Below the pieces are notes generated by a model, which ran no database searches, was not told the DNA's origin, and was given only the letters and a program-made list of their open reading frames with translations. From an uncultured bacterium (lineage in GTDB: Bacteria > Fidelibacterota > Marinisomatia > Marinisomatales > UBA1611), in assembly GCA_964525185.1 (NCBI GenBank), contig CAZGFQ010000004.1, forward strand, positions 26,890 to 90,889: DNA of 64,000 nucleotides, in the 5' to 3' direction. Within the stretch, counting starts at the first letter, position 1. Each line of letters starts with the position of its first letter. Position numbers and translations under genes: made by a program. Positions 1 to 64,000 of this stretch are shown here, piece by piece.

Positions 1-466
1 CACTCATTGCTTCCGCAACAATATCAAATGCTGGTCGATTAGAGTCGGGTCCTTCATATCCTTCCATACGACCAAACCCAGAAATGGCTGCATAAATTAA
101 TTTTGGATTAATCTCTTTTAAATCATTATAGCCAATACCCATTTTATCTGTAGAGCCGGGACGGAGATTTTCAACCACCACATCAGCGGTTTTAATTAAT
201 TCTTTATAAATCTTTTTCCCGTCATCCGTTCGCATATTCAGGGCAAAACTTTTTTTATTTCTATTATAAGCCATAAAACCGCCGGCTTTTTTTTCTTCAT
301 TTTCTCCTTCAGCAAACGGAGGAATAGATCGTCGAGGATCGCCCGTTCCAGGACGTTCAATTTTGATGACTTCTGCACCCGCATCTGCAAGTAACATTGA
401 ACAATAAGGAGCAGCCATATATTGCTCCAAAGCAATGACGCGGATTCCTGTTAATGGTCTATTCAT
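1..466 (-). CDS. Family III CoA-transferase (CaiB/BaiF type), N-terminal part; 3' end runs off the window
   Basis: Absent from the ORF track because it is open at the window edge. Minus-strand translation from the ATG at 466-464 gives MNRPLTGIRVIALEQYMAAPYCSMLLADAGAEVIK..., a typical family III CoA-transferase N-terminus. The ATG abuts the thiolase stop (467-469). Confidence 0.75.
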   Translation of the reverse strand, partial: MNRPLTGIRVIALEQYMAAPYCSMLLADAGAEVIKIERPGTGDPRRSIPPFAEGENEEKKAGGFMAYNRNKKSFALNMRTDDGKKIYKELIKTADVVVENLRPGSTDKMGIGYNDLKEINPKLIYAAISGFGRMEGYEGPDSNRPAFDIVAEAMS

Positions 467-1693
467 TTATATTCTTTCCACTAATGTAGATACACCTTGT
501 CCAACACCAACACATAAGGTAGCTAACCCATATTTAGATTTTTGGCGATTCATTTCATGAACAAGTGTTGTTAAAATTCGTGCTCCGGAGCACCCTAATG
601 GATGGCCTAAGGCAATGGCACCACCATTTACATTTACTTTACGTGGGTCAAGATTTAACTTTTTTATTACTCCAATAGCTTGTGCAGCAAATGCTTCATT
701 TAATTCTATCAAATCGATTTTTTCTAATGGTATATTAAACCTTGATAATAATTTTTTAGTAGAAGGTACAGGTCCATATCCCATAACGCCTGGATCAACA
801 CCCGCAATAGATGAGCCAATCCACCGAGCTAATGGTTTCAGCCCTAATTCATCCGCTTTTTCACGGCTCATGAGTAATACAGCCGCAGCACCATCATTAA
901 TACCGCTAGAATTTCCAGCTGTAACAGTTCCATTCTTTCTAAAAACAGGTTTAAGAGATAATAACTTTTCTAATGTTAAATTTATATTATACTGGCCATT
1001 TTCCTTAACATATCTTGGATGTTCATCCATATCTACCAAAATAGGATCACCCTTTCTTTGATGAATGGGTATGGGCCAAATTTCATTTTTAAATTTTCCA
1101 TCATTGATTGCGTTGATCGCTTTTTGTTGACTCTCAATTGAAAATCGATCTTGTTCTTCTCGAGAAATGTTACACTCTTCTGCAATATTTTCTGCAGTTT
1201 CTCCAAGACTAACAATAGGATACATTTTATCCATTTTAGGATTTTCAAAGCGCCAACCAACTGTTGAATCAAATACAGTTCTATGCCCTAATTTTCCAAC
1301 CGTAGATGGACGCGGCATCACCAATGGTGCACGACTCATACTTTCAACGCCACTTCCAATAAATATATCACCCTCACCGGCTATAATTGCTTTTGCCGCT
1401 TGATTAACAGCTTCTAAACCCGATGAACAATTTCGATTCACTGTAACACCGCCCACTTCTAATGGAAAGCCTGCCAATAAAACAGCCATACGCGCAACAT
1501 CGCGATTATCTTCTCCTGATTGGTTGCCACATCCTGCATAAACATCTTCTATTGTGGAGGGATCAATCCCTGTCCGCTCAATGAGTCCTTTTAAAACTTC
1601 AGCTAATAAATCATCAGGGCGAATCGATGATAACGCTCCACCTACACGCCCAATGGGAGATCTCACTGCATCAATAATGACTACTTCTTTCAT
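467..1693 (-). CDS. Acetyl-CoA C-acetyltransferase (thiolase)
   Basis: 408-aa ORF with thiolase hallmarks: [12 protein letters not shown] (acyl-enzyme Cys), [13 protein letters not shown], and C-terminal [18 protein letters not shown]. Confidence 0.95.
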
Positions 1694-1696
1694 TCT

Positions 1697-2974
1697 TTAC
1701 TCATTTAATAGAGCCATAAATTGGCTCATTTTTTCTAAAAATAGATCAGTCCTTGGATGATGGTTCTCAAGGAAATTATCAAAATCATTTGAATAAGCAT
1801 CTACTATATTTTGAGCTTGTTCATCTGTTTCCATATCTAAGAAACTGGTAGATAATCTTAAGCAGAAATTTTCTGGATCACTCCCAAAAGCACTACCAGG
1901 CAATGTTGCAATTCCAAATTCGTCCAATAAATATTCAGATAAATCTTGGCATGAAAGAATATTCATTCTTTCTAATTTATTTTTCCATTTTTTAAACGAT
2001 GGATAAAGGTAAAATCCACCTGAAGGTGATGGACTATCCAGGCCAATTTCTATTAGTTTTCGGTGAACATAGTTGGTCCTTATTTCGTGAATATGAGTAC
2101 ACAATTGTATATAATGTTCAATATCTTTGTTTCCGCTATAAGCCAAAATAGCAGTATACTGAATTGGACCGGGGACACAAGACCAAATACTGCCAGATAT
2201 GGATTGGAATGAATTAATCAATGATGTGCCTATTTCATTATTGGGAAGAATGGCCATTCCAAATCGCCAACCGCCCAGAGATAAATGTTTACTAAGTCCT
2301 CCAAAAATAATTGTTTTTTTAGGATAATATTTTGCAATAGAATGATGGCAAAAACCATCGTGTGTTACTAAGCTATAGATTTCATCGCTCAGAATAAAAA
2401 TATCCTTATCCCGAGCCCAATTAGCTACAGATTCCATTTCTTGCTCTGATGAAACATTGCCCACAGGATTACTAGGTGAATTTAGAACCAACATTGTTGG
2501 ATTTCCGCCATTTGATATAAAATCTTGATATGCTTTATCTAGGGCCTGAATATTCATAGAATAATCATTTTCATCATCTAACGAAAAGCGTTGAACTTTT
2601 TTCCCTGTTAATCGAGCGATAGAACTATAAGAAACCCAAGATGGTTTAGGTAAAAGTAAATCACCTTCGATGGATTGAATCATAGCGTAAAGTAATGATT
2701 TACTTCCAACTCCAACGATAATTTGTTTATCAATAAAATGTATTCCCAATTTATCAGAATAATATTTAGCAATAGTATCTCTTAATTCTGGAACACCTAA
2801 AGATGGAAGATAGCTTCTTTGAGATGCATTTTCTTGAAACATTTGCGCCAAAGCTGAATGAACAGGAAATCGTGATTCTCCAAACCCTAAATGGAGGACA
2901 TCTTTTCCATTAGCCCACATGGCATTTACTTTTTCATTCATCACAAGTGTTGGTGATGCTTTCGGTGATTTCAT
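1697..2974 (-). CDS. Class I/II (fold-type I) PLP-dependent aminotransferase
   Basis: Track ORF 1697..3118 trimmed to the Met at 2974 (MKSPKASPTL...). Motifs LGFGESRFP and NSPSNPVG, and PLP-lysine context GGLSKHLSLGGWRFG. Confidence 0.85.
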   Translation of the reverse strand: MKSPKASPTLVMNEKVNAMWANGKDVLHLGFGESRFPVHSALAQMFQENASQRSYLPSLGVPELRDTIAKYYSDKLGIHFIDKQIIVGVGSKSLLYAMIQSIEGDLLLPKPSWVSYSSIARLTGKKVQRFSLDDENDYSMNIQALDKAYQDFISNGGNPTMLVLNSPSNPVGNVSSEQEMESVANWARDKDIFILSDEIYSLVTHDGFCHHSIAKYYPKKTIIFGGLSKHLSLGGWRFGMAILPNNEIGTSLINSFQSISGSIWSCVPGPIQYTAILAYSGNKDIEHYIQLCTHIHEIRTNYVHRKLIEIGLDSPSPSGGFYLYPSFKKWKNKLERMNILSCQDLSEYLLDEFGIATLPGSAFGSDPENFCLRLSTSFLDMETDEQAQNIVDAYSNDFDNFLENHHPRTDLFLEKMSQFMALLNE

Positions 2975-3120
2975 AATAATCCCTTTTGACCCTAAAAATG
3001 GAATGGGGAATTTAGAGGTGTGGGTAAAAGAGAAGTAGGAAAAATAATAACTAATGAATTCAATTGTTTTAATTACACCATCACTATATTGAATGAATGT
3101 TTGTAACTTGTAAAACAAAT

Positions 3121-4497
3121 ATGCTAAAAGTAATAAAAATATTCATTATTTATTTTGTTGGAATATCATCACTTTATCCATGTACAACAATTTTAGTGGG
3201 GAAAGGATTAAGTAAAGATGGATCTATTCTTCACGCTCATAATGAAGATATGGGACAAAATACAGTTGGTAGATTATGGAGGTCTACAAGCCAAACGAGT
3301 ACAGATAGTGATTCAATCTGGGTACCTTATGTTTCATTAAAAGAGCCCAAACGAAAATTAGGCTATTGGGCTTCTGGGAATACACGAGCCATTCAATCAG
3401 CGGAGTTAAATAATACAACTCTTCCTTATGATAATATCCTTGTGGGGATGAATGAAGCAGGTTTAACCATGAGTTGCAATTGGATGAATTCTAACGAATT
3501 GCCTATTGAAGGAAGGGGAATTAGGCGATATGCCATTCGGCAACTTATTCTAGAAAGGTGCTCTACATCTTATGAAGCTGTTTTACTTATTGGATCATTA
3601 ATTGATCAATTTGGCCAAGCCGATTGGGGAGGACTTACCTATGTATTGGCAGATCCTAGTGAAGGATGGATAGTAGAAACAACAACTCATACATGGGTTG
3701 CAAAAAAGTTAAAAGATAATGAAATCGTTGCTATTGCAAATAGATTCACCATTGGGGAAAATTATGACATTTCGAGTGAAAATTTAATTTCATATGCCAT
3801 AGATAACGGGTGGTATAACCCAGAACAGGGTCCCTTTAATTTTAAATTAGCTTTTGGAAATCCGGAGTATATGAATGATGAGTATGACAGTGATAGAGAG
3901 ATGCGCGTTGTTGAATTATTAAGTCCTAAAAAAGGAACAATAATACCAAAAGATTTAATGGAAGTTTTAAATGACAGGTACAATGATTCAGAACAATATT
4001 ATTCCCCGGTAGAATATGAACCTTGGAGAGATATATGTAAAGAAAAAAGTGCAAAAAGATCGATTTGTACCAACTTATGTCAATCATCTTTTGTTGCTCA
4101 TTTACGTCCAGATTTTCCTATAGAAATGGGCTCTGTTTTTTGGTTTACATTTGCAACACCTGCTTATGGACCCTATTTCCCAATCTATCCAGTGGGTACA
4201 AAAATTGATAATAGATATTCTAAAGATGATCCAAAAGATATGTATTCAACTGCATGGTGGCATTTTAGACACGTTCAACAAAAGATAGATCCTATGGGTC
4301 GAATAATGATGGATCAAATTCATAATCAATCCCAGTCTGAAACAAATAAGATACTTATGGATCAACATAAATGGGAAAAACAAATGCTAGATCATTTAAA
4401 GAAGAAAAATATTAATCAAGCTATTTCTATTGCAAATCGATATACAAATTTGTCGGCACGATTATCACTCAATTTTGTTAAACGCCAATTAAAATAA
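3121..4497 (+). CDS. C69-family dipeptidase, secreted, with N-terminal nucleophile Cys
   Basis: Hydrophobic signal, then ..SSLYPC-TTILVGKGLSKDGSILHAHNEDMG, the Cys-first mature N-terminus layout of peptidase family C69. Start set at ATG 3121 inside track ORF 3097..4497. Confidence 0.8.
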   Translation: MLKVIKIFIIYFVGISSLYPCTTILVGKGLSKDGSILHAHNEDMGQNTVGRLWRSTSQTSTDSDSIWVPYVSLKEPKRKLGYWASGNTRAIQSAELNNTTLPYDNILVGMNEAGLTMSCNWMNSNELPIEGRGIRRYAIRQLILERCSTSYEAVLLIGSLIDQFGQADWGGLTYVLADPSEGWIVETTTHTWVAKKLKDNEIVAIANRFTIGENYDISSENLISYAIDNGWYNPEQGPFNFKLAFGNPEYMNDEYDSDREMRVVELLSPKKGTIIPKDLMEVLNDRYNDSEQYYSPVEYEPWRDICKEKSAKRSICTNLCQSSFVAHLRPDFPIEMGSVFWFTFATPAYGPYFPIYPVGTKIDNRYSKDDPKDMYSTAWWHFRHVQQKIDPMGRIMMDQIHNQSQSETNKILMDQHKWEKQMLDHLKKKNINQAISIANRYTNLSARLSLNFVKRQLK

Positions 4498-4522
4498 ATT
4501 ATTGTTAAAATTTCAATATAAT

Positions 4523-4554
4523 AAAAAAGCCCCGACAATGTCGGGGCTTTTTTA
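4523..4554. terminator. Bidirectional rho-independent terminator between convergent genes
   Basis: 8-bp GC-rich stem gccccgac/gtcggggc (4529-4536 / 4540-4547) with a 3-nt loop. An A-run lies on the 5' side and a T-run on the 3' side. Confidence 0.85.
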
Positions 4555-4573
4555 TTATCATTTAAGAAATGAA

Positions 4574-7456
4574 TTAGAAATTGTAAGACAATTTCATGTA
4601 GTCATAACGACCATTCATACCGTATGGAGCAAAGTTTGGATAAACAAAGGCACCATCATTATTGGAACCAGTCCATTTATCAGGCATTTGGTCTGTAAAG
4701 TTTTTAGACCCAATACCAACTGATACAGCACCAAAGTTATAACTTCCTTCTAAATCAATAATAGTTTTAGCAGAAAAAATTAACCCTTCAGTTCTACGGC
4801 TTTCAAATTCACCCACTTTATTAAAGCGGAAAGAACCTGCCCAGTTTCCATTAGAATATTTGGTTGAAAAAACCATATTATCTGCTGGAGTTACTGTTGT
4901 CATAGTACGTACTTCGTTATCGTCAAAGATATTTCCACCATAAGCGGAAAGTTCTTCTGGTGTTTTAATTTCACCAACGATTTCAGTTGCATTATTATTG
5001 TAAGCAAGTGTGAAATCCAATGCACCCATGGAACCTAAATCCATGTTGTATGCAGCGGATACATCAAAACCAGACGTTTTTGTATCAACAGCATTTGCAA
5101 AGAAACGTCCGCCACCACCATAATCGGCACCTTCGATGCCAGCAGCAACTAATAGATCATAAACATGTGCTCCTAATGATCCTTCATCATCATTATGAGA
5201 TGTCACTACACCATTTTCTTGTGTACCACCGCTTGTTTTGAAGTTACCTGTCATAACAACACGATCTTCAATATTCACACTATAATAATCAAATGTGAGA
5301 CGAATACCGGCTACATCAGCAGATAAACCACCACTCATATTTGTGGATAGTTCAGGTTTAAGTGTTGTTGCACCTAATGCTTGAGCAACAGGATGATCTA
5401 CAGGAAATGTTCCAACTTCAAATGCCACACCATCAATAAAGTTAGTGGAGATTTTAGATTGGAAAGCTTGCGCTAAAGCTGGAGCTCTAAAGCCTGTGCT
5501 ATACGCACCGCGAAGGACAATGCCTTCCATGACTTCATAACGTAATGAAGCTTTGTAGCTAAAGTTGCTGCCAAAGTCACTGTAGTCTTCGAAACGACCT
5601 GCAAAACCAACGCGCATGCCATCCATTACTTCCATTTCAGCATCTGCATAAGCAGCATAACTGGAACGATCAGCATTGGCTGTAGCCGCAGCATTAGACG
5701 GTTTAAAGCCACCAAAACATTGGCAACCTGATGAACCACCGCTAGAATTCAATCCAACATATTGGGTCACACCAGCTGAGTCAACGTAAGATGAATCCCA
5801 ACCAGCAACAGATGTATCATCATAATGCCCATTAGCATAGGAAGCATATTCACCTGGGTAAATGCGGTAAGATTCACTTCTAAGTTCACCACCAACAGCC
5901 ACATTGATTCCACCCATTTCTGTGGTTAAATCAAGGTTTGTTGTATTTTGATCAAATGTGAATCCACCTATATCATAAGTCCGAATTTGTTCTGGACCGA
6001 ATGAAGCATTTGTGGAGAACATTTTGTAATGGAAATCATTATTTCCGGAAGTATTACTTAAGTCGTAAGACCATGTTCCGAAAACACCTTTAATACCCAT
6101 GGATGTTGAAAAATCATAAATCGTAGGAGTAATATGAGGTACATATCCAGTCGGATTTGCACTTAACCATGTTTTATGAGGATGGTCTGGACCACGCGTA
6201 TAACAGCCAGCATCACTATTTCGTTGTGAATATCCACCAAATGCATAGAATGTGCGATCCCCAGCAGGTAACTCAGTATTAAAGAAAATACCATAGTTAT
6301 CTTGCTGACCGTCACCCCAAATCATACGTTGTGGGTCGATATACCAGTCACTACCTGGGTTTAAGCGATTTTCTTCAGCTTCATTGTCTGACCAATAATC
6401 TGAATTAGGTTCATATAAAGTTTCACCTTCAAATCCAATACGGTTTGTGCGACCACGATGACGGTATTCTGCAGATACATTAAAGTACCCATCATCACCA
6501 AGAGCAAAACCTTTGTTGTATTGAACTTGCATCACATCACCATCATTTTTAACAGCATCTTCACTAGACTGAACAATACCATTTTTATCAGCAATTGTTG
6601 TAGGATTCCATTCGTATGGAGCACCATTTGCCTCCCAATCATAAAGGTCATAACCGGTAGGAACAGCTTCAACAGTGTGATTTGATGCACCTGTTGTTAC
6701 ATTGAAACTTCCAGCAGAATCACCAGACTTAAGAACAATGTTTATAACACCGGCAATTGCATCAGATCCATATTGTGCAGCAGCACCATCACGAAGAACT
6801 TCAATTCTTTCAATGGATGCAGCAGGGATAGCATTAATATCAACACCTGTATCACCGCGGCTTGGGCTGTTGTTCACATGAACTAAAGCAGTTGTATGAC
6901 GACGTTTTCCATTCACCAAAACCAATACCTGTCCAGATGAAAGACCGCGAAGCGTCATTGGGCGAACTGCATCAGAACCATCAGCAATCGTTGTACGCGG
7001 CATACTGAATGATGGCGCTAAAGACTGAAGAATTTGAGCTGTTTCACTAAAACCTGCACGACGGATTTCTTGAGCTGTGAACACATCAACAGGTACTGCT
7101 TGATCTTGAGCAGCATGGGCGAAGCGAGATCCAATAACAGAAACCGCAGCACCAGCTAATGCAGAAGCATCAAGAGCGAAGTTGAGTGTTGCACCACCTG
7201 AACCGACTGTTGCAGATAATGTTTTTGAATGATAACCAATAAAAGATGCTTTAACGCTATATGATCCTGCAGCTACTCCACTTACGGAATAGGCACCAGA
7301 TGCATCAGCAGCAGCTCCTTGGCCTGTCCCTACTACCTCGACGTTTGCGCCAGCCAATGGGTTTCCATTACCGTCTGTAATGGTCCCTGAAATGGACTGT
7401 GCAAATAGCGGTAGAGACAATGTAATGAATAATAAAACTCCTGTGAGTTTCTTCAT
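4574..7456 (-). CDS. TonB-dependent outer-membrane receptor with N-terminal CarboxypepD_reg-like domain
   Basis: 960 aa. Signal peptide, ISGTITDGNGNPLAGANVEVVGT (carboxypeptidase regulatory-like), plug motif IEVLRDGAAAQYGSDAIAGVINIV, Gly/Ser/Tyr-rich barrel, C-terminal ..LSYNF. Strong SD (aaggagg) before the ATG. Confidence 0.9.
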   Translation of the reverse strand: MKKLTGVLLFITLSLPLFAQSISGTITDGNGNPLAGANVEVVGTGQGAAADASGAYSVSGVAAGSYSVKASFIGYHSKTLSATVGSGGATLNFALDASALAGAAVSVIGSRFAHAAQDQAVPVDVFTAQEIRRAGFSETAQILQSLAPSFSMPRTTIADGSDAVRPMTLRGLSSGQVLVLVNGKRRHTTALVHVNNSPSRGDTGVDINAIPAASIERIEVLRDGAAAQYGSDAIAGVINIVLKSGDSAGSFNVTTGASNHTVEAVPTGYDLYDWEANGAPYEWNPTTIADKNGIVQSSEDAVKNDGDVMQVQYNKGFALGDDGYFNVSAEYRHRGRTNRIGFEGETLYEPNSDYWSDNEAEENRLNPGSDWYIDPQRMIWGDGQQDNYGIFFNTELPAGDRTFYAFGGYSQRNSDAGCYTRGPDHPHKTWLSANPTGYVPHITPTIYDFSTSMGIKGVFGTWSYDLSNTSGNNDFHYKMFSTNASFGPEQIRTYDIGGFTFDQNTTNLDLTTEMGGINVAVGGELRSESYRIYPGEYASYANGHYDDTSVAGWDSSYVDSAGVTQYVGLNSSGGSSGCQCFGGFKPSNAAATANADRSSYAAYADAEMEVMDGMRVGFAGRFEDYSDFGSNFSYKASLRYEVMEGIVLRGAYSTGFRAPALAQAFQSKISTNFIDGVAFEVGTFPVDHPVAQALGATTLKPELSTNMSGGLSADVAGIRLTFDYYSVNIEDRVVMTGNFKTSGGTQENGVVTSHNDDEGSLGAHVYDLLVAAGIEGADYGGGGRFFANAVDTKTSGFDVSAAYNMDLGSMGALDFTLAYNNNATEIVGEIKTPEELSAYGGNIFDDNEVRTMTTVTPADNMVFSTKYSNGNWAGSFRFNKVGEFESRRTEGLIFSAKTIIDLEGSYNFGAVSVGIGSKNFTDQMPDKWTGSNNDGAFVYPNFAPYGMNGRYDYMKLSYNF

Positions 7457-7595
7457 TCGTACCTCCTTGTTTGCTTGTTTTAACTAAAAAGAGGGAGCGA
7501 ATGACACCTACTCCCCCCAAAAGATTCCCGCAATCTATACAACCCTATTCAATGAGAGCAAGCGATTTATAAATAAATAGAAAAATCCCGAAGTA

Positions 7596-8921
7596 TTAAT
7601 TCATTTTCCCTTGAATAAATGAAAGAATTTGGTCAGATGTAATTCGAGTTTGTTCTTGGGTATCACGGTCTCTTATTGTGACGGTATCATCTTCCATGGA
7701 CTGATGGTCCACTGTGATGCCAAATGGCGTTCCAGCTTCGTCCTGACGATAATAGCGTTTGCCGATTGAACCCTGCTGATCGTATAAAACTTTAAAATGT
7801 GGTTTTAATCCATCTACAATGACTCGTGCTTTTTCAGGCAAACCATCTTTTTTTACTAACGGACAAATGACAGCTTTAACGGGTGCAATCCTAGGGTGAA
7901 GTTTTAAAACAGTTCTATTATTTTCTGTATCTTCCCAAAATGCATCTGAAAGAACTGTTAATAGCATTCTATTAAGTCCAGCAGATGTTTCAATAATGTA
8001 GGGAAGAAAACGATTATTTTCTTGTTGATCAAAGTATTTCAGATTTTTCCCTGAGAAAGATTCATGTTGCGATAAATCAAAATCAGTTCGATTATGGATC
8101 CCTTCAATTTCTGACCAGCCGAATGGAAATTCATATTCAATATCCCAAGCTTCTTTTGCATAATGGGCTAATTCATTTTTGCCATGCTCATGAAATCGAA
8201 TTTTAGTCGCATCTACCCCAAGAAGGTCAGGGTAGAATCGGAATCTTTTTTCTTTCCATTCTTTCATAATTTCATCATCCGTCCCAGGTTTGACGAAATA
8301 TTGCATTTCCATTTGTTCAAATTCACGTGTACGGAAAATAAAATTTCGGGCTACAATTTCATTTCTAAATGCTTTACCAATTTGTGCAATACCAAATGGA
8401 ACCTTCATTCGCATGGCTCCTTGGACTAATTGATAGTTCACATAAATTCCTTGCGCCGTTTCAGGTCGAAGATATGTGATAGATCCAGAATCTTCAACAG
8501 GGCCAACATGTGTTTTAAACATCAAATTAAACTGTCGTGGATCAGTCATTTTTCCTGTTGTGCCACACTTAGGGCATTGGATAGTATCCCATTGAATGGA
8601 TTCGAAATCATCCCCAAACTCATCAGCACGGTAACGCGAATTACATTGTTTACAGTCCACTAATGGATCATGAAATGCATTTACATGCCCACTTGCTTCC
8701 CAAATGCGTGGGTGCATTAAAATACCACTATCCAATCCAACAATATTTTCATGAACTTGCGTCATTTCTTTCCACCATAGTTGGGAGATGTTATTTTTTA
8801 ATTCTATACCAAGTGGACCATAATCATACACGGCACCAAACCCACCATAAATGTCTGAACTTTGGAAAATAATGCCTCTGCGTTTACAAAGAGATACGAG
8901 TTTTTCTATTGTTTTGTCCAT
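7596..8921 (-). CDS. glyQS: Glycine--tRNA ligase (alpha2 type)
   Basis: 441 aa. GGFGAVYDYGPLG, YLRPETAQG, FRNEI and ETSAGLNRMLL are typical of the homodimeric class II GlyRS. Confidence 0.95.
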   Translation of the reverse strand: MDKTIEKLVSLCKRRGIIFQSSDIYGGFGAVYDYGPLGIELKNNISQLWWKEMTQVHENIVGLDSGILMHPRIWEASGHVNAFHDPLVDCKQCNSRYRADEFGDDFESIQWDTIQCPKCGTTGKMTDPRQFNLMFKTHVGPVEDSGSITYLRPETAQGIYVNYQLVQGAMRMKVPFGIAQIGKAFRNEIVARNFIFRTREFEQMEMQYFVKPGTDDEIMKEWKEKRFRFYPDLLGVDATKIRFHEHGKNELAHYAKEAWDIEYEFPFGWSEIEGIHNRTDFDLSQHESFSGKNLKYFDQQENNRFLPYIIETSAGLNRMLLTVLSDAFWEDTENNRTVLKLHPRIAPVKAVICPLVKKDGLPEKARVIVDGLKPHFKVLYDQQGSIGKRYYRQDEAGTPFGITVDHQSMEDDTVTIRDRDTQEQTRITSDQILSFIQGKMN

Positions 8922-8943
8922 TTTGCTATTGTGTCTTCCTCAA

Positions 8944-9366
8944 TTATTTATCTAATGCTTTTAATTCTTTTTCAATTTCATCATCGAATGGAATATTATC
9001 TGATTCTAAATGAATACTATCTTCTTTTTGCGTTGTTGTTTTCAAATACAAAATAAGAAACCCAATAGACAATATGCCCGCTCCAATTGGAGCAATCCAA
9101 GCCATTATGTTAAAGCCTGTAGCAATGGGGATAGCTAAAATTCGTTCGCCATATAGCCCAACATAAAATTCTAAAATTTCATCTTTAGTTTTTCCTTGGG
9201 CAATAAATTTTGAAATCTGATTTTCCATTTCAGGGTTATGATCTAGGTCAAATACGGTACCGGCCCAACAACAAGGAGAAATTAAACTTTTCTTTAATTC
9301 TGTGGCTAAATCATCTTTTGCATAAATGGAACTTAGAAGTAGAACAAATAGAATTATTTTTTTCAT
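8944..9366 (-). CDS. CcmH/NrfF-like cytochrome c maturation family protein (variant Cys motif)
   Basis: 140 aa. Signal peptide, then LISPCCWAGTVFDLDHNPEMENQISKFIAQGKTKDEILEFYVGLYGERILAIP followed by a TM helix. The layout resembles CcmH, but it has adjacent CC instead of CxxC. Confidence 0.45.
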   Translation of the reverse strand: MKKIILFVLLLSSIYAKDDLATELKKSLISPCCWAGTVFDLDHNPEMENQISKFIAQGKTKDEILEFYVGLYGERILAIPIATGFNIMAWIAPIGAGILSIGFLILYLKTTTQKEDSIHLESDNIPFDDEIEKELKALDK

Positions 9367-9368
9367 GG

Positions 9369-11891
9369 TTATTTTTTCTTTTTTTTCGTTTTTCTTTTTT
9401 TCTTACGGGGTGGAGCTAGCCGTTTTTTGTTGATTAATTCCACAGCATCATCCAAAGTCACTGATTCCGGAGTAAAAGTGCGAGGTAATGATGCGTTGAA
9501 TTTACCATCAGTAATGTATGGTCCAAACCTTCCATCTTTCAGTACAAGAGATTCTCCTGTTTCTGGATGATCACCTAAGGCTCTAAGCTCAGAACTTCTT
9601 TTATTGCGATTTGCTAAAAGTTCAACTGCCTTATCTACTGTTATATCCAAAGGAGTTTCGGGGCCTCGTAAACTTGCATTTTGTTTCCCAGCTTTTATAT
9701 AAGGCCCAAATCGACCATAGTCGGCTAAAATAGGTTCACCTGTTTCAGGATGATCGCCAACGGTTCTGGGTAGGGCTAATAATTGTAACCCCAGTTCAAG
9801 TGTAATATTTTCTTGGGATGTGCCTTTTGGGATTGATTTTCTTTTCTTAGATTCGCCCAGCTGAACATAAGGACCATATGGACCCTTTTTTAACCAAATG
9901 GCTTCATTTGATTCTGGGTCTTGGCCTAATTCTCGATCTTCATCAATTGCCATAGAAAATATTTCTTCAATGGCTTCAAGCGTTAAATCTCCTAAATATA
10001 TAGAGTCTGGAATGGATTTTGTATCATCCCCACGCCTAAGGTACGGACCATATCTCCCAATACGCCCTTCTACAGTTTCCGCTAAAGAATCATGCATTGG
10101 GATTGTACACGCTTTGGGAATGTCAATTTTTTCTGCCATCATTTTTTCTAATCCTTGAGATTCATTATCGCCAAAATAAAAAGAATTCATGAATGGAATT
10201 GCTTTTCGTTCTCCTCGGGATATTTCATCTAAATCTTCTTCCATTAATGCAGTAAAAGTTGCATCAACCAAACTGGAAAAATGATTTTCTAATAGTTGTG
10301 TCACAGCTAAACCTAAAAAAGTCGGTGTTAATTTCCCTTTTGCTCTATCCACATAGCCTCTTTTTACAATAGTATCCATAATGGCAGCAAATGTCGATGG
10401 ACGCCCAATACCTTTAGTTTCTAATTCTTTAACTAATGACGCTTCAGTAAATCGAGCGGGCGGTTTTGTAGAGTGAGATTCAGCCGACAAAGATGAACAA
10501 TCGAGAGTTTCACCTTTTTCCAATGAAGGTAATATTCGTTCTTTATTTGCTAAATCCGCATCCGGATTATCTCTTCCTTCAACATAAACGCGCATATAGC
10601 CGGGAAATAAAATAACTTGCCCAGATGCTCTGAATTCAGAATTACCAGCTGAAATGGTTACAGAAGTTTGTTTCAGTTTTGCTGGTGTCATTTGACTTGC
10701 AATTGTTCGTTTCCAGATGAGATCATATAGTTCAGCAGCAACATGGTCTAATGTTTGTTCTACTTCAGACTTTGGACGGAATGCTTTATGGGCTGGACGT
10801 ATTGCTTCATGTGCTTCTTGGGCATTTTTCACATTAGTGGTATAGTGTTTTGCATTCCCGGGCAAATAGTCATTCCCATATTTTTCAGCAATAATGGTAC
10901 GAGCACCCACAAGGGCTTCATCGGATAAATGTGTTGAATCTGTTCTCATATATGTGATAAAACCAGCTTCATACAACATTTGTGCGGTACGCATTGTTTG
11001 CCGCGCGGATAAACGTAATTTTCGAGAAGCTTCCTGTTGAAGTGTGCTTGTGGTGAATGGAGCCTTTGGGTTAGATGTTCGCGGTTTCTCTTCAATAGAT
11101 TTTACGGACCAAGATTCTTTTTCCAGTGATTTCACAAGAGCAGTGGCATCTTTTTCAGACAATAGTACAGCCTTGTTATGTGTCATTTCACCTGTATTAG
11201 CATCAAAGTCTTTACCGGATGCAATTCGTTTTTCATCCACACGAGTTAACGTAGCTTCAAAGGGCGATTTTTCACCTTGCTTTGCTACTTCTGCTTTAAG
11301 GTCGAAATAAGTTGCACGTTTAAATATCATTCTTTTTCTATCTCGATCGATTAAAAGTTTTACTGCAGCAGATTGAACACGCCCAGCTGATAATGCACTT
11401 TTAACAAAGCTCATATTAGATTGTAATGTTTGCCATAAAATGGGAGATATTTTATACCCAACTAGCCGATCAATCACACGCCGTGTTTGTTGTGCCGCAA
11501 TCATGTTTTCATCTAAATCACGGACTTGGTCCATTCCTTCTTTTACACCTGCTTTAGTAATTTCGGTAAATTGAACTCTTTCAACTTTTTCATCTGGAAT
11601 TTCAGTTGCAAGGTGAGATGCTATAGCTTCCCCTTCACGATCCGGATCAGTTGCGATTAAAACACGTGGAGCCACTTTTGCTTTTTTTCGTAATGATTTA
11701 ATGAAGTCTGTCCGATTGGGAAGAACTTTTAACTTTATATTAAAATCATTTTCAATATCGATTGCTAATTCTTTTCGCGGCAAATCTTTTACATGCCCTA
11801 CGCAGGCAATGACTTCATATTCACCCCCGAGATATTTTTCTATAGTACGTGCTTTAGAAGGGGACTCTACAATTAATAATGGTTTACTCAT
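9369..11891 (-). CDS. topA: DNA topoisomerase I
   Basis: 840 aa. Toprim N-terminus LLIVESPSKARTIEKYLG, DPDREGEAI, active-site Tyr region ITYMRTDS. C-terminal GR(F/Y)GPY repeats and a KKKRKTKKKKK tail. Confidence 0.95.
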   Translation of the reverse strand: MSKPLLIVESPSKARTIEKYLGGEYEVIACVGHVKDLPRKELAIDIENDFNIKLKVLPNRTDFIKSLRKKAKVAPRVLIATDPDREGEAIASHLATEIPDEKVERVQFTEITKAGVKEGMDQVRDLDENMIAAQQTRRVIDRLVGYKISPILWQTLQSNMSFVKSALSAGRVQSAAVKLLIDRDRKRMIFKRATYFDLKAEVAKQGEKSPFEATLTRVDEKRIASGKDFDANTGEMTHNKAVLLSEKDATALVKSLEKESWSVKSIEEKPRTSNPKAPFTTSTLQQEASRKLRLSARQTMRTAQMLYEAGFITYMRTDSTHLSDEALVGARTIIAEKYGNDYLPGNAKHYTTNVKNAQEAHEAIRPAHKAFRPKSEVEQTLDHVAAELYDLIWKRTIASQMTPAKLKQTSVTISAGNSEFRASGQVILFPGYMRVYVEGRDNPDADLANKERILPSLEKGETLDCSSLSAESHSTKPPARFTEASLVKELETKGIGRPSTFAAIMDTIVKRGYVDRAKGKLTPTFLGLAVTQLLENHFSSLVDATFTALMEEDLDEISRGERKAIPFMNSFYFGDNESQGLEKMMAEKIDIPKACTIPMHDSLAETVEGRIGRYGPYLRRGDDTKSIPDSIYLGDLTLEAIEEIFSMAIDEDRELGQDPESNEAIWLKKGPYGPYVQLGESKKRKSIPKGTSQENITLELGLQLLALPRTVGDHPETGEPILADYGRFGPYIKAGKQNASLRGPETPLDITVDKAVELLANRNKRSSELRALGDHPETGESLVLKDGRFGPYITDGKFNASLPRTFTPESVTLDDAVELINKKRLAPPRKKKRKTKKKKK

Positions 11892-11963
11892 TTTTATCCA
11901 GACTATTTAGTGGTTTCAAATCGGCGTTTTCACGCCCGCGTATATAATATATAGTGAAAAAAA

Positions 11964-13229
11964 TCAGATTGTCAAATCATTGATATTTTTTTCTATATTT
12001 AAAATTGAAACGGTTTCCTGATTTCCTTCTTTTAAATTTTTAATTACAACTGTTTTATTCTGAATTTCGTTTTCACCTAGAATAAAAGCGTGGGTTGCTC
12101 CAGATCGATTCGCTTCACGCATTTGTGCTTTCATACTTCTACGAAGCGTTTCCATTTTTACACTTTTTCCATTCTGTCGCATTTGGTTTGCTATATCGAT
12201 AGAGGTAGAAAGGCCGCTCTCATCTAAACAAACCATATATATATCTGTAGAATCGTGTGATTCAAATGAATTTTCCGTTTCAATTGCTAATAATATGCGT
12301 TCCATTCCAGCTGCAAATCCAATGGCTGGTGTAGATTTTCCGCCGAGCGTTTCCACTAATTTATCATATCGCCCACCACCCAAAAGGGCATCCTGAGCGC
12401 CAAGAGCAGAAGAAGTAATTTCAAAAGTAGTTCGAGTGTAATAATCCAAGCCACGAACCATTGTCGGGTCACACGTAAAAGGAATATTTAATTGGTTTAA
12501 AAAAGTTTGTACAGAATTAAAATGTGCTTGATCTTCATCGGTAAGAAAATCTGTAATATTTGGGGCATTTTTAATAATGTTAATTTCATGAGGTGCTTTT
12601 GTATCTAAAATCCGAAGTGGATTACTTTCAAATCGTTTTTGACTGGTTTCAGATAATTCATTATAAAATGGTTTTAAAAATGTTTGTAACGCATTTCGGT
12701 AATGTGCTCTACATTCAGGTGAACCTATACTATTCAGTTTTAGATTTAAGTTTGTTAAACCTAATTGAGTTAAGAGTGAATATGCGAGAGATATAACTTC
12801 TGCATCCTGCTCAGCGTGTGGAGAGCCAAAAGCTTCAATACCACATTGATGAAATTGTCTTTGCCGGCCTTTTTGGGGGCGTTCTCTTCGAAATAAGGGA
12901 CCAATATAAAATAATCTTTGTAATGGTGATTTTCCGCCTAAATTATTTTGAACAAAAGATCGAACAACTGGCGCAGTTAATTCTGGCCGAAGCGTAAGGG
13001 ACGATCCATCTCTATCTTCCCAACTGTACATTTCTTTAGATACAATATCCGTATCTTCCCCAACACTTCGTGAGAATAACCCAGTTTTTTCAAAGATGGG
13101 TGTTCTTATTTCTTCATACCCAAACTGATGAGTTATTTTTCGAATAGTAGATTCTAATTGTTGCCACTTTTTTGAATCTTCAGGTAGAATATCGTGAGTT
13201 CCTTTGATGGAACGGATGGTATTACTCAT
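11964..13229 (-). CDS. hisS: Histidine--tRNA ligase
   Basis: 421 aa. Class II HisRS motifs RPELTAPVVR, FRRERPQKGRQRQFHQ, GGGRYD. Confidence 0.95.
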   Translation of the reverse strand: MSNTIRSIKGTHDILPEDSKKWQQLESTIRKITHQFGYEEIRTPIFEKTGLFSRSVGEDTDIVSKEMYSWEDRDGSSLTLRPELTAPVVRSFVQNNLGGKSPLQRLFYIGPLFRRERPQKGRQRQFHQCGIEAFGSPHAEQDAEVISLAYSLLTQLGLTNLNLKLNSIGSPECRAHYRNALQTFLKPFYNELSETSQKRFESNPLRILDTKAPHEINIIKNAPNITDFLTDEDQAHFNSVQTFLNQLNIPFTCDPTMVRGLDYYTRTTFEITSSALGAQDALLGGGRYDKLVETLGGKSTPAIGFAAGMERILLAIETENSFESHDSTDIYMVCLDESGLSTSIDIANQMRQNGKSVKMETLRRSMKAQMREANRSGATHAFILGENEIQNKTVVIKNLKEGNQETVSILNIEKNINDLTI

Positions 13230-13560
13230 TATTAGAACCTGCGATGCTTCCTATAAGTGTAATAGCTTTTTCTCTCAATTCATCTGGTACAAAAATACGC
13301 GTTATTCCTGGCATGGATGTTCCTTCGATACTAAATGTTGTTGATAAAACATCCGATTTAATAAAATATGGGATATTTTCTTTTGCAAGTATTTCACCTG
13401 CCATTTCTGCAAATACGATTCCATCAAATGGAGGTAGAGAATCCCATTTAATATTTTCTAATGGCAATTCTAAAGCCATTGCATCAACCAATGTAACTTT
13501 ACAATCAGCGCACTGAGTTATACCTGCTTTATATTCAGATTGACATTCAGGACAAATCAT
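13222..13560 (-). CDS. Small zinc-ribbon protein (CxxC..CxxC), possibly DUF2007-like
   Basis: 112 aa. N-terminal MICPECQSEYKAGITQCADCKV. Overlaps the hisS start by 8 nt, suggesting an operon. Confidence 0.55.
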   Translation of the reverse strand: MICPECQSEYKAGITQCADCKVTLVDAMALELPLENIKWDSLPPFDGIVFAEMAGEILAKENIPYFIKSDVLSTTFSIEGTSMPGITRIFVPDELREKAITLIGSIAGSNNE

Positions 13561-13621
13561 TTTAACCTCATAATTAGGCTAGGAATTTCTTACATCTTAC
13601 CCTTAGGATGTTAGACAAATT

Positions 13622-14296
13622 TTAAGTATGTGTTACAGAACAACTTTTTCGCCAATTTTTATACCATTTAGCAAATTTAAACCAGTGCCAATAGGAATCA
13701 ATTTCCATTGCATCAAAAATTTTCCTTTGATAGTCCAACGCTTGATCAGCGGACATACGATATGTACGTCTTGGATCCCCATGTAACCCATTAATTACGA
13801 GCCATTGTCCTTTTACATATACAAGTGTGTGTTTAGAAGCATCTTCTTGAGTTGGGCTTAATAAATATACATGAATGAGGTCTTCAACACCAGCCAGTTT
13901 CCGCCTCCAATTTATAGCTAAAACGGGTGTTTGAAGCGTAACCCGAGTCATGGGTGTAAATAAAACATTTACAATATGCCAAGACTCATTCGTGCTGATT
14001 TTTCCATCCTGAGCATGGGAAATCATATTTTGAATATTTTGGAGTTTTACAGGAACAATAAAATCAACGTCTGGTTCGATTGTTTCTCTAAGTGCAATTC
14101 TATCCCCCAAATGATCTACCGTAAAAGATTCACCTGTTTCTTCCACGCGAACACCGATTTTATTAAAGACACCATCGAAATAATCAACTATATTTTCAGT
14201 TTGAAAAATATTTCGCCAGGCTTCTATAGATTGTGATGAAGTTTGGCTGTGGACAATATTTGTGATTAAAATAATTGTAAGTGTTAAATGTTTCAT
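13622..14296 (-). CDS. Hypothetical exported protein
   Basis: 224-aa ORF with an N-terminal signal-like segment MKHLTLTIILITNIVHSQ. No recognisable family. Confidence 0.55.
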   Translation of the reverse strand: MKHLTLTIILITNIVHSQTSSQSIEAWRNIFQTENIVDYFDGVFNKIGVRVEETGESFTVDHLGDRIALRETIEPDVDFIVPVKLQNIQNMISHAQDGKISTNESWHIVNVLFTPMTRVTLQTPVLAINWRRKLAGVEDLIHVYLLSPTQEDASKHTLVYVKGQWLVINGLHGDPRRTYRMSADQALDYQRKIFDAMEIDSYWHWFKFAKWYKNWRKSCSVTHT

Positions 14297-14314
14297 AATA
14301 TTTATCCCTTATCC

Positions 14315-14755
14315 TTACTTAATAGATGCCATGCATTCTATTTCTACTTTGGCGTCGATAGCTAATTCGCTCCCGCCAAAAGCAGAGCGAGCGGGCTTAT
14401 GGTTGGGGAAATATTTTATATATTCCGCATTCATGGCTGGCCACTCTCTAATATCCTCCAGCATGCAAAGACATTTCACAACTTCATCCAAAGATGAACC
14501 ATTTCTCTCAAGGATTGCTTTAATATTTTCCATAACCTGACGAGTTTCAGGACCAATACCACCTTCAACTACGTTCAAGGTACCGGGAGTATTCCCTACT
14601 TGTCCAGAAAGATAAAGCATATCCCCAACGCGTACTGCTTCAGAAAATGGTAACCCTAGTTTCGTATGAGCATCAGTTTGGAGATATTCAACTTTTGGTT
14701 GCTGCTGACAGCTGATAGTAAGAAATAATGCAAAATACAGCATTCGATGATTCAT
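14315..14755 (-). CDS. RidA/YjgF-family protein with lipoprotein-type signal
   Basis: 146 aa. YjgF/RidA-like core (LYLSGQVG.., PARSAFGGSEL.., VEIECMA) preceded by LFLTISC (lipobox-like). Strong SD aaggagg. Confidence 0.8.
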   Translation of the reverse strand: MNHRMLYFALFLTISCQQQPKVEYLQTDAHTKLGLPFSEAVRVGDMLYLSGQVGNTPGTLNVVEGGIGPETRQVMENIKAILERNGSSLDEVVKCLCMLEDIREWPAMNAEYIKYFPNHKPARSAFGGSELAIDAKVEIECMASIK

Positions 14756-15022
14756 GGTCGCCTCCTTAGGTTTAATTGAATTTGCACGTTTTTAAATTAA
14801 AAGTCAAAGATGACTATCTTTTTAAGTTTAGATAGCGAAAACCATGTCGCTTTCTGATTCACTCATATTAATACCAGACAATTCTCCAGCTTTATCCTCT
14901 GACGGAACTATGTATTTATCAATTTATGATAATCCTTTTAATCAAATTATTGGTATACAGTAATATATAATAAGAATTTCTAAGACTTGGTGCCAAACAG
15001 GAAACTCGGTATCTTTAAGACT

Positions 15023-16222
15023 ATGAAATTTCTAAGAATTTTTATACTTCCTGCTCTACTTGTTACTGGTTTATTCAGCCAATCGGGCACCAGAGACTTT
15101 GAAGACGAATTAAAGTTTCAGAACACAGCCATCAATCAACTCAAAAAAGAGATTGATCGACTTCATTCTAAAATTCGCTCAACCGATAAAAAAATGCAAA
15201 CGGCTGCATCTCGTTTAACCAATCTTGATGAAGAATTAGCTTTAATTAATAAGTTAATCAATCAACTTAAAACACAAGAAGAAAAAACGCGATCAAAAAT
15301 TGATATTACTAAAAAAGATATTGATGCCAGTGAAATAGAATTGCAAAATCTCCGGGAAAGATATGCAAAACGAATTCAAAGTACGTATAAACGGGGGCAA
15401 CTTTCGAGTCTAGAAAAAGTATTTAGTTCTGCAACATGGAGACAAGCAGTTTATCGATCTGAGTATCTTGATATTATTTCTGAAATAGAAACAAAAATGG
15501 CCAAACGAATTAATACGCTTATTATTGATATTAGCAGACAGAAATTAGAACTTGAGATTTCATTACGAGAAAACTTGAAATTAACGCAAGAGAAAGAATC
15601 TCAACAAAAACAGATTCGAAATACAAAAATCAGAAGAGAAAAAGAATTATATAGCCTACGTAAAGATAAAAAAGCACTCGCCAGTTATATAGATGAGAAG
15701 AAAGCGGGTCTCAAGCAGATGGAAACACTCATTAAAACAATTTTGGAAGATAAAGCACGTTTTGAGAGGGAAGAGCGTATTCGTCGGCAACAAAAAGCAT
15801 TAAAGACAAAAGAATTTAAAACACTTAAAACTCGGCTACCTTGGCCGGCAGAAGGTCGAATTATTGCAAAATTTGGTCGCCAATGGAATCCAAAATTAAA
15901 AACAACAACTGAAAATCCTGGGATTGATATCAAAGGGAAACCCGGCTCACCTATTCGCCCTGTAATGAATGGTGTCGTAACCACCATTACGTATATTCGC
16001 GGTTATGGAACAACCATCATTATAGATCATGGTAGCGGTTTTTATACTGTATATTCCCATGTAACCAATATTCAAACACATGTTGATAGTGAGGTAAGAA
16101 CAGGAGATGTGATTGCCTACATGGGTGATTCTGGGTCCATCAATGGATCAAAGTTGCATTTTGAAATTTGGGGAAAAGGTCAAAAGTTAGACCCGGAAAA
16201 ATGGTTAGCGAAGAAACAGTAA
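15023..16222 (+). CDS. EnvC-like coiled-coil protein with degenerate LytM/M23 domain
   Basis: Signal peptide, about 250 aa of charged coiled coil, then a C-terminal M23 domain (GIDIKG, IIIDHGSGFYTVYSH, LHFEIW). The first His of HxxxD (NPGID) and of HxH (KLH) are missing, as in EnvC-type activators. Start set at ATG 15023. Confidence 0.8.
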   Translation: MKFLRIFILPALLVTGLFSQSGTRDFEDELKFQNTAINQLKKEIDRLHSKIRSTDKKMQTAASRLTNLDEELALINKLINQLKTQEEKTRSKIDITKKDIDASEIELQNLRERYAKRIQSTYKRGQLSSLEKVFSSATWRQAVYRSEYLDIISEIETKMAKRINTLIIDISRQKLELEISLRENLKLTQEKESQQKQIRNTKIRREKELYSLRKDKKALASYIDEKKAGLKQMETLIKTILEDKARFEREERIRRQQKALKTKEFKTLKTRLPWPAEGRIIAKFGRQWNPKLKTTTENPGIDIKGKPGSPIRPVMNGVVTTITYIRGYGTTIIIDHGSGFYTVYSHVTNIQTHVDSEVRTGDVIAYMGDSGSINGSKLHFEIWGKGQKLDPEKWLAKKQ

Positions 16223-17346
16223 TATCTTCTATATTACATTATCAACCGAATGTTTGGAGCCAACTAACTAAAATTGCTCAATCGGGGTTGGTTGGAAATG
16301 GATATATTTTTTCCGGACCGACAGGCTGCGGTAAGGAAGGATTAGCTCTTTTATTTTCACAATTATTAAACTGTGAAAGTCCAAAAGAAGATGTCTGTGG
16401 CTCTTGTCCATCCTGCTTTAGGTTTCATGGATTACAAAATGAAAAACTAAAATTGGTTGTTCCTCTTCCCGCACCCAAATCAAAGTCATTAAACGGGGAA
16501 GAAAATTCATCAATGAGTAAGGGTGATATAGATTTATTGACAGAATCTATTCAAAATAAATCAAAAGACCCCTTTTATAAAATAAGTATCCCAAGAGCGT
16601 CTCGAATTCTTATTCAATCTATTCGTGAATTAAGAAAATCATTGTATCTGAAAGGAAGTCCGTCTGGGAGAAAAGTGGTTATTATTTTTGATGCACATTT
16701 GCTTTCAGTTGGTCAAGGTGAAGCTGCAAATGCTTTATTAAAAATATTAGAAGAACCACCAGAAAACACCACCCTTATCTTAGTGACTGACCACCAGTCT
16801 TTGTTATTACCAACAATTTTATCCCGCTGTCAGCTCATTCAATTTCCTCCCTTATCCGATGCGAATGTAGACCATTGGTTGGCAGGACAGGGAGAAACTG
16901 AAAATGCTGCTTATATTTCAGGATTAAGTAAAGGGAATATTCATAGAGCGCGAAAATTATTAAATAAATCTTTGTCAGATTTAACTCATGAAATTGAATC
17001 CTTTATCAAAAAAATAACATCAACCGAACCAAATGTATGGCGCAATTTCACGCAAGATTATGGACGATTGGCTTTCCAAAATCCAAATGAATTAAAATTT
17101 CAATTTCAAATGGCATCATTATGGATTCATGGTGCTTATCATTTAAGAAATAAAATAACTTTACCGATCCACAATACGGAACTAAAGCAAGGAATGGAAA
17201 TATTTAATAAACAATATCCTTTTAGCGATTTACAAGGAATAGTTCTTTTATTAGATAGCGTGACAGAATCCATGGCAATGAATTTTCACATGCCCTTAAT
17301 TTTGATCAACTTATTATTAGATATTCAGAAGAAATTAAACACATGA
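16201..17346 (+). CDS. holB: DNA polymerase III delta' subunit
   Basis: Clamp-loader AAA+ features: GPTGCGKEGLAL, Zn module CGSCPSCFRF, ILSRCQLIQF. Start set at ATG 16201. Stop TGA 17344-17346 overlaps the metG ATG. Confidence 0.85.
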   Translation: MVSEETVISSILHYQPNVWSQLTKIAQSGLVGNGYIFSGPTGCGKEGLALLFSQLLNCESPKEDVCGSCPSCFRFHGLQNEKLKLVVPLPAPKSKSLNGEENSSMSKGDIDLLTESIQNKSKDPFYKISIPRASRILIQSIRELRKSLYLKGSPSGRKVVIIFDAHLLSVGQGEAANALLKILEEPPENTTLILVTDHQSLLLPTILSRCQLIQFPPLSDANVDHWLAGQGETENAAYISGLSKGNIHRARKLLNKSLSDLTHEIESFIKKITSTEPNVWRNFTQDYGRLAFQNPNELKFQFQMASLWIHGAYHLRNKITLPIHNTELKQGMEIFNKQYPFSDLQGIVLLLDSVTESMAMNFHMPLILINLLLDIQKKLNT

Positions 17347-18845
17347 ACAAAAAATTTTATATTACTACACCCATATATTATGTGAATGATAAACCACATA
17401 TTGGCCATGCATATACCACAATATTGGCTGATGTATTATCTCGATTTCACCGCAGAGCAAACGATGAAACCTTTTTTTTAACAGGATTGGATGAGCATGG
17501 GCAAAAAGTAGAACAAGCAGCCGAAAAACGAAATGTTGACCCCCAAAACCATTGCGATGAAATGGCACCCCGATTTACAGATTTATGGGAACAATTGCAT
17601 ATTTCTAATGATGATTTTATTCGAACAACTGAAGAAAGGCATAAAAAAGTTGTCCAAAATATTTTACAGAAAGTTTGGGATACCGGTGATATTTATGAAG
17701 CTGAATATGAAGGATTATATTCTGTGTCAGAAGAACGTTTTGTTACAGAAAAAGAAGTAGAATCTGGCGATTATAGAGATATTCAAACATTAAAGGAAAA
17801 AAATTATTTTTTCAAAATGAGCAAGTACCAGCAAGCTCTTATTGATCATATTGAATCCAATAATGACTTTGTTCGTCCTAAACATCGAAAAAATGAAATT
17901 CTTGGGTTTCTTAGGCAACCCCTTTCAGATTTATGTATTTCTCGTCCTAAATCTCGCATGAGTTGGGGAATTGATCTGCCATTTGATAATAATTATGTTA
18001 CATACGTGTGGTTCGATGCGCTTATAAATTATATTACAGCTGTTGGATATGGCAGTGACGAAAAGTCTTTTGCTAAATGGTGGCCAGCAAATATGCATCT
18101 TATCGGGAAAGATATTTTAACAACACATGCAGTTTATTGGCCCACGATGCTTATGTCAGCGGGCATTGATTTGCCACAAACTATTTTTGCTCATGGCTGG
18201 TGGCTTATGGGTGATTCCAAAATGAGTAAATCTTTAGGAAACGTTATTAACCCTATGGATTTGATTGAAGATTATGGCGTAGATCCAGTACGATACTATC
18301 TCATGAGGGAAATGGTTTTGGGGCAAGACGCCAATTTTACTATGGAATCATTTATTAATCGATATAATGCAGATTTAGCGAATGATTTGGGCAATTTGTT
18401 AAGTAGGGTTTCAAACCTAATTGTGAAAAATTATGATGGAAAAGTACCTGATCCGGGTGAATTTACATCTCAAGAAGCAAGTATGATAAAAACAGCTAAT
18501 GAATTATCGAATATCATATCTGAAAAAATAGATGATATGAAAATCCATGATGCTGTTGAGGAAACATTTCAATTTGTTCGAAGTGTTAATCGTTATTTAG
18601 AAGAAACAGCTCCATGGAAGTTGGTAAAAAAAGATAAAGCTGCAGCAGCGCGAGTATTATATTCAGCAGCAGAAGCGTTACGTATTGCTGCTGTTATTTT
18701 AGAACCGATTATGCCTAATAGAATGGTTGATTTACTCAATGCATTAGGAACAAATAATACAAATATTTTCTGGGGTGAATTACAAGTAGGGTCTGAAATA
18801 ACAAAAGGGGAACCCCTTTTTCCACGTATTCAAATCAAAGATTAA
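17343..18845 (+). CDS. metG: Methionine--tRNA ligase (short form)
   Basis: 500 aa. HIGH (PHIGHAYT) and KMSKS motifs present. Confidence 0.95.
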   Translation: MNKKFYITTPIYYVNDKPHIGHAYTTILADVLSRFHRRANDETFFLTGLDEHGQKVEQAAEKRNVDPQNHCDEMAPRFTDLWEQLHISNDDFIRTTEERHKKVVQNILQKVWDTGDIYEAEYEGLYSVSEERFVTEKEVESGDYRDIQTLKEKNYFFKMSKYQQALIDHIESNNDFVRPKHRKNEILGFLRQPLSDLCISRPKSRMSWGIDLPFDNNYVTYVWFDALINYITAVGYGSDEKSFAKWWPANMHLIGKDILTTHAVYWPTMLMSAGIDLPQTIFAHGWWLMGDSKMSKSLGNVINPMDLIEDYGVDPVRYYLMREMVLGQDANFTMESFINRYNADLANDLGNLLSRVSNLIVKNYDGKVPDPGEFTSQEASMIKTANELSNIISEKIDDMKIHDAVEETFQFVRSVNRYLEETAPWKLVKKDKAAAARVLYSAAEALRIAAVILEPIMPNRMVDLLNALGTNNTNIFWGELQVGSEITKGEPLFPRIQIKD

Positions 18846-18948
18846 CAATTATTTTACGTTTGGCTAAAAAAAGATTTGGAACCGTCTCTATCTATGCTGT
18901 ATTATTTCCGCCATATTATTCAACGAAGAATAATAAACTTAAAGAAAA

Positions 18949-19092
18949 ATGATATTAAATAATTACAAACAATCAAGCGTCGCCACTGATTTACCAATCA
19001 GCCAAACAATTGATTTATATCTATTTTCTTTAGTGAATATTTCGCTACTGCTTAATATTCTAGTCCTTATTATTATTGGACTCGTCGTCTAA
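18949..19092 (+). promoter_or_regulatory. Candidate ilv-leu leader peptide ORF (47 codons; 16 of the last 20 are Ile/Leu/Val)
   Basis: ATG 18949 to TAA 19090-19092 encodes MILNNYKQSSVATDLPISQTIDLYLFSLVNISLLLNILVLIIIGLVV. It is too short for the ORF track and lies 139 nt upstream of ilvD. The last codons (ctcgtcgtc, 19081-19089) are complementary to gacgacggg at 19131-19139. Confidence 0.5.
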
Positions 19093-19231
19093 GTCGCCTT
19101 TACGAATATAAAATTCAAACAGGCAAACAGGACGACGGGACAATCATTCCCTTAAATCTACCTACACCTGTTTTAATCAAATATTTGTATAGTCATTATT
19201 AGGATGGCATTATCTAAATAAGAGAAAAATT

Positions 19232-20905
19232 ATGAGATCAGATACGATTAAAAAAGGATTTGAACATGCACCGCACCGGAGCTTATTAAGAGCTACGGGT
19301 GTTATTCAATCTGAAGATGATTTTAATAAACCATTTATAGGAATAGCTAATTCCTATATAGACCTTATTCCTGGGCATGTACATTTGCAGGAATATGGGA
19401 AAATAGCCAAAGAATCCATTCGAGAAGCGGGTGGTGTCCCATTTGAGTTCAATACCATTGGCGTAGATGATGGCATTGCTATGGGACATATTGGAATGCG
19501 ATATTCTTTAGCTAGTCGAGAATTAATTGCTGATTGTGTGGAAACAGTCGCTGAAGCACATCGGTTGGATGGATTAGTGTGTATTACAAACTGCGACAAA
19601 ATTGTACCCGGTATGTTGATGGCAGCTGTAAGGCTCAATATACCAACTATATTTGTTTCCGGTGGTCCAATGAAAGCTGGTAGAAATGCCGATGGCGAAA
19701 AAGTTGATCTTATTTCAGTTTTTGAAGGGGTTGGTAAAGTAAAGGCGGGCGAATTGGATGAAGAAAAATTATTGGATTTAGAACAATCTGGTTGTCCAAC
19801 TTGCGGATCCTGTTCTGGCATGTTTACAGCTAATTCTATGAATTGCCTTATGGAAGCACTTGGTATTGCACTACCCGGGAATGGAACGATTTTAGCTGTG
19901 GATGAATCTAGGTTGGATCTAGTAAAAAAGGTTAGTCAACGTATTTTGACTATGATTGAGCAAGATATAAAACCTCGAGATATAATTAATCATTCATCGA
20001 TTGAAAATGCATTTGTATTAGATATGGCCATGGGAGGAAGTACAAATACTGTTTTACATACTTTAGCGATAGCACAGGAAGCAGGAATAGATTTTGATTT
20101 AAAATCATTAAATAATTTAGCAAAAAAAACACCATACATCTGTAAGGTGAGTCCAGCAACTAAAGATGTGCACATGGAAGATGTAGATCGAGCGGGCGGT
20201 ATATCAGCTATATTAAATGAATTATCTAAAAAGGAGAATCTCCTTCAACTAGATTGCCCTACTGTAACTGGTCAATCTTTAGGAGAGAATATTCAATCTT
20301 CTACTATTCAAGATTCAAGTGTCATTCGCTCCATAGATGATCCCTATTCTGTCGAAGGCGGATTAGCTATTTTATATGGTAATTTGGCTCCAAATGGTTC
20401 TGTTGTAAAAACAGGTGCTGTGTCAGAAACCATGCTAGTACATACAGGTCCTGCTCGCATTTATGAATCCCAAGAAGATGCTTTATCGGGAATATTGTCT
20501 CATGAAATTCAAGAAGGGGATGTTGTTGTTATTCGGACTGAAGGCCCCAAAGGTGGACCCGGGATGCCGGAAATGTTATCACCAACTAGCGCAATTATGG
20601 GGATGGGCTTAGGAGATAAAGTGGCTCTTATCACAGACGGTAGATTTTCCGGTGGAACGCGTGGTGCATGTATCGGACATATATCACCGGAAGCAGCAGA
20701 TGGAGGCCCAATATCTATTTTAGACGAGGGAGATATAATTTCTATAAATATACCAAAAAAAACTTTAAACGTAGAATTGAGTGATAAGGAAATACAGGAT
20801 CGATTAGGAAATATTAAACCATTTAAACCAAAAATAACGCATGGTTATTTAGGTCGATATTCACGGATGGTTACGTCTGCTGATACAGGTGCAATTTTAA
20901 AATAA
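19232..20905 (+). CDS. ilvD: Dihydroxy-acid dehydratase
   Basis: 557 aa. ILVD/EDD family: [37 protein letters not shown]. Confidence 0.97.
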
Positions 20906-20916
20906 AAGGAATTCGT

Positions 20917-22659
20917 ATGAATCAAACACAGAAAAAATTAACAGGAGCAGAAATCATATGGGAATCGCTAGTCCAAGAAGATGTTGAAGTCGTTTTTGGT
21001 TATCCGGGTGGAGCCATTCTACCTACATATGACGCATTAAATAAATATAGAGATAAGGTGCACCATGTCCTCGTTCGCCATGAGCAAGGAGCTACTCATA
21101 TGGCGGATGGATATGCTCGGTCAAGTGGAAAAGTTGGCGTTGCTATTGGTACTTCTGGACCAGGTGCAACCAATATGATCACTGGGATGGCTACGGCTAT
21201 TTTAGATTCATCTCCAATGGTATGTATCACAGGGCAAGTCCCATCAAATGTAATTGGATCAGATGCTTTCCAAGAAGTAGATATTACAGGTGCGGCGATT
21301 CCTGTTACAAAACATAGTTATCTTGTTACAGATATTAAAGATTTAGCAAGTACGATTCGGGAAGCATTTTTTGTGGCACGGACTGGTCGACCTGGACCAG
21401 TTCTTGTAGATGTCCCAAAAGATATTCAAAATGAGTCTACAGAATTTATTTATCCAACAGACCCAATTAATCTTCCTGGGTATCATCCTCCAAAAGAAAC
21501 GAATGAATCACATTTACAAGAATTTGTTAATATGGTCAATGCAGCGGAAAAACCAGTAATTCTTGCAGGGCATGGTGTCCTATTATCAAGAGCTTGTAAG
21601 GAAGTTATGGATATAGCTGAAAAAGCATCCATTCCAATTGCGACAACTTTATTAGGAATTGGTGGAGTACCAGATAGCCATCCGTTGGTTTTAGGCATGA
21701 TGGGAATGCATGGAGAATCGTGGGTAAATCATGCCATTCAAGATGCAGATTTATTAATAGCATGTGGAATGCGTTTTGATGACCGTGTTACAGGAACATT
21801 GAAGACATATTCTCCCAATTCAAAAAAGATTCATATTGATATTGATGCATCTGAAATCAATAAAAACGTATTAGTGGATTTAGCAGTTCATGCAGATTTA
21901 GGAACCGTTTTAAGGCAAGTAAACCCACAGATTAAATCATTAAAAAAAGGTGATTGGCTACAAACCATTAATCGTTGGCATAATGAATCTCAATCAAGAG
22001 ATATTTTAAATGTTGAATCTGAACAATTAATGGGAGCCCAGGTTATTAAAGAAATATGGGAAGGGACTAACGGTAAAGCACTTATCGTATCAGATGTGGG
22101 TCAACATCAAATGTTAGAAGCACAATATTACCAACATGATGAACCCAGAACATTGCTTACATCCGGTGGGTTAGGAACCATGGGATTTAGTTTGCCGGCC
22201 GCAATTGGTGCTAGCTTCCATGAAAAAGAACGAGAAATTTGGGTTATTGCAGGAGATGGTAGTATTCAAATGATGCTCATGGAATTAGCTACAGCTATGC
22301 AAGAAAATGCCAATATTAATATTGCTATCATAAATAATGGATATCTTGGCATGGTACGCCAATGGCAGCAATTATTTTATGATGCGCGTTATGCAGAAAC
22401 TCCTATTTCTAGCCCTGATTTTGTAAAATTAGCTGAAGCCTATAATATTCCAGCTTATCGTGTGGACACATTAGAAAATATTATTCCAACTATGAAAAAA
22501 GCACAGGAAGAAAAAGGACCAAGTTTAATCGAATTTATTGTAGAAGAGCATGGGATGGTTTATCCTATGGTGCCTGCAGGAGTGGGTCTACACGAAATGA
22601 TTCAACGTCCACACCCAGAAAATGGACAGCCACAAACTCAGGAGGAAAAAGCATCATGA
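20917..22659 (+). CDS. ilvB: Acetolactate synthase large subunit
   Basis: 580 aa. TPP enzyme motifs GYPGGAILP, GGLGTMGFSLPAAIGA, GDGSIQM. Confidence 0.95.
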   Translation: MNQTQKKLTGAEIIWESLVQEDVEVVFGYPGGAILPTYDALNKYRDKVHHVLVRHEQGATHMADGYARSSGKVGVAIGTSGPGATNMITGMATAILDSSPMVCITGQVPSNVIGSDAFQEVDITGAAIPVTKHSYLVTDIKDLASTIREAFFVARTGRPGPVLVDVPKDIQNESTEFIYPTDPINLPGYHPPKETNESHLQEFVNMVNAAEKPVILAGHGVLLSRACKEVMDIAEKASIPIATTLLGIGGVPDSHPLVLGMMGMHGESWVNHAIQDADLLIACGMRFDDRVTGTLKTYSPNSKKIHIDIDASEINKNVLVDLAVHADLGTVLRQVNPQIKSLKKGDWLQTINRWHNESQSRDILNVESEQLMGAQVIKEIWEGTNGKALIVSDVGQHQMLEAQYYQHDEPRTLLTSGGLGTMGFSLPAAIGASFHEKEREIWVIAGDGSIQMMLMELATAMQENANINIAIINNGYLGMVRQWQQLFYDARYAETPISSPDFVKLAEAYNIPAYRVDTLENIIPTMKKAQEEKGPSLIEFIVEEHGMVYPMVPAGVGLHEMIQRPHPENGQPQTQEEKAS

Positions 22660-23219
22660 AACAGACACTCATTACGTTAGTCGAAGATAAACCCGGTGTT
22701 TTAAATCGTGTCGCAAGTTTATTTAGACGGCGAAATTTTAATATAGAAAGTTTATCCGTAGGAAAAAGTGAAAATCTTGGTGTAAGTCGTATGACAATTG
22801 TTGCTGACGAACCGGATGCTCACAAAAGAGGAAACCTATATTTCAATTTATTAAAATTGGTAAATGTAATTGCCGTAAAAGATGTTTCTGATGAGCCATG
22901 TATTTCTCGTGAAACAATTCTTGTTAAAATGGCAACAGGTCCGGATCAATTAAATGAAGTGAATGATGTGGTTAAAAAATTTGGTGCACGCATTGTGGAT
23001 ATGGGTTCAGAATCAACGATTATCGAGGCAATGGATGAAGAATCTGCCATTAACAATATGGTTGTAGCATTGAAACCTTTTCAAATCACTGAAATTATGC
23101 GCACGGGAAAAATTGTTATGAGAAAAGGTAAAACGCATAACATTTCGTCTAGTAACATCAATTCGGAACCAGATGATTTGTCTTGGACGCCAAATCATAT
23201 TACTGCTTATCAAAATTAA
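22656..23219 (+). CDS. ilvN: Acetolactate synthase small (regulatory) subunit
   Basis: 187 aa. ACT domain LVEDKPGVLNRVASLFRRRNFNIESLSVG. ATGA overlap with ilvB. Confidence 0.93.
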   Translation: MKQTLITLVEDKPGVLNRVASLFRRRNFNIESLSVGKSENLGVSRMTIVADEPDAHKRGNLYFNLLKLVNVIAVKDVSDEPCISRETILVKMATGPDQLNEVNDVVKKFGARIVDMGSESTIIEAMDEESAINNMVVALKPFQITEIMRTGKIVMRKGKTHNISSSNINSEPDDLSWTPNHITAYQN

Positions 23220-23240
23220 ACGATTAATAAAGGAATCAAA

Positions 23241-24287
23241 ATGAAAACAATAGATATTAATGGGTTTCAAGAAACCATAATTGAAAGGTCAGACTATCCA
23301 TTAGAAAAGTGTAAAGAAATATTAAATGAAGAAGTAACTGCAATTTTGGGATATGGACCACAAGGGCGAGGTCAAGGACTCAATATGCGAGACCAAGGAT
23401 TTAATGTTATTCTTGGACTTAGAAAAGGGCGAAGTTGGGATCAGGCAATTGATGAGGGCTGGGTAGAAGGTGAAAATTTATTCAGTATCGAAGAAGCAAC
23501 TGAGCGTGGAACAATCATTCAATTTTTACTGTCTGATGCAGGACAAATACAAGCGTGGGAAACGGTTAAGTCGCATTTGTCAGATGGTGACGCATTATAT
23601 TTTTCTCATGGATTTGGTGTCGTTTTTCATGAAAGTACTGGGATTATTCCACCTGACAATATTGATGTAATGCTTGTCGCCCCCAAAGGGAGCGGGCTCA
23701 CAGTTCGAAATCATTTTCTTGCTGGACGAGGAATTAATTCATCATTCGCCATTCACCAAGATGCATCAGGAAAAGCAAGGGAGCGTTGTATCGCAACTGC
23801 TTTTGCAATTGGTTCTGGTCATTTATTCGAAACTACCTTTTCAAATGAAGTTCATAGCGACCTAACAGGAGAAAGATGTGTATTGATGGGAATGCTGCAA
23901 GGTGCATTCTTAGCTCAGTACGAAGTATTGAGAGAGAATGGCCATTCACCATCGGAAGCTTATAATGAAACCATTGAAGAAGCGCTTCAGAGTTTATACC
24001 CATTAGTTGCAGAAAAGGGAATGGATTGGATGTATGCCAATTGCTCAACAACAGCACAACGTGGTGCACTTGATTGGGCGCCTAAATTTCATAAAGCTAT
24101 AAAGCCGGTTATACAAGATTGTTATAATAATGTATTAAGTGGAGATGAAGCCCGTATTTCTATCGAATCAAATTCTAAGTCGGATTATCGTGATCAACTT
24201 GATAAAGAATTAGAAGAAATCAATAATCAGGAAATGTGGCAAGCAGGAAAACAATTACGTCCACTTCGCCCGGAAAATATCAGCTAA
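23241..24287 (+). CDS. ilvC: Ketol-acid reductoisomerase (class I)
   Basis: 348 aa. GYGPQGRGQGLNMRDQG Rossmann segment and a conserved knotted C-terminal domain. Confidence 0.95.
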   Translation: MKTIDINGFQETIIERSDYPLEKCKEILNEEVTAILGYGPQGRGQGLNMRDQGFNVILGLRKGRSWDQAIDEGWVEGENLFSIEEATERGTIIQFLLSDAGQIQAWETVKSHLSDGDALYFSHGFGVVFHESTGIIPPDNIDVMLVAPKGSGLTVRNHFLAGRGINSSFAIHQDASGKARERCIATAFAIGSGHLFETTFSNEVHSDLTGERCVLMGMLQGAFLAQYEVLRENGHSPSEAYNETIEEALQSLYPLVAEKGMDWMYANCSTTAQRGALDWAPKFHKAIKPVIQDCYNNVLSGDEARISIESNSKSDYRDQLDKELEEINNQEMWQAGKQLRPLRPENIS

Positions 24288-24289
24288 AA

Positions 24290-25351
24290 ATGAAGACATA
24301 TCAATTAACTGTATTGTCTGGTGATGGTATAGGTCCCGAAGTAGTGGATGTTGCATTGGATGTATTAAGCATTGTAAGTGAACAGGCTAATACTAAGTTC
24401 ACTATTACTGAAAAGTTAATTGGTGGATGTGCCTTTGAAAAAGAGGGACATCCGTTACCACAGGATACATTAGATGCGTGTCTACAGTCGGATGCTGTTT
24501 TATTGGGAGCTGTTGGAGGTCCAAAATGGGATGGATTGCCCCACGAATCAAAACCGGAACAAGCATTATTGGGATTAAGAAAAGCACTTGGATTATTTTC
24601 CAATTTACGACCCGCAAAAGTGTATGATGCATTAGTGGATGCTTCATCATTGAAACCAAGTATAGTTGGTGGATCTGATGTAATGGTCGTGAGAGAATTG
24701 ACGGGTGGAATCTATTTTAGTGAACCGCGTGGGATGGATGAATCAAAAGGGTGGAATACACTAGCATATGAAAAAGAAGAAGTAAGTCGTATTGCTCATG
24801 TCGCTTTTGAATTAGCTCAAAAACGAAATGGTCGATTGACGTCTGTCCATAAAGCAAACGTTTTAGAAAGTTCGCAATTTTGGAGAGATTGTGTGAATGA
24901 TATCCAGCCAGAATATCCTGATGTTACATTGTCAGAAATGTATGTTGATAATGCTGCGATGCAATTGGTACGGGATCCGAAACAGTTTGATGTTATTGTG
25001 ACGCAAAATTTATTTGGAGATATTTTAAGTGATATAGCCGCCATGATTACAGGAAGTTTAGGAATGTTACCTTCAGCAAGTATGGGGACGAAATATGCGA
25101 TGTATGAACCAGTACATGGCTCAGCTCCTGAGATTGCAGGGACGAATCAAGCGAATCCAATTGCAACAGTTGGTTCAATAGCTATGATGTTAGAATACAC
25201 ATTTAATGAACCAGAATGTGCAAGAAAAATCAATCATGCGGTTGAACAAGTATTAAAAGAAGGATACCGGACAAAAGATATTGCTGATGAAGGGTCAACT
25301 ATTGTATCCACATCTGAGATGCGAAATCACATTATTGAACAATTAAAATAA
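24290..25351 (+). CDS. leuB: 3-isopropylmalate dehydrogenase
   Basis: Start set at ATG 24290 (MKTYQLTVLSGDGIGPEV), just after the ilvC stop. Contains the NLFGDILSD motif. Confidence 0.95.
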   Translation: MKTYQLTVLSGDGIGPEVVDVALDVLSIVSEQANTKFTITEKLIGGCAFEKEGHPLPQDTLDACLQSDAVLLGAVGGPKWDGLPHESKPEQALLGLRKALGLFSNLRPAKVYDALVDASSLKPSIVGGSDVMVVRELTGGIYFSEPRGMDESKGWNTLAYEKEEVSRIAHVAFELAQKRNGRLTSVHKANVLESSQFWRDCVNDIQPEYPDVTLSEMYVDNAAMQLVRDPKQFDVIVTQNLFGDILSDIAAMITGSLGMLPSASMGTKYAMYEPVHGSAPEIAGTNQANPIATVGSIAMMLEYTFNEPECARKINHAVEQVLKEGYRTKDIADEGSTIVSTSEMRNHIIEQLK

Positions 25352-25388
25352 GTTTCAAAATTAATGAGTGGAAAAAGAAGGGTATAAA

Positions 25389-26960
25389 ATGAAAGAAAAA
25401 ATTATTGTTTTTGATACAACATTACGGGATGGTGAACAGGCTCCTGGAGCTTCTTTAAATGTGCAAGAAAAAGTAGAAGTTGCAAAACAACTTATTCGAT
25501 TAAATGTTGATGTTATTGAAGCAGGATTCCCAGTCTCATCTCAAGCTCAATTTGATGCAGTTCAACGCATTGCAGATTTAAATGAATCACCTATTATTGC
25601 AGGTTTAGCTAGAACAGTTGATGGTGATATTAAAGCAGCCAACGATTCTTTGAAGAATTCTAAAAAGTTTAGAATACATACATTCGCAGGGACTTCAGAT
25701 ATTCACATTTTGGGCAAATTTGCGAGTGATCGATATGGAAAATCTTTAGATGATAAACGAAAAACAATTTTAAAAATGTCATGTGATGCGGTGGCTTATG
25801 CAAAAACATTTACGGATGATGTAGAATTTTCTGCTGAAGATGCTGGTCGAACAGATATCGGATATTTGATAGATATTATTGAAGCCGTAATAGCGTCGGG
25901 TGCTACAACAGTTAATATTCCAGATACCACGGGATATACTATGCCCCATGAATACGGGGAAAAGATTTCAATTCTTAAAGAAAAAGTATCAAATATTAAT
26001 GAAGCAATTATAAGTGTTCATTGTCACAATGATTTAGGCTTGGCGGTTGCCAATTCATTAACAGCCGTAAATCAGGGGGCACGTCAAATTGAGTGTACTG
26101 TAAATGGAATTGGAGAAAGAGCTGGGAATGCGTCTTTAGAAGAAATTGTTATGGCCATGAAAGTCAGAGAAGATGCATGGGATTTCAAGACAGATATTGT
26201 TACATCAGAAATATTCAATACAAGCCGAATGGTATCTGCTTTTACAGGAATGGTTGTTCAACCCAATAAAGCAATTGTTGGAGAAAATGCGTTCTCTCAC
26301 GAATCAGGAATACACCAAGATGGTGTTTTAAAAAATAAAAAAACATATGAAATCATGGACCCAGATTTGGTGGGGGTTCAAGAATCTAAAATTGTTTTAG
26401 GACGGCATTCGGGACGCCATGGATTAATCGCTAGGCTGAATGAAATTGGATATCATCCTGATGGAGAAGAATTAAAACAGATTTATGAAAAATTTCTTGA
26501 GTTAGCGGATAAGAAAAAAGAAGTGTTTGATGATGATCTTCGAGTATTAATGGGAGATGAAATATATGTTAAAGATTACCGCCATGAACTGGATTATCTC
26601 CATGTTAATATTGGAACCACAACAATTCCAACGGCTACTGTTAGGATTAAGACTGAGGAAAGAATAGTAGAAGAGTCCGCCACGGGAGATGGACCTGTAG
26701 ATGCATGTTTTAATGCCATTGATAGAGCTTTAAATGAAAAATATCATATAGAATCTTATAAAGTGCGATCTGTGACAATGGGAAGATCTGCTCAAGGTGA
26801 AGCTACAGTTCGCTTAAGAGATGGGTCCGATTCTTTTACTGGTCGAGGCGTTTCTACAGACATCGTTGAAGCAAGCGCAAAAGCATATTTACAAGCTATT
26901 AATGAACATATTATTCAAGTGGATGTTAACGAATTGCTTGATTCTGTTCTAACACCATAG
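25389..26960 (+). CDS. leuA: 2-isopropylmalate synthase
   Basis: [22 protein letters not shown], and a C-terminal LeuA regulatory domain. Start set at ATG 25389 (alternative GTG at 25368). Confidence 0.93.
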
Positions 26961-26965
26961 TGATT

Positions 26966-28348
26966 ATGCAAGGAAAAACATTATACGATAAATTGTGGGA
27001 TATCCATTTAGTTCGATCTGATGAAAATGGATCAGATTTATTATATATAGATCGACAGCTTATACATGAAGTAACATCACCGCAAGCATTTGCAGGGTTA
27101 AAAATGAGCCAGAGGTCTCCAAGGCGACCTGACGCAATTTTGGCCGTAGCTGACCATAATATACCAACAAAAAATAGAGAAAAAGGGATCGAAGATCCTA
27201 TATCTGCATTACAGATTCAAACATTAGGCGAAAATTGTGATGAATTCAACATTCCTTATATTTCGATGGATGATGATCGACAAGGAATTGTTCATGTGGT
27301 TGGGCCCGAACAAGGGGCAACTTTACCTGGAATGACAATCGTGTGTGGAGATTCTCATACTGCAACCCATGGTGCGTTGGGTGCATTAGCATTTGGAATT
27401 GGGACATCTGAAGTAGAGCATGTATTAGCTACTCAATGTTTGGTTCAAAAGAAAATGAAAAATATGTTAATACAAGTTGATGGAGAACTTCAAGATTGGG
27501 TGACTGCTAAAGATGTTGTATTATCAATTATAGCCAAAATTGGTACAGCTGGAGGCACAGGTTATACGATAGAATTTTCTGGTGATGCCATTACTCATAT
27601 GTCGATTGAAGAACGAATGACTGTTTGTAATATGGCCATAGAAGCTGGAGCTAGAGCAGGTCTAATAGCGGTGGATCAAAAAACAATCAATTATATGGAA
27701 GGTAAACCATTTGCTCCTATAAATGAAGACTGGGAGTTAGCAAAATCATATTGGAACACATTAAAGAGTGATGAAGATGCACAATTTGACAAAATCATTA
27801 CATTTAATGCAAATGACATCCAGCCACAGGTCACTTGGGGAACTTCCCCTGAATTGAGTATTAATATTCATGACAAAATTCCAACAGGAAACTCAGATTA
27901 TTCTAATGCATTAACCTATATGGGGTTAAATGAAGGTACTTCTATATCAGAATATTTATTGGATAAAATATTTATAGGATCCTGTACAAATTCTAGAATT
28001 GAAGATTTGCGTGATGCTGCAAAAGTAGTTCAAGGGAAATCCGTTGCTGAAACGATTAAACTTGCTATGGTTGTACCTGGCTCAGGGCTTGTTAAAGACC
28101 AGGCTGAATCAGAAGGGTTAGATAAAATATTTATTGCTGCAGGATTTGAATGGCGTGACCCGGGGTGTTCCATGTGTTTGGCAATGAATGCAGATCGTTT
28201 AGAAGATGGTGAAAGGTGCGCTTCAACATCCAATAGAAATTTTGAAGGCAGGCAGGGTCAAGGCGGTAGAACACATTTAGTAAGTCCAGTCATGGCAGCC
28301 GCTGCCGCAATTAATGGATATTTTGTAGATGTAAGGGAGATGAGTTAA
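26966..28348 (+). CDS. leuC: 3-isopropylmalate dehydratase large subunit
   Basis: Aconitase-family motifs [36 protein letters not shown]. Confidence 0.95.
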
Positions 28349-28998
28349 TGGAAAAAGTTTCTATAATTGAAGGAATAGTGGCTCCTTTAGATCGCTCAAA
28401 TGTGGACACAGATGCAATTATCCCAAAACAATTTTTAAAATCCATCAAGCGAACAGGCTTTGGCGTTAATCTATTTGATGAATGGCGTTATTTAGATCAT
28501 GGTGAACCAGGTATGGATTGTTCCAACCGCCCTCTAAATACAGATTTTGTATTAAATCAAACACAGTATAAAAAGGCACAGGTCTTATTGACCCGTTCGA
28601 ACTTTGGATGTGGGTCGAGTAGAGAACATGCACCATGGGCTATTGTTGATTATGGTTTTAAAGCCATTTTAGCTTCAAGTTTTGCTGATATTTTTTATAA
28701 TAATTGTTTTAAAAATGGGCTGTTGCCCATTGTTCTTTCAAAAGAAATAATTCAGGAATTATTTGATTTATCACAAGAAAAAACAAACTTTAAAGTGAAG
28801 ATTGATTTAGAAAACCAAATGATTCATGGCACACCCGATCTATCTATTCCCTTTGAATTGGATAGTTATAGAAAATATTGTTTAATAAATGGATTAGATG
28901 AAATTGGGCAAACATTAAAATATGGAATTTCTATAGATGATTTTGAATTGAAGCATAAAAAAAAGTTTCCATGGTTATTTACAGCATTGGACGTTTAA
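28348..28998 (+). CDS. leuD: 3-isopropylmalate dehydratase small subunit
   Basis: 216 aa. [14 protein letters not shown] swivel-domain motif. Start overlaps the leuC stop (TAATG). Confidence 0.95.
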
Positions 28999-28999
28999 T

Positions 29000-30610
29000 A
29001 TGATTGAAAATAAATCTATAGAATTATTTGATACAACTTTAAGAGATGGGACTCAAGGTGAAGGAGTAAGCTTATCTGTCGATGATAAAATTCATATTGC
29101 GAAACATTTGGATGATTTTGGAATTGATTATATTGAAGGTGGTTGGCCCGGAAGCAATCCTAAAGATGAAGCCTTTTTCAGAAAAATTAAAAATGAATCG
29201 TTAGCAACTTCAACTATTTGCGCTTTTGGATCTACAGCGAGATTTCCAGACAAAATTGAATCAGACCCAAACCTAATTGCTTTATTAAAGGCAGAAACCA
29301 GTACTGTGTGCATCTTTGGAAAATCATGGAATTTACACGCTGATGTTGGATTAGGGTTGTCGCGAGAAGCAAATGAAGATTTAATTTATAAATCAGTTCA
29401 ATATTTAATTAATCATGGGCGAAAAGTCATTTTTGATGCTGAACATTTTTTTGATGGATATAAAGATAATTCAGACTTTGCACTAAAAATGATATTAGCT
29501 GCAGAATCAGCGGGAGCTCAAACTATTGTTTTATGTGATACGAATGGTGGCTCGCTTCCATCTGAAATAGAATCAATCATTAAAACTGTAAAGAATAATA
29601 TTCATCTCCCTTTAGGCATTCATGCGCATAATGATAGTGAACTAGCAGTTTCAAATACCTTAACTGCCGTGCAATCTGGAGTAACCCATGTGCAGGGGAC
29701 AATTAATGGTGTAGGGGAAAGATGTGGAAATGCGAATCTGTGTAGTATTATTCCAAATCTTATTTTAAAGATGGGAAAAAGCACTACAAAACAATTGGAT
29801 TTAACCCGAGTGACACCATTGTCTCATTATGTATCAGAGGTAATGAACTTGAGACCAAATCATCGTGCTGCTTATGTTGGGAAATCAGCTTTTGCTCATA
29901 AAGGTGGCATTCATGTGAGTGCTGTATTAAAAGATAGTAGAATGTATGAACATATTGAACCTGAAAAAGTTGGAGCTCACCAACGTGTTCTCATATCGGA
30001 ATTATCTGGGCAAAGTAATGTTAGGTTTAAAGCAAAAGAATTAGGTATTTCTTTAAATGGAGATAAATCGTTAACGAAGAATGTTGTAACCCGAATTAAA
30101 GATTTAGAAAATGAAGGATACCAATTTGATGGAGCAGAAGCATCATTTGAACTGATACTGAAAGAACAAATGGGCGAATTCAAACCATTTTTTGATGTTG
30201 TAGATTCTAGGATTCATATTAGTTATGATGAGGATGGCCATCGAATGGCAGATGCAATGTTGAAAGTTTCTGTAGACGGAGAAATTGAACACACCGCAGC
30301 AGATGGGGTGGGACCTGTTAATGCCCTTAGCCAAGCCCTGCGAAAAGCGTTAATCCGGTTTTATCCTGAAATCGCTACAGTTAAATTGCTGGACTATAAA
30401 GTACGTGTTTTGAATGAAAGTGCAGGAACAGAAGCTAAAGTTCGTGTTTTGATTGAAAGTAGTGATGGTGAAAATTATTGGTCTACTGTTGGAGTATCCC
30501 AAAATATTATTGAAGCCAGTTGGCAAGCATTAAGTGATAGTTTGAATTACAAATTGTACCAAATACAATTAAAAAATAAGTTAAGAAAGATTAAAAGATA
30601 TGAGCGGTGA
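29000..30610 (+). CDS. cimA: Citramalate synthase (LeuA-related long form)
   Basis: 536 aa. DTTLRDGTQGEGVSLS, GGWPGSNPKDEAFF, HAHNDSELAVSNT. This is a second LeuA-family member in the operon, with features I associate with the CimA clade. Confidence 0.8.
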   Translation: MIENKSIELFDTTLRDGTQGEGVSLSVDDKIHIAKHLDDFGIDYIEGGWPGSNPKDEAFFRKIKNESLATSTICAFGSTARFPDKIESDPNLIALLKAETSTVCIFGKSWNLHADVGLGLSREANEDLIYKSVQYLINHGRKVIFDAEHFFDGYKDNSDFALKMILAAESAGAQTIVLCDTNGGSLPSEIESIIKTVKNNIHLPLGIHAHNDSELAVSNTLTAVQSGVTHVQGTINGVGERCGNANLCSIIPNLILKMGKSTTKQLDLTRVTPLSHYVSEVMNLRPNHRAAYVGKSAFAHKGGIHVSAVLKDSRMYEHIEPEKVGAHQRVLISELSGQSNVRFKAKELGISLNGDKSLTKNVVTRIKDLENEGYQFDGAEASFELILKEQMGEFKPFFDVVDSRIHISYDEDGHRMADAMLKVSVDGEIEHTAADGVGPVNALSQALRKALIRFYPEIATVKLLDYKVRVLNESAGTEAKVRVLIESSDGENYWSTVGVSQNIIEASWQALSDSLNYKLYQIQLKNKLRKIKRYER

Positions 30611-31520
30611 AACTAAATATCTATGGATGGATGGAGAATTAAAGCATTGGAATGATGGAAGTATTCATGTGATGTCTCATGCCCTTCATTATGGGAGTTC
30701 GTTTTTTGAAGGAATCAAATGTTATGAAACAAGTCAAGGCCCTGCAGTTTTTCGTCTTAAAGAGCATATGATACGTCTTCACGAATCAGCTTCTATTTAT
30801 AATATGTCTCTACCTTTTAGCGTTGATGAATTAGTTAAAGCGGTTGAAGACTTAATAAAAGCAAATCATTTAAAAAGTTGTTATATCCGGCCCGTAGCTT
30901 TTTACGGGTATGACACATTGGGAGTTCATCCGAAAAAGTGTCCGGTTCAAATAGCTATTGCTACATTTGATTGGGGGGCATATTTAGGTGAAGGTGCAAT
31001 AGAAAATGGAGTGCGGGTCACAGTGTCTCCATGGCGCAAATTCCATTCAAGTTCATTACCAACAATTGCAAAAGCCGGTGGCCAATACTTAAATTCAATA
31101 TTAGCGGCACAAGACGCACAAGAAAAAGGATATGATGAAGGATTACTTTTAAATGGTGATGGAAATATTGCTGAAGGGGCTGGACAAAATATATTTATTG
31201 TTAAAAATAATGAAATTTATACGAATGCAGAAGATTCTAGTATTTTAATGGGAATTACGAGGGAAACAATCATTCAATTATTAACAGACCTTGAATATAA
31301 AATTCATATTGGGAAATTATCACTTGGTCAACTTTTTAATGCTGACGAAGCCTTTTTTACAGGTACGGCGTCTGAAGTAACACCCATTCGAGAAGTAGAT
31401 AAACGTTTGATCCGTCATGGAAAACCTGGTGCAATTACCAAACTAATCCAAGAAACATATTTTAATGTTATAAAAGGTAGAAATAATAAATATGATGACT
31501 GGTTAACCTATATAAAGTAA
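30600..31520 (+). CDS. ilvE: Branched-chain amino-acid aminotransferase (class IV)
   Basis: 306 aa. Fold-type IV aminotransferase pattern (HALHYGSSFFEGIK, GTASEVTPIREVD). Confidence 0.93.
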   Translation: MSGETKYLWMDGELKHWNDGSIHVMSHALHYGSSFFEGIKCYETSQGPAVFRLKEHMIRLHESASIYNMSLPFSVDELVKAVEDLIKANHLKSCYIRPVAFYGYDTLGVHPKKCPVQIAIATFDWGAYLGEGAIENGVRVTVSPWRKFHSSSLPTIAKAGGQYLNSILAAQDAQEKGYDEGLLLNGDGNIAEGAGQNIFIVKNNEIYTNAEDSSILMGITRETIIQLLTDLEYKIHIGKLSLGQLFNADEAFFTGTASEVTPIREVDKRLIRHGKPGAITKLIQETYFNVIKGRNNKYDDWLTYIK

Positions 31521-31570
31521 GTATTTATTAATTATAGAATTGTTTTGTCCCCTATACCACATGTCATAAA

Positions 31571-31601
31571 TTGTATCTTTAATAATACTTGCAAGATACA
31601 A
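31571..31601 (+). other. 9-bp perfect inverted repeat (hairpin) 4 nt upstream of the queD start
   Basis: ttgtatctt (31571-31579) and aagatacaa (31593-31601) flank a 13-nt loop. It may be the ilvE operon terminator-like hairpin or a queD translational element. No clean U-tract follows. Confidence 0.3.
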
Positions 31602-31605
31602 ATAA

Positions 31606-32013
31606 ATGTCAAATCCAATCATCACTAAACGATTCCATTTCTGTGCTGCCCATCAATATGGACAGAGAGATTGGCCTCAAGAAAAAAATATTCAAATTTT
31701 TGGAAAAGATGCGAAAGTTCATGGGCATAATTACACCCTTGAAGTCAGTGTAACGGGTGCTATAAACACAGAAACTGGGTGGCTTATTGATCTAGGACAT
31801 TTAAAAAATATTGTTAATGAGAATGTCATTAAAGTATTAGATCATAGTCGCATTGAGAGTGATATATCTTGGTTTAAAAATAAACAGCCATCATCAGAAA
31901 ATATGGTCATATTTATTTGGTCTCAAATTAATAAAGATTTGAAAGAAGGATATCTGCACCGCATTCGATTAATCGAAACTGAAACAATTTTTACAGATTA
32001 TTATGGAGATTGA
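31606..32013 (+). CDS. queD: 6-carboxy-5,6,7,8-tetrahydropterin synthase
   Basis: 135 aa. PTPS/QueD signature FCAAHQY ... VHGHNYTLEV. Confidence 0.9.
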   Translation: MSNPIITKRFHFCAAHQYGQRDWPQEKNIQIFGKDAKVHGHNYTLEVSVTGAINTETGWLIDLGHLKNIVNENVIKVLDHSRIESDISWFKNKQPSSENMVIFIWSQINKDLKEGYLHRIRLIETETIFTDYYGD

Positions 32014-32016
32014 TTT

Positions 32017-32712
32017 TTGAAATTTAGTGATCGTTTTTACCTGATTTTAGCTGGAATATTTATTTCTTCCTTAATTACGGCTAATTTAATTTTTCAGAAA
32101 TTTTTTACATGGTCACCGTTTGGAATTTATACTTTTGAATTATCCGTTGGCATTCTACCGTATCCAATTACATTTTTATGCACTGATTTAATTTCTGAAT
32201 TGTATGGGAAAAAGAAGGCAGACCAAGTTGTATTAGCCGGATTAATTTCAAGTGTATTTGTAATGGGGGTAGTTCTATTAGCAAATGCGATGGAATCAAC
32301 CATATGGTCTCCAGTAAATGACAGTGTATTTAATCAAGTGTTTGGTCTTTTTGGACCCGCAGTATTTGCGTCCATGATTGCCTATTTGATTGCACAATTT
32401 ATTGATATTAGGGTTTTTCACTTTTGGAAACGTTTGACAAAAGGGAAGCATTTATGGCTTAGAAATAACGGGTCAACAATTGTATCACAATTAGTAGACA
32501 CATCATCGGTATTATTCTTATTATGTTTTTCAAATGTTATAGAATGGCAAAAATTTTGGCCTTTATTAATGAATGGATTTTTATTCAAAATGTTAGTTGC
32601 ATTATTTGATACTCCATTATTTTATTTAGGAGTATGGTTATTGAAGGATAAAATTCATGAAGATCCTGATGAACTAACTTGGGCAGGGTCGATTGAAGGG
32701 GGAGAAAAATAA
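32017..32712 (+). CDS. yhhQ: Queuosine precursor transporter (YhhQ/DUF165 family)
   Basis: 231 aa, multi-pass membrane protein. [17 protein letters not shown] and IVSQLVDT motifs. TTG start. Confidence 0.8.
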
Positions 32713-33287
32713 TGAATGTTAAAAATAAAAAAATAATCGAATCTTTAACTTATGATTTATTGAAAGAAATAGGAGAAGATCCAAGTCGAGAAGGATTGCT
32801 GAAAACGCCAGAACGCGTTTCTAAAGCTTGGGAATATTTTTCTCAGGGCTATAAGCTATCAATAGATGAAGTAATTAATAATGCTATCTTTACAGAATCA
32901 TCTGAAGATATGGTGATCGTTCGTGATATCGAATTTTTTAGTTTTTGTGAACACCATTTATTACCATTCTTTGGAAAAGCGCATGTTGGTTATTTACCTA
33001 ATGGTAAAATAATTGGATTATCTAAAATCCCGAGAATTATAGACATGTTTTCAAGAAGACTCCAAGTACAAGAACGGTTAACTCACCAAGTAGCAGAAAC
33101 ATTGAATGATGTTTTGTCACCGCGCGGTGTAGCTGTAGTAATGGAAGGGAGACATATGTGTATGCAAATGCGTGGAGTCGAAAAACAGAATAGTTTTGCA
33201 TCAACATCTTCTATGATTGGACAGTTTAGAAAATCAGCTGAAACTCGTTCAGAATTTTTAAGCATTATTGGAACAAAGTCTCTATAA
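32712..33287 (+). CDS. folE: GTP cyclohydrolase I
   Basis: 191 aa. [22 protein letters not shown] and RLQVQERLT. Confidence 0.95.
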
Positions 33288-33292
33288 ATAAA

Positions 33293-34675
33293 ATGAAAAA
33301 TCAATATAATTGCGTTGTTTTGGGAGGTGGACCCGGAGGATATGTTGCAGCTATTCGTGCTTCACAACTTGGGCTAAAGACGGCAATAATCGAAAAAGAT
33401 AAACTTGGAGGTATTTGCCTAAATTGGGGTTGTATCCCAACTAAAGCATTATTAAAAAATGCCGAAGTATTACACACAATTAAAAATAGTAAAAAATATG
33501 GCATTAATGTTGATGGCTTTTCTGTTGATTTCCCAGCAAATATAAAACGCAGTCGCCAAGTATCTGAACGATTATCAAAAGGTATTGGTTTTTTGATGAA
33601 GAAAAACAATATTGAGCATATAGTTGGCAATGGGAAATTAATTGATTCAAATACTCTATTAATTGATGATAGTAAAAAAGTAACAGCTGATTATATCATT
33701 ATTGCTACTGGCGCACGCCCCAGATCATTCCCAAATATGAAGGTAGATGGCGATAGAATCATCGGATCTAAACAAGCCATGTTATTGGATAAACCTCCTA
33801 AAGATATGATTGTTATTGGGTCGGGAGCAATTGGATCAGAGTTTGCCTATTATTATAATGTATTTGGCACAAAAATTCATTTGGTAGAAATGATGGATAG
33901 AGTGCTTCCGCTTGAAGATAAGGATGTTTCAAAGGTTATTGAAAATTCCTTTAAAAAAGCAGGAATGAAAATATATACATCTACAACAGTAAGCAAAATT
34001 GAAGTACTAAAAACAAAAGTTAAAGTTTATACAGAATGTAATGGAAAGAATAAAATATTAGAGGGAGAAAAAGCATTATTAGCTGTTGGTGTTACAGGGA
34101 ATATAGAAAATATTGGGTTAAAGAAAGTTGGTATTAAATCAGAAAAAGGTTCCATTCTCATTAATGAATTTAATCAAACAAATATATCGAATATTTATGC
34201 CATTGGTGATGTTTCAGGTCCGCCATGGTTAGCTCATGTTGCTTCTGCCCAAGGACATGTTGCCGCTGAACATATTGCATCACATTCCACACTCCCAGTT
34301 GATTATTCAAATATTCCTGGTTGTACTTATTGTCAACCGCAAGTAGGGTCCATAGGTTTGACGGAGGAGCAAGCTGTTGAGCAAGAGTTTGATGTAAAGG
34401 TTGGTAAATTTGAATTTCGAGCAAGCGGGAAAGCAATGGCTACAGGCGATACTGTAGGGTTTGTAAAACTTATTTTTGATAAAAAGTATGGTGAACTATT
34501 AGGCGCACATATTGTTGGTTCCGAAGCAACTGAACTCATTGCGGAATTAGGGCTGGCTAAAGCGCTTGAATCAACATGGGAAGAGTTAGCATTAACTATT
34601 CATGCACATCCTACATTATCTGAGGCTATAATGGAAGCGGCCTTAGATGCATTTACCGGATCCATACATCAATGA
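33293..34675 (+). CDS. lpdA: Dihydrolipoyl dehydrogenase (E3)
   Basis: 460 aa. GGGPGGY, redox disulfide GGICLNWGCIPTK, HAHPTLSE. Confidence 0.95.
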   Translation: MKNQYNCVVLGGGPGGYVAAIRASQLGLKTAIIEKDKLGGICLNWGCIPTKALLKNAEVLHTIKNSKKYGINVDGFSVDFPANIKRSRQVSERLSKGIGFLMKKNNIEHIVGNGKLIDSNTLLIDDSKKVTADYIIIATGARPRSFPNMKVDGDRIIGSKQAMLLDKPPKDMIVIGSGAIGSEFAYYYNVFGTKIHLVEMMDRVLPLEDKDVSKVIENSFKKAGMKIYTSTTVSKIEVLKTKVKVYTECNGKNKILEGEKALLAVGVTGNIENIGLKKVGIKSEKGSILINEFNQTNISNIYAIGDVSGPPWLAHVASAQGHVAAEHIASHSTLPVDYSNIPGCTYCQPQVGSIGLTEEQAVEQEFDVKVGKFEFRASGKAMATGDTVGFVKLIFDKKYGELLGAHIVGSEATELIAELGLAKALESTWEELALTIHAHPTLSEAIMEAALDAFTGSIHQ

Positions 34676-35325
34676 TTAACTCAGAAATTGGTAAAATTGA
34701 TATTTTAGATTTAGGGGTATGTCCCTACAAAAATGTTTGGGCTATGCAAAAAGAACTCCAACAAAAAAGAATCAATGGAACTATTGAAGATACACTGATT
34801 CTCGTGGAGCATGAACCTGTTTACACGCTAGGAAAAAATGCAAACAAGAACCATTTACTTCAAAACAGAGATAAATCAGTTAAAGTATATAATATTGAAC
34901 GTGGAGGCGATATTACGTACCACGGTCCAGGGCAATTGGTGGGGTATCCCATTTTAGATTTATCCAATTATCAAAAAAGCGTTAGTTGGTATATGCGGAA
35001 GCTAGAACAAGTCATTATTGACCTTATGAAGCATTATGGAATTAATGCTAAAAGAAATAAAGGGTTAACAGGTGTATGGGTTGGAGATGAAAAAATTGCC
35101 GCATTGGGGGTTCGGATTAGTCGTTGGGTAACAATGCATGGTTTTTCACTTAATGTTAATACAGATTTACGTTTCTATGATGGCATTATTCCTTGTGGAA
35201 TTTTAGAATATAGCGTAACAAGTATGGAAGAAATTTTATCTCGAAGCATAAATGTTTCTACAGTAAAACCCAATCTAATTAAGATATTTAATACACAATT
35301 TTCAAAGGAGAAGGTGAATGCCTAG
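34672..35325 (+). CDS. lipB: Octanoyltransferase
   Basis: 217 aa. RGGDITYHGPGQLVGYPI. ATGA overlap with lpdA. Confidence 0.92.
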   Translation: MINSEIGKIDILDLGVCPYKNVWAMQKELQQKRINGTIEDTLILVEHEPVYTLGKNANKNHLLQNRDKSVKVYNIERGGDITYHGPGQLVGYPILDLSNYQKSVSWYMRKLEQVIIDLMKHYGINAKRNKGLTGVWVGDEKIAALGVRISRWVTMHGFSLNVNTDLRFYDGIIPCGILEYSVTSMEEILSRSINVSTVKPNLIKIFNTQFSKEKVNA

Positions 35326-37324
35326 ACTTCACGGATATACAAAAAAAACATTAATAGAATTATACTCTAACATGGTAACAGCTCGCCGTTTAGATGAGAA
35401 AATGATGATGTTACTCCGTCAAGGGAAAGCATTTTTCTTAACATCTTGTTCTGGACATGAAGCTGCACAATTGGCCGCTGCCCAAAATATAAAACCAGGA
35501 GAAGATTGGTCTTATGTGTATTATAGAGATGCTGCTTATGCATTAGGGTTAGGGACAACATCACGAGAACATTTATTATCATTTTTGGCAAAAAAAGATG
35601 ATCCTGACTCTGGTGGTAGGCAATTCCCCTATCATTTTAGTCGAAAAGATTTAAGGATAGTAAGCCCATCGAGTGCAACCGGAATGCAATATCTCCATGC
35701 AGTTGGGGCTGGGTTAGCAATCAAATGGGAAAAATCAAGGGAAGTTGTGTATGTTTCTTCTGGGGAAGGGACAACCAGTCAGGGGGATTTTCATGAAGCA
35801 TTAAATTGGGCAAGTCGAGAAAAATTGCCTGTCATTTTTCATATTCAAGATAATGAATATGCTATTAGTGTACATAAATCTCAACAGACCGCTGGTGGAT
35901 CAATTTATAAAATGGTAGGAGGCTATCAAAATTTGGCTAGGTTCGATGTGGATGGCACTGATTTTTTTGAAACAGACTTAGCATTTAAAAATGCAGTGGA
36001 TCGAGGGCGCAAAGGAAAAGGGCCATCTGTAATTATTTCACATGTTGTTCGTTTATTACCCCATTCTTCATCTGACGACCACCGAAAATATAGGTCAGAT
36101 AAAGAATTAGATTCCTTATCCGAGAGAGATCCGATTTTTAAGTTTGAAAATACATGCATTCAAGAAAAAATATTAACTAAAAAAGAATTTGAAAAAATTA
36201 AAACGGATATTTTTAATAAAGTAAATGAGGACGCTGAATGGGCTGAAGCTCAGGATTTCCCTGAAGCATCAACCGCATTAGATCATTTATATTCAAGCGA
36301 TACTCCCTTAGAAGAAACAGAAGTCAATATTATTAATGATAAAGTTGTGTTGATTGATGCTATAAACCATGCATTATCCGAAGAGTTGAAACATAATTCA
36401 AAAATGGTTATTTATGGTGAGGATGTAGCTGATCCAAAAGGAGGTGTTTTTACAGGAACAAAAGGTTTAACAACAAAATATGGTCAGAACCGTGTCTTTA
36501 ATTCGCCACTAGCAGAATCATCTATCGCAGGAACGGCAGTCGGTCTTGCAGCAGCAGGATATAAACCTGTTGTTGAAATACAATTTGGAGATTATATCTG
36601 GACCGCTATGATGCAAATAAAAGATGAAATAACCATGGTTCGTTATCGATCAAATGGTGAATTTGAATGCCCCGTTGTTATTCGAGTTCCTGTAGGTGGA
36701 TATATCCATGGCGGACCATATCATAGTCAATCTATTGATAGTTATTTTTACCATATGCCGGGTGTTTATGTTGCTTATCCATCGAATGCTGCAGATGCTA
36801 AAGGATTATTGAAAGCTGCATGTCGGATGAATGATCCAGTACTCTTTTTTGAGCATAAAGGTCTTTATCGACAAGGGTATGCGGCAAGTCCAGAGCCAGA
36901 TGAAAATTATATACTCCCCTTTGGGAAAGCAAACATAGTTCAACCTGGGGATACATTTACTTTGATTACTTGGGGAGCAATGGTTCAGAAATCATTAGAA
37001 GCAATTAAAGCAAGTCAATTTGAAAGTGGGTTGATTGAAGTAATTGATATTCGCACGTTGAACCCAGTTGATTGGGATACACTTTATTCATCCGTAACAA
37101 AAACCGGAAAAGTTCTCATTGTCCATGAAGATACACTTACAGGTGGTCTAGGTGGTGAAATTTCTGCTAGAATTACAGAAGATTTATTTGAAGAATTGGA
37201 TGGGCCTATAAAGCGAGTTGGGGCAAAAGATTGTCATATACCATACCACTCAAATTTGGAAGATGTCATTTTACCGCAAACGGATGATATTGTTGAGGCT
37301 TTAGTTGAAATAATGGAGTATTAA
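35318..37324 (+). CDS. 2-oxoacid dehydrogenase E1 component, fused alpha/beta subunits
   Basis: 668 aa in one frame. N-terminal TPP-binding E1-alpha (GEGTTSQGDFHEALNWA) joined to an E1-beta transketolase-like half (FNSPLAESSIAGTAVGLA). Confidence 0.9.
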   Translation: MPRLHGYTKKTLIELYSNMVTARRLDEKMMMLLRQGKAFFLTSCSGHEAAQLAAAQNIKPGEDWSYVYYRDAAYALGLGTTSREHLLSFLAKKDDPDSGGRQFPYHFSRKDLRIVSPSSATGMQYLHAVGAGLAIKWEKSREVVYVSSGEGTTSQGDFHEALNWASREKLPVIFHIQDNEYAISVHKSQQTAGGSIYKMVGGYQNLARFDVDGTDFFETDLAFKNAVDRGRKGKGPSVIISHVVRLLPHSSSDDHRKYRSDKELDSLSERDPIFKFENTCIQEKILTKKEFEKIKTDIFNKVNEDAEWAEAQDFPEASTALDHLYSSDTPLEETEVNIINDKVVLIDAINHALSEELKHNSKMVIYGEDVADPKGGVFTGTKGLTTKYGQNRVFNSPLAESSIAGTAVGLAAAGYKPVVEIQFGDYIWTAMMQIKDEITMVRYRSNGEFECPVVIRVPVGGYIHGGPYHSQSIDSYFYHMPGVYVAYPSNAADAKGLLKAACRMNDPVLFFEHKGLYRQGYAASPEPDENYILPFGKANIVQPGDTFTLITWGAMVQKSLEAIKASQFESGLIEVIDIRTLNPVDWDTLYSSVTKTGKVLIVHEDTLTGGLGGEISARITEDLFEELDGPIKRVGAKDCHIPYHSNLEDVILPQTDDIVEALVEIMEY

Positions 37325-38583
37325 TGATTGTAGATGTAATTATGCCAAAAATGGGAGAATCCATAACAGATGGAACGATTCTGGAATGGAGGAAGAATGT
37401 TGGTGAATTTGTAGAAAAAGATGAACTATTTCTCGAAATTGGTACAGATAAAGTAGACTCTGAAATTCCATCTATTGAGTCCGGAATTCTCGTTGAAATT
37501 TGTGCCGATATTAATGAAGTAGTGGATGTTGGAGAAGTTATTGCGCGGATTGAAACAGATGTGGATGCTGTCGGAGATATTGATACTTCGCCACCTAAAA
37601 AAGTTGATCCAAAACCTTCCGAACCTATTGAATTACCTAAAGTTGAACCAAAACAAGATTCGCAAAAGCCTAAAAGTAAAAAACCTAAAGGTAAAATATT
37701 TATTACACCTGTTGTAATGAAAATAGCTCAAGAAAATAATATTTCAACCGAAATACTGAATACAATCCCTGGTTCTGGTCGAGGTGGACGTGTTACAAAA
37801 AAAGATATTTTAAATTATCTAAATAATAAACCACCATTTAGTGATACTGATTCACAATCAATTGATGTTTCTGAATTAGAAGGAAAGTCGGAAGAAATGG
37901 GGCACATGCGGAAATTAATTGCTGAACATATGCGCCGGAGCTTGGATACATCAGCTCATGTTTATGTCGCAACAGAAGTTGATATGTCACCTATCATGGA
38001 ATATATCAATAATGCAGGGGATCCATTTCACCAAAAAGAAGGATATAATTTAACTGTTACACCATTTGTCATAATGGCTTGTGTACATGCATTAAAATCA
38101 TTCCCAGAAATGAATGCATCCTTAGATGGAGATAAAATCATTTTCCATAAACATTTGAATATTGGAATGGCTGTAGCCGTCGAAAATGGGTTAATGGTTC
38201 CCACTCTATCCAAATGCGAGGAAATGAATTTTCTTGGTGTATGTCGAAAAGTAAACGATATCGCTCAAAGAACAAGATCTAAACAAATTTCACCAGACGA
38301 ACTACAGGGAAGTACATTTTCTATAACAAATTTTGGTGTATTTAATGTTACGATGGGCCTTCCAATCATTAATCAACCAAATGTGGGAATTCTAGGTGTA
38401 GGGACAATACGTAAACGCCCCGTTGTAATTGAATCAGTAGATGGGGATTCGATTGGAATTAAAAGTATCATGATGCTTTCGTTAGGGTTTGACCATCGAT
38501 TAGTGGATGGCGCTGGAGGGAGTAAATTTATTGATCGAGTTCGGGAAGAACTTGAAACCTTTAATTTGGAAAATTTGTTCTAA
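37324..38583 (+). CDS. Dihydrolipoamide acyltransferase (E2)
   Basis: 419 aa. Lipoyl domain (EIGTDKVDSEIPS), P/K-rich linker, E3-binding domain (ITPVVMKIAQENNI), catalytic DHRLVDG. Confidence 0.93.
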   Translation: MIVDVIMPKMGESITDGTILEWRKNVGEFVEKDELFLEIGTDKVDSEIPSIESGILVEICADINEVVDVGEVIARIETDVDAVGDIDTSPPKKVDPKPSEPIELPKVEPKQDSQKPKSKKPKGKIFITPVVMKIAQENNISTEILNTIPGSGRGGRVTKKDILNYLNNKPPFSDTDSQSIDVSELEGKSEEMGHMRKLIAEHMRRSLDTSAHVYVATEVDMSPIMEYINNAGDPFHQKEGYNLTVTPFVIMACVHALKSFPEMNASLDGDKIIFHKHLNIGMAVAVENGLMVPTLSKCEEMNFLGVCRKVNDIAQRTRSKQISPDELQGSTFSITNFGVFNVTMGLPIINQPNVGILGVGTIRKRPVVIESVDGDSIGIKSIMMLSLGFDHRLVDGAGGSKFIDRVREELETFNLENLF

Positions 38584-38584
38584 C

Positions 38585-39457
38585 ATGGGGATGATTTCTC
38601 CCAGACCATTAAAACCTAAAATACACATTCATTATGGTGAAAAATTTAGGTCAACGCAATCAGCTGTTCAGGAAGGACACCTAAATACTGTATGTGAAGA
38701 GGCAAAATGCCCAAATGTATTTGAATGTTGGAATCTTGGAATTGCTACTTTAATGATTCTAGGAGATGTATGTACTCGTGCGTGTGGTTTTTGTTCTGTA
38801 AAAACAGGTAAACCGACTTGGTACGATTTAAATGAGCCGCAACGAACGGCAGAAGCTGTTTTGAAAATGGGTTTACGTCATGTGGTAATTACATCTGTTG
38901 ATCGGGATGATTTAAAAAATGATTATGGATCATTTATTTGGTCAAGAACGATTGAATCCATTCGTGAATCAAATCCTGATTGTACGATTGAAGTATTAAC
39001 ACCTGATTTTAAAAATGACAAGCAAGCTCTTAATCGTGTTTTTAATGCAAAACCTGATATTTTTAGCCATAATTTGGAATGCGCGCAACATATTAGTAAA
39101 GCTGTAAGAAGTCAAGCGAGTTGGAGTATAAGTTTAGACGTACTTCGGCAATCAGTTGAATTTGGATTATTAACAAAAACAGGTATGATGGTTGGGCTGG
39201 GGGAAAGAAATGATCATGTTTTAGATACGATGGAACAGGCATCAAATATTGGCGTAAAGGTTTTTACAATTGGTCAATATTTACAACCAACAAAAAAACA
39301 TTTGCCAGTTAGCAGATATGTATCTGATAACGAATTTAAAATGTATAAAATTGAAGGATTTAAAATGGGGTTTAGAGTAGTTGAATCTGGACCTTTAGTA
39401 CGGAGTTCTTATCATGCTGATCAACAAGCAAACATAATATTGAAAGAAAAAAAATGA
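38585..39457 (+). CDS. lipA: Lipoyl synthase
   Basis: Start set at ATG 38585, right after the E2 stop. Auxiliary cluster CEEAKCPNVFEC and radical-SAM CTRACGFCSV. Confidence 0.95.
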   Translation: MGMISPRPLKPKIHIHYGEKFRSTQSAVQEGHLNTVCEEAKCPNVFECWNLGIATLMILGDVCTRACGFCSVKTGKPTWYDLNEPQRTAEAVLKMGLRHVVITSVDRDDLKNDYGSFIWSRTIESIRESNPDCTIEVLTPDFKNDKQALNRVFNAKPDIFSHNLECAQHISKAVRSQASWSISLDVLRQSVEFGLLTKTGMMVGLGERNDHVLDTMEQASNIGVKVFTIGQYLQPTKKHLPVSRYVSDNEFKMYKIEGFKMGFRVVESGPLVRSSYHADQQANIILKEKK

Positions 39458-40086
39458 ATAAAAATAAAAATTTGGTTTATGGTTTCATAATCATTGCTGG
39501 TATTTTTCTTGCATACATTACAACACAAGATAAAGTACCAGAACGCTTTAAAACGGGTATAATTGAAGAAAACCATCAAGTTGCAAATAGAGGAGAATCT
39601 CGTATCTCACTCCAACCTGGATATACGCAAATTGGCACTATACAAGCCAATATTCCGCAAAGCTGGTCGAGAGAAACGCCTTCTTCAAATATGCGTATTG
39701 CCCAATTTCGTCTTCCTAAAGTAAATGGTGATTCTGAAGATGGGTCCATTGCCGTTTTTGCAGGAATCGGTGGAGGAATTGAAGGAAATATTAATCGCTG
39801 GCTAGGACAATTTAAACGCCCTGATGGAAAACCCATGAGTCAATTTGCTACTATTTCAAGGGAAACAGTTGGACATTTTAATGTTACTTTTGTGTCAGCA
39901 GAAGGAACATTACTGGCATCATCCATGGGAGGTCCTGGCGGTGAGAAAACTGGATATTACTTATTAGCGGCCATTGTGGAAACACATTCAGATCCGTATT
40001 TTTTTAAGGGAACGGGTCCATTGTTAACAATGAAAGGGCATGAAGAATCATTCATGGCGTTTATTAGGTCAATTTTAGAATTGTAA
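39454..40086 (+). CDS. Hypothetical membrane-anchored protein
   Basis: 210 aa. N-terminal TM helix (LVYGFIIIAGIFLAYI). ATGA overlap with lipA. No family recognised. Confidence 0.6.
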   Translation: MNKNKNLVYGFIIIAGIFLAYITTQDKVPERFKTGIIEENHQVANRGESRISLQPGYTQIGTIQANIPQSWSRETPSSNMRIAQFRLPKVNGDSEDGSIAVFAGIGGGIEGNINRWLGQFKRPDGKPMSQFATISRETVGHFNVTFVSAEGTLLASSMGGPGGEKTGYYLLAAIVETHSDPYFFKGTGPLLTMKGHEESFMAFIRSILEL

Positions 40087-40148
40087 AGTATACGCCATTA
40101 TTGCAAACTTTATTTACTTTTACAGACGAATAAACATCATTTAGCGAA

Positions 40149-40164
40149 TGGCACAATTGTTGCC
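40149..40164 (+). promoter_or_regulatory. Sigma-54-type -24/-12 promoter element (TGGCAC-N5-TTGC) upstream of lon
   Basis: tggcac aattg ttgcc matches the core consensus with exact GG/GC spacing, 30 nt before the lon ATG on the correct strand. It also forms part of a nested inverted repeat, cgaat-tggca ... tgcca-acaa-attcg (40145-40174). Confidence 0.45.
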
Positions 40165-40193
40165 AACAAATTCGTAACGATTGAAAGAAGATT

Positions 40194-42587
40194 ATGAAAG
40201 AAGATTTAACCCCAAAAAATATTGAAAAACCGGACTTTGGTGATTCTGCAGAATTTCCAATTATGCCTTTAAGAAATACAGTTTTATTTCCTCAGCAAGT
40301 TATACCTATTTATATTGGAAGAGAAAAATCTTTACATCTTATTGGTGATTTAGACAAAGGGACTAAAAAGTATATTGTTGTTGTTGCGCAAGAAGATGGG
40401 TCAATAGAAGATCCAGGTAAAGAAGATTTATATGCATATGGCACCTTAGCGCATGTATTGAAAGTATTTGATATGCCCGATAATAGTAAATCCGCTATTG
40501 TGCAAGGGATTAGCCGAGTAAAAATATTAGATTACACAAAGGATGAGCCTTATTACGAAGCGGCTGTTACTCAACTGGATGAAATTGAGCTATCAGAAGA
40601 TTTAGAGCTTGACGCATTATCCAATAATCTTCGCCAATCATTTGCAGACCTCATTAAAATTGCTCCAAATCTTACTGATGAGCATACTGGCATGCTTTCT
40701 AATATTCAAAAACCTAACCGATTGGCAGATCGCGCAATATCATTAATGACTTTATCTAATTCCGAAAAACAGGAAATACTAGAGGAATTGGATGTTAAAG
40801 TGCGAGTTGAAAAAAGTATAAAAATTATTTCAAGAGAAATTCAGCGCATCAAATTGGGTGAAGAAATTCAAACAGAAGTCCATGATGAAATTGCCAAAAC
40901 TCAAAGAGAATACTATTTGCGTGAGCAAATGAAAGCGATTAAAAAAGAGTTAGGGGAAGATGAAGGAACAGTTGAACTCAAAGAACTTGAAGATAAAATA
41001 AAAGCTGCAAGCATGCCCGAAGATGCAGAAGAAGTAGCCCTAAAAGAATTAGATCGATTATCGCGTATTCCGACACAATCTCCAGAATACAATGTCTCCC
41101 GAACATATATTGAATGGTTAGCAGATCTCCCTTGGAGTGAATCATCAGAAGACACAATAGACTTAAAAGAAGCTCTAAAAATTTTGGATGAAGACCATTA
41201 TGGGCTCAGTAAAGTAAAAGAACGGATAATCGAATATTTAGCCGTCAGAAATTTAAAAACAGAACGCTCAAAAGATGGTCGAGTTCGTGGACCTATTTTA
41301 TGTTTTGGAGGCCCTCCCGGTGTAGGTAAAACATCGTTGGGAAAATCAATTGCGAGATCTATGGGTAGAGAATTCGTAAGATTATCATTAGGTGGTGTAA
41401 GGGATGAAGCGGAGATTCGAGGTCATAGACGTACCTATATTGGCGCACTTCCTGGGCGTATCATTCAGTCCATTAAAAAAGCTGGAACCAATAATCCGGT
41501 CTTTATGCTAGATGAAATAGATAAACTAGGTAGCGATTTTCGCGGGGATCCCTCTTCTGCCATGTTGGAAGTATTAGATCCAGAACAAAATCATTCCTTC
41601 AGTGATCATTATCTAGAAGTAGATTTTGATTTAAGTAATGTTATGTTTATTGCTACTGCAAATTATCAGGATGCAATACCGCCAGCATTAAGAGACAGAA
41701 TGGAAATTTTAGAATTTTCTGGATATATTGAAGATGAAAAAGTTGAAATTGCTAAAAGACATATTGTACCAAAACAGATAAAAGAGAATGGGTTAACTAA
41801 GAATGAAGTCACTGTTGAAAAGGCCGCAATTAAAGAATTGATTCGTTCCTTCACCCGAGAAGCAGGTGTCAGAAACCTTGAACGTGAAGTGGCAAATGTA
41901 TTGAGAAAAGTAGCTCGTGATTTTGTAGAAAAAAAATCAAAGAAGTTTAAAATTACGAAATCTAAGATTCAGGAATATTTAGGTGCGTCCAAATTTTATT
42001 CTGAATTAGCAGAACGAGTAACAAAGCCAGGTGTTGTTACAGGGTTAGCCTGGACGGCCGCAGGTGGAGATATATTATTTATTGAATCTACAAAAATGAT
42101 TGGTAAAGGGCGGTTAACCTTAACGGGCCAGTTAGGTGATGTGATGAAAGAATCTGCCACTGCAGGATTAACATATGTTCGTGCTCATGCAGCAACATTT
42201 GGTATTGATCCTGAATTCAATGAAAAGACAGATATTCATGTGCACGTACCAGCCGGTGCAATTCCAAAAGATGGACCATCAGCGGGTGTTGGAATGGTTA
42301 CATCTCTCGTATCTCTTTTAGCGGATACACCTGTAAAAGAAAAGGTAGCTATGACGGGAGAAATTACATTGCGTGGAAATGTATTACCCATTGGTGGTGT
42401 AAAAGAAAAAGTAACAGCTGCGCATCGCTCTGGTATAAAAGAAATCATTTTACCTCACCATAATGAAAAAGATTTGGAAGATGTTCCAGAGCATGTGAAA
42501 AAAGATTTGACTTTTCATTTTGCTAAAGAAATAGAAGATGTAATAAAGGTTGCATTACCGGGAATTAAAAAAAAGAACCAAAATTAG
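40194..42587 (+). CDS. lon: ATP-dependent Lon protease
   Basis: 797 aa. Lon N-domain, Walker A GPPGVGKTS, proteolytic Ser in PKDGPSAGV. Confidence 0.97.
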   Translation: MKEDLTPKNIEKPDFGDSAEFPIMPLRNTVLFPQQVIPIYIGREKSLHLIGDLDKGTKKYIVVVAQEDGSIEDPGKEDLYAYGTLAHVLKVFDMPDNSKSAIVQGISRVKILDYTKDEPYYEAAVTQLDEIELSEDLELDALSNNLRQSFADLIKIAPNLTDEHTGMLSNIQKPNRLADRAISLMTLSNSEKQEILEELDVKVRVEKSIKIISREIQRIKLGEEIQTEVHDEIAKTQREYYLREQMKAIKKELGEDEGTVELKELEDKIKAASMPEDAEEVALKELDRLSRIPTQSPEYNVSRTYIEWLADLPWSESSEDTIDLKEALKILDEDHYGLSKVKERIIEYLAVRNLKTERSKDGRVRGPILCFGGPPGVGKTSLGKSIARSMGREFVRLSLGGVRDEAEIRGHRRTYIGALPGRIIQSIKKAGTNNPVFMLDEIDKLGSDFRGDPSSAMLEVLDPEQNHSFSDHYLEVDFDLSNVMFIATANYQDAIPPALRDRMEILEFSGYIEDEKVEIAKRHIVPKQIKENGLTKNEVTVEKAAIKELIRSFTREAGVRNLEREVANVLRKVARDFVEKKSKKFKITKSKIQEYLGASKFYSELAERVTKPGVVTGLAWTAAGGDILFIESTKMIGKGRLTLTGQLGDVMKESATAGLTYVRAHAATFGIDPEFNEKTDIHVHVPAGAIPKDGPSAGVGMVTSLVSLLADTPVKEKVAMTGEITLRGNVLPIGGVKEKVTAAHRSGIKEIILPHHNEKDLEDVPEHVKKDLTFHFAKEIEDVIKVALPGIKKKNQN

Positions 42588-42617
42588 TTATTTTGGCTTA
42601 ATTTCCCCGCCATATTT

Positions 42618-42691
42618 GGGCGATTAACTCAGCTGGTCAGAGTGCTTCCCTTACAAGGAAGAGGTCGGGAGTTCGAATCTCTCATCGCCCA
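42618..42691 (+). tRNA. tRNA-Val (anticodon UAC)
   Basis: Hand-folded cloverleaf. Acceptor gggcgat/atcgccc, D stem actc/gagt, anticodon stem cttcc/ggaag with loop cTTACaa, T arm gggag-ttcgaat-ctctc. No encoded CCA. Confidence 0.9.
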
Positions 42692-42743
42692 CAGAGCCCT
42701 AGTAGAAGTGGCTTGTAACAGTAACAAACGCATAAGGAATAAC

Positions 42744-42953
42744 ATGCCAGAAAGAAAAGAAGGAACCGTAAAATGGTTCAATAATTCAAAGGGCTATGGT
42801 TTTATCGAGTGTGAAGGCGAAAAAGATCTTTTTGTTCATATGAGCGAAATTTTGATGGACGGCTTCAAAACACTTGCTGAAAACCAAAAAGTTGAGTTTG
42901 AAATTGGTGAAGGAACAAAAGGACCTGCAGCCAAGCAAGTAAAACCCCTCTAA
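42744..42953 (+). CDS. Cold-shock domain protein
   Basis: 69 aa from ATG 42744: [30 protein letters not shown] (RNP1/RNP2-like). The upstream part of track ORF 42642..42953 overlaps the tRNA and was discarded. Confidence 0.9.
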
Positions 42954-42990
42954 GTAATTCTTTGTAAAAAGAATTCTTTGGAATTAGTTA

Positions 42991-43024
42991 AAAAGCCATT
43001 CGTTTCGGCGAATGGCTTTTTTTT
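42991..43024. terminator. Bidirectional rho-independent terminator (csp / HesB-like convergent pair)
   Basis: Stem gccattcg/cgaatggc (42995-43002 / 43009-43016). A-run on the 5' side and a T8 run on the 3' side. Confidence 0.85.
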
Positions 43025-43045
43025 ATTTATATTGTAGTAACTATT

Positions 43046-43324
43046 CTAACAAGCACCAGCAGATTGAATCACTAATCCTTTTCCACGATAATCGTTTACA
43101 TAATCAATCGTAAAGCCGCCTACGTGATTTTGATCTTGCTCGCTAATGATAACGTCTATTCCGTTAATCGAATATTTTTTATCTGTATTATTGGACTCAT
43201 CCAGAGCCATGCCTAAGCTGGGTCCGCCTCATCCAAAACCAGCCATATATACTCTCAATGATTTTCCATCATTTTGAGATAATATAGCATTTATTTCTTT
43301 TTTTGCAATATCTGTAATAGTCAT
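43046..43324 (-). CDS. HesB/IscA-like small protein with in-frame TGA at the conserved Cys position (candidate selenoprotein, Sec32)
   Basis: Hand translation of the minus strand: MTITDIAKKEINAILSQNDGKSLRVYMAGFG[TGA]GGPSLGMALDESNNTDKKYSINGIDVIISEQDQNHVGGFTIDYVNDYRGKGLVIQSAGAC, ending in a TAG stop. TGA at 43231-43229. Invisible to the ORF track because each half is under 60 aa. Confidence 0.65.
43193..43225 (-). other. SECIS-like stem-loop downstream of the HesB-like UGA
   Basis: Counting from the first nt after the UGA. Lower stem G4-C36..C7-G33, upper stem C8-G28, C9-G27, A10-U24, G11-C23, C12-G22, U13-G21 with a bulged CU. Apical loop UAGGCAU places GG 16-17 nt after the UGA. Folded by hand. 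Confidence 0.4.
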
Positions 43325-43441
43325 AATTGTCCTAACATATAATTTTATGATTATTGTTTTGATACATTCCTTAATATTTGGTTACACCTTTTTTAGTTAA
43401 TTTTTCAAAAGAAGAGCCTTGAATAATCATTAGGGAAAAAT

Positions 43442-44458
43442 ATGAATCAAAAACGAGTACTCGTAACAGGCGGCACCGGCTATCTTGGATCTTGGATAAT
43501 AAAAATATTTGCTGAACATGGTTGGCTTGTTACTACAACGGTACGAAGAAATACTGCACCAGAGAATTTATCTGTGCTAGATGAAATAACTGAATCAACT
43601 GGTGTGAATATTGATATTAAATATGCAGATTTACTTACACCTAATTCTTTTGACGATGCAGTAAAAAATATTGATGTCGTTGTCCATTCTGCTTCACCAT
43701 TTGTGGCTTTCGGAACAAAAAATCCTCAGAAAGAATTAATTGATCCCGCCGTTATAGGTACTGAAAATGTTTTACAATCTGCAGCAAACGCTGGTGTAAA
43801 AAAAGTTGTACTTACAAGCAGTATTGCTGCTATGTATGGTGATGGCAGAGAAGTGGACGGAAAAATAATTGATGAATCTTTTTGGAATAGGACAAGCTCC
43901 ACGACGTATAGGCCATATGAATATTCTAAAACAATGGCGGAGAAAAAAGCCTGGGAATGTGCAAAAATTCACTCTTTTGAACTTGTTACCATTAACCCGG
44001 GGTTTATATTGGGGCCTGCGTTAACATCAAGGCAGGATTCTTCATCCATCGAAATAATGAATGATTTTGTAAAAGGTAAATACAAATCGGGGATACCTGA
44101 TACGTCTATTGGAATTGTGGATGTACGAGATGTGGCATTAGCCCATTATTATGCTGCTGAAAAAACGAATATTAAAGGTCGAACTATTATTTGCGCTAAA
44201 GCAATAAAGTTTATTGATATGGCAAATGCAATTCGAAAGAAAGTAGGTGGTTCTGAACCCGTACCAAAAACATTGGTTCCTAAATATCTATTTTGGCTAT
44301 TATCCCCATTATTTGGAATTGAGAGGGCTTATGTGATAGGCAATGTTGGGTTCCATTTTGATATCTCAAATGAAAAAAGTAAAAAAGATCTTCAGATTCA
44401 ATATCGAGATTGGGAAGAAACGGTAGCCGAACATTATCAACAATTAAAGGTTCAATAG
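43442..44458 (+). CDS. NAD-dependent epimerase/dehydratase-family reductase (extended SDR)
   Basis: 338 aa. VLVTGGTGYLGS Rossmann motif, catalytic YEYSK. Confidence 0.8.
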   Translation: MNQKRVLVTGGTGYLGSWIIKIFAEHGWLVTTTVRRNTAPENLSVLDEITESTGVNIDIKYADLLTPNSFDDAVKNIDVVVHSASPFVAFGTKNPQKELIDPAVIGTENVLQSAANAGVKKVVLTSSIAAMYGDGREVDGKIIDESFWNRTSSTTYRPYEYSKTMAEKKAWECAKIHSFELVTINPGFILGPALTSRQDSSSIEIMNDFVKGKYKSGIPDTSIGIVDVRDVALAHYYAAEKTNIKGRTIICAKAIKFIDMANAIRKKVGGSEPVPKTLVPKYLFWLLSPLFGIERAYVIGNVGFHFDISNEKSKKDLQIQYRDWEETVAEHYQQLKVQ

Positions 44459-45922
44459 ATTTCGCAAAATAGATTGAGCATCATCTCCCGTGGAAATGAA
44501 TGGTGTCCCTGGTTTTTTTGTATCTTCATCAATGAACGCAATTATTTTTAATTGTCCTGAATGAATAGCATAATGACAAATATCATCACCACTTAATGTC
44601 ATATTTCCAACACGTTTTGTAAGCGGGAATGATATTTTGCCTAAACCGTTATATGACCGATATATGATTTCTGTGCATACCTGAGTTCCAGCATCATTAA
44701 AATCAAAATTGAAATCATAGCTATTTCCAAGATACGCATGTGCACTCTTTAAGGCTCTATTTATTTCAGACTCTGTCAATTGTGGTCTTAAAATAAGCAT
44801 TCTATTAATTTTAGTATCAAGAACTTTAAGAATGCTGTTGGAGACCACACCTTCAGATACCGCTTCAATGATATCATCTCCATTATGAATATTATTTTTA
44901 TTTTCAATTGATATATCCATAATTCCCCATTCAGCTTGGGTCCAGTTATTCCGATCGCCAATATACATTATACCATGTTTAAAATAGCCCGGTAAAAAAA
45001 TGTTACTCATATATCCTTCTGAAAATGTCAATATAATGTCACCAGGTTGAAGCAATTTTTTTATAAGTTCTTTTTCAAGATGTGTAAATATAAGTGGAGA
45101 TTTTACCGGAGACTTAATGTCGCCAACTTGTGTAACAACAAATGCTTTTATGGCTTCAAATTGTCCCCCAGCCTTGTCTATAAGAAATTCTGTTCTATTT
45201 TTAATCGTGCTGTGGCGTAGTTGATTGGTGATTTCAGGTGTTAATAAAACATAATGTGTAAGTATTTTATGGCGATGATTCACATGGAATTCATGTAACT
45301 CATCCAATTCATCTAGGAGTGTTATATATAAAGGATCGGATTTTAATGAATTTAATTCTGTCCCTGGCTCATACATTTCACGAACATATAATTCGCGAGC
45401 AATATCTAAATCATCCAAATTTCCAGGTAATGTTAAACTTTTAAATATTTGGTCAAATGTCCCTTGAGAAATTCCGCTTTTATAATACGGTTCATTTAAC
45501 TTTTTGATTAATTGATCTTCCAACATATTAATTGTAATAAAATGTCCACTGGCTTTATAAAGCATTAAAGCGGAATAATACCCAATGACAAATGCTTTTG
45601 TATTATAAAGTTTATCTTCTGAGAGTGTGTCATAATTGCGATATTGTTTAATAATATTCCACAAAGATTTTCGAACGAGAAGATATCGATATAATAAATT
45701 TTCAATTCGATCATTTTCAACATTAGAGATATATCCTAATTCATTTCTCTCAGATTGTTTGTGGATGAACATCATTTCCTGAAACATTTCGGAGAGAACA
45801 TTTTTAAAGATGGATAATTGCTTTATATCTCTTTCAAAGGAAGGTTGGGTTGCAGACAGATTATTTAGGGATATCCCTAAGAATATAAGAGTTGAAAATG
45901 ATATAGTTTGAATCGTTCTCAT
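44444..45922 (-). CDS. Exported protein with C-terminal YiiX/C92-like permuted papain-fold domain
   Basis: 492 aa. Signal peptide and an approximately 280-aa helical N-terminal region of unknown function. C-terminus carries PGDIILTF..., HGIMYIGD, IIEAVSEGVV, LGNSYDFNFDFND..QVCTEIIYRSY (His-then-Cys order). Confidence 0.55.
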   Translation of the reverse strand: MRTIQTISFSTLIFLGISLNNLSATQPSFERDIKQLSIFKNVLSEMFQEMMFIHKQSERNELGYISNVENDRIENLLYRYLLVRKSLWNIIKQYRNYDTLSEDKLYNTKAFVIGYYSALMLYKASGHFITINMLEDQLIKKLNEPYYKSGISQGTFDQIFKSLTLPGNLDDLDIARELYVREMYEPGTELNSLKSDPLYITLLDELDELHEFHVNHRHKILTHYVLLTPEITNQLRHSTIKNRTEFLIDKAGGQFEAIKAFVVTQVGDIKSPVKSPLIFTHLEKELIKKLLQPGDIILTFSEGYMSNIFLPGYFKHGIMYIGDRNNWTQAEWGIMDISIENKNNIHNGDDIIEAVSEGVVSNSILKVLDTKINRMLILRPQLTESEINRALKSAHAYLGNSYDFNFDFNDAGTQVCTEIIYRSYNGLGKISFPLTKRVGNMTLSGDDICHYAIHSGQLKIIAFIDEDTKKPGTPFISTGDDAQSILRNLLNL

Positions 45923-46014
45923 AATTGTAATTCGGCAAATTTATGATAATTTAAATCAAATTGGAATTATTCAATTATTTTCTAATAATGTTTTAAACTT
46001 TCGACCTTAATCTT

Positions 46015-46167
46015 ATGAAAAAATCTAGAATTATATACGCATTATGGCTTGTAGGGGTGATTGTATGGAATTACGCCTATCCAACGGTTCCACCAATATT
46101 TGATGTGGGAATGGCTGTTTTACTATCATTATTTTCATACGGATTGAGTTTTTTCTTTAATGCATAA
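46015..46167 (+). CDS. Small hydrophobic protein (50 aa, two predicted TM segments)
   Basis: ATG 46015 to TAA 46165-46167: MKKSRIIYALWLVGVIVWNYAYPTVPPIFDVGMAVLLSLFSYGLSFFFNA. Below the ORF-track size cut-off. Confidence 0.35.
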   Translation: MKKSRIIYALWLVGVIVWNYAYPTVPPIFDVGMAVLLSLFSYGLSFFFNA

Positions 46168-46223
46168 ATATATATTTTCAATTATTGCAATGATTCTATT
46201 CAGTTCAGTACATTTCGACCTAA

Positions 46224-47048
46224 ATGAAAAAGCTACTGACAGCTAAAGAATTACGCCAAAAATATCGCCCGGATGAAATTCTAATGGATATCCAAAATTC
46301 TTTTAATGAAAATAAATCCAACATTATAGACACATTTTCATTACCAGATTCACCGTTGGAAAAATATAAAAGAAAAAAACAATTATCTATTTTAGTCGAG
46401 GAAAAATCGACGGATGATTCAACTGTCATAAATGAACTCGTAGAAACATTAAGTGATGCAGTCTTTTTTATGAAATTATCTAAGCCAAAAAGAACAAAAA
46501 TAACCCAACGACTTCGCATGTTTGAATCTCAACTGATTGAAAATCAATTATTAAGAATTAATCTTCTATTAGAGGATGAAGAATTAGGTTCACCTACTCC
46601 ATGGACAGATGAGAAGGGACAAGTTAAAATAGCAAGTTCTCATCATGGGCTAGACATGGCTTTTGAAATTTTATCATTAGTTAGACTTGATTTAGAAGAA
46701 GAAAGCCATTACTGGAAAAATATTTCGCGGACGGGTTATTTAACTGGACTCCAATTGTCAATGGGGTCATTTTTTCAATACTTAAAAAATCTTGGCATGA
46801 CACAAAAAGATCAAATCACGTTGGTCCAACAATTATTTGATTCATTGAATGTTGATTGGGAAGAAGGAGAAAGAGAGAATATAAAAATATCTCTCCTACA
46901 GCCAGCACTTGCACTTCATGATGAGAAACAAAGACTGATTGAATCCAAAAAAAATGTGTCCAATTATCCAAAATATTTGAATAATAATATAATTGACGAA
47001 ATAACTGCACTATCAGCAAACTATAAAAAAAGATTAAGACGATTTTAA
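46224..47048 (+). CDS. Hypothetical cytoplasmic protein
   Basis: 274-aa ORF, charged and helical. No recognisable motif. Confidence 0.55.
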   Translation: MKKLLTAKELRQKYRPDEILMDIQNSFNENKSNIIDTFSLPDSPLEKYKRKKQLSILVEEKSTDDSTVINELVETLSDAVFFMKLSKPKRTKITQRLRMFESQLIENQLLRINLLLEDEELGSPTPWTDEKGQVKIASSHHGLDMAFEILSLVRLDLEEESHYWKNISRTGYLTGLQLSMGSFFQYLKNLGMTQKDQITLVQQLFDSLNVDWEEGERENIKISLLQPALALHDEKQRLIESKKNVSNYPKYLNNNIIDEITALSANYKKRLRRF

Positions 47049-47091
47049 TAAATGACAACTATTTTTATTTTCGAATGTCCAATAAAACATT

Positions 47092-47262
47092 ATGGCTAAA
47101 TACGGATATAATTATAACGGCGAATGGGTAAAAACAGGTGTTACATTTGGTTCTGTTTTATCAATTGTAATTTCTTTCACATTAAATAAGTCAGTATTCT
47201 GGGCAATTGTACATGGGCTACTTTCGTGGGTTTATGTACTATATTATATCGTGGTAAAATAA
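47092..47262 (+). CDS. Small membrane protein (56 aa)
   Basis: MAKYGYNYNGEWVKTGVTFGSVLSIVISFTLNKSVFWAIVHGLLSWVYVLYYIVVK. The TAA stop is immediately followed by the ATG of the PspC-domain gene. Confidence 0.45.
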   Translation: MAKYGYNYNGEWVKTGVTFGSVLSIVISFTLNKSVFWAIVHGLLSWVYVLYYIVVK

Positions 47263-47457
47263 ATGAGTGAAATAAAAAAATTATATCGAAATAGAAAAGA
47301 TGGCAAAATAGCAGGGATTTGCTCTGGCATTGGTGACTATTTTGAAGTGGATCCAGTTATTATAAGAATTATTTTCCTTTTCGGATTTGTTCTAGGAGGT
47401 GGATTTATTGCATATATGATTGGATGGTTCATTATTCCAGATCGAAAAATGGATTAG
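47263..47457 (+). CDS. PspC-domain small membrane protein
   Basis: 64 aa. LYRNRKDGKIAGICSGIGDYFEVDPVIIRIIFL followed by a TM helix. Confidence 0.8.
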   Translation: MSEIKKLYRNRKDGKIAGICSGIGDYFEVDPVIIRIIFLFGFVLGGGFIAYMIGWFIIPDRKMD

Positions 47458-47638
47458 ATTGAATAAAAAGATATAGCATTTTATAGCGTCATAGTTGTTT
47501 GTTTATTTTGTAATTTTAAGTGTATAAATAGCAGATAATTACTCTGTTTAATTGAGGGAATAATGGTCCAAAATAAACCAGCATTAATACTTTATTCTTT
47601 CCCACAGTTATATCTAATTACCAATAAAGGTGTGCCCT

Positions 47639-49288
47639 ATGCCAAATCAACCTAAAAAATCTAAAAAAATCCCAACTGGCATCAATCTATTACACAATCC
47701 AACATGGAATAAGGGAACAGGCTTTTCTGAAGCTGAACGCGATGCGTTGAATATTCGCGGATTATTACCGCCAAGGATATTTTCTGAAAGCGAGCAAGAA
47801 TTACGAATTTTAGAAAATTTCAAAAAGAAACCCAGCCCCATCGAAAAGTATATTTACTTAATTTCTTTGCAGGATAGAAATGAAACCCTTTTTTACCGAG
47901 TCCTAATTGACCATATTGAAGAAATGATGCCAATTGTATATACTCCAACCGTGGGTGAAGCATGTCAAACATTTGGCCATATTTATCGTCGTCCAAAAGG
48001 ATTATATATTTCTTCTAAAGATCGTGGTACTATGAAATCTGTATTGCAAAATTGGCCAGAAGATGAAATTGGAATGATCGTTGTCACCGATGGAGAAAGA
48101 ATCCTCGGTCTAGGAGATCAAGGAACAAATGGCATGGGAATACCAATCGGAAAATTAACATTATATACTGCATGCGCAGGAATAAATCCAAAAAAATGTT
48201 TACCCATAATGCTAGACGTAGGTACAAACAATGATGACCTTTTAAAAGATCCACTTTACTTGGGCGAATTTCATCACAGAATGTATGGTGAAGAATATGA
48301 TGATTTTATTGATGAATTTGTGCAATCCGTGCAGGCTGTATATCCAAGTGCAATTATTCAATTTGAAGATTTTAGTAATCGAAATGCGTTTCGACTATTA
48401 GAAAAGTATAGAGATAGAGTGTGTTGTTTTAATGATGATATACAAGGGACAGCTAGTGTTGCACTTGCTGGAATATTTTCATCCTTGCGTGTTACAAAAA
48501 CAACGTTGCGAGATCAAAGAATATTATTCTTTGGTGCTGGAGAAGCGGGATTGGGTATTGGTGAACTGGTAGTGAATTCTCTAATGGAAGAAGGTTTGTC
48601 AAATCGAGAAGCACGAAAAAAATGCTGGTATGTCGATTCAAGAGGACTTGTTGTTAAAGGACGTCAAAAAATCACCCGCCATAAAGAACCTTTTGCACAT
48701 CAACACGATGAAATGAATTCATTATTGGACTCTATTCATGCAATACAACCAACCATTCTAATCGGTGCTTCTGGGCAACCACAAACATTTACGAAGGAAG
48801 TTATCGAAGCAATGTCAATTCTGAACGAAAAACCGATTATATTTGCTTTATCCAATCCAACATCAAAATCAGAGTGCACCGCTGAGCAAGCCTATCATTG
48901 GTCGGGTGGTAACGCTATTTTCGCCAGTGGTAGTCCCTTTGATCCTGTTGAAGTTAATGGAAAGACTCATGTCCCAGGACAAGGGAATAATGCATATGTA
49001 TTCCCCGGGATCGGGTTAGGAGCCATCGTTAGCAAAACAACTAGAATCACTGACGAAATGTTTGTGGAAGCGGCAAAAACGTTATCTAATTATGTCACAA
49101 TAGACGATTTGGAGAAAGGAAGCTTGTTCCCAAATTTGAATCATATTCGAGAAGTTTCTGCCTTAATTGCTAGAGCTGTAGCTAAAGTCGCTTTTGATTC
49201 TGGGACTACGACTGAAGAACGGCCAAAGGATTTATTAAAAGTAATTCAATCTCATATATACGAGCCTAATTATTATAGCTACGTTTAA
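47639..49288 (+). CDS. NAD(P)-dependent malic enzyme (large, SfcA/eukaryote-like type)
   Basis: About 549 aa. VYTPTVGEAC, VVTDGERILGLGDQG, GAGEAGLGIG. Start set at ATG 47639 (alternative GTG at 47630). Confidence 0.93.
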   Translation: MPNQPKKSKKIPTGINLLHNPTWNKGTGFSEAERDALNIRGLLPPRIFSESEQELRILENFKKKPSPIEKYIYLISLQDRNETLFYRVLIDHIEEMMPIVYTPTVGEACQTFGHIYRRPKGLYISSKDRGTMKSVLQNWPEDEIGMIVVTDGERILGLGDQGTNGMGIPIGKLTLYTACAGINPKKCLPIMLDVGTNNDDLLKDPLYLGEFHHRMYGEEYDDFIDEFVQSVQAVYPSAIIQFEDFSNRNAFRLLEKYRDRVCCFNDDIQGTASVALAGIFSSLRVTKTTLRDQRILFFGAGEAGLGIGELVVNSLMEEGLSNREARKKCWYVDSRGLVVKGRQKITRHKEPFAHQHDEMNSLLDSIHAIQPTILIGASGQPQTFTKEVIEAMSILNEKPIIFALSNPTSKSECTAEQAYHWSGGNAIFASGSPFDPVEVNGKTHVPGQGNNAYVFPGIGLGAIVSKTTRITDEMFVEAAKTLSNYVTIDDLEKGSLFPNLNHIREVSALIARAVAKVAFDSGTTTEERPKDLLKVIQSHIYEPNYYSYV

Positions 49289-49319
49289 AGCGATTCCATA
49301 GACACTCAAGGGTAATAAT

Positions 49320-49355
49320 CTGCTCATAATTGAGCAGGATACTATTTTCTTTTTA
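49320..49355 (+). terminator. Possible terminator after the malic enzyme gene
   Basis: 7-bp stem ctgctca/tgagcag with loop taat. A T-rich tract (ttttcttttt) starts 7 nt after the stem, so this is not a textbook terminator. Confidence 0.4.
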
Positions 49356-49375
49356 ATGGTAATTGTTTAGAATCT

Positions 49376-50104
49376 ATGATGATTGAACATCATATAATTC
49401 CACCCTTCACCTCTACTTGGTGGATAGGACTCATTGTGAGCGTATTAGGCATTTGGACTATAATCCAATACGGCAAAAGCCTTAGCCCTAAAAAAGAAGC
49501 TCAATTTTCATTTATTTTAGGTATAATATTAATTTTAAGAGAAATAGTGAGAGAAATCTATCTTTATTCAATAAATGCATGGCATATTACAGATAGTCTC
49601 CCTTTACATTTATGTGGAGTTTCATCCATAATTGCTGGGCTTATTTTAATTTATCGAAATCAATTTTGGTTGGAATTTATTCTTATTTTAGGTATTCCTG
49701 GAGCAGTGCATAGTTTTTTAACTCCTGAGCTTACAAATGGAAATGATTCTTATTTACTCTTTGAATATTACTTTAGTCATTCAGGTATAATTTTTTCAGG
49801 CCTATATCTTGTTTTTGTTCATAAAATGTCACCACGATTAGGATCTTGGAAAAATGCTTTTTGGGTGGCGCAAGTGTTACTCATATTTATCGGTTTAATG
49901 AATATTATATTACAATCGAATTATATGTATTTATCAAAAAAGCCACTTGTCTCAAATCCATTAATCATTGGTGAATGGCCATTTTATTTATTGGGATTTG
50001 AAATTGCAGGTTTGGTACATATTCTTCTTTTTTATAGTTTTTTTATTTGGGTGGTGAAAAAGAACCCAGAAAAAGTCACCATAAATAAATACGATTCGTT
50101 ATAA
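49376..50104 (+). CDS. Multi-pass integral membrane protein (possibly YwaF/TIGR02206-like)
   Basis: 242 aa, about 7 hydrophobic segments. The DSLPLHLCG motif recalls the YwaF family, but this assignment is from memory only. Confidence 0.5.
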   Translation: MMIEHHIIPPFTSTWWIGLIVSVLGIWTIIQYGKSLSPKKEAQFSFILGIILILREIVREIYLYSINAWHITDSLPLHLCGVSSIIAGLILIYRNQFWLEFILILGIPGAVHSFLTPELTNGNDSYLLFEYYFSHSGIIFSGLYLVFVHKMSPRLGSWKNAFWVAQVLLIFIGLMNIILQSNYMYLSKKPLVSNPLIIGEWPFYLLGFEIAGLVHILLFYSFFIWVVKKNPEKVTINKYDSL

Positions 50105-50106
50105 AT

Positions 50107-50718
50107 ATGAAAAAATATATTTATTTTTATTTACTTCATTTATTATTTGCTCAATTCCTTTCGGGGCAAATATTAGAGCTTGTTTTAAAATCGGGAGATG
50201 TTATTGCATCTAGAAATAAATATACAATCGATAATAAAAGCCTAATTTTTTGGAAAGATAGTTTAGCCGTTTTAGCCGTACCCGTTATGACAATCGATGG
50301 TGTCTACTATTCTACAAAAACATATAAAGCATTAGGCGTTCCCTTTCAAGTAATGGGTGGTTTTATTGCCGGATCTTCTATGGCGGCATCTGTCGCGGGG
50401 CATAGCGAATATTTATCCTATGGATTACCTACCGGGCTTATTTTATACGCAGCAGGGCGTAGGCTAAATTATTGGGGTCGAGACCATGGAAAAGATGCCA
50501 TATTTTATGATTTTCACGATTTAGGATTCTTGAACCGACTTGTCATTTTTGAAAGTATTCAACTTGATATTAATAGAAAAAACAGCCAAAATGATCGAGG
50601 CTATTTTGAAGTAGGCCCCGAAGGAGAAACGCCACCTAGTATCTTTAAATGGGATGGACGAAAAGTGTGGAAAAAATGGTTTAAGAGAAAGAAAAGGAAG
50701 TGGGTGGAGTTCGGTTAA
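50107..50718 (+). CDS. Hypothetical exported protein with basic C-terminal tail
   Basis: 203 aa. Signal-like N-terminus, central hydrophobic stretch, C-terminal WKKWFKRKKRKW. Confidence 0.5.
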   Translation: MKKYIYFYLLHLLFAQFLSGQILELVLKSGDVIASRNKYTIDNKSLIFWKDSLAVLAVPVMTIDGVYYSTKTYKALGVPFQVMGGFIAGSSMAASVAGHSEYLSYGLPTGLILYAAGRRLNYWGRDHGKDAIFYDFHDLGFLNRLVIFESIQLDINRKNSQNDRGYFEVGPEGETPPSIFKWDGRKVWKKWFKRKKRKWVEFG

Positions 50719-51287
50719 TATTAACGGCATTAAAAGCAGAATCTGCTCCTATCATCCAGCATTTTAATTTAGAAAAAATATCTGCATCATTTCCGTTATT
50801 TAAAAAAGAAAATATTTATTTGGCTGGTACTGGCGTTGGAGAAAAAGGTGTCTCCCAATCTATACCAAAAATAATGTTGTTTTTTAAAGATATTCCCATT
50901 GATCATATAATAAATGTTGGTATTTCAGGTGGGTGCCCAGACAGGACAAAACTTGGTCAATTATATCAAGCGAGGTCCATTTCAAAACACAAAGAATCAT
51001 CATCTTTTTTATTAAAAAAATTTCATGACGGTATCATCGAATTACCTTTAACAACCGTTAACAGTGAAATTAAAAAATGGACCAACGAATTTCCTGATAT
51101 TGTAGATATGGAAGCATTTCATATTATTAAAGTTTTAAAGGAAGTATATCCTCTTGAGATCATGACAACTTTAAAAGTGGTTTCTGACTATATGGATACT
51201 CATGAAAGAGTCATAACAAAACAGGATGTTTCTATTTTTATCAAAAAACAAATGAATAAGATAGAAACCGTTATCTTGAACGGCTAA
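50700..51287 (+). CDS. Nucleoside phosphorylase/nucleosidase-superfamily protein (PNP_UDP_1-like)
   Basis: 195 aa. LILTALKAESAPI, VGISGG and DIVDMEAF resemble MTA/SAH-nucleosidase or futalosine-hydrolase-like proteins. GTG start overlaps the upstream gene. Confidence 0.5.
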   Translation: MGGVRLILTALKAESAPIIQHFNLEKISASFPLFKKENIYLAGTGVGEKGVSQSIPKIMLFFKDIPIDHIINVGISGGCPDRTKLGQLYQARSISKHKESSSFLLKKFHDGIIELPLTTVNSEIKKWTNEFPDIVDMEAFHIIKVLKEVYPLEIMTTLKVVSDYMDTHERVITKQDVSIFIKKQMNKIETVILNG

Positions 51288-51299
51288 ATTCAGCCCACT

Positions 51300-51401
51300 A
51301 TGAAAACAATAATCTTTTCACTAATTATACTATTTGTCGTTGGTTCATTAGCGCTTGCTTTTATTTATAGACTCCAGGCGCCAGATGACCCTGATTCTTA
51401 G
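51300..51401 (+). CDS. Possible 33-aa single-TM peptide
   Basis: MKTIIFSLIILFVVGSLALAFIYRLQAPDDPDS. Below the track cut-off and sits between two genes in the same orientation. Confidence 0.3.
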   Translation: MKTIIFSLIILFVVGSLALAFIYRLQAPDDPDS

Positions 51402-51407
51402 GAAGAA

Positions 51408-52934
51408 ATGCCTCAAATAGGAATATATATATTTCTATTATTGGCCTCGATTAGTCTAGGTCAACCGGGATTTAGTTTAGAAGATTTAAATCCTAATTCA
51501 CTCACATACGGACAAATGATGGGACCTTCTGATTTTGAAGGAGATGTTACCATTCTTTTTTTTGGACATGAAACGTGAGGTACTTGTCGAAACCGGTTCG
51601 GTTTTCTTAACAAAATACATACTGATCTACAATTATTAAATGTAACTGATGTTCATATACTTGGTATTGGGAAGGATGAGTATAACACATCATTAAATCA
51701 GATGATTGCTGGTGCACATTTGCCTTGGTTGGAAGATTCAAATGCCACTGGATACCCCGTCTGGTCTTCATGGAATGCACAACAGAGATCTATTTTTATA
51801 CTAAATCGTGATGGTACTCAAGATACAACATTTAATATGACACCTTATTCCGAAGATGATCCTGAAGATTATTTATATTTAATGCATTTAATATTAAGCT
51901 ACCGAAATAATGGCGGGAATCAAACGATTCGGATTCCGGAAGATTATCCTGAAATACAAACGGGAATCGATATGAGTCAAGATGGTGATTTAATTATAGT
52001 CGATTCGGGGACATATTTTGAGCAACTAAATTTAATGGGGAAACACATTACATTAGCTTCATTATCTTTTCATAATATGGCTAATGATTATTTAGATGAT
52101 ACTATAATAGATGGGCAAGGAATTGATAGAGTTATAACTATTGAAAATGGAGAAAATTCATCCACAAAGGTTATTGGGCTAACTATTACAAATGGGAATG
52201 CTGATATTGGTTCTGGAATTTTCATTGGGAATAGTTCTAATCCAGTTATTGAAAAAAACAAAATTTTAAATAATAATGGAGTCTGGTGTGGAGCTGTAGG
52301 TGGTGGTATAGCAATTATGGAACAGTCACATCCAAAAATCATTGGGAATATTATTGAAAATAATTCTGTAAATGGCCCTTGTGATTGTATATGCTATTTT
52401 GGAGGAGGAGTATATGTTGACTCTACATCATTCCCAATTGTTGGTGGTGAAGAGGGGCTAGGGAATTCATTTTTTTTGAATAGCAGTGATTACGGTTACC
52501 ATCTTTTTAGGCAACCACCCATGGATACCACTGATATTATACCGATTAATGCAAGATTTAATACATTTGACCAATGTCCACCAGAATATTTTGGCGATGT
52601 TTACCCGGAATTTGGATGGGATGTGTCAAATTGTTATCCAATATTATCCATTGATGATGAATTTGTAACAAATAGTTTTACTTTATTTTCTGCTTACCCT
52701 AATCCATTTAATGGACATGTCACTTTATCATTTTCGCTAGAAAAAGATGAAACCACCCAAATGAAAGTATATGATTTATCAGGCAAATTAGTAGATAAAA
52801 TTTTGAATGAAAAAATGAGAACAGGGGATTACACCATTACATGGGACGCTAATAATTATGCAAGCGGTGTATATATTGTTCAGTTAAATTTTGGTGATGC
52901 ACAAGTATCTCAAAAAATACTTCTCCTTAAATAA
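51408..52934 (+). CDS. Secreted thioredoxin-fold (TlpA/redoxin-like) protein with UxxC motif (in-frame TGA, candidate Sec57), fused to a right-handed beta-helix and a T9SS C-terminal sorting domain
   Basis: ATG 51408 is in phase with track ORF 51702..52934 (offset 294 nt). The only interruption is TGA 51576-51578: ..GDVTILFFGHET[TGA]GTCRNRFGFLNKIH..ILGIGKDEY..LPWLEDS..SIFILNRDG. PbH1-like repeats (NGNADIGSGIFIGNSSNPVIEKNKILNNN...). C-terminal YPNPFNGHVTLSF...VYIVQL tail. Confidence 0.7.
51589..51606 (+). other. SECIS-like hairpin 10 nt downstream of the UGA of the thioredoxin-fold gene
   Basis: GAAACC (51589-51594) pairs with GG(U)UUUC (51600-51606), leaving one bulged U. The apical loop GGUUC places GGU 17-19 nt after the UGA. 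Folded by hand. Confidence 0.5.
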
Positions 52935-53685
52935 GGTTTTCATTTGTATTGCTATTTTAAATGCAGGATCATCCTTGCAGGGAGAAACTTCATTCAAAGG
53001 TGAAACCATGATTAAAGAAATTGATTGGGCGGGAATATCGTTCAAAATGGTTCAAACTGGCGAATCAAATCACAAGTTAATTTGGTTACATGGTGATGAA
53101 AAAACTGCAAAGATGGCATTGGAAGATTATGTTCATCATAATCCCGGGATAGCTTATTTTATTCAATATTCGGAGCGAGAAGTTCCATTTTGGGATACTA
53201 AAGTAGATCCAAATCGTATTTTCTCAACAGTGGGTTCCAGAAAGGCTCTTCAAAAATTCAAAACAGACTGGAATAACACCCAACTCAATGAAGCTGTATC
53301 ATTAATTGAAAGAGAAAGGCGATCTTTTTTAGATGAAATATTTCCAACGAACGGTGGTGTCCTAATATCACTCCACAATAATTTTCGGGGATACGATGTT
53401 CATTCGGAGATAAAAAACAGTACATCTATTTCAATAAAAGAAGGACAAAACCCAAGAGATTTTATCATTTGCACAGAAGAAGAAGATTATCTGAAATTGG
53501 CTAAAGGACCTTATAATGTTGTACTGCAAGATAAAAAAGTTGGAAAAGATGATGGCTCATTATCTTGGGCATCTTTAGACCATGGAATCCGTTATATAAA
53601 TATTGAAGTACGGTTAGGGTGGTTATCAAAACAAAAAAAGATGTTAAACTATATTCACGAAACATTAATACATGAAAATAATTAA
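52897..53685 (+). CDS. Hypothetical exported protein, possibly a zinc carboxypeptidase/amidase-like (MpaA/M14-like) fold
   Basis: About 262 aa. Signal-like VFICIAILNAGSS. WLHGDEKTA and VDPNRIFS resemble the HxxE and DxNRNF segments of M14-type enzymes, but this is a weak call. The start is uncertain (52891/52894/52897). Confidence 0.4.
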   Translation: MHKYLKKYFSLNKVFICIAILNAGSSLQGETSFKGETMIKEIDWAGISFKMVQTGESNHKLIWLHGDEKTAKMALEDYVHHNPGIAYFIQYSEREVPFWDTKVDPNRIFSTVGSRKALQKFKTDWNNTQLNEAVSLIERERRSFLDEIFPTNGGVLISLHNNFRGYDVHSEIKNSTSISIKEGQNPRDFIICTEEEDYLKLAKGPYNVVLQDKKVGKDDGSLSWASLDHGIRYINIEVRLGWLSKQKKMLNYIHETLIHENN

Positions 53686-53938
53686 TTCATTAATACAAAA
53701 GATAATAAAACTCATGCCAATCATTTTATTAGTCATGATGGCAACTATCGATAGAAAAAATTCATTATATGTCGCTTTTTTTCTAATTATTTTATTTGGT
53801 TATTCAGCCATACTAATTGCAAGAGTTCTTGAAGCAAAAAAGAAATGGTATCAAGAAAATAGTGATTTAGCTGGATTAGGGGTGGATGAAACAATAGACA
53901 CAATGGGTGACATAACAAAAAAAATTGAAAACAATTAG
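53672..53938 (+). CDS. Small membrane protein (88 aa, two TM segments)
   Basis: Hydrophobic segments MPIILLVMMATI and LYVAFFLIILFGYSAILIA. Overlaps the upstream gene by 14 nt. Confidence 0.5.
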   Translation: MKIINSLIQKIIKLMPIILLVMMATIDRKNSLYVAFFLIILFGYSAILIARVLEAKKKWYQENSDLAGLGVDETIDTMGDITKKIENN

Positions 53939-53950
53939 ATGGAGTTATAA

Positions 53951-54328
53951 ATGAAAAAAGGAATTGATCAAAAAAGTTTTATCATAGGCATTTTGTCTGC
54001 AACATTATTTTTTGTGGTGATTGGTGCGGATGAAAAGCCAATCGAAACAAATGATAATCAATTGGTTGAAGGGAATTTGGGTGACATTGTTGTTAATTCA
54101 ATTACAGTATTAGATGATGGACATGGCGGATATATTTCAACCTACAATCAAGATGGGAAGCGGACGATCTATATTGGGACAGGTGAAAATAGAAATGGAT
54201 ATATTAGTACATTTAATAAAATGGAAGAGGCTACAACCTATCTTGGGACGAACAAAGAATTAGATGGTATTGTCGTTTTAAAAGATCGTTATGGTGATTT
54301 AGGGTGGAGTCAAACAGGGAAACAATAA
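53951..54328 (+). CDS. Membrane-anchored hypothetical protein with internal GxYISTxN repeats
   Basis: 125 aa. N-terminal TM (FIIGILSATLFFVVIG). Repeated GGYISTYNQDGK / NGYISTFNKMEE segments. Confidence 0.5.
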   Translation: MKKGIDQKSFIIGILSATLFFVVIGADEKPIETNDNQLVEGNLGDIVVNSITVLDDGHGGYISTYNQDGKRTIYIGTGENRNGYISTFNKMEEATTYLGTNKELDGIVVLKDRYGDLGWSQTGKQ

Positions 54329-54414
54329 TGTCTTATATTTGGATTTTGATGGTTATTCTTGTTTTATTTGGTTTTATTAAAGCGAGAGAGCGATTAGAAA
54401 ATTATGATGAATAA
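54328..54414 (+). CDS. Possible 28-aa single-TM peptide
   Basis: MSYIWILMVILVLFGFIKARERLENYDE. The start overlaps the upstream stop (TAATG) and a strong terminator follows directly. Confidence 0.35.
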   Translation: MSYIWILMVILVLFGFIKARERLENYDE

Positions 54415-54446
54415 AAAAAGCTCCGGTTTCCCGGAGCTTTTTTTTT
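54413..54446. terminator. Bidirectional rho-independent terminator
   Basis: Stem gctccgg/ccggagc (54420-54426 / 54431-54437) with loop tttc. A7 on the 5' side and T9 on the 3' side, between convergent genes. Confidence 0.85.
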
Positions 54447-54451
54447 AGCAT

Positions 54452-55006
54452 CTACTCAGCTTTTACAAAATCTGGACCATCGGGGAACGTGGTAACATCT
54501 GTAGGTGCTACTTCTGCCAATGATGTCCCTGGACTTGTTAGTTCATCCGAATTAGGTTTTTGAACAGGGGTGGGTGTTTTTGGAACTTCATCAGCTAAGT
54601 GTGTTGTATATGATTGGCCATTCCAAATAAAGGTATGATTTGGCCCGAGTAGATTCCGAGCTTGGGCAAATGCTTCACCAAATGAACCTGAATCAATGAC
54701 GATTGATTTTGGTGCTAATTCTATCTCAGTTTCCAATGGATCTAACATGTCAATAGTTTGACTTGTTTCTTTTGGGTTATTTTCAACATAAATATCTGCT
54801 TCAGAAAATGTTTCAGATGTTGTATAACTTTCAACTGAAATATTTTCTGACCCACGATGTTGAATGAATACTCCAATAAGAATTGCAACACTCATTATTC
54901 CCATTGTTTGTAAGATTCTTTTATCTGTTTTTTCCATAGTTTTTCCTTTCATGGATTTGTTTTTCATTGAATAAAACTTTAAAAAAACTATATGAGTTCC
55001 ATCCAA
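54452..55006 (-). CDS. Membrane-anchored hypothetical protein
   Basis: 184-aa ORF. The true start may be an internal Met (for example 54967). TM segment MGIMSVAILIGVFI. Pro/Thr-rich C-terminus. Confidence 0.5.
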   Translation of the reverse strand: MDGTHIVFLKFYSMKNKSMKGKTMEKTDKRILQTMGIMSVAILIGVFIQHRGSENISVESYTTSETFSEADIYVENNPKETSQTIDMLDPLETEIELAPKSIVIDSGSFGEAFAQARNLLGPNHTFIWNGQSYTTHLADEVPKTPTPVQKPNSDELTSPGTSLAEVAPTDVTTFPDGPDFVKAE

Positions 55007-55067
55007 AAAAATATTTTTAGAAAATCAATGAAGAAAACGAGCATGAATACTAGTAATTTCTTCGTCT

Positions 55068-57275
55068 ATGAAATCTATTTATTTTATTCTATTTCTATCT
55101 TTAGCATCATCTGCTTTAGTGGGGAATACTGTGATCAGGGGTGCTGTTTCAGACGAAATGACAGAACAGCCTATTGTCGGAGTTAATATAGAAGTTGTGG
55201 GTACCGATTTTGGCTCTTTTTCTGATGAAGGTGGCCAGTTTAGGGTACAGACAAATCTATTATTCCCAATTGAGCTGAAATTGTCTCACATTGGTTATGA
55301 AACAAAATTTATGACCATTCAGGATGATCAAACCATTAAGGTATTTCTCGTGCCATCTGTTATTACTTCTCAATCAGTAGAAGTGGTTGGGGAAAGAAAA
55401 AAATATGAAGCAGATGTTTCTTCCTCTATTGATATTGTTGACTTGGAAGATATAGAACTTCAAGGCGCACGTGACTTGGGCAGCTCTTTGCGTCGTGTGA
55501 GTAGCATTAAAATCGATTATTCCACTTCGGGAAAGCAAACGATTAGTATCCGAGGGAATAATGCAACGGATGTGGCTGTTTTCCTTGATGGAATAAAGAT
55601 GAATGATTCGAATACAGGTGTTGCAGATTTATCTTCACTTGATTTAAATGTGATTGAACAAATCCAAGTTATAAAAGGTGGGAATTCTACTTTGTATGGT
55701 GCAGGTGCTATTGGCGGTGTAGTAAATATGGAATCTAAACGCGCTGAAAAAAATGGAATCTATTTTAATCAAGGGATTGGCCAAACATTTAATGATGATG
55801 TTGACTTTTCTACCGGAGCGACTGGGCGATGGAAAGCATTTGGAATTGGTGGGAGATATTCTGGGAAGACCCGCGCTTATGGCGGAAGAACGATTACTAC
55901 ATCTATTTTTCAAAATGTTTTTTCAAATTTAGATTTGAATTCAGGAAATGTAAATGCGCGATATTACCAATTTAATAAAGGGTTGGAATTCCCATCTGGT
56001 GGAGTTGCAACTCAAGATGATATGACTTTATTTAGCGCACAATATGATGGACGAATATTCAAATGGGATGGATGGTCATTACAAGCTGGGCAAAGATTAT
56101 GGAATCTATCTCAAGATTTTTATACGAGTTTAGAAGAAAACCTTCATGATGAATCATTAAATGTGCAAGTATTGAAGCATGGTCGAATTGGAAAATTAGA
56201 TATGTCTCTTCAGTACGAATTAGAAGATCAGAAATTTCAAGGTATAAAAAATTATAAATCCTTGTTTGGGGATACCACAGTGATTCAAACTGGAGATATG
56301 AAGCGAAGAAGCCAGGCGGGATCATCAGTATTTCAATGGGAAGTATTAGGCGATCACCCCTATGTGGATATCATAGCGTTTGAGCTGGCAATGAGATTTA
56401 ACTATATTCAAACAATTCGTGAACAAACATTCTCATTCCCAGGAATTCCTGGAAATAGTGGAAATATATATTATGAAAAACCAGGTTCATTTTTAGCATC
56501 TACTCCATCTTCAAAGAGAATTGGTATTCGGATGGAAGGAAAAACACCGCGATTAGATTATGGCTTTTTTGTAAATCAAGGGAATAATACACGGTTACCA
56601 TCCTTGAGTGATTTCTTTCGTTTTTCGAATGCAAGGGAAGAAGATAAAGTAGATTCTACCTTAGTGAATGAAAATGTATCCACTACTGAAGGAAATCTTC
56701 AGTTTAATTTTAAACTTTTTGATAATTCCAAGATTCTCGATGGATTGGATTTAACATTTGGATACTTTAGAAACAACTACACGAATAAGATTGCTTACCG
56801 ATTATTAGAAGATTCTCCTCCGGTTCCATATAATACACTTACATCAGAAATAAGCGGACAAGAATTCACCATTAATTCATCCAATTTGAATGGGAAGTTA
56901 AATCTCTCGTTTGCAACAACCCTTTTACAAATTTCAGATGTACTAATATTTCCAAACAAGCCAGAACGAAGAAGTGTAACAACCATTGAATGGAATCAAG
57001 ATTGGTTTGTAGCCACATATGATATGACCTACGATGGGGAACAATTCTTTTTTATACCTGGCGTAGGTGGTGGCGTTATTAAACCCAAAGAAAATGCAAA
57101 TTTAAGTTTATCCTTAAGAAAAAAATACTTGGGTTTGAATTGGCGAGCTTCTTATACAATAAGGAATATTTTTTCGAAGGGAGAAATAGATTTAACATTA
57201 GAAGAAAGCTTAGAGCGTGGCTACAATTATTTTGATAAGTATAGAGAAATTTTTACCATCAAGGTAGAATGGTAA
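55068..57275 (+). CDS. TonB-dependent receptor with CarboxypepD_reg-like N-terminal domain
   Basis: 735 aa. Signal peptide, VIRGAVSDEMTEQPIVGVNIEVVGTDFGSFSDEGGQFRV, plug IQVIKGGNSTLYGAGAIGGVVNM, C-terminal aromatic residue (..KVEW). Confidence 0.88.
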   Translation: MKSIYFILFLSLASSALVGNTVIRGAVSDEMTEQPIVGVNIEVVGTDFGSFSDEGGQFRVQTNLLFPIELKLSHIGYETKFMTIQDDQTIKVFLVPSVITSQSVEVVGERKKYEADVSSSIDIVDLEDIELQGARDLGSSLRRVSSIKIDYSTSGKQTISIRGNNATDVAVFLDGIKMNDSNTGVADLSSLDLNVIEQIQVIKGGNSTLYGAGAIGGVVNMESKRAEKNGIYFNQGIGQTFNDDVDFSTGATGRWKAFGIGGRYSGKTRAYGGRTITTSIFQNVFSNLDLNSGNVNARYYQFNKGLEFPSGGVATQDDMTLFSAQYDGRIFKWDGWSLQAGQRLWNLSQDFYTSLEENLHDESLNVQVLKHGRIGKLDMSLQYELEDQKFQGIKNYKSLFGDTTVIQTGDMKRRSQAGSSVFQWEVLGDHPYVDIIAFELAMRFNYIQTIREQTFSFPGIPGNSGNIYYEKPGSFLASTPSSKRIGIRMEGKTPRLDYGFFVNQGNNTRLPSLSDFFRFSNAREEDKVDSTLVNENVSTTEGNLQFNFKLFDNSKILDGLDLTFGYFRNNYTNKIAYRLLEDSPPVPYNTLTSEISGQEFTINSSNLNGKLNLSFATTLLQISDVLIFPNKPERRSVTTIEWNQDWFVATYDMTYDGEQFFFIPGVGGGVIKPKENANLSLSLRKKYLGLNWRASYTIRNIFSKGEIDLTLEESLERGYNYFDKYREIFTIKVEW

Positions 57276-57279
57276 ACAG

Positions 57280-58773
57280 ATGAAAGCTGTTTTATGTCGC
57301 CTTTTTATTTTTGGACTAATAGCTGTTACAAGTTGTAAAGTGCCCACATTGCCTGAAGAAAAGAAGGAAGACCCTTTGTTTCAAGTTTTAATTGATTACG
57401 ATGGGCATACCATTTATCATCCCACGGAAGTCAAAATCACTTGGACAGAATTTGTTGTTAATGGGTTTAAGGAAATAATGGTAGAAAAAGCGAAAATTAT
57501 TAATAATGAAAAAAATTGGGTCCATTTAGCATCTGTTACTGATTCATTAGCTATTTCTTATATTGACACGATTGATGATGATGGGTCTTTTCAATATCGT
57601 GTCAGACTTGTAGATAAAAACAATCAATTTATTTCTGCTGAGTCGAATACGTTTGATGTGCCAAATGTTTCAGCGCTAGAAATGCCTTCTCATTACGGTT
57701 CACTGGCAATAGCTTATGAATCACCATTTTTAGATGAAGGGGATTCTATTAAAATATCACCTGGAACATATGCCGGTAATTTTAAATTATTGGAAAAGAA
57801 TGTTACTATCATTGGTGTTTACGGAGCAGAAACAACTATATTTACTGGAATTTCTGACACAATGCCTGTTATTGAAATGAGTATTGGAACTTTCTCAGGA
57901 ATTACCATTACTGGAGGGCATTCCTATAATGCGGGAGGGATTCGTGCCACAGGAAATGTTTTAATTAAAAATTGTATTATTACGGGGAATGCAACCATTG
58001 AAAATGAAGATGCGAATATTCAAATATATCCATTTGCATATGGTGGTGGTGTTTATTTAACCGATAATGCAATCATGGAAAATTGTATAATATCTGAAAA
58101 TTGGTCATGGTTTGGTGCGGGTGGTGTTTTGATGGATGGAAATACCATTATCAGAGATTGTGTTGTAGACCAAAATAGAACAAAAGGATTAGGTGGCGGA
58201 ATTTTAGTTTATTCAGGTGATTGCAAGATTGAACGCGTTGATATAAAAAGGAATAGATGCTTAGGACAATCTATGGGAGGCCCAGCAGATCCCAGTTTTG
58301 GTGGTGGACTGGGAGTAAGATCAGGTACGGTTACAGTTAATAATACTTTATTATGGAAAAATAATGCCATGAGTGGCGGTGGCGGTTTCTATAATTTTCT
58401 TGGTGGAAATATATCTTTAACAAATTGTGTAATTGTTGAAAATACATCTGGTCTTGTAAATTATAAAGAAGGATCCGGTGTTAATTGGGGAGACCTTAAT
58501 GTGCTCAATACGATTATATGGGATAACACTGGCGGAAATCCACGGCGGTTATGGCAAAATGCAACCTATTGTAATATTGATGAAATTTTTATTGTTAATA
58601 CAAGTTCAGGCAATATTCAAGATGACCCTGAGTTTTTACTTGAAACTGCCGATGATTTTAGAATAAATAATTCCTCGCCGTGTGTAGATGCAGGTCACCC
58701 AGACAACCAATATAATGATACCAACGGGACTAGAAATGATATGGGTATTTTTGGAGGCCCCGGAAGTTCTTAA
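57280..58773 (+). CDS. Lipoprotein with right-handed parallel beta-helix repeats
   Basis: 497 aa. Lipobox AVTSC and an N-terminal Ig/Fn3-like region. PbH1-type repeats (GGIRATGNVLIKNCIITGN..., GGGVYLTDNAIMENCIISEN...). C-terminal DDPEF...SPCVDAG...GIFGG motif. Confidence 0.75.
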   Translation: MKAVLCRLFIFGLIAVTSCKVPTLPEEKKEDPLFQVLIDYDGHTIYHPTEVKITWTEFVVNGFKEIMVEKAKIINNEKNWVHLASVTDSLAISYIDTIDDDGSFQYRVRLVDKNNQFISAESNTFDVPNVSALEMPSHYGSLAIAYESPFLDEGDSIKISPGTYAGNFKLLEKNVTIIGVYGAETTIFTGISDTMPVIEMSIGTFSGITITGGHSYNAGGIRATGNVLIKNCIITGNATIENEDANIQIYPFAYGGGVYLTDNAIMENCIISENWSWFGAGGVLMDGNTIIRDCVVDQNRTKGLGGGILVYSGDCKIERVDIKRNRCLGQSMGGPADPSFGGGLGVRSGTVTVNNTLLWKNNAMSGGGGFYNFLGGNISLTNCVIVENTSGLVNYKEGSGVNWGDLNVLNTIIWDNTGGNPRRLWQNATYCNIDEIFIVNTSSGNIQDDPEFLLETADDFRINNSSPCVDAGHPDNQYNDTNGTRNDMGIFGGPGSS

Positions 58774-59189
58774 GGTTCTACAATGCCTTTTATAGACAAG
58801 ATTTCCCACCCATTATAAGCTAAAGTTGAATCGTCTGAAATAAGAACAACAGGGTATAGGCTTTCAGGGTTTTGGAAAAATAAAACTAAATCTTTATACA
58901 GTGATGTTGAATCTGGCTCCAATGCAATGTTGTGTGTAAAAAACAATCCTTTAGTTATAACTTGATTGGGTGTTTCTACAGAAACCTCTATTTCCCACCC
59001 TGATAGAATTTCATCCGATATATTATTAATAAGCCAGTCCGTTTTAATATAGCCATCATATCCATCAATGGTTATTTTTTGGACATTTGCTTCAATATCT
59101 ACATACTCGGTTTTGGGCAATTCGTCAGTTAGGCTACAACCTAAAATTGTTAGGCAAAAAAGAACTAAAAAGTAACGATTTAGTGACAT
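58770..59189 (-). CDS. Small lipoprotein, hypothetical
   Basis: Start set at the Met giving MSLNRYFLVLFCLTILGCS (lipobox). The track ORF extends to 59225. Its 3' end overlaps the convergent beta-helix gene by 4 nt. Confidence 0.55.
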   Translation of the reverse strand: MSLNRYFLVLFCLTILGCSLTDELPKTEYVDIEANVQKITIDGYDGYIKTDWLINNISDEILSGWEIEVSVETPNQVITKGLFFTHNIALEPDSTSLYKDLVLFFQNPESLYPVVLISDDSTLAYNGWEILSIKGIVEP

Positions 59190-59293
59190 TATTTGTGTTT
59201 TATTAATTGAATGAGTTTGATTCATTGGTAATTTCGATGCTGAAAATAAACAGCTTTCAATCTTTTTGGAAGCTCGAAAGTTAAGAGGCTAAA

Positions 59294-60319
59294 ATGAAAC
59301 CCATAAATATTGCGCTATTTGGATTTGGACGAATCGGTCGGAATCTGTTTAGGCAAGGATATAAAAATCCAAATTTTAATTTTGTTGCAATCAGTGACCT
59401 AGGCCCAGCTGAATCACTCCATTACCTACTATCTCGTGACTCCATTCATGGTCCTATTGATAATGAAGTGACACTGGAAGGTCATTATTTAGTGGCAAAT
59501 GATCAAAAAATAAGAATATTACCAGGCGGTGAACCGGGGCAAATTCCTTGGGATTCATTGGATGTAGATGTTGTTATTGATGCAACAGGTAAATACAAAG
59601 ATGTATCAGATTTAAATAAACATATTGAAGCAGGCGCAAAGCGAGTCATTGTAACTGTACCACCTGAAAATGATGTTGATCGTATTGTTGTTCTTGGAAT
59701 TAATGATAGTGATATAGCATTTTCTGATAAAATTATATCAACTACATCTTCAACCACACAAGTGTTAGCACTTATGTTAAAAATGTTGGATGAAAAATTT
59801 GGTGTAAAACGGGCTATGATGACAACAGTCCATGCTTACACGTCAGATCAACCTTTGGCAGATACTGCACAAAGTGATTTGCGTCGAAGTCGATCAGCTG
59901 TAGAAAATATTATTCCAAATAAAACATGGGCTCCAGAATTGGTTGGAAAATTAATGCCCAAATTTGAAGGTAAAGTTGAAGGAACTGCTTTTAATGTTCC
60001 TGTTCCTGATGGCTCAGCTGTTGACTTAACAACAGATCTTCAAAATCTCCCATCTATAGAAGACGCAAATGAAGCAATTCGCACATTTGCTGATGGTGCT
60101 TTAAATGGTATTGTAGGGTTTACAGATGATCCAATCGTTTCCAGTGATGTCATTGGCAGAAGTGAAACAATGCTTTATGATGCAAAAGCTACAATGATTA
60201 CCGCAAACAAATTATTGAAAACAGTATGTTGGTATGATAATGGTTGGGGATTTTCTGCACGAATTTTAGAATTAATTGAAGCTTATCAAACATTGGAAAA
60301 TGAAGGGGGCGAATCATGA
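59294..60319 (+). CDS. GAPDH-family paralogue lacking the catalytic cysteine (Ser153 in its place)
   Basis: 341 aa. FGFGRIGR Rossmann motif and TTVHAYTSDQ retained. KIISTTSSTTQVLAL aligns to KIISNASCTTNCLAP of the neighbouring gene (Cys to Ser, codon TCA 59750-59752). STGAAKAV is replaced by NKTWAPELV. Confidence 0.8.
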   Translation: MKPINIALFGFGRIGRNLFRQGYKNPNFNFVAISDLGPAESLHYLLSRDSIHGPIDNEVTLEGHYLVANDQKIRILPGGEPGQIPWDSLDVDVVIDATGKYKDVSDLNKHIEAGAKRVIVTVPPENDVDRIVVLGINDSDIAFSDKIISTTSSTTQVLALMLKMLDEKFGVKRAMMTTVHAYTSDQPLADTAQSDLRRSRSAVENIIPNKTWAPELVGKLMPKFEGKVEGTAFNVPVPDGSAVDLTTDLQNLPSIEDANEAIRTFADGALNGIVGFTDDPIVSSDVIGRSETMLYDAKATMITANKLLKTVCWYDNGWGFSARILELIEAYQTLENEGGES

Positions 60320-61314
60320 GAGTAGCCATTAATGGATTTGGACGGATTGGACGATCTGTTTTCAGGATCATGAATGAACGAGAAAATATAGATGTAGTTG
60401 CTATTAATGATTTAGCAGATAATGACGCATTAGCCTATTTACTTAAGTATGATACTGTCATGGGCCGATTCAAAGATACGGTAACTACTGAGGGTGATAT
60501 TCTAAAAACATCTTCGAATACTATAAAAATGTTAAACCAGCGAGATCCATCTCAACTTCCATGGGATGAAATGGATGTAGATATTGTAGTTGAAGCTACA
60601 GGTATCTTTAGAACACGTGAATTATTGAATAAACACTTAGATGCTGGTGCAAAGCGAATTATCCTGACCGTACCTGCTAAAGAACCTATTGATAATATGG
60701 TTGTAATTGGCGTGAACGATGATACATTAAAACCTGAGCATAAAATTATATCCAATGCGAGTTGTACAACCAATTGTTTAGCTCCAATGGCAAAAATACT
60801 TCAAGATAATTTTGGTATTGATAATGGTGTTATTAATACGATTCATGCTTACACAAATGATCAAAGGCTAGCGGACGTTCCTCATTCAGATTGGAGACGA
60901 AGTCGTGCTGCTGCCGAAAATGTGATTCCTACATCAACCGGAGCTGCAAAAGCTGTTGGTAAAGTCCTACCTGAATTAGAAGGAAAACTGGACGGTATTG
61001 CAATGCGCGTGCCAGTCCCAGATGGTTCAGTTGTAGATGCTGTGTTTACATTAGAACAAGATGTGACTGAAACTCAGCTAAATGAAGCTGTTTATGAAGC
61101 ATCTCAATCAGAAAGATTAGCAAATATAATTGAGTATTCAACTTTGCCCGTTGTTTCAACTGATATTATTGGTAATCCGCACTCCTCTATATTTGATGCA
61201 CCATTTACAAAAGTAGTAGAAGGAAATATGGTTAAAACATTAAACTGGTATGACAATGAGTGGGGTTATTCAAACCGCGTTGTTGATCTTATTGGTTTAG
61301 TTTCTGATTTGTAG
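60316..61314 (+). CDS. gap: Glyceraldehyde-3-phosphate dehydrogenase (type I, canonical)
   Basis: 332 aa. INGFGRIGR, SNASCTTNCLAP, TIHAYTNDQ, TSTGAAKAVGKVLP, WYDNEWGYS. ATGA overlap with the upstream paralogue. Confidence 0.95.
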   Translation: MRVAINGFGRIGRSVFRIMNERENIDVVAINDLADNDALAYLLKYDTVMGRFKDTVTTEGDILKTSSNTIKMLNQRDPSQLPWDEMDVDIVVEATGIFRTRELLNKHLDAGAKRIILTVPAKEPIDNMVVIGVNDDTLKPEHKIISNASCTTNCLAPMAKILQDNFGIDNGVINTIHAYTNDQRLADVPHSDWRRSRAAAENVIPTSTGAAKAVGKVLPELEGKLDGIAMRVPVPDGSVVDAVFTLEQDVTETQLNEAVYEASQSERLANIIEYSTLPVVSTDIIGNPHSSIFDAPFTKVVEGNMVKTLNWYDNEWGYSNRVVDLIGLVSDL

Positions 61315-61321
61315 AAAAAGT

Positions 61322-63274
61322 CTAATGACCGGATAGCTCTGGAATATGTTTATATAATTCTAGGCTATCCGGGTTAGCTAAAGCATCTTTATTGGTGACT
61401 TCTTCACCATCAATTACTTTTTTCACTGCCACTTCAATTTTTTTCCCATTTATTGTATAAGGTATATCATCAATGGGTAATATAATTGATGGTACATGGC
61501 GCGGTGAACAATGGTCCTTTATTAATGCTTTTATATGTGAAATTATTTCATCTGTTAATGGCGTCTCAGTTTTTAACTTAAGAAATAAAACGATTCGTTG
61601 ATCGCCTTCCCAATCTTGTCCAATGACAAGACTATCTTCGATATAATTTAGGTTTTCAACAACACGATATATTTCAGCTGTCCCAATTCGAACACCTCCT
61701 GGATTCAAGGTAGCATCACTTCGTCCAAATATTTTAATACCACCATATTCAGAAATACGGATAAAGTCGCCATGATGCCATGTATTTGGGAATAATCCAA
61801 AATATGCATTATGATATTTTATGCCATCGGGGTCATTCCAAAAATAAATTGGCATAGAAGGAAAAGCTGTTTTGCAGGCTAATTCTCCTTTTTCATTTAT
61901 CAAGGAATGTCCCGCATGATCTAAAGCATGTACATCCATTCCAAGGCCTCGACACTGCAATTCACCACGAACCACTGGAAGCATAGGATTCCCTAATGCA
62001 AAACATGATACAATATCTGTTCCTCCAGAAATGGATGCGAGTAATACATTTTTCTTTATTTTTGAATACACATAATCAAAACTTTCTTCAACAAGCGGTG
62101 AACCTGTCGATAGTATAGTTTCCAGTGATGACAAGTCTGCGTCCCGACGTGGGTTTATATTCGCTTCCTTGCTTGCATCAATAAATTTGGCACTCGTCCC
62201 AAAAATGGTGATTTTTAATTCGTCTACCATATTCCACATGGTATATCCATCTGGATAAAAAGGAGATCCATCAAATAATACAACGGTAGCCCCAACCGCT
62301 AAAGATGAAACAAGCCAATTCCACATCATCCACCCACATGTTGTGAAGTAAAAAATGGTATCATCTCTTGAAAGATCGCAATGTAATCTGAGCTCTTTTA
62401 AATGTTGTATAAGGGTACCACCTGCAGAATGAACAATAGATTTTGGTAATCCTGTCGTTCCTGAAGAATACATAATATATAAGGGGTGATCGAACGGCAA
62501 CTGTTCAAAGATTAATGGATCAGGATTTGTAGACAGAAATTCCCTATAGTGAACTGCATTTTCAATATGAGTGATATGTGGTTTTTTTTCAGTATATCCT
62601 ATTATAATAACTTTTTCGATAGACGGTAGAGATTTTAGAATTTTGGAAAGTTTTTCTAAAGAGTCGAACGTTTTCCCATTATAATAATAGCCATTTGCTG
62701 CAAAAATGACTTTCGGTTCAATTTGGGTAAACCGGTCTAATACACCTTTAATACCAAAATCTGGAGATGATGAGCTCCAAATGGCTCCGATTGAAGCAGT
62801 TGCCAACATAGCAATAATGGCTTGAGGCATATTGGGTATAAATCCTGCAACGCGATCTCCTTTTTTTACTCCTAACTCACGTAAAGAATGGGCAAGTTGT
62901 TCTACTTCGTTATAAAGGTCACTATAGGAATATGTTTGTGTGGGTTGTCCTTCCCCTTTGAATTGAATGGCTGGATTGTTGTCGCGATATTTTAATAAGT
63001 TTTCTGCATAGTTCAATTTTGTACCAGAAAACCATTTTGCCCCAGGCATTTTTTTTTCATCATCGACAACTTGATGAAATGGTGCAGAATGTATAATGTT
63101 TGAATAATCCCAAAATTCACTCCAGAATTCCGACACATGATGAACAGACCAATTATGAAATTCATCATAAGATGAAAAATGAAGAGGAGTATTTGCATTT
63201 ACTCTACTTATAAATTGAGCCATTTGAGATTTTTCAGGGTGGCTAGGTTCCCAAAGGATAGTATCTTTTTTCAT
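61322..63274 (-). CDS. Acetoacetate--CoA ligase (acetoacetyl-CoA synthetase)
   Basis: 650 aa. N-terminus ILWEPS...MAQF typical of AacS, AMP-binding motif YSSGTTGLPK. Confidence 0.88.
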   Translation of the reverse strand: MKKDTILWEPSHPEKSQMAQFISRVNANTPLHFSSYDEFHNWSVHHVSEFWSEFWDYSNIIHSAPFHQVVDDEKKMPGAKWFSGTKLNYAENLLKYRDNNPAIQFKGEGQPTQTYSYSDLYNEVEQLAHSLRELGVKKGDRVAGFIPNMPQAIIAMLATASIGAIWSSSSPDFGIKGVLDRFTQIEPKVIFAANGYYYNGKTFDSLEKLSKILKSLPSIEKVIIIGYTEKKPHITHIENAVHYREFLSTNPDPLIFEQLPFDHPLYIMYSSGTTGLPKSIVHSAGGTLIQHLKELRLHCDLSRDDTIFYFTTCGWMMWNWLVSSLAVGATVVLFDGSPFYPDGYTMWNMVDELKITIFGTSAKFIDASKEANINPRRDADLSSLETILSTGSPLVEESFDYVYSKIKKNVLLASISGGTDIVSCFALGNPMLPVVRGELQCRGLGMDVHALDHAGHSLINEKGELACKTAFPSMPIYFWNDPDGIKYHNAYFGLFPNTWHHGDFIRISEYGGIKIFGRSDATLNPGGVRIGTAEIYRVVENLNYIEDSLVIGQDWEGDQRIVLFLKLKTETPLTDEIISHIKALIKDHCSPRHVPSIILPIDDIPYTINGKKIEVAVKKVIDGEEVTNKDALANPDSLELYKHIPELSGH

Positions 63275-63375
63275 GGTTGATTCAGAATAAATATGATTGT
63301 CAAACAGGAGAGTTTAACGAAATTGAATAAAAGAAAAAAAGAATGAACGGCTAAAGTAGCTTAATAAACTATATG

Positions 63376-64000
63376 TTAAAAATTTTCTTGATGAAATATA
63401 AAGTTGTATTTTGATCCATTTTTTTCTAATTGTTTTCCTACTGCAGGATGTCCACAAAAAAAGATTTCTACATTTTTATTGCCTTGTTCTTTAGAAATTG
63501 TATCAAAAAGTTGATCCCAGTTTGGGCGACCAAAATTTGTTTTTACTTTTAAACCAGTTATGAGGTCCACTTTTGTTTTTTTATGCTTCATATCCATAGC
63601 TATATATAGCATATTCGATTTCATATCTTTTTTAGATTGAGTGCCCGTCAAATAAATGTTTAAATCAAAATATTTATTTATATCTTTTTCCTCTATATCA
63701 GCTAACAGATCCACAAACCATTCAAAAGAATTTTGTCCCCTGTTTTGCCAATAAAAATAGATTTTATCAGGATGGTTATCCGAATTTTCATTATATATCT
63801 TATGCAATAAACTTTTTAAAATAGATGAATATGGCGTTACACCAATTCCGGTTGCTACAAGTATGGCAACATTAGATTCAAAAACTTTATCACTAGGCGT
63901 ACCATATGGTCCATCAATTAGTACGGGTAATTTGACTTTTTCATCCATTGATTTTTCATGTTGTAATTTTTTAAAGTAGTTAAAAAGGTTTCCAGTCCAA
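63376..64000 (-). CDS. NADPH-oxidase (NOX)/ferric-reductase-family protein, C-terminal dehydrogenase domain; 5' end runs off the window
   Basis: The frame stays open past the track Met to the window edge (..WTGNLFNYFKKLQHEKSMDEK..). IDGPYGTPS, LVATGIGVTPYSSILKSL, FFCGHPA and the C-terminal FIFHQENF mirror the NOX FAD/NADPH domain and its ..HKENF terminus. Confidence 0.75.
   Translation of the reverse strand, partial: WTGNLFNYFKKLQHEKSMDEKVKLPVLIDGPYGTPSDKVFESNVAILVATGIGVTPYSSILKSLLHKIYNENSDNHPDKIYFYWQNRGQNSFEWFVDLLADIEEKDINKYFDLNIYLTGTQSKKDMKSNMLYIAMDMKHKKTKVDLITGLKVKTNFGRPNWDQLFDTISKEQGNKNVEIFFCGHPAVGKQLEKNGSKYNFIFHQENF

What the first reader, a model, noticed from the sequence alone, without database searches (positions are those of the whole stretch)
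43046..43324. Hidden gene: HesB/IscA-like protein with TGA at the conserved cluster-ligand Cys position
Seen directly:
- The 488-nt gap between csp and the SDR gene has no track ORF.
- The minus strand reads ATG (43324) ... TAG (43048-43046), 93 codons, with a single in-frame TGA at 43231-43229.
- Translation: MTITDIAKKEINAILSQNDGKSLRVYMAGFG[TGA]GGPSLGMALDESNNTDKKYSINGIDVIISEQDQNHVGGFTIDYVNDYRGKGLVIQSAGAC.
- The pattern (LRVY..G.G-x-GGP.LGMALDE ... ID, plus a C-terminal Cys) is that of small HesB/IscA-related proteins. The TGA occupies the position of the conserved Cys.
- By hand, the mRNA after the UGA folds into a two-tier stem (plus-strand 43193-43225). The apical loop UAGGCAU places GG 16-17 nt after the UGA. 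This is the same spacing as in the second candidate at 51576.
- The gene has its own SD-like agga and ends at a bidirectional terminator.

Established knowledge: a HesB-like selenoprotein family, with Sec aligned to the HesB Cys, has been described (I recall it as TIGR01911). The gene type is therefore not new.

Inference: its presence here, together with the gene at 51408, implies a Sec-decoding trait in this lineage.
Basis: partly seen in the sequence, partly recalled or inferred. Interest (0 to 1): 0.75.

Follow-up and report, generated by a model that had tools for sequence, protein, structure and literature searches.

The report
Unannotated HesB/IscA-like selenoprotein gene
A small gene that annotation pipelines cut in half at an in-frame TGA is a real selenocysteine-containing relative of iron-sulfur carrier proteins in a marine Marinimicrobia bacterium; the protein family is already known, so this is a sound but ordinary find.

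Summary
The minus strand 43324..43046 encodes 92 codons with one in-frame TGA (43231-43229). With U read as C, the protein passes Pfam Fe-S_biosyn, and its model has the IscA fold (TM 0.80). The TGA aligns with the first cluster-ligand Cys of IscA. The TGA is not an error: six independent assemblies carry it, and so do diverged Marinimicrobia orthologues with dN/dS 0.03-0.33 on both sides. It is also present in 79/80 metagenome loci and 79/80 named-genome loci found by a peptide pattern that excludes that codon. TGA is an ordinary stop elsewhere in the window.

The conserved element is a 15-nt hairpin, GGCUC-UGGAU-GAGYC (window 43208..43194). Its synonymous sites are frozen: GCT 137/138, CTG 138/138, GAG 134/138. 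The only two Cys-type homologues differ at those codons. The hairpin meets four of the five published bacterial SECIS criteria; the free-energy criterion is borderline.

The protein and nine relatives score below the trusted cut-offs of NF038090 and TIGR01911. They form an uncaptured clade of a known family. Sec machinery could not be checked in this genome. The literature lists two SAR406 genomes as Sec users. Verdict: supported; a new member of a known kind.

The parts
43046..43324 (-). Complete coding sequence of a 92-residue HesB/IscA-like selenoprotein (ATG 43324; TAG 43048-43046)
   Evidence: sequence and translation; family hits; IscA fold, pLDDT 91.4, TM 0.80 to 1R94; dN/dS 0.03-0.33 on both sides of the TGA.
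43229..43231 (-). In-frame TGA, inferred Sec codon (residue 32, motif G-U-G-G-P)
   Evidence: Aligns with IscA Cys35. The column holds W(=TGA)/C in homologues. TGA in 79/80 metagenome loci and 79/80 genome loci. Identical in six assemblies.
43194..43208 (-). Family-conserved SECIS-like hairpin GGCUC-UGGAU-GAGUC (5 bp, one G-U; loop 43203-43199 with GG at 43202-43201; 25 nt between UGA and loop)
   Evidence: This is the RNAalifold consensus. The five core pairs are standard pairs in 97-100% of 70 sequences, with G-C to A-U double changes in 3. Synonymous sites are frozen: GCT 137/138, CTG 138/138, GAG 134/138. Both Cys-type homologues deviate at those codons. Sequence read.
43193..43225 (-).
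   Evidence: The pairs are possible in the window, but ensemble probability is 0.02-0.04. Across the family only 69% of cells pair, and pairs 22-36 and 23-35 are unpaired in 59/70 and 28/70 sequences. It is degraded in the more distant Marinimicrobia orthologue L029.
43330..43333 (-). Shine-Dalgarno-like AGGA, 5 nt upstream of the ATG
   Evidence: Read directly.
43049..43051 (-). Codon of the C-terminal Cys92, the only other Cys/Sec in the protein
   Evidence: The last residue is Cys in at least 90% of 50 aligned homologues and in 82 of about 150 representatives.
42990..43021 (.). Intrinsic-terminator-like hairpin flanked by A and T runs, shared with the convergent csp gene
   Evidence: 14 pairs, loop 4. 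The minus strand reads GCCATTCG-CCGAAA-CGAATGGC followed by TTTTT.

Best explanation
The gap holds a genuine gene for a 92-residue selenoprotein of the IscA/HesB (A-type carrier) fold, in a Marinimicrobia (SAR406 / Neomarinimicrobiota, now Fidelibacterota) genome.

How decoding works (inferred). The UGA at codon 32 is decoded as selenocysteine rather than stop. A small hairpin in the coding sequence, GGCUC-UGGAU-GAGUC, begins 20 nt after the UGA, and its loop begins 25 nt after it. The GG in its apical loop is the most likely site where the Sec-specific elongation factor SelB docks to deliver Sec-tRNA(Sec). That the UGA is translated is shown by comparative evidence; that Sec is the inserted residue is inferred.

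What the protein does (inferred). Sec32 sits where the first cluster-ligand Cys of IscA sits (shown by alignment). The only other Cys is the conserved C-terminal residue, on a flexible tail. The canonical C-terminal Cys-x-Cys of A-type carriers is missing. The most likely chemistry is metal or Fe-S binding at a dimer interface through Sec32 and Cys92. A Sec32-Cys92 selenenylsulfide redox couple is the alternative. This step is not shown here and has not been tested for this family.
For: - Sequence and ORF.
- Family and fold: PF01521 above threshold; best NCBIfam hits NF038090 IscA_HesB_Se and TIGR01911 HesB_rel_seleno; AF2 model pLDDT 91.4; Foldseek TM 0.80 to E. coli IscA and 0.76 to SufA.
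- TGA aligned to Cys.
- TGA conserved: six assemblies; four Marinimicrobia orthologue groups, several in different gene neighbourhoods; 79/80 and 79/80 loci found with a peptide pattern that does not include that codon.
- Purifying selection on both halves.
- TGA is a normal stop in this window: 7 of 46 long ORFs.
- Hairpin: RNAalifold consensus, pair counts, frozen synonymous sites and deviation in both Cys-type homologues.
- Fit to the published bacterial SECIS model (loop 3-9 nt, stem 4-16 bp, G in the first two loop positions followed by G or U, spacing 16-37 nt): PMC13188914, read.
- A tRNA-Sec gene lies about 70 nt from a TGA-type family member in locus L075.
- Motif UxGP is given for HesB-like selenoproteins in PMC13188914.
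- Two SAR406 genomes are listed as Sec-utilising, with 1 and 5 selenoproteins, in PMC5029168 Table S2.
Against: - No selA, selB, selD or tRNA-Sec lies in the window, within 10 kb either side, or in any fetched Marinimicrobia locus. Sec machinery is therefore unverified for this genome.
- Three other SAR406 single-cell genomes were published as 'orphan SelD' with no selenoprotein genes.
- In the window the conserved hairpin is weak on its own (-5.7 kcal/mol, one G-U pair). Alternative folds out-compete it in the free-RNA ensemble (pair probability 0.04-0.15).
- Three of the five core pairs never vary, so covariation support is thin.
- The protein is below the trusted cut-offs of both curated selenoprotein HMMs.
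- No protein-level evidence for Sec, and no biochemical function is known for this family.
Confidence: 0.9

Rival explanations
1. The TGA is a real stop. The locus is a pseudogene, or only the 54-residue C-terminal fragment starting at ATG 43210 is made, as public MAG annotations have it.
For: Gene callers annotate only a 52-54-residue fragment, named 'hypothetical protein' or 'IscA', in Marinimicrobia MAGs. ORF listing gives separate 31-aa and 54-aa ORFs.
Against: The 31 codons upstream of the TGA are under purifying selection as strong as the downstream part (dN/dS 0.03-0.33). The TGA is kept at the same codon in 158 of 160 loci across many phyla. The N-terminal part supplies the first helix and strand of the IscA fold. 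No SD-like sequence sits at a normal distance before ATG 43210.
Confidence: 0.04
2. The TGA is read as a standard amino acid (Trp, Gly or Cys), either through a reassigned genetic code or through near-cognate read-through, with no selenocysteine involved.
For: Some gene callers translated the gene under code 4 and wrote W (P0001, P0002). Sec machinery is not verified in this genome. Three SAR406 genomes were reported as orphan-SelD.
Against: TGA ends 7 of 46 long ORFs in the window, and many family members themselves end in TGA, so the code is standard. The codon aligns with a Cys ligand, never with Trp or Gly, in Cys-type homologues. A hairpin with the features of a bacterial SECIS is fixed at synonymous sites only in TGA-type genes. 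The family occurs in lineages with an established Sec trait, such as Desulfuromonadales and Bacillaceae (PMC1794560).
Confidence: 0.04
3. The TGA is a sequencing or assembly error of a TGT/TGC Cys codon.
For: A single-base change would restore Cys. Only assembled contigs were seen, not reads.
Against: The gene is identical, TGA included, in six independent assemblies from different samples. The TGA is also present in orthologues at 62-90% identity from other studies.
Confidence: 0.01
4. The functional SECIS in this lineage is the reader's upstream two-tier stem (apical loop UAGGCAU, GG about 16 nt after the UGA), not the family hairpin. It would match the spacing of the hairpin after the second TGA at 51576.
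For: It is the MFE fold in two close orthologues (pair probability 0.9 in L017, 0.55 in L028). The sequence AGCUUAGGCAUGGCU is nucleotide-invariant among the closest Marinimicrobia orthologues. The hairpin after the TGA at 51576 has its loop (GUU) 17 nt after the UGA.
Against: In the window itself its probability is 0.02-0.04. It is lost in the more distant Marinimicrobia orthologues (L029) and across the family. Its loop starts 13 nt after the UGA and lacks G in the first two loop positions, so it falls outside the published model. Its lower tier lies within about 4-13 nt of the UGA. From general knowledge of ribosome footprints, that stretch would be inside the ribosome when the UGA is in the A site.
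Confidence: 0.12

Closest known systems
HesB-like selenoprotein family (Zhang, Gladyshev and co-workers; TIGR01911 HesB_rel_seleno; NCBIfam NF038090 IscA_HesB_Se)
   Same: A small (about 90-100 aa) IscA/HesB-fold protein with Sec encoded by TGA at the position of the first conserved Cys. It has the UxGP motif (here U-G-G-P). Cys-containing homologues exist. The family occurs mainly in low-oxygen organisms.
   Different: It scores below both trusted cut-offs (66.5 vs 85; 51.4 vs 66.35). So do nine TGA-type relatives from Marinimicrobia, Bacillaceae, Desulfuromonadales, Spirochaetaceae, Myxococcota, Chloroflexia and SAR324. This looks like a distinct clade, defined by G-U-G-G-P-x-L-G-[LM]-A-L-D-E, a terminal Cys and an invariant 15-nt hairpin. 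The host phylum (Marinimicrobia) has no annotated member; public records hold only truncated fragments.
A-type Fe-S carriers IscA / SufA / ErpA (PF01521; PDB 1R94, 1S98, 2D2A, 1X0G, 2APN)
   Same: Same fold (TM 0.76-0.80). The ligand position in the GCxG loop is conserved.
   Different: Sec replaces Cys at the first ligand. The C-terminal Cys-x-Cys pair is replaced by one terminal Cys. The equivalog HMMs for IscA, SufA, ErpA and NfuA are all far below their cut-offs. Fe-S binding is therefore inferred, not established.
Bacterial SECIS consensus model (bSECISearch; summarised in PMC13188914)
   Same: Apical loop of 5 nt with G at position 2 followed by G. Upper stem of 5 bp. 25 nt between the UGA and the loop. 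The element lies inside the coding sequence immediately downstream of the UGA.
   Different: The hairpin alone is -5.7 kcal/mol in the window, weaker than the model's -7.5 threshold. The region reaches -8.7 only with an extra 5' mini-hairpin. The element is unusually sequence-invariant across phyla, whereas bacterial SECIS elements are usually described as poorly conserved in sequence.

Membership tests
Pfam PF01521 Fe-S_biosyn (IscA/HesB superfamily) | Score at or above the gathering threshold | tested here: met
   32.2 bits against 26.3; residues 1-85 match.
IscA/HesB superfamily | IscA-type alpha/beta fold | tested here: met
   AF2 pLDDT 91.4, pTM 0.79. Foldseek against PDB: 1R94 IscA TM 0.80, 2D2A SufA TM 0.76, probability 1.00.
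HesB-like selenoprotein (as defined in the literature) | In-frame TGA aligned with the first conserved Cys of HesB/IscA; motif UxGP | tested here: met
   U-G-G-P. Aligned to the Cys of GCSG in IscA, HI1723 and AQ_1857. Column W(=TGA) 92 / C 50 in representatives. Motif from PMC13188914.
HesB-like selenoprotein (as defined in the literature) | TGA-containing orthologues in other organisms, plus Cys-containing homologues | tested here: met
   79/80 metagenome and 79/80 genome loci carry TGA; one TGT and one TGC. 50 Cys-type representatives.
TIGR01911 HesB_rel_seleno | Score at or above the curated cut-off of 66.35 bits | tested here: not met
   51.4 bits, E = 1.3e-13. The relatives tested score 39.8-52.1, or were not listed at E <= 1e-8.
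NF038090 IscA_HesB_Se | Score at or above the curated cut-off of 85 bits | tested here: not met
   66.5 bits, E = 2e-18; this is the best hit. Nine relatives score 48.5-71.9.
Canonical A-type carrier (IscA/SufA/ErpA) | Three ligand cysteines: Cys35 and the C-terminal Cys99-x-Cys101 (E. coli IscA numbering, from established knowledge) | tested here: not met
   The first position is Sec. The C-terminus is ...SAGAC with a single Cys. The IscA, SufA and ErpA equivalogs score 17-39 bits against cut-offs of 117-181.
Bacterial SECIS (bSECIS consensus model) | Apical loop of 3-9 nt, upper stem of 4-16 bp, G in the first two loop positions, 16-37 nt from the UGA | tested here: met
   Loop UGGAU, stem of 5 bp, spacing of 25 nt. 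Criteria quoted from PMC13188914.
Bacterial SECIS (bSECIS consensus model) | Minimum free energy of -7.5 kcal/mol or lower | tested here: inconclusive
   Hairpin alone -5.7. The 48-nt region with the hairpin enforced gives -8.7. The unconstrained MFE of -9.7 is a different fold. In most other family members the hairpin alone is -7.7 to -9.1.
Bacterial SECIS | Binding by SelB and selenium-dependent UGA read-through | not testable with these tools
   Needs a reporter or binding assay.
Sec-decoding trait | selA, selB, selC (tRNA-Sec) and selD in the same genome | not testable with these tools
   None in the window, its 10-kb flanks or the fetched loci. The rest of the genome is out of reach. Phylum-level literature: two SAR406 genomes are listed as Sec users and three as orphan SelD.

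The most novel reading that the evidence does not exclude
The TGA-type clade defined here has the motif G-U-G-G-P-x-L-G-[LM]-A-L-D-E, a single conserved C-terminal Cys and no Cys-x-Cys. It falls below both curated HesB-selenoprotein HMM cut-offs. It carries a 15-nt hairpin that is nearly invariant from Marinimicrobia to Bacillaceae. The novel reading is that this clade is functionally distinct: not an Fe-S carrier, but, for example, a Sec/Cys redox or selenium/metal-handling protein. On that reading its sequence-frozen hairpin does more than serve as a generic SECIS, for example by acting as a regulatory or SelB-independent recoding signal.
Probability: 0.12. Interest if true: 0.5.

Novelty: new member of a known kind. 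Interest (0 to 1): 0.25.

Why it matters
This is mainly a matter of annotation quality.
- In every public Marinimicrobia record seen, the gene appears as a truncated 52-54-residue 'hypothetical protein' or 'IscA' fragment.
- The two curated HMMs meant to catch HesB-like selenoproteins miss this whole clade at their trusted cut-offs.

The gene also gives direct gene-level evidence that abundant oxygen-minimum-zone Marinimicrobia use selenocysteine. Some single-cell genomes of the phylum were published as 'orphan SelD' with no selenoprotein genes (PMC5029168).

The frozen 15-nt hairpin is a convenient marker for finding these genes. It is also a clean natural example of an RNA constraint overriding codon choice. 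None of this changes what is known about selenoprotein biology.

Tried and rejected
- **Word-indexed protein search**: found only 3 relatives. The representative search was needed to see the family.
I rebuilt the query from the part after the Sec codon, so that W (=TGG) would not be back-translated in place of TGA.
- **Rfam**: nothing but the tRNA-Val at gathering threshold. Only a chance snoRNA match at E = 0.35 in the SECIS region.
- **Sec machinery search**: I ran tblastn with E. coli SelA, SelB and SelD (fetched) against the window and all fetched loci. It found only EF-Tu. ARAGORN found tRNA-Sec only in L075, an unrelated organism.
- **Further protein searches with E. coli SelA/SelB**: not run. 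The word index reaches only close relatives, so it would not reach Marinimicrobia.
- **Literature**: searches for Marinimicrobia, SAR406, Marinisomatota or Fidelibacter together with selenocysteine or selenoprotein gave only PMC5029168 as relevant.
- **Exact look-up of U-containing sequences**: X and C variants are not in the collection, so I could not check whether RefSeq annotates the Bacillaceae members as selenoproteins.
- **Sigma-70 promoter scan**: nothing convincing upstream of the gene. That is expected for an FCB-group organism and was not pursued.
- **Alternative genetic code**: considered and rejected.

Full report
**1. The observation.**
- The minus strand from 43324 to 43046 reads ATG, 31 sense codons, TGA (43231-43229), 60 sense codons, TAG.
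- The gene lies in the 488-nt gap between a cold-shock gene that ends at 42953 and an SDR/epimerase gene that starts at 43442.
- An AGGA sits 5 nt before the ATG.
- A 14-bp hairpin flanked by A and T runs (42990-43021) separates the gene from the convergent csp.
It is not the predicted fold of this sequence: its apical stem has an ensemble probability of 0.02-0.04, and the stretch folds no better than shuffles (z = -1.22).

**2. What the protein is.**
- With Cys in place of the TGA, the protein passes Pfam PF01521 Fe-S_biosyn (32.2 bits against 26.3).
- Its best NCBIfam hits are the two models built for Sec-containing HesB relatives: NF038090 IscA_HesB_Se (66.5 bits, E = 2e-18) and TIGR01911 HesB_rel_seleno (51.4 bits). 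Generic IscA/ErpA models follow. All of these are below their curated cut-offs.
- An AlphaFold model built on a 50-sequence alignment is confident (pLDDT 91.4). It superposes on E. coli IscA (TM 0.80), SufA (TM 0.76) and the cluster-bound IscA 1X0G.
- In HMMER alignments to solved structures, the TGA position aligns with the Cys of the GCSG loop in E. coli IscA, HI1723 and AQ_1857. By established knowledge this is the first cluster ligand, Cys35.
- The canonical C-terminal Cys-x-Cys is missing. The protein ends ...SAGAC, and the terminal Cys is conserved in at least 90% of 50 aligned homologues.

**3. The TGA is real and is translated.**
- Six independent ENA metagenome assemblies carry the identical gene, TGA included.
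- Two diverged orthologues from other contigs (89% and 80% amino-acid identity), in different gene neighbourhoods, keep the TGA at the same codon. So do two more distant Marinimicrobia orthologues at 62-67%.
- Nei-Gojobori estimates give dN/dS of 0.03-0.33 for the 31 codons before the TGA and 0.08-0.25 for the 60 codons after it. Both halves are therefore protein-coding in one frame.
- In an exhaustive HMMER search, 344 cluster representatives match. In the column of the TGA, 92 of the best 150 hold W. These are genes that callers read under code 4, so the codon is TGA. Another 50 hold C, and 6 are truncated there.
- I scanned the metagenome and GTDB-genome collections with a peptide pattern taken from downstream of the codon, so the scan is unbiased for the codon itself. 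TGA was found in 79 of 80 loci each time; the exceptions were one TGT and one TGC.
- TGA ends 7 of 46 long ORFs in the window, so the genetic code is standard.

**4. The recoding signal.**
- Aligning 70 distinct TGA-type sequences from -9 to +45 shows an almost invariant GGCUCUGGAUGAGCC. It corresponds to codons Ala-Leu-Asp-Glu-Pro/Ser.
- RNAalifold selects exactly this as the only consensus structure: a 5-bp stem with loop UGGAY.
- Among 138 distinct TGA-type sequences, the Ala codon is GCT in 137, the Leu codon is CTG in 138 and the Glu codon is GAG in 134.
- Controls nearby vary freely. The neighbouring Gly codons use all four synonymous codons roughly evenly. A Leu four codons earlier uses TTG 58, CTG 51, TTA 24 and CTT 4.
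- The outer pairs show G-C to A-U double changes in 3 sequences and G-C to G-U changes in 15.
- The only two Cys-type homologues recovered differ at exactly the frozen sites. L096 has GCA and GAA, which break two stem pairs. L173 has CTC, which changes the first loop G.
- The hairpin fits the published bacterial SECIS model on four criteria: a loop of 3-9 nt, a stem of 4-16 bp, G in the first two loop positions followed by G or U, and 16-37 nt from the UGA. Here the values are 5 nt, 5 bp, U-G-G and 25 nt (PMC13188914).
- In the window it lies at 43208..43194 and carries one G-U pair, because the next codon is Ser (UCC). Of the 138 sequences, 19 also have Ser there.
- Its stability in the window is modest. 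The hairpin alone gives -5.7 kcal/mol; the region with the hairpin enforced gives -8.7; a different unconstrained fold gives -9.7.
It is also lost in the more distant Marinimicrobia orthologue. I therefore reassign the SECIS to the downstream hairpin.
- I cannot exclude that the close Marinimicrobia orthologues use the upstream fold, which is their MFE in two cases.

**5. Organism and Sec trait.**
- The truncated product is named as from Candidatus Marinimicrobia / Neomarinimicrobiota MAGs.
- The window is syntenic over 20 kb, at 79.5% nucleotide identity, with contig JADHUI010000003.1 of MAG BS150m-G42. The gene sits at the same place in that contig.
- NCBI now files the name Candidatus Neomarinimicrobiota under the phylum Fidelibacterota in the FCB group.
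- No sel gene or tRNA-Sec lies in the window, its 10-kb flanks or any fetched Marinimicrobia locus. The rest of the genome could not be reached with these tools.
- Peng et al. 2016 (PMC5029168) list two SAR406 single-cell genomes among Sec-utilising organisms, with 1 and 5 selenoproteins (Table S2). They list three others as 'orphan SelD' without selenoprotein genes.
- The present gene and the second TGA candidate in the window are consistent with a Sec trait in the phylum. The orphan status of the other three genomes may simply reflect incomplete genomes.

**6. Comparison with what is known.**
- HesB-like selenoproteins are an established family. The literature records 11 genes in 2006 and 90 genes in 86 organisms in 2016, with motif UxGP and model TIGR01911 (PMC1794560, PMC5029168, PMC13188914).
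- None was found in the oxic Sargasso Sea data (PMC1088965). That matches the low-oxygen sources of several of the orthologue-bearing MAGs, judging from names such as BS150m and the SI0xx bins.
- Membership in the literature-defined family is met: fold, Sec/Cys pairing, the UxGP motif, TGA orthologues and a SECIS-like element. Membership by the curated HMM thresholds is not met.
- This shortfall is not peculiar to the window. Nine TGA-type relatives from Marinimicrobia, Bacillaceae, Desulfuromonadales, Spirochaetaceae, Myxococcota, Chloroflexia and SAR324 all fall below both cut-offs.
- The clade is large: 341 confirmed stretches in GTDB species representatives and more than 506 in metagenomes.

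**7. Mechanism and confidence.**
- Shown here: the gene, its fold, the TGA at the ligand Cys position, translation across the TGA (comparative evidence), and an RNA-level constraint on the hairpin that is tied to the TGA.
- Inferred: insertion of Sec by SelB and tRNA-Sec, and a metal/Fe-S or redox role for the Sec32 and Cys92 pair.
- I put 0.9 on this being a genuine Sec-encoding HesB/IscA-like gene, and roughly even odds between Fe-S/metal binding and a redox couple for its chemistry.

**8. Verdict.** What it adds is a missed selenoprotein in an abundant marine phylum, a corrected SECIS assignment, and a clade that current curated models under-call.

Noticed in passing
window 51408-52937 (+), TGA at 51576-51578: A 509-codon reading frame with a single in-frame TGA in the motif HET-U-GTC (UxxC). 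It has a signal-peptide-like N-terminus. A weak thioredoxin-fold region (AhpC-TSA 21.2, Thioredoxin_8 20.7 and Redoxin 14.4 bits, all below threshold) is fused in frame to the annotated 410-aa Beta_helix / Por_Secre_tail (T9SS) protein. A 7-bp hairpin with loop GUU starts 10 nt after the UGA, with its loop 17 nt after it, but the region folds no better than shuffles (z = +0.43). This looks like a second, secreted selenoprotein candidate.
   Followed up: partly
L075:901-1243 (metagenome contig Ga0105099_10014341): A tRNA-SeC (anticodon tca) gene lies on the opposite strand about 70 nt downstream of a TGA-type HesB-like gene. This is a direct physical link between the family and Sec machinery in another organism.
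   Followed up: partly
L110-L189 (GTDB genome loci): All nine TGA-type relatives tested score below the NF038090 and TIGR01911 trusted cut-offs. They include cultured Bacillaceae (Halalkalibacter), Desulfuromonas, Spirochaetaceae, Myxococcota, Chloroflexia and SAR324. Current curated HMMs therefore under-call a clade with 341 confirmed stretches in species-representative genomes.
   Followed up: partly
L168:9613 and 10000 (Desulfuromonadales MAG); L125 and L127 (one Chloroflexia MAG): Some genomes carry two TGA-type copies, in tandem (about 390 nt apart) or on separate contigs.
   Followed up: no
P0004 (protein from the representative search): A 4171-residue protein with ten separate stretches matching this small domain (26% identity, E = 1.7e-19). 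This is an unexpected giant multi-repeat architecture for an IscA/HesB-like module.
   Followed up: no
L144, L156, L161, L188 (Halalkalibacter / Alkalihalobacillus genomes): These are the four TGA-type sequences with GAA instead of GAG, which breaks an inner stem pair. They keep an outer CUGG/CCAG pairing, so the hairpin may be remodelled in this group.
   Followed up: no
window 42618-42692 (+) and 42642-42953 (+): A tRNA-Val (tac) lies immediately upstream of the cold-shock gene. The mechanical 103-aa ORF at 42642 overlaps the tRNA; the real csp is the 69-aa product at about 42744-42953.
   Followed up: no
Literature, PMC5029168 Table 1 against Table S2: Three SAR406 single-cell genomes are published as 'orphan SelD' with no selenoprotein genes, and two others as Sec users. 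The conserved selenoprotein genes found here in several Marinimicrobia MAGs suggest the orphan calls may reflect incomplete genomes.
   Followed up: partly

Follow-up and report, generated by a model that had tools for sequence, protein, structure and literature searches.

At positions 51408–52934 of the forward strand, the 64-kb stretch of DNA analysed here (the window) contains a single reading frame that runs from an ATG to a TAA and comprises 509 codons including the stop, with a TGA at 51576–51578 as its sole internal stop codon. Read through, it constitutes a complete coding sequence in which 508 codons precede the TAA and codon 57 encodes selenocysteine, with the peptide ...FFGHET*GTCRNRFGF... 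around the TGA (asterisk). The initial annotation had proposed a hidden gene in this place, noting that ATG 51408 is in phase with the ORF 51702..52934, at an offset of 294 nt and with one TGA in between, and our analysis bears this out: the locus is a true selenoprotein gene that is truncated in the closest public gene calls. Orthologues of the same length (508 aa) are present in two Ca. Neomarinimicrobiota MAGs (L004 and L005) and two metagenome contigs (L015 and L017). Among public gene calls, the closest are N-terminally truncated ORFs of about 410–442 aa; the called start lies 3' of the UGA in the closest public orthologues, which are 42–99% identical, and corresponds to the equivalent of ATG 51702 in the orthologue most similar to the window. 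Because these calls start past the UGA and some other public proteins carry a spurious Trp at the selenocysteine (Sec) position, inferences on domains, localisation and selenium use in these abundant marine bacteria are systematically wrong. Homologues were collected with HMMER, using the exact post-UGA piece as a query, and the scan for related loci was built on an alignment of five sequences (A2).

The UGA at 51576..51578 (+) specifies residue 57, the nucleophile at the N-terminal end of a UxxC motif, and sits in a column where the rare homologues of the Cys form (seven genes: L006, L074 and L095–L099) have Cys. When the window was compared with 94 fetched loci, a check that had been suggested from the sequence at the outset, this column contained TGA in 93 of the 95 sequences and a Cys codon in the remaining two (TGC and TGT, once each), with amino-acid conservation unbroken across the TGA in every one of them. 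Judged by record titles, among which are Neomarinimicrobiota, Krumholzibacteriota, Deltaproteobacteria, Verrucomicrobiales and Phycisphaeraceae, the set spans at least five phylum-level groups. Where public proteins show a 'W' at the UGA column, the underlying DNA reads TGA. Elsewhere in the window, TGA acts as an ordinary stop codon, as stated in the initial annotation, terminating 7 of the 47 open frames that are 180 codons or longer. A second in-frame TGA, found after the CDCICYF motif of the orthologue L001, was considered as a second Sec codon but dismissed, since it stands in place of a near-invariant Gly (GGA to TGA) and is absent from all other orthologues.

The Sec codon is part of a thioredoxin-fold redox domain (aa 20–164; 51465..51899, +) with the active site T-U-G-T-C-R, which belongs to the TUGYCR or 'Prx-like 2' family. 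It matches the NCBIfam model NF053656 (redoxin_TUGYCR, 'TUGYCR motif thioredoxin fold (seleno)protein') with 147.2 bits (cut-off 100; E 3e-43), such that aa 20–164 align to positions 2–145 of the 146 model positions, and its H-E-T-U-G-T-C-R motif is of the T-[U/C]-G-x-C-R type with Sec/Cys at the first redox position. 'Prx-like 2' is a marine selenoprotein family from the 2008 GOS selenoproteome (Zhang & Gladyshev, PMC2398784). By string matching, without a formal alignment, the '#Prx-like 2' entries of that study were found to contain FSLEDLNP/FSLEDINP and UGTCRARFG/UGACRSRFG; among them are an LRR-fused sequence and one resembling P0011.

The proposed fold, of the TlpA/ResA type with Sec as the first residue of a UxxC motif, held up at the levels of both sequence and structure. 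The best PDB match of the family sequence profile is ResA (2h1b; E 2e-4), with the U/CxxC motif aligned to the CxxC motif of ResA. Moreover, the AF2 model of the standalone family member P0054, which is 38% identical to the window domain (19-sequence alignment A1) and has the same TUGTCR motif, displays the beta-alpha-beta order at a pLDDT of 87 and reaches Foldseek TM-scores of 0.78–0.80 to ResA. For the window protein itself, AF2 gave a mediocre model (pLDDT 67), as the segment before the UGA was left out. Foldseek also matched the P0054 model to GPx4, GPx5 and Bcp, with similar E-values. In Pfam, AhpC-TSA stayed below its threshold of 26 bits (18.9 bits for the full protein and 21.6 for the isolated domain), Thioredoxin_8 was likewise below threshold for the window protein, and SelP_N gave no match to it at E ≤ 1; sub-threshold matches to AhpC-TSA and SCO1/SenC were obtained for 10/19 and 5/19 family members, respectively. 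Homology to the N-terminal domain of selenoprotein P was set aside as a weak lead, as it was in the 2008 paper: the SelP_N threshold is passed by the Cys-form member P0046 alone (26.8 bits versus 23.2). A catalytic role as an oxidoreductase is suggested, with moderate confidence, by fold similarity as its sole basis.

Immediately downstream of the UGA, a covarying 6-bp hairpin with a GGUUC loop is retained in UGA-containing genes only. In the window, this SECIS-type element spans 51589..51605 (+), with a stem formed by 51589–51594 (GAAACC) and 51600–51605 (GGUUUU) and a loop at 51595–51599 (GGUUC); the spacer between UGA and stem measures 10 nt, and the loop begins with a G 17 nt past the UGA. 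The initial annotation had drawn it with a bulged U. The hairpin as such stands, as a covarying 6-bp stem, but the bulged U belongs to another register, with G51589 paired to C51606, which is merely equally possible in the window sequence. Across the family, 88.9% of the stem cells are paired, compared with 69.9% in shuffles (0/500 as high) and 27–59% in slid registers; 58 cells are changed on both sides of the stem, compared with 16.5 in shuffles, and the covariation score is 0.55 versus 0.19. RNAalifold independently predicted the identical helix. UGA-containing genes retain 5.37 of the 6 pairs, against 3.31 ± 0.13 under a synonymous-codon null (z ~16), whereas the seven Cys-form genes, with 3.57 pairs, are at this null. 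Folding of the single sequence, proposed at the outset as a check, gave a mixed result: the hairpin forms in both 51570–51640 and 51576–51620, but its z-scores (+0.35 and −0.25) are no better than those of shuffles, so that its support comes from the comparison between sequences and not from thermodynamics. Rfam, scanned at gathering thresholds for the window and permissively for 51540–51680, yielded no SECIS family, only chance matches.

Bacterial SECIS elements of the E. coli fdhF type are short hairpins within the coding region that start about 10–11 nt after the UGA and have an apical loop that is G-rich at its start, features that recur in the element described here. It differs from them in that the family consensus consists of a 6-bp stem and a 5-nt loop of the sequence (G/A)GUU(C/U) with no obligatory bulged U, that the loop sequence also forms the conserved R-F-G codons and that no Rfam model matches. 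With its natural compensatory variants and decayed Cys-form controls, this 17-nt hairpin provides a compact, well-supported example of a SECIS-type element from phyla without experimental data.

The redox domain is flanked by elements that point to export. At its N-terminal side, a Sec/SPase I signal peptide, MPQIGIYIFLLLASISLG (51408..51461, +), with cleavage before Q19, is predicted by inspection. Judged by eye, the leader, claimed initially as an export signal, has a hydrophobic core, S-L-G at positions −3 to −1 and an n-region that contains no basic residue; leaders are conserved in orthologues. Among 78 unique N-termini, 33 combine a hydrophobic leader with a Gln among the four residues that precede the domain and 17 have a lipobox Cys, with a long N-terminal extension in 22 and neither pattern in 6. 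On the basis of the full-length architecture, the family known since 2008 is predicted to be extracytoplasmic throughout, its members being putative lipoproteins or T9SS cargo.

C-terminal of the redox domain, the initial annotation had placed a beta-helix and a T9SS tail, and both are recognised above the respective Pfam thresholds. The right-handed parallel beta-helix (about aa 173–357; 51924..52478, +) is detected by Pfam Beta_helix at aa 245–341 (7.9e-9) and by AF2 as a strand-rich segment with a pLDDT of 80–93. It contains the Cys cluster P-C-D-C-I-C-Y-F-G-G-G (C325, C327 and C329; nt 52380–52394, +), and the residues C268, D269, C270 and C272 in post-TGA numbering are invariant in 20 orthologues. 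A relationship to NosD was considered and dismissed as generic beta-helix similarity (16–20 bits, compared with cut-offs of 23.6 and 300), and a Foldseek search with the whole window model gave no confident specific beta-helix match, with interpretable hits confined to the C-terminal sandwich. The T9SS type-A C-terminal sorting domain (aa 430–505, together with the last residues and the stop; 52695..52934, +) matches PF18962 (Por_Secre_tail; E 5.5e-14, 52.7 bits versus a cut-off of 27) and TIGR04183 (E 2.8e-12, 46.4 bits versus 23). It is modelled by AF2 as a beta-sandwich with a pLDDT of about 80, for which Foldseek returned the C-terminal domains of T9SS cargo proteins (8glk_D, TMt 0.61; 8gl6_D; 8qb1_A), with weak E-values. 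This T9SS-tailed architecture is recurrent in the family. Por_Secre_tail was detected in 21 of 30 scanned pieces, 24 of which were C-terminal extensions, as well as in P0006, P0011, P0020, P0022 and P0023. About one third of the complete family members sampled carry a secretion tail. NCBI names other Marinimicrobia proteins 'T9SS type A sorting domain-containing'; no T9SS components were found among the roughly 20 window ORFs, all outside about 15–35 kb, that were compared with family libraries.

The genomic context supports assignment of the window to Ca. Neomarinimicrobiota. Its selenoprotein domain is 89% identical to the counterpart in SI039_bin89 (JABHUQ01), which along with BS150m-G42 (JADHUI01) is one of the closest MAGs, and nine ORFs flanking the gene in this MAG (locus L004) are 67–92% identical to those in the window and arranged in the same order.

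If the TGA at 51576 were a true stop, the locus would give rise to two products, a peptide of 56 aa and a protein of 410 aa whose start is ATG 51702, which is just the split that gene callers yield, and TGA does serve as a normal stop elsewhere in the window. However, such an arrangement would cut one thioredoxin fold at its active site and leave the 410-aa ORF with a secretion tail yet no signal peptide. It also conflicts with the continuous conservation across the TGA in all 95 sequences, with the presence of Cys at this column in both non-TGA genes and with the covarying, UGA-gene-specific hairpin 3' of the codon, and we consider it highly improbable. A sequencing or assembly error, or a pseudogene, hardly deserves credence: even though the window probably derives from a metagenome assembly and the extra TGA in L001 is probably erroneous or inactivating, 92 independent loci, drawn from many samples and assemblers, have the identical TGA, and the frame is otherwise intact and conserved. 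Read-through could also proceed without selenium, by reassignment of UGA to Trp or Gly (codes 4/25) or by near-cognate decoding as Cys or Trp, with the hairpin being merely stimulatory. Many public translations have W at the column, neither selA, selB and selD (motif search) nor tRNA-Sec (ARAGORN) were found in the window or the fetched loci, and SAR406 single-cell genomes have been reported to contain only an 'orphan SelD'. Nevertheless, this scenario appears improbable, since the W is an artefact of TGA being translated by another table and no genuine TGG or GGN occurs at the column, where TGC and TGT are the sole alternatives. In addition, TGA ends 7/47 long frames in the window, the position is that of the catalytic Cys of a CxxC motif, a classic Sec/Cys pair, and the 10-nt spacer and the G-first apical loop would fit a bacterial SECIS.

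A different question is what an inserted Sec residue might do. Instead of a thiol-disulfide oxidoreductase, the protein could be a peroxidase (Prx/GPx-like) or a surface selenolate/thiolate binder of metals, metalloids or selenium/sulfur species. This idea draws on the sub-threshold matches of family members to AhpC-TSA and SCO1/SenC and of one member to SelP_N, on the retrieval of GPx4, GPx5 and Bcp by Foldseek, on the lack of an obvious reductant outside the cell and on the combination of weak NosD-like beta-helix matches with an invariant Cys cluster. We regard it as rather unlikely, albeit worth bearing in mind: the best sequence-profile match is ResA, proteins of the ResA/TlpA/DsbE type are among the best structure matches and have the highest target-normalised TM-scores, UxxC and the CxxC of ResA align in their spacing, and every Prx, GPx and SCO match falls below curated thresholds.

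The gene probably belongs to a Ca. Neomarinimicrobiota (Marinimicrobia/SAR406) bacterium and encodes a 508-aa selenoprotein precursor that receives Sec, is exported and combines a ResA/TlpA-like domain with a beta-helix. We propose that the hairpin acts as a bacterial SECIS that brings SelB-GTP-Sec-tRNA(Sec) to a ribosome pausing at the UGA, and that Sec would therefore be inserted as the attacking residue of U-G-T-C. By way of the Sec translocon, the signal peptide would direct the precursor to the periplasm, where the type-A sorting domain may pass it on to the type IX secretion system for release or anchoring at the outer surface. The mature protein would then comprise the N-terminal ResA/TlpA-like thioredoxin-fold domain, followed by the Cys-rich parallel beta-helix, which could serve as a substrate-binding or scaffold module. 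Its most likely activity, put forward with moderate confidence, would be that of an extracytoplasmic selenol/thiol-disulfide oxidoreductase with substrates in the envelope or outside the cell. An electron donor that could serve a reductase exposed at the surface is not evident, and the immediate flanking ORFs scanned against family libraries include no genes for cytochrome c maturation or CcdA/DsbD.

The protein can be compared with several known systems. It shares with ResA, TlpA and DsbE (CcmG) the thioredoxin fold, an active-site dyad at the N-terminus of helix 1 and a location outside the cytoplasm, which is predicted in the present case. However, Sec replaces the attacking Cys, the identity to ResA in structural alignments is 17–19%, and a transmembrane-helix anchor is missing, the standalone forms being predicted lipoproteins and the window form predicted T9SS cargo; we do not claim membership of the ResA/TlpA/DsbE families as such. 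With T9SS type-A cargo such as RgpB of P. gingivalis and that of F. johnsoniae, it has in common a PF18962/TIGR04183 tail and a modelled Ig-like beta-sandwich, and it may also share the N-terminal Sec signal, but unlike this Bacteroidota cargo, the candidate is a selenoprotein and comes from Marinimicrobia. The surface proteins Etrx1 and Etrx2 of Streptococcus pneumoniae are recharged through CcdA. They resemble the window protein, itself a putative surface protein, as thioredoxin-fold redox proteins and were retrieved as a structural match of the P0054 model (PDB 2yp6), but they are Gram-positive, Cys-based and lipid-anchored. The closest likeness is to 'Prx-like 2' and NF053656, which have the same FSLEDLNP...[T/Y/G]-U-G-x-C-R-x-R-F-G signature, the same Sec/Cys column, a marine distribution, weak similarity to AhpC/TSA and the N-terminal region of selenoprotein P, and both standalone and fused forms. 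The 2008 study was based on short reads and described the fusions as 'distant Secretin_N' and 'Unknown_2' (PMC2398784), whereas the full architecture, consisting of signal peptide, redox domain, Cys-rich beta-helix and T9SS tail, is resolved here in Marinimicrobia genomes.

These precedents narrow the novelty that had been claimed for the locus. Its redox domain corresponds to 'Prx-like 2' from 2008 (PMC2398784), and the family is covered by NF053656; the fusion to a beta-helix and a T9SS tail, by contrast, is apparently undescribed. What is new here is confined to the export tail and the fused beta-helix, as the enzyme family itself dates back to 2008. Selenoproteins that are exported, periplasmic or located in the outer membrane are already on record in the literature and in NCBIfam, and among the papers searched, none named the TUGYCR model or described a selenoprotein with a T9SS fusion. 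Tentatively, the proteins might represent the first documented class of T9SS-exported selenoproteins, with a Sec active site outside the abundant Marinimicrobia/SAR406 cells and the Cys cluster of the beta-helix functioning as a redox relay or a metal/chalcogen site, a reading that we rate as slightly less likely than not. If correct, such a class would connect extracellular redox or sulfur/metal chemistry in oxygen-minimum waters with the supply of selenium. The architecture of the family also raises the questions of how a selenol/thiol active site is regenerated outside the cell and on what it acts.

The window contains a second conserved gene with an in-frame TGA, a HesB-like gene on the reverse strand (43046–43324). 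HesB had no match in the portion of the GOS supplements that was searched. The TGA of this gene is kept in three distinct orthologue groups, which may be an indirect but independent sign of the Sec trait.

The gene at 51408-52934 on the forward strand is a further member of a selenoprotein family that has already been published and curated. An in-frame TAG is followed by ATG 51408 as the first start codon, with AGGAAG just upstream of it, and from there a conserved frame of 509 codons extends to the TAA at 52932-52934, interrupted solely by the TGA at 51576-51578, as the initial annotation had proposed. The mechanical ORF list contains this frame as two pieces, a 56-aa ORF and a 410-aa ORF (51702-52934), with the peptide spanning the TGA (asterisk) reading ...DVTILFFGHET*GTCRNRFGFLNKI... 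When the part of the protein after the UGA was used in an exhaustive HMMER search, 204 relatives were retrieved, the best of which were nearly all ORFs starting just downstream of the selenocysteine column. Full-length relatives carry either Cys or 'W' at this position, the latter representing a TGA codon translated with a different table. Many selenoproteins stand in public protein collections as such TGA=Trp translations with 'W' at the selenocysteine column, and others as N-terminally truncated ORFs (P0037, P0043, P0044, P0054, P0057, P0062, P0064 and others, and also P0245 and P0246). Both artefacts conceal the family from word-based searches, the first of which returned only two matches.

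With Cys in place of the TGA stop, the protein scored 147 bits against NCBIfam NF053656 ('TUGYCR motif thioredoxin fold (seleno)protein'; curated cut-off, 100), so that a curated, selenoprotein-flagged model for exactly this redox domain already exists, while AhpC-TSA and Thioredoxin_8 (Pfam) gave sub-threshold matches only. Among relatives of solved structure, the best match to a profile of 19 family members was ResA of B. subtilis (E 2e-4), whose CxxC aligned with the family U/CxxC, placing the Sec/Cys column at the attacking position. The AlphaFold model (pLDDT 87) of P0054, a standalone member that shares the motif T-U-G-T-C-R, runs from a strand to the active site at the N-terminus of a helix, then through a strand, a helix, strands and a helix, and superimposes with TM 0.78-0.80 on extracytoplasmic thioredoxin-like proteins, ResA and DsbE among them. 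These results bear out the predicted TlpA/ResA-type fold with selenocysteine at the first CxxC position. The proposed beta-helix and type IX secretion system (T9SS) C-terminal domain were likewise recovered at curated thresholds, with matches to Beta_helix (Pfam; aa 245-341, 7.9e-9), Por_Secre_tail (Pfam; aa 430-505, 5.5e-14) and TIGR04183, the T9SS type-A sorting domain. A model of the residues after the UGA (pLDDT 67 overall) contains a credible beta-helix (pLDDT 80-93) and a credible C-terminal beta-sandwich (about 80), the latter resembling the T9SS cargo domains 8glk_D, 8gl6_D and 8qb1_A with weak E-values.

Scans of genome and metagenome contigs added 91 loci. Across 95 sequences including that of the window, the selenocysteine column is occupied by TGA in 93 cases, TGC in one and TGT in one, in a sample skewed to members with FSLED[LI]NP. 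Genomes with TGA carry the labels Neomarinimicrobiota, Krumholzibacteriota, Deltaproteobacteria, 'proteobacterium' and Verrucomicrobiales, and the one with TGC is a Phycisphaeraceae MAG. Since TGA terminates 7 of the 47 long open frames within the window, the code is not reassigned, in line with the initial annotation. MAG GCA_035092285.1 has an orthologue, 73% identical, with a second in-frame TGA (1326-1328 of its locus; GGA to TGA), right after CDCICYF. As it replaces a near-invariant Gly, it was ruled out as a second selenocysteine codon and probably reflects either an error of assembly or a mutation that inactivates the gene.

The hairpin described 3' of the TGA is present at 51589-51605(6) on the forward strand (GAAACC / GGUUC / GGUUUU(C)). 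In a gap-free alignment of 60 unique UGA-plus-downstream sequences, columns 14-19, counted from the U of UGA, pair with columns 25-30, and RNAalifold independently predicted the same helix. Standard pairs occupy 88.9% of stem cells, compared with 69.9% after shuffling (0/500 shuffles as high), both-side changes occur in 58 stem cells rather than the 16.5 expected, five of the six stem pairs show compensatory pair types, and every shifted register drops to 27-59% paired. The apical loop is GGUUC in 49 sequences, AGUUU in six, GGUUU in four and AGUAU in one. Because the hairpin overlaps conserved R-F-G codons, synonymous codons were resampled as a null. UGA genes keep 5.37 of six stem pairs, far above this null (3.31 +/- 0.13; z about 16), whereas Cys-form genes (n=7) lie at its level with a mean of 3.57; the hairpin is therefore specific to UGA genes, its stem being selected only where the UGA needs recoding. 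With 10 nt between UGA and stem and a G at the start of the apical loop, 17 nt past the UGA, the hairpin fits the established geometry of bacterial SECIS elements. As for the bulged U originally drawn in the stem, the window sequence can adopt this register, but no bulged base is required by the consensus of the family. One Cys-form gene (TGC; L098, 730-777) has a perfect 6/6 hairpin and may be a recent Sec-to-Cys conversion; the other six form 2-4 pairs.

Less of the architecture is new than was first supposed. The redox family was reported as 'Prx-like 2' in the 2008 GOS selenoproteome, where it is listed as having a UxxC motif, resembling pfam04592 weakly, comprising 99 Sec and 100 Cys sequences, being enriched in marine samples, lacking a strong homologue among the genomes then sequenced, and occurring in fusions to 'distant Secretin_N' and 'Unknown_2' (PMC2398784). 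The sequences given under '#Prx-like 2' in its supplement include members of the present family, such as FSLEDLNP...FFHEYUGTCRARFGLLNDI followed by LRR-like repeats (PMC2398784). Other exported or outer-membrane selenoproteins, including TonB-dependent receptors, an MtrB/PioB barrel and secreted proteases, appear in reviews and NCBIfam. Our literature search found no paper linking a selenoprotein to T9SS and none naming the TUGYCR model. The new contributions are a resolved architecture with a T9SS tail and a fused beta-helix, the placing of that architecture in Marinimicrobia, and proof of its SECIS by comparison of sequences. Among 63 unique complete UGA-containing ORFs, about half are standalone 170-230-aa proteins with lipoprotein signals, 12 have 508-525 aa like the window protein, five have 394 aa and six about 271 aa; in several, the redox domain is C-terminal, behind dockerin-containing extensions. 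Pfam searches of 30 pieces, 24 of them C-terminal extensions, yielded Por_Secre_tail 21 times, Beta_helix eight times, and LTD and Dockerin four times each, and a T9SS tail accompanies the redox domain and LRR or beta-helix modules in other, truncated relatives.

Most family N-termini are predicted exported forms. Among 78 unique ones, 33 have a hydrophobic leader and then a Gln within the last four residues ahead of the domain, 17 have a lipobox Cys, 22 have long extensions and six show neither pattern. The Gln-start members (G|QPGF, SA|QNDF and FG|QNDF, for example; Q19, 51462-51464, in the window), found among loci L004-L094, come mostly from Marinimicrobia-like contigs, and resemble the Bacteroidetes 'Q-rule' for pyroglutamate N-termini. 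We envisage SelB/SECIS-dependent selenocysteine insertion at the UGA, export by the Sec translocon with cleavage before Q19, and T9SS transport leading to surface display or release. The protein would then act as a thiol/selenol-disulfide oxidoreductase whose Cys-rich beta-helix would serve for binding or as a relay. Within this beta-helix, P-C-D-C-I-C-Y-F-G-G-G (52380-52412, forward strand; aa 325-335) does not vary among 20 orthologues with identities as low as 40%, and Cys is also conserved at post-UGA positions 237, 333 and 352. Together these residues could build a ladder of disulfides, bind a metal or relay redox equivalents, and a function as a peroxidase or in metal or chalcogen binding is a serious rival to the oxidoreductase role favored here.

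No selA, selB, selC or selD was found within the window or the fetched loci; SAR406 single-cell genomes are listed with an 'orphan' SelD (PMC5029168). Scanning the window for in-frame TGAs between long open stretches uncovered a second candidate, a 92-aa HesB/IscA-like protein on the reverse strand (ATG 43324 to TAG 43046; TGA 43231-43229) in an apparently empty gap, reading MTITD...MAGFG-U-GGPSLGMALDE...SAGAC. NF038090 and TIGR01911, two HesB subfamilies linked to selenoproteins, are its best NCBIfam matches, both below cut-off. The TGA is kept in all three distinct orthologue groups (L100-L106), which include widespread Saanich Inlet contigs carrying the annotation of a 54-aa 'hypothetical protein [Candidatus Marinimicrobia bacterium]'; public calls either split the gene into 31 aa and 54 aa or translate the TGA as 'W'. 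This second conserved UGA gene lends indirect support to selenocysteine decoding in the organism.

The selenoprotein domain is 89% identical to its counterpart in MAG SI039_bin89, whose locus (L004) preserves the gene order, with nine flanking ORFs 67-92% identical to those of the window. The block surrounding the gene, from o50107 to o54452, is syntenic throughout the beta-helix plus CTD subfamily (domain identity 47-59%). Immediately downstream lies an unannotated 228-aa ORF with an HGDE motif (52999-53685) and without a Pfam or NCBIfam family, followed by two small ORFs (53672-53938 and 53951-54328), all on the forward strand. These three remain beside the selenoprotein gene across the whole subfamily, and conservation of the 228-aa ORF equals or exceeds that of the selenoprotein domain (50-63% identity, and 50-82% across these loci, vs 47-59%). 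No redox partner gene is evident nearby, among the flanking ORFs compared with family libraries. Further along the same strand, a TonB-dependent receptor (55068-57275) is followed after 5 nt by a predicted 497-aa lipoprotein (57280-58773) rich in beta-helix-like G-G-G/N repeats and with no Pfam or NCBIfam match, and the pair is kept in two orthologous loci (L004 and L005).
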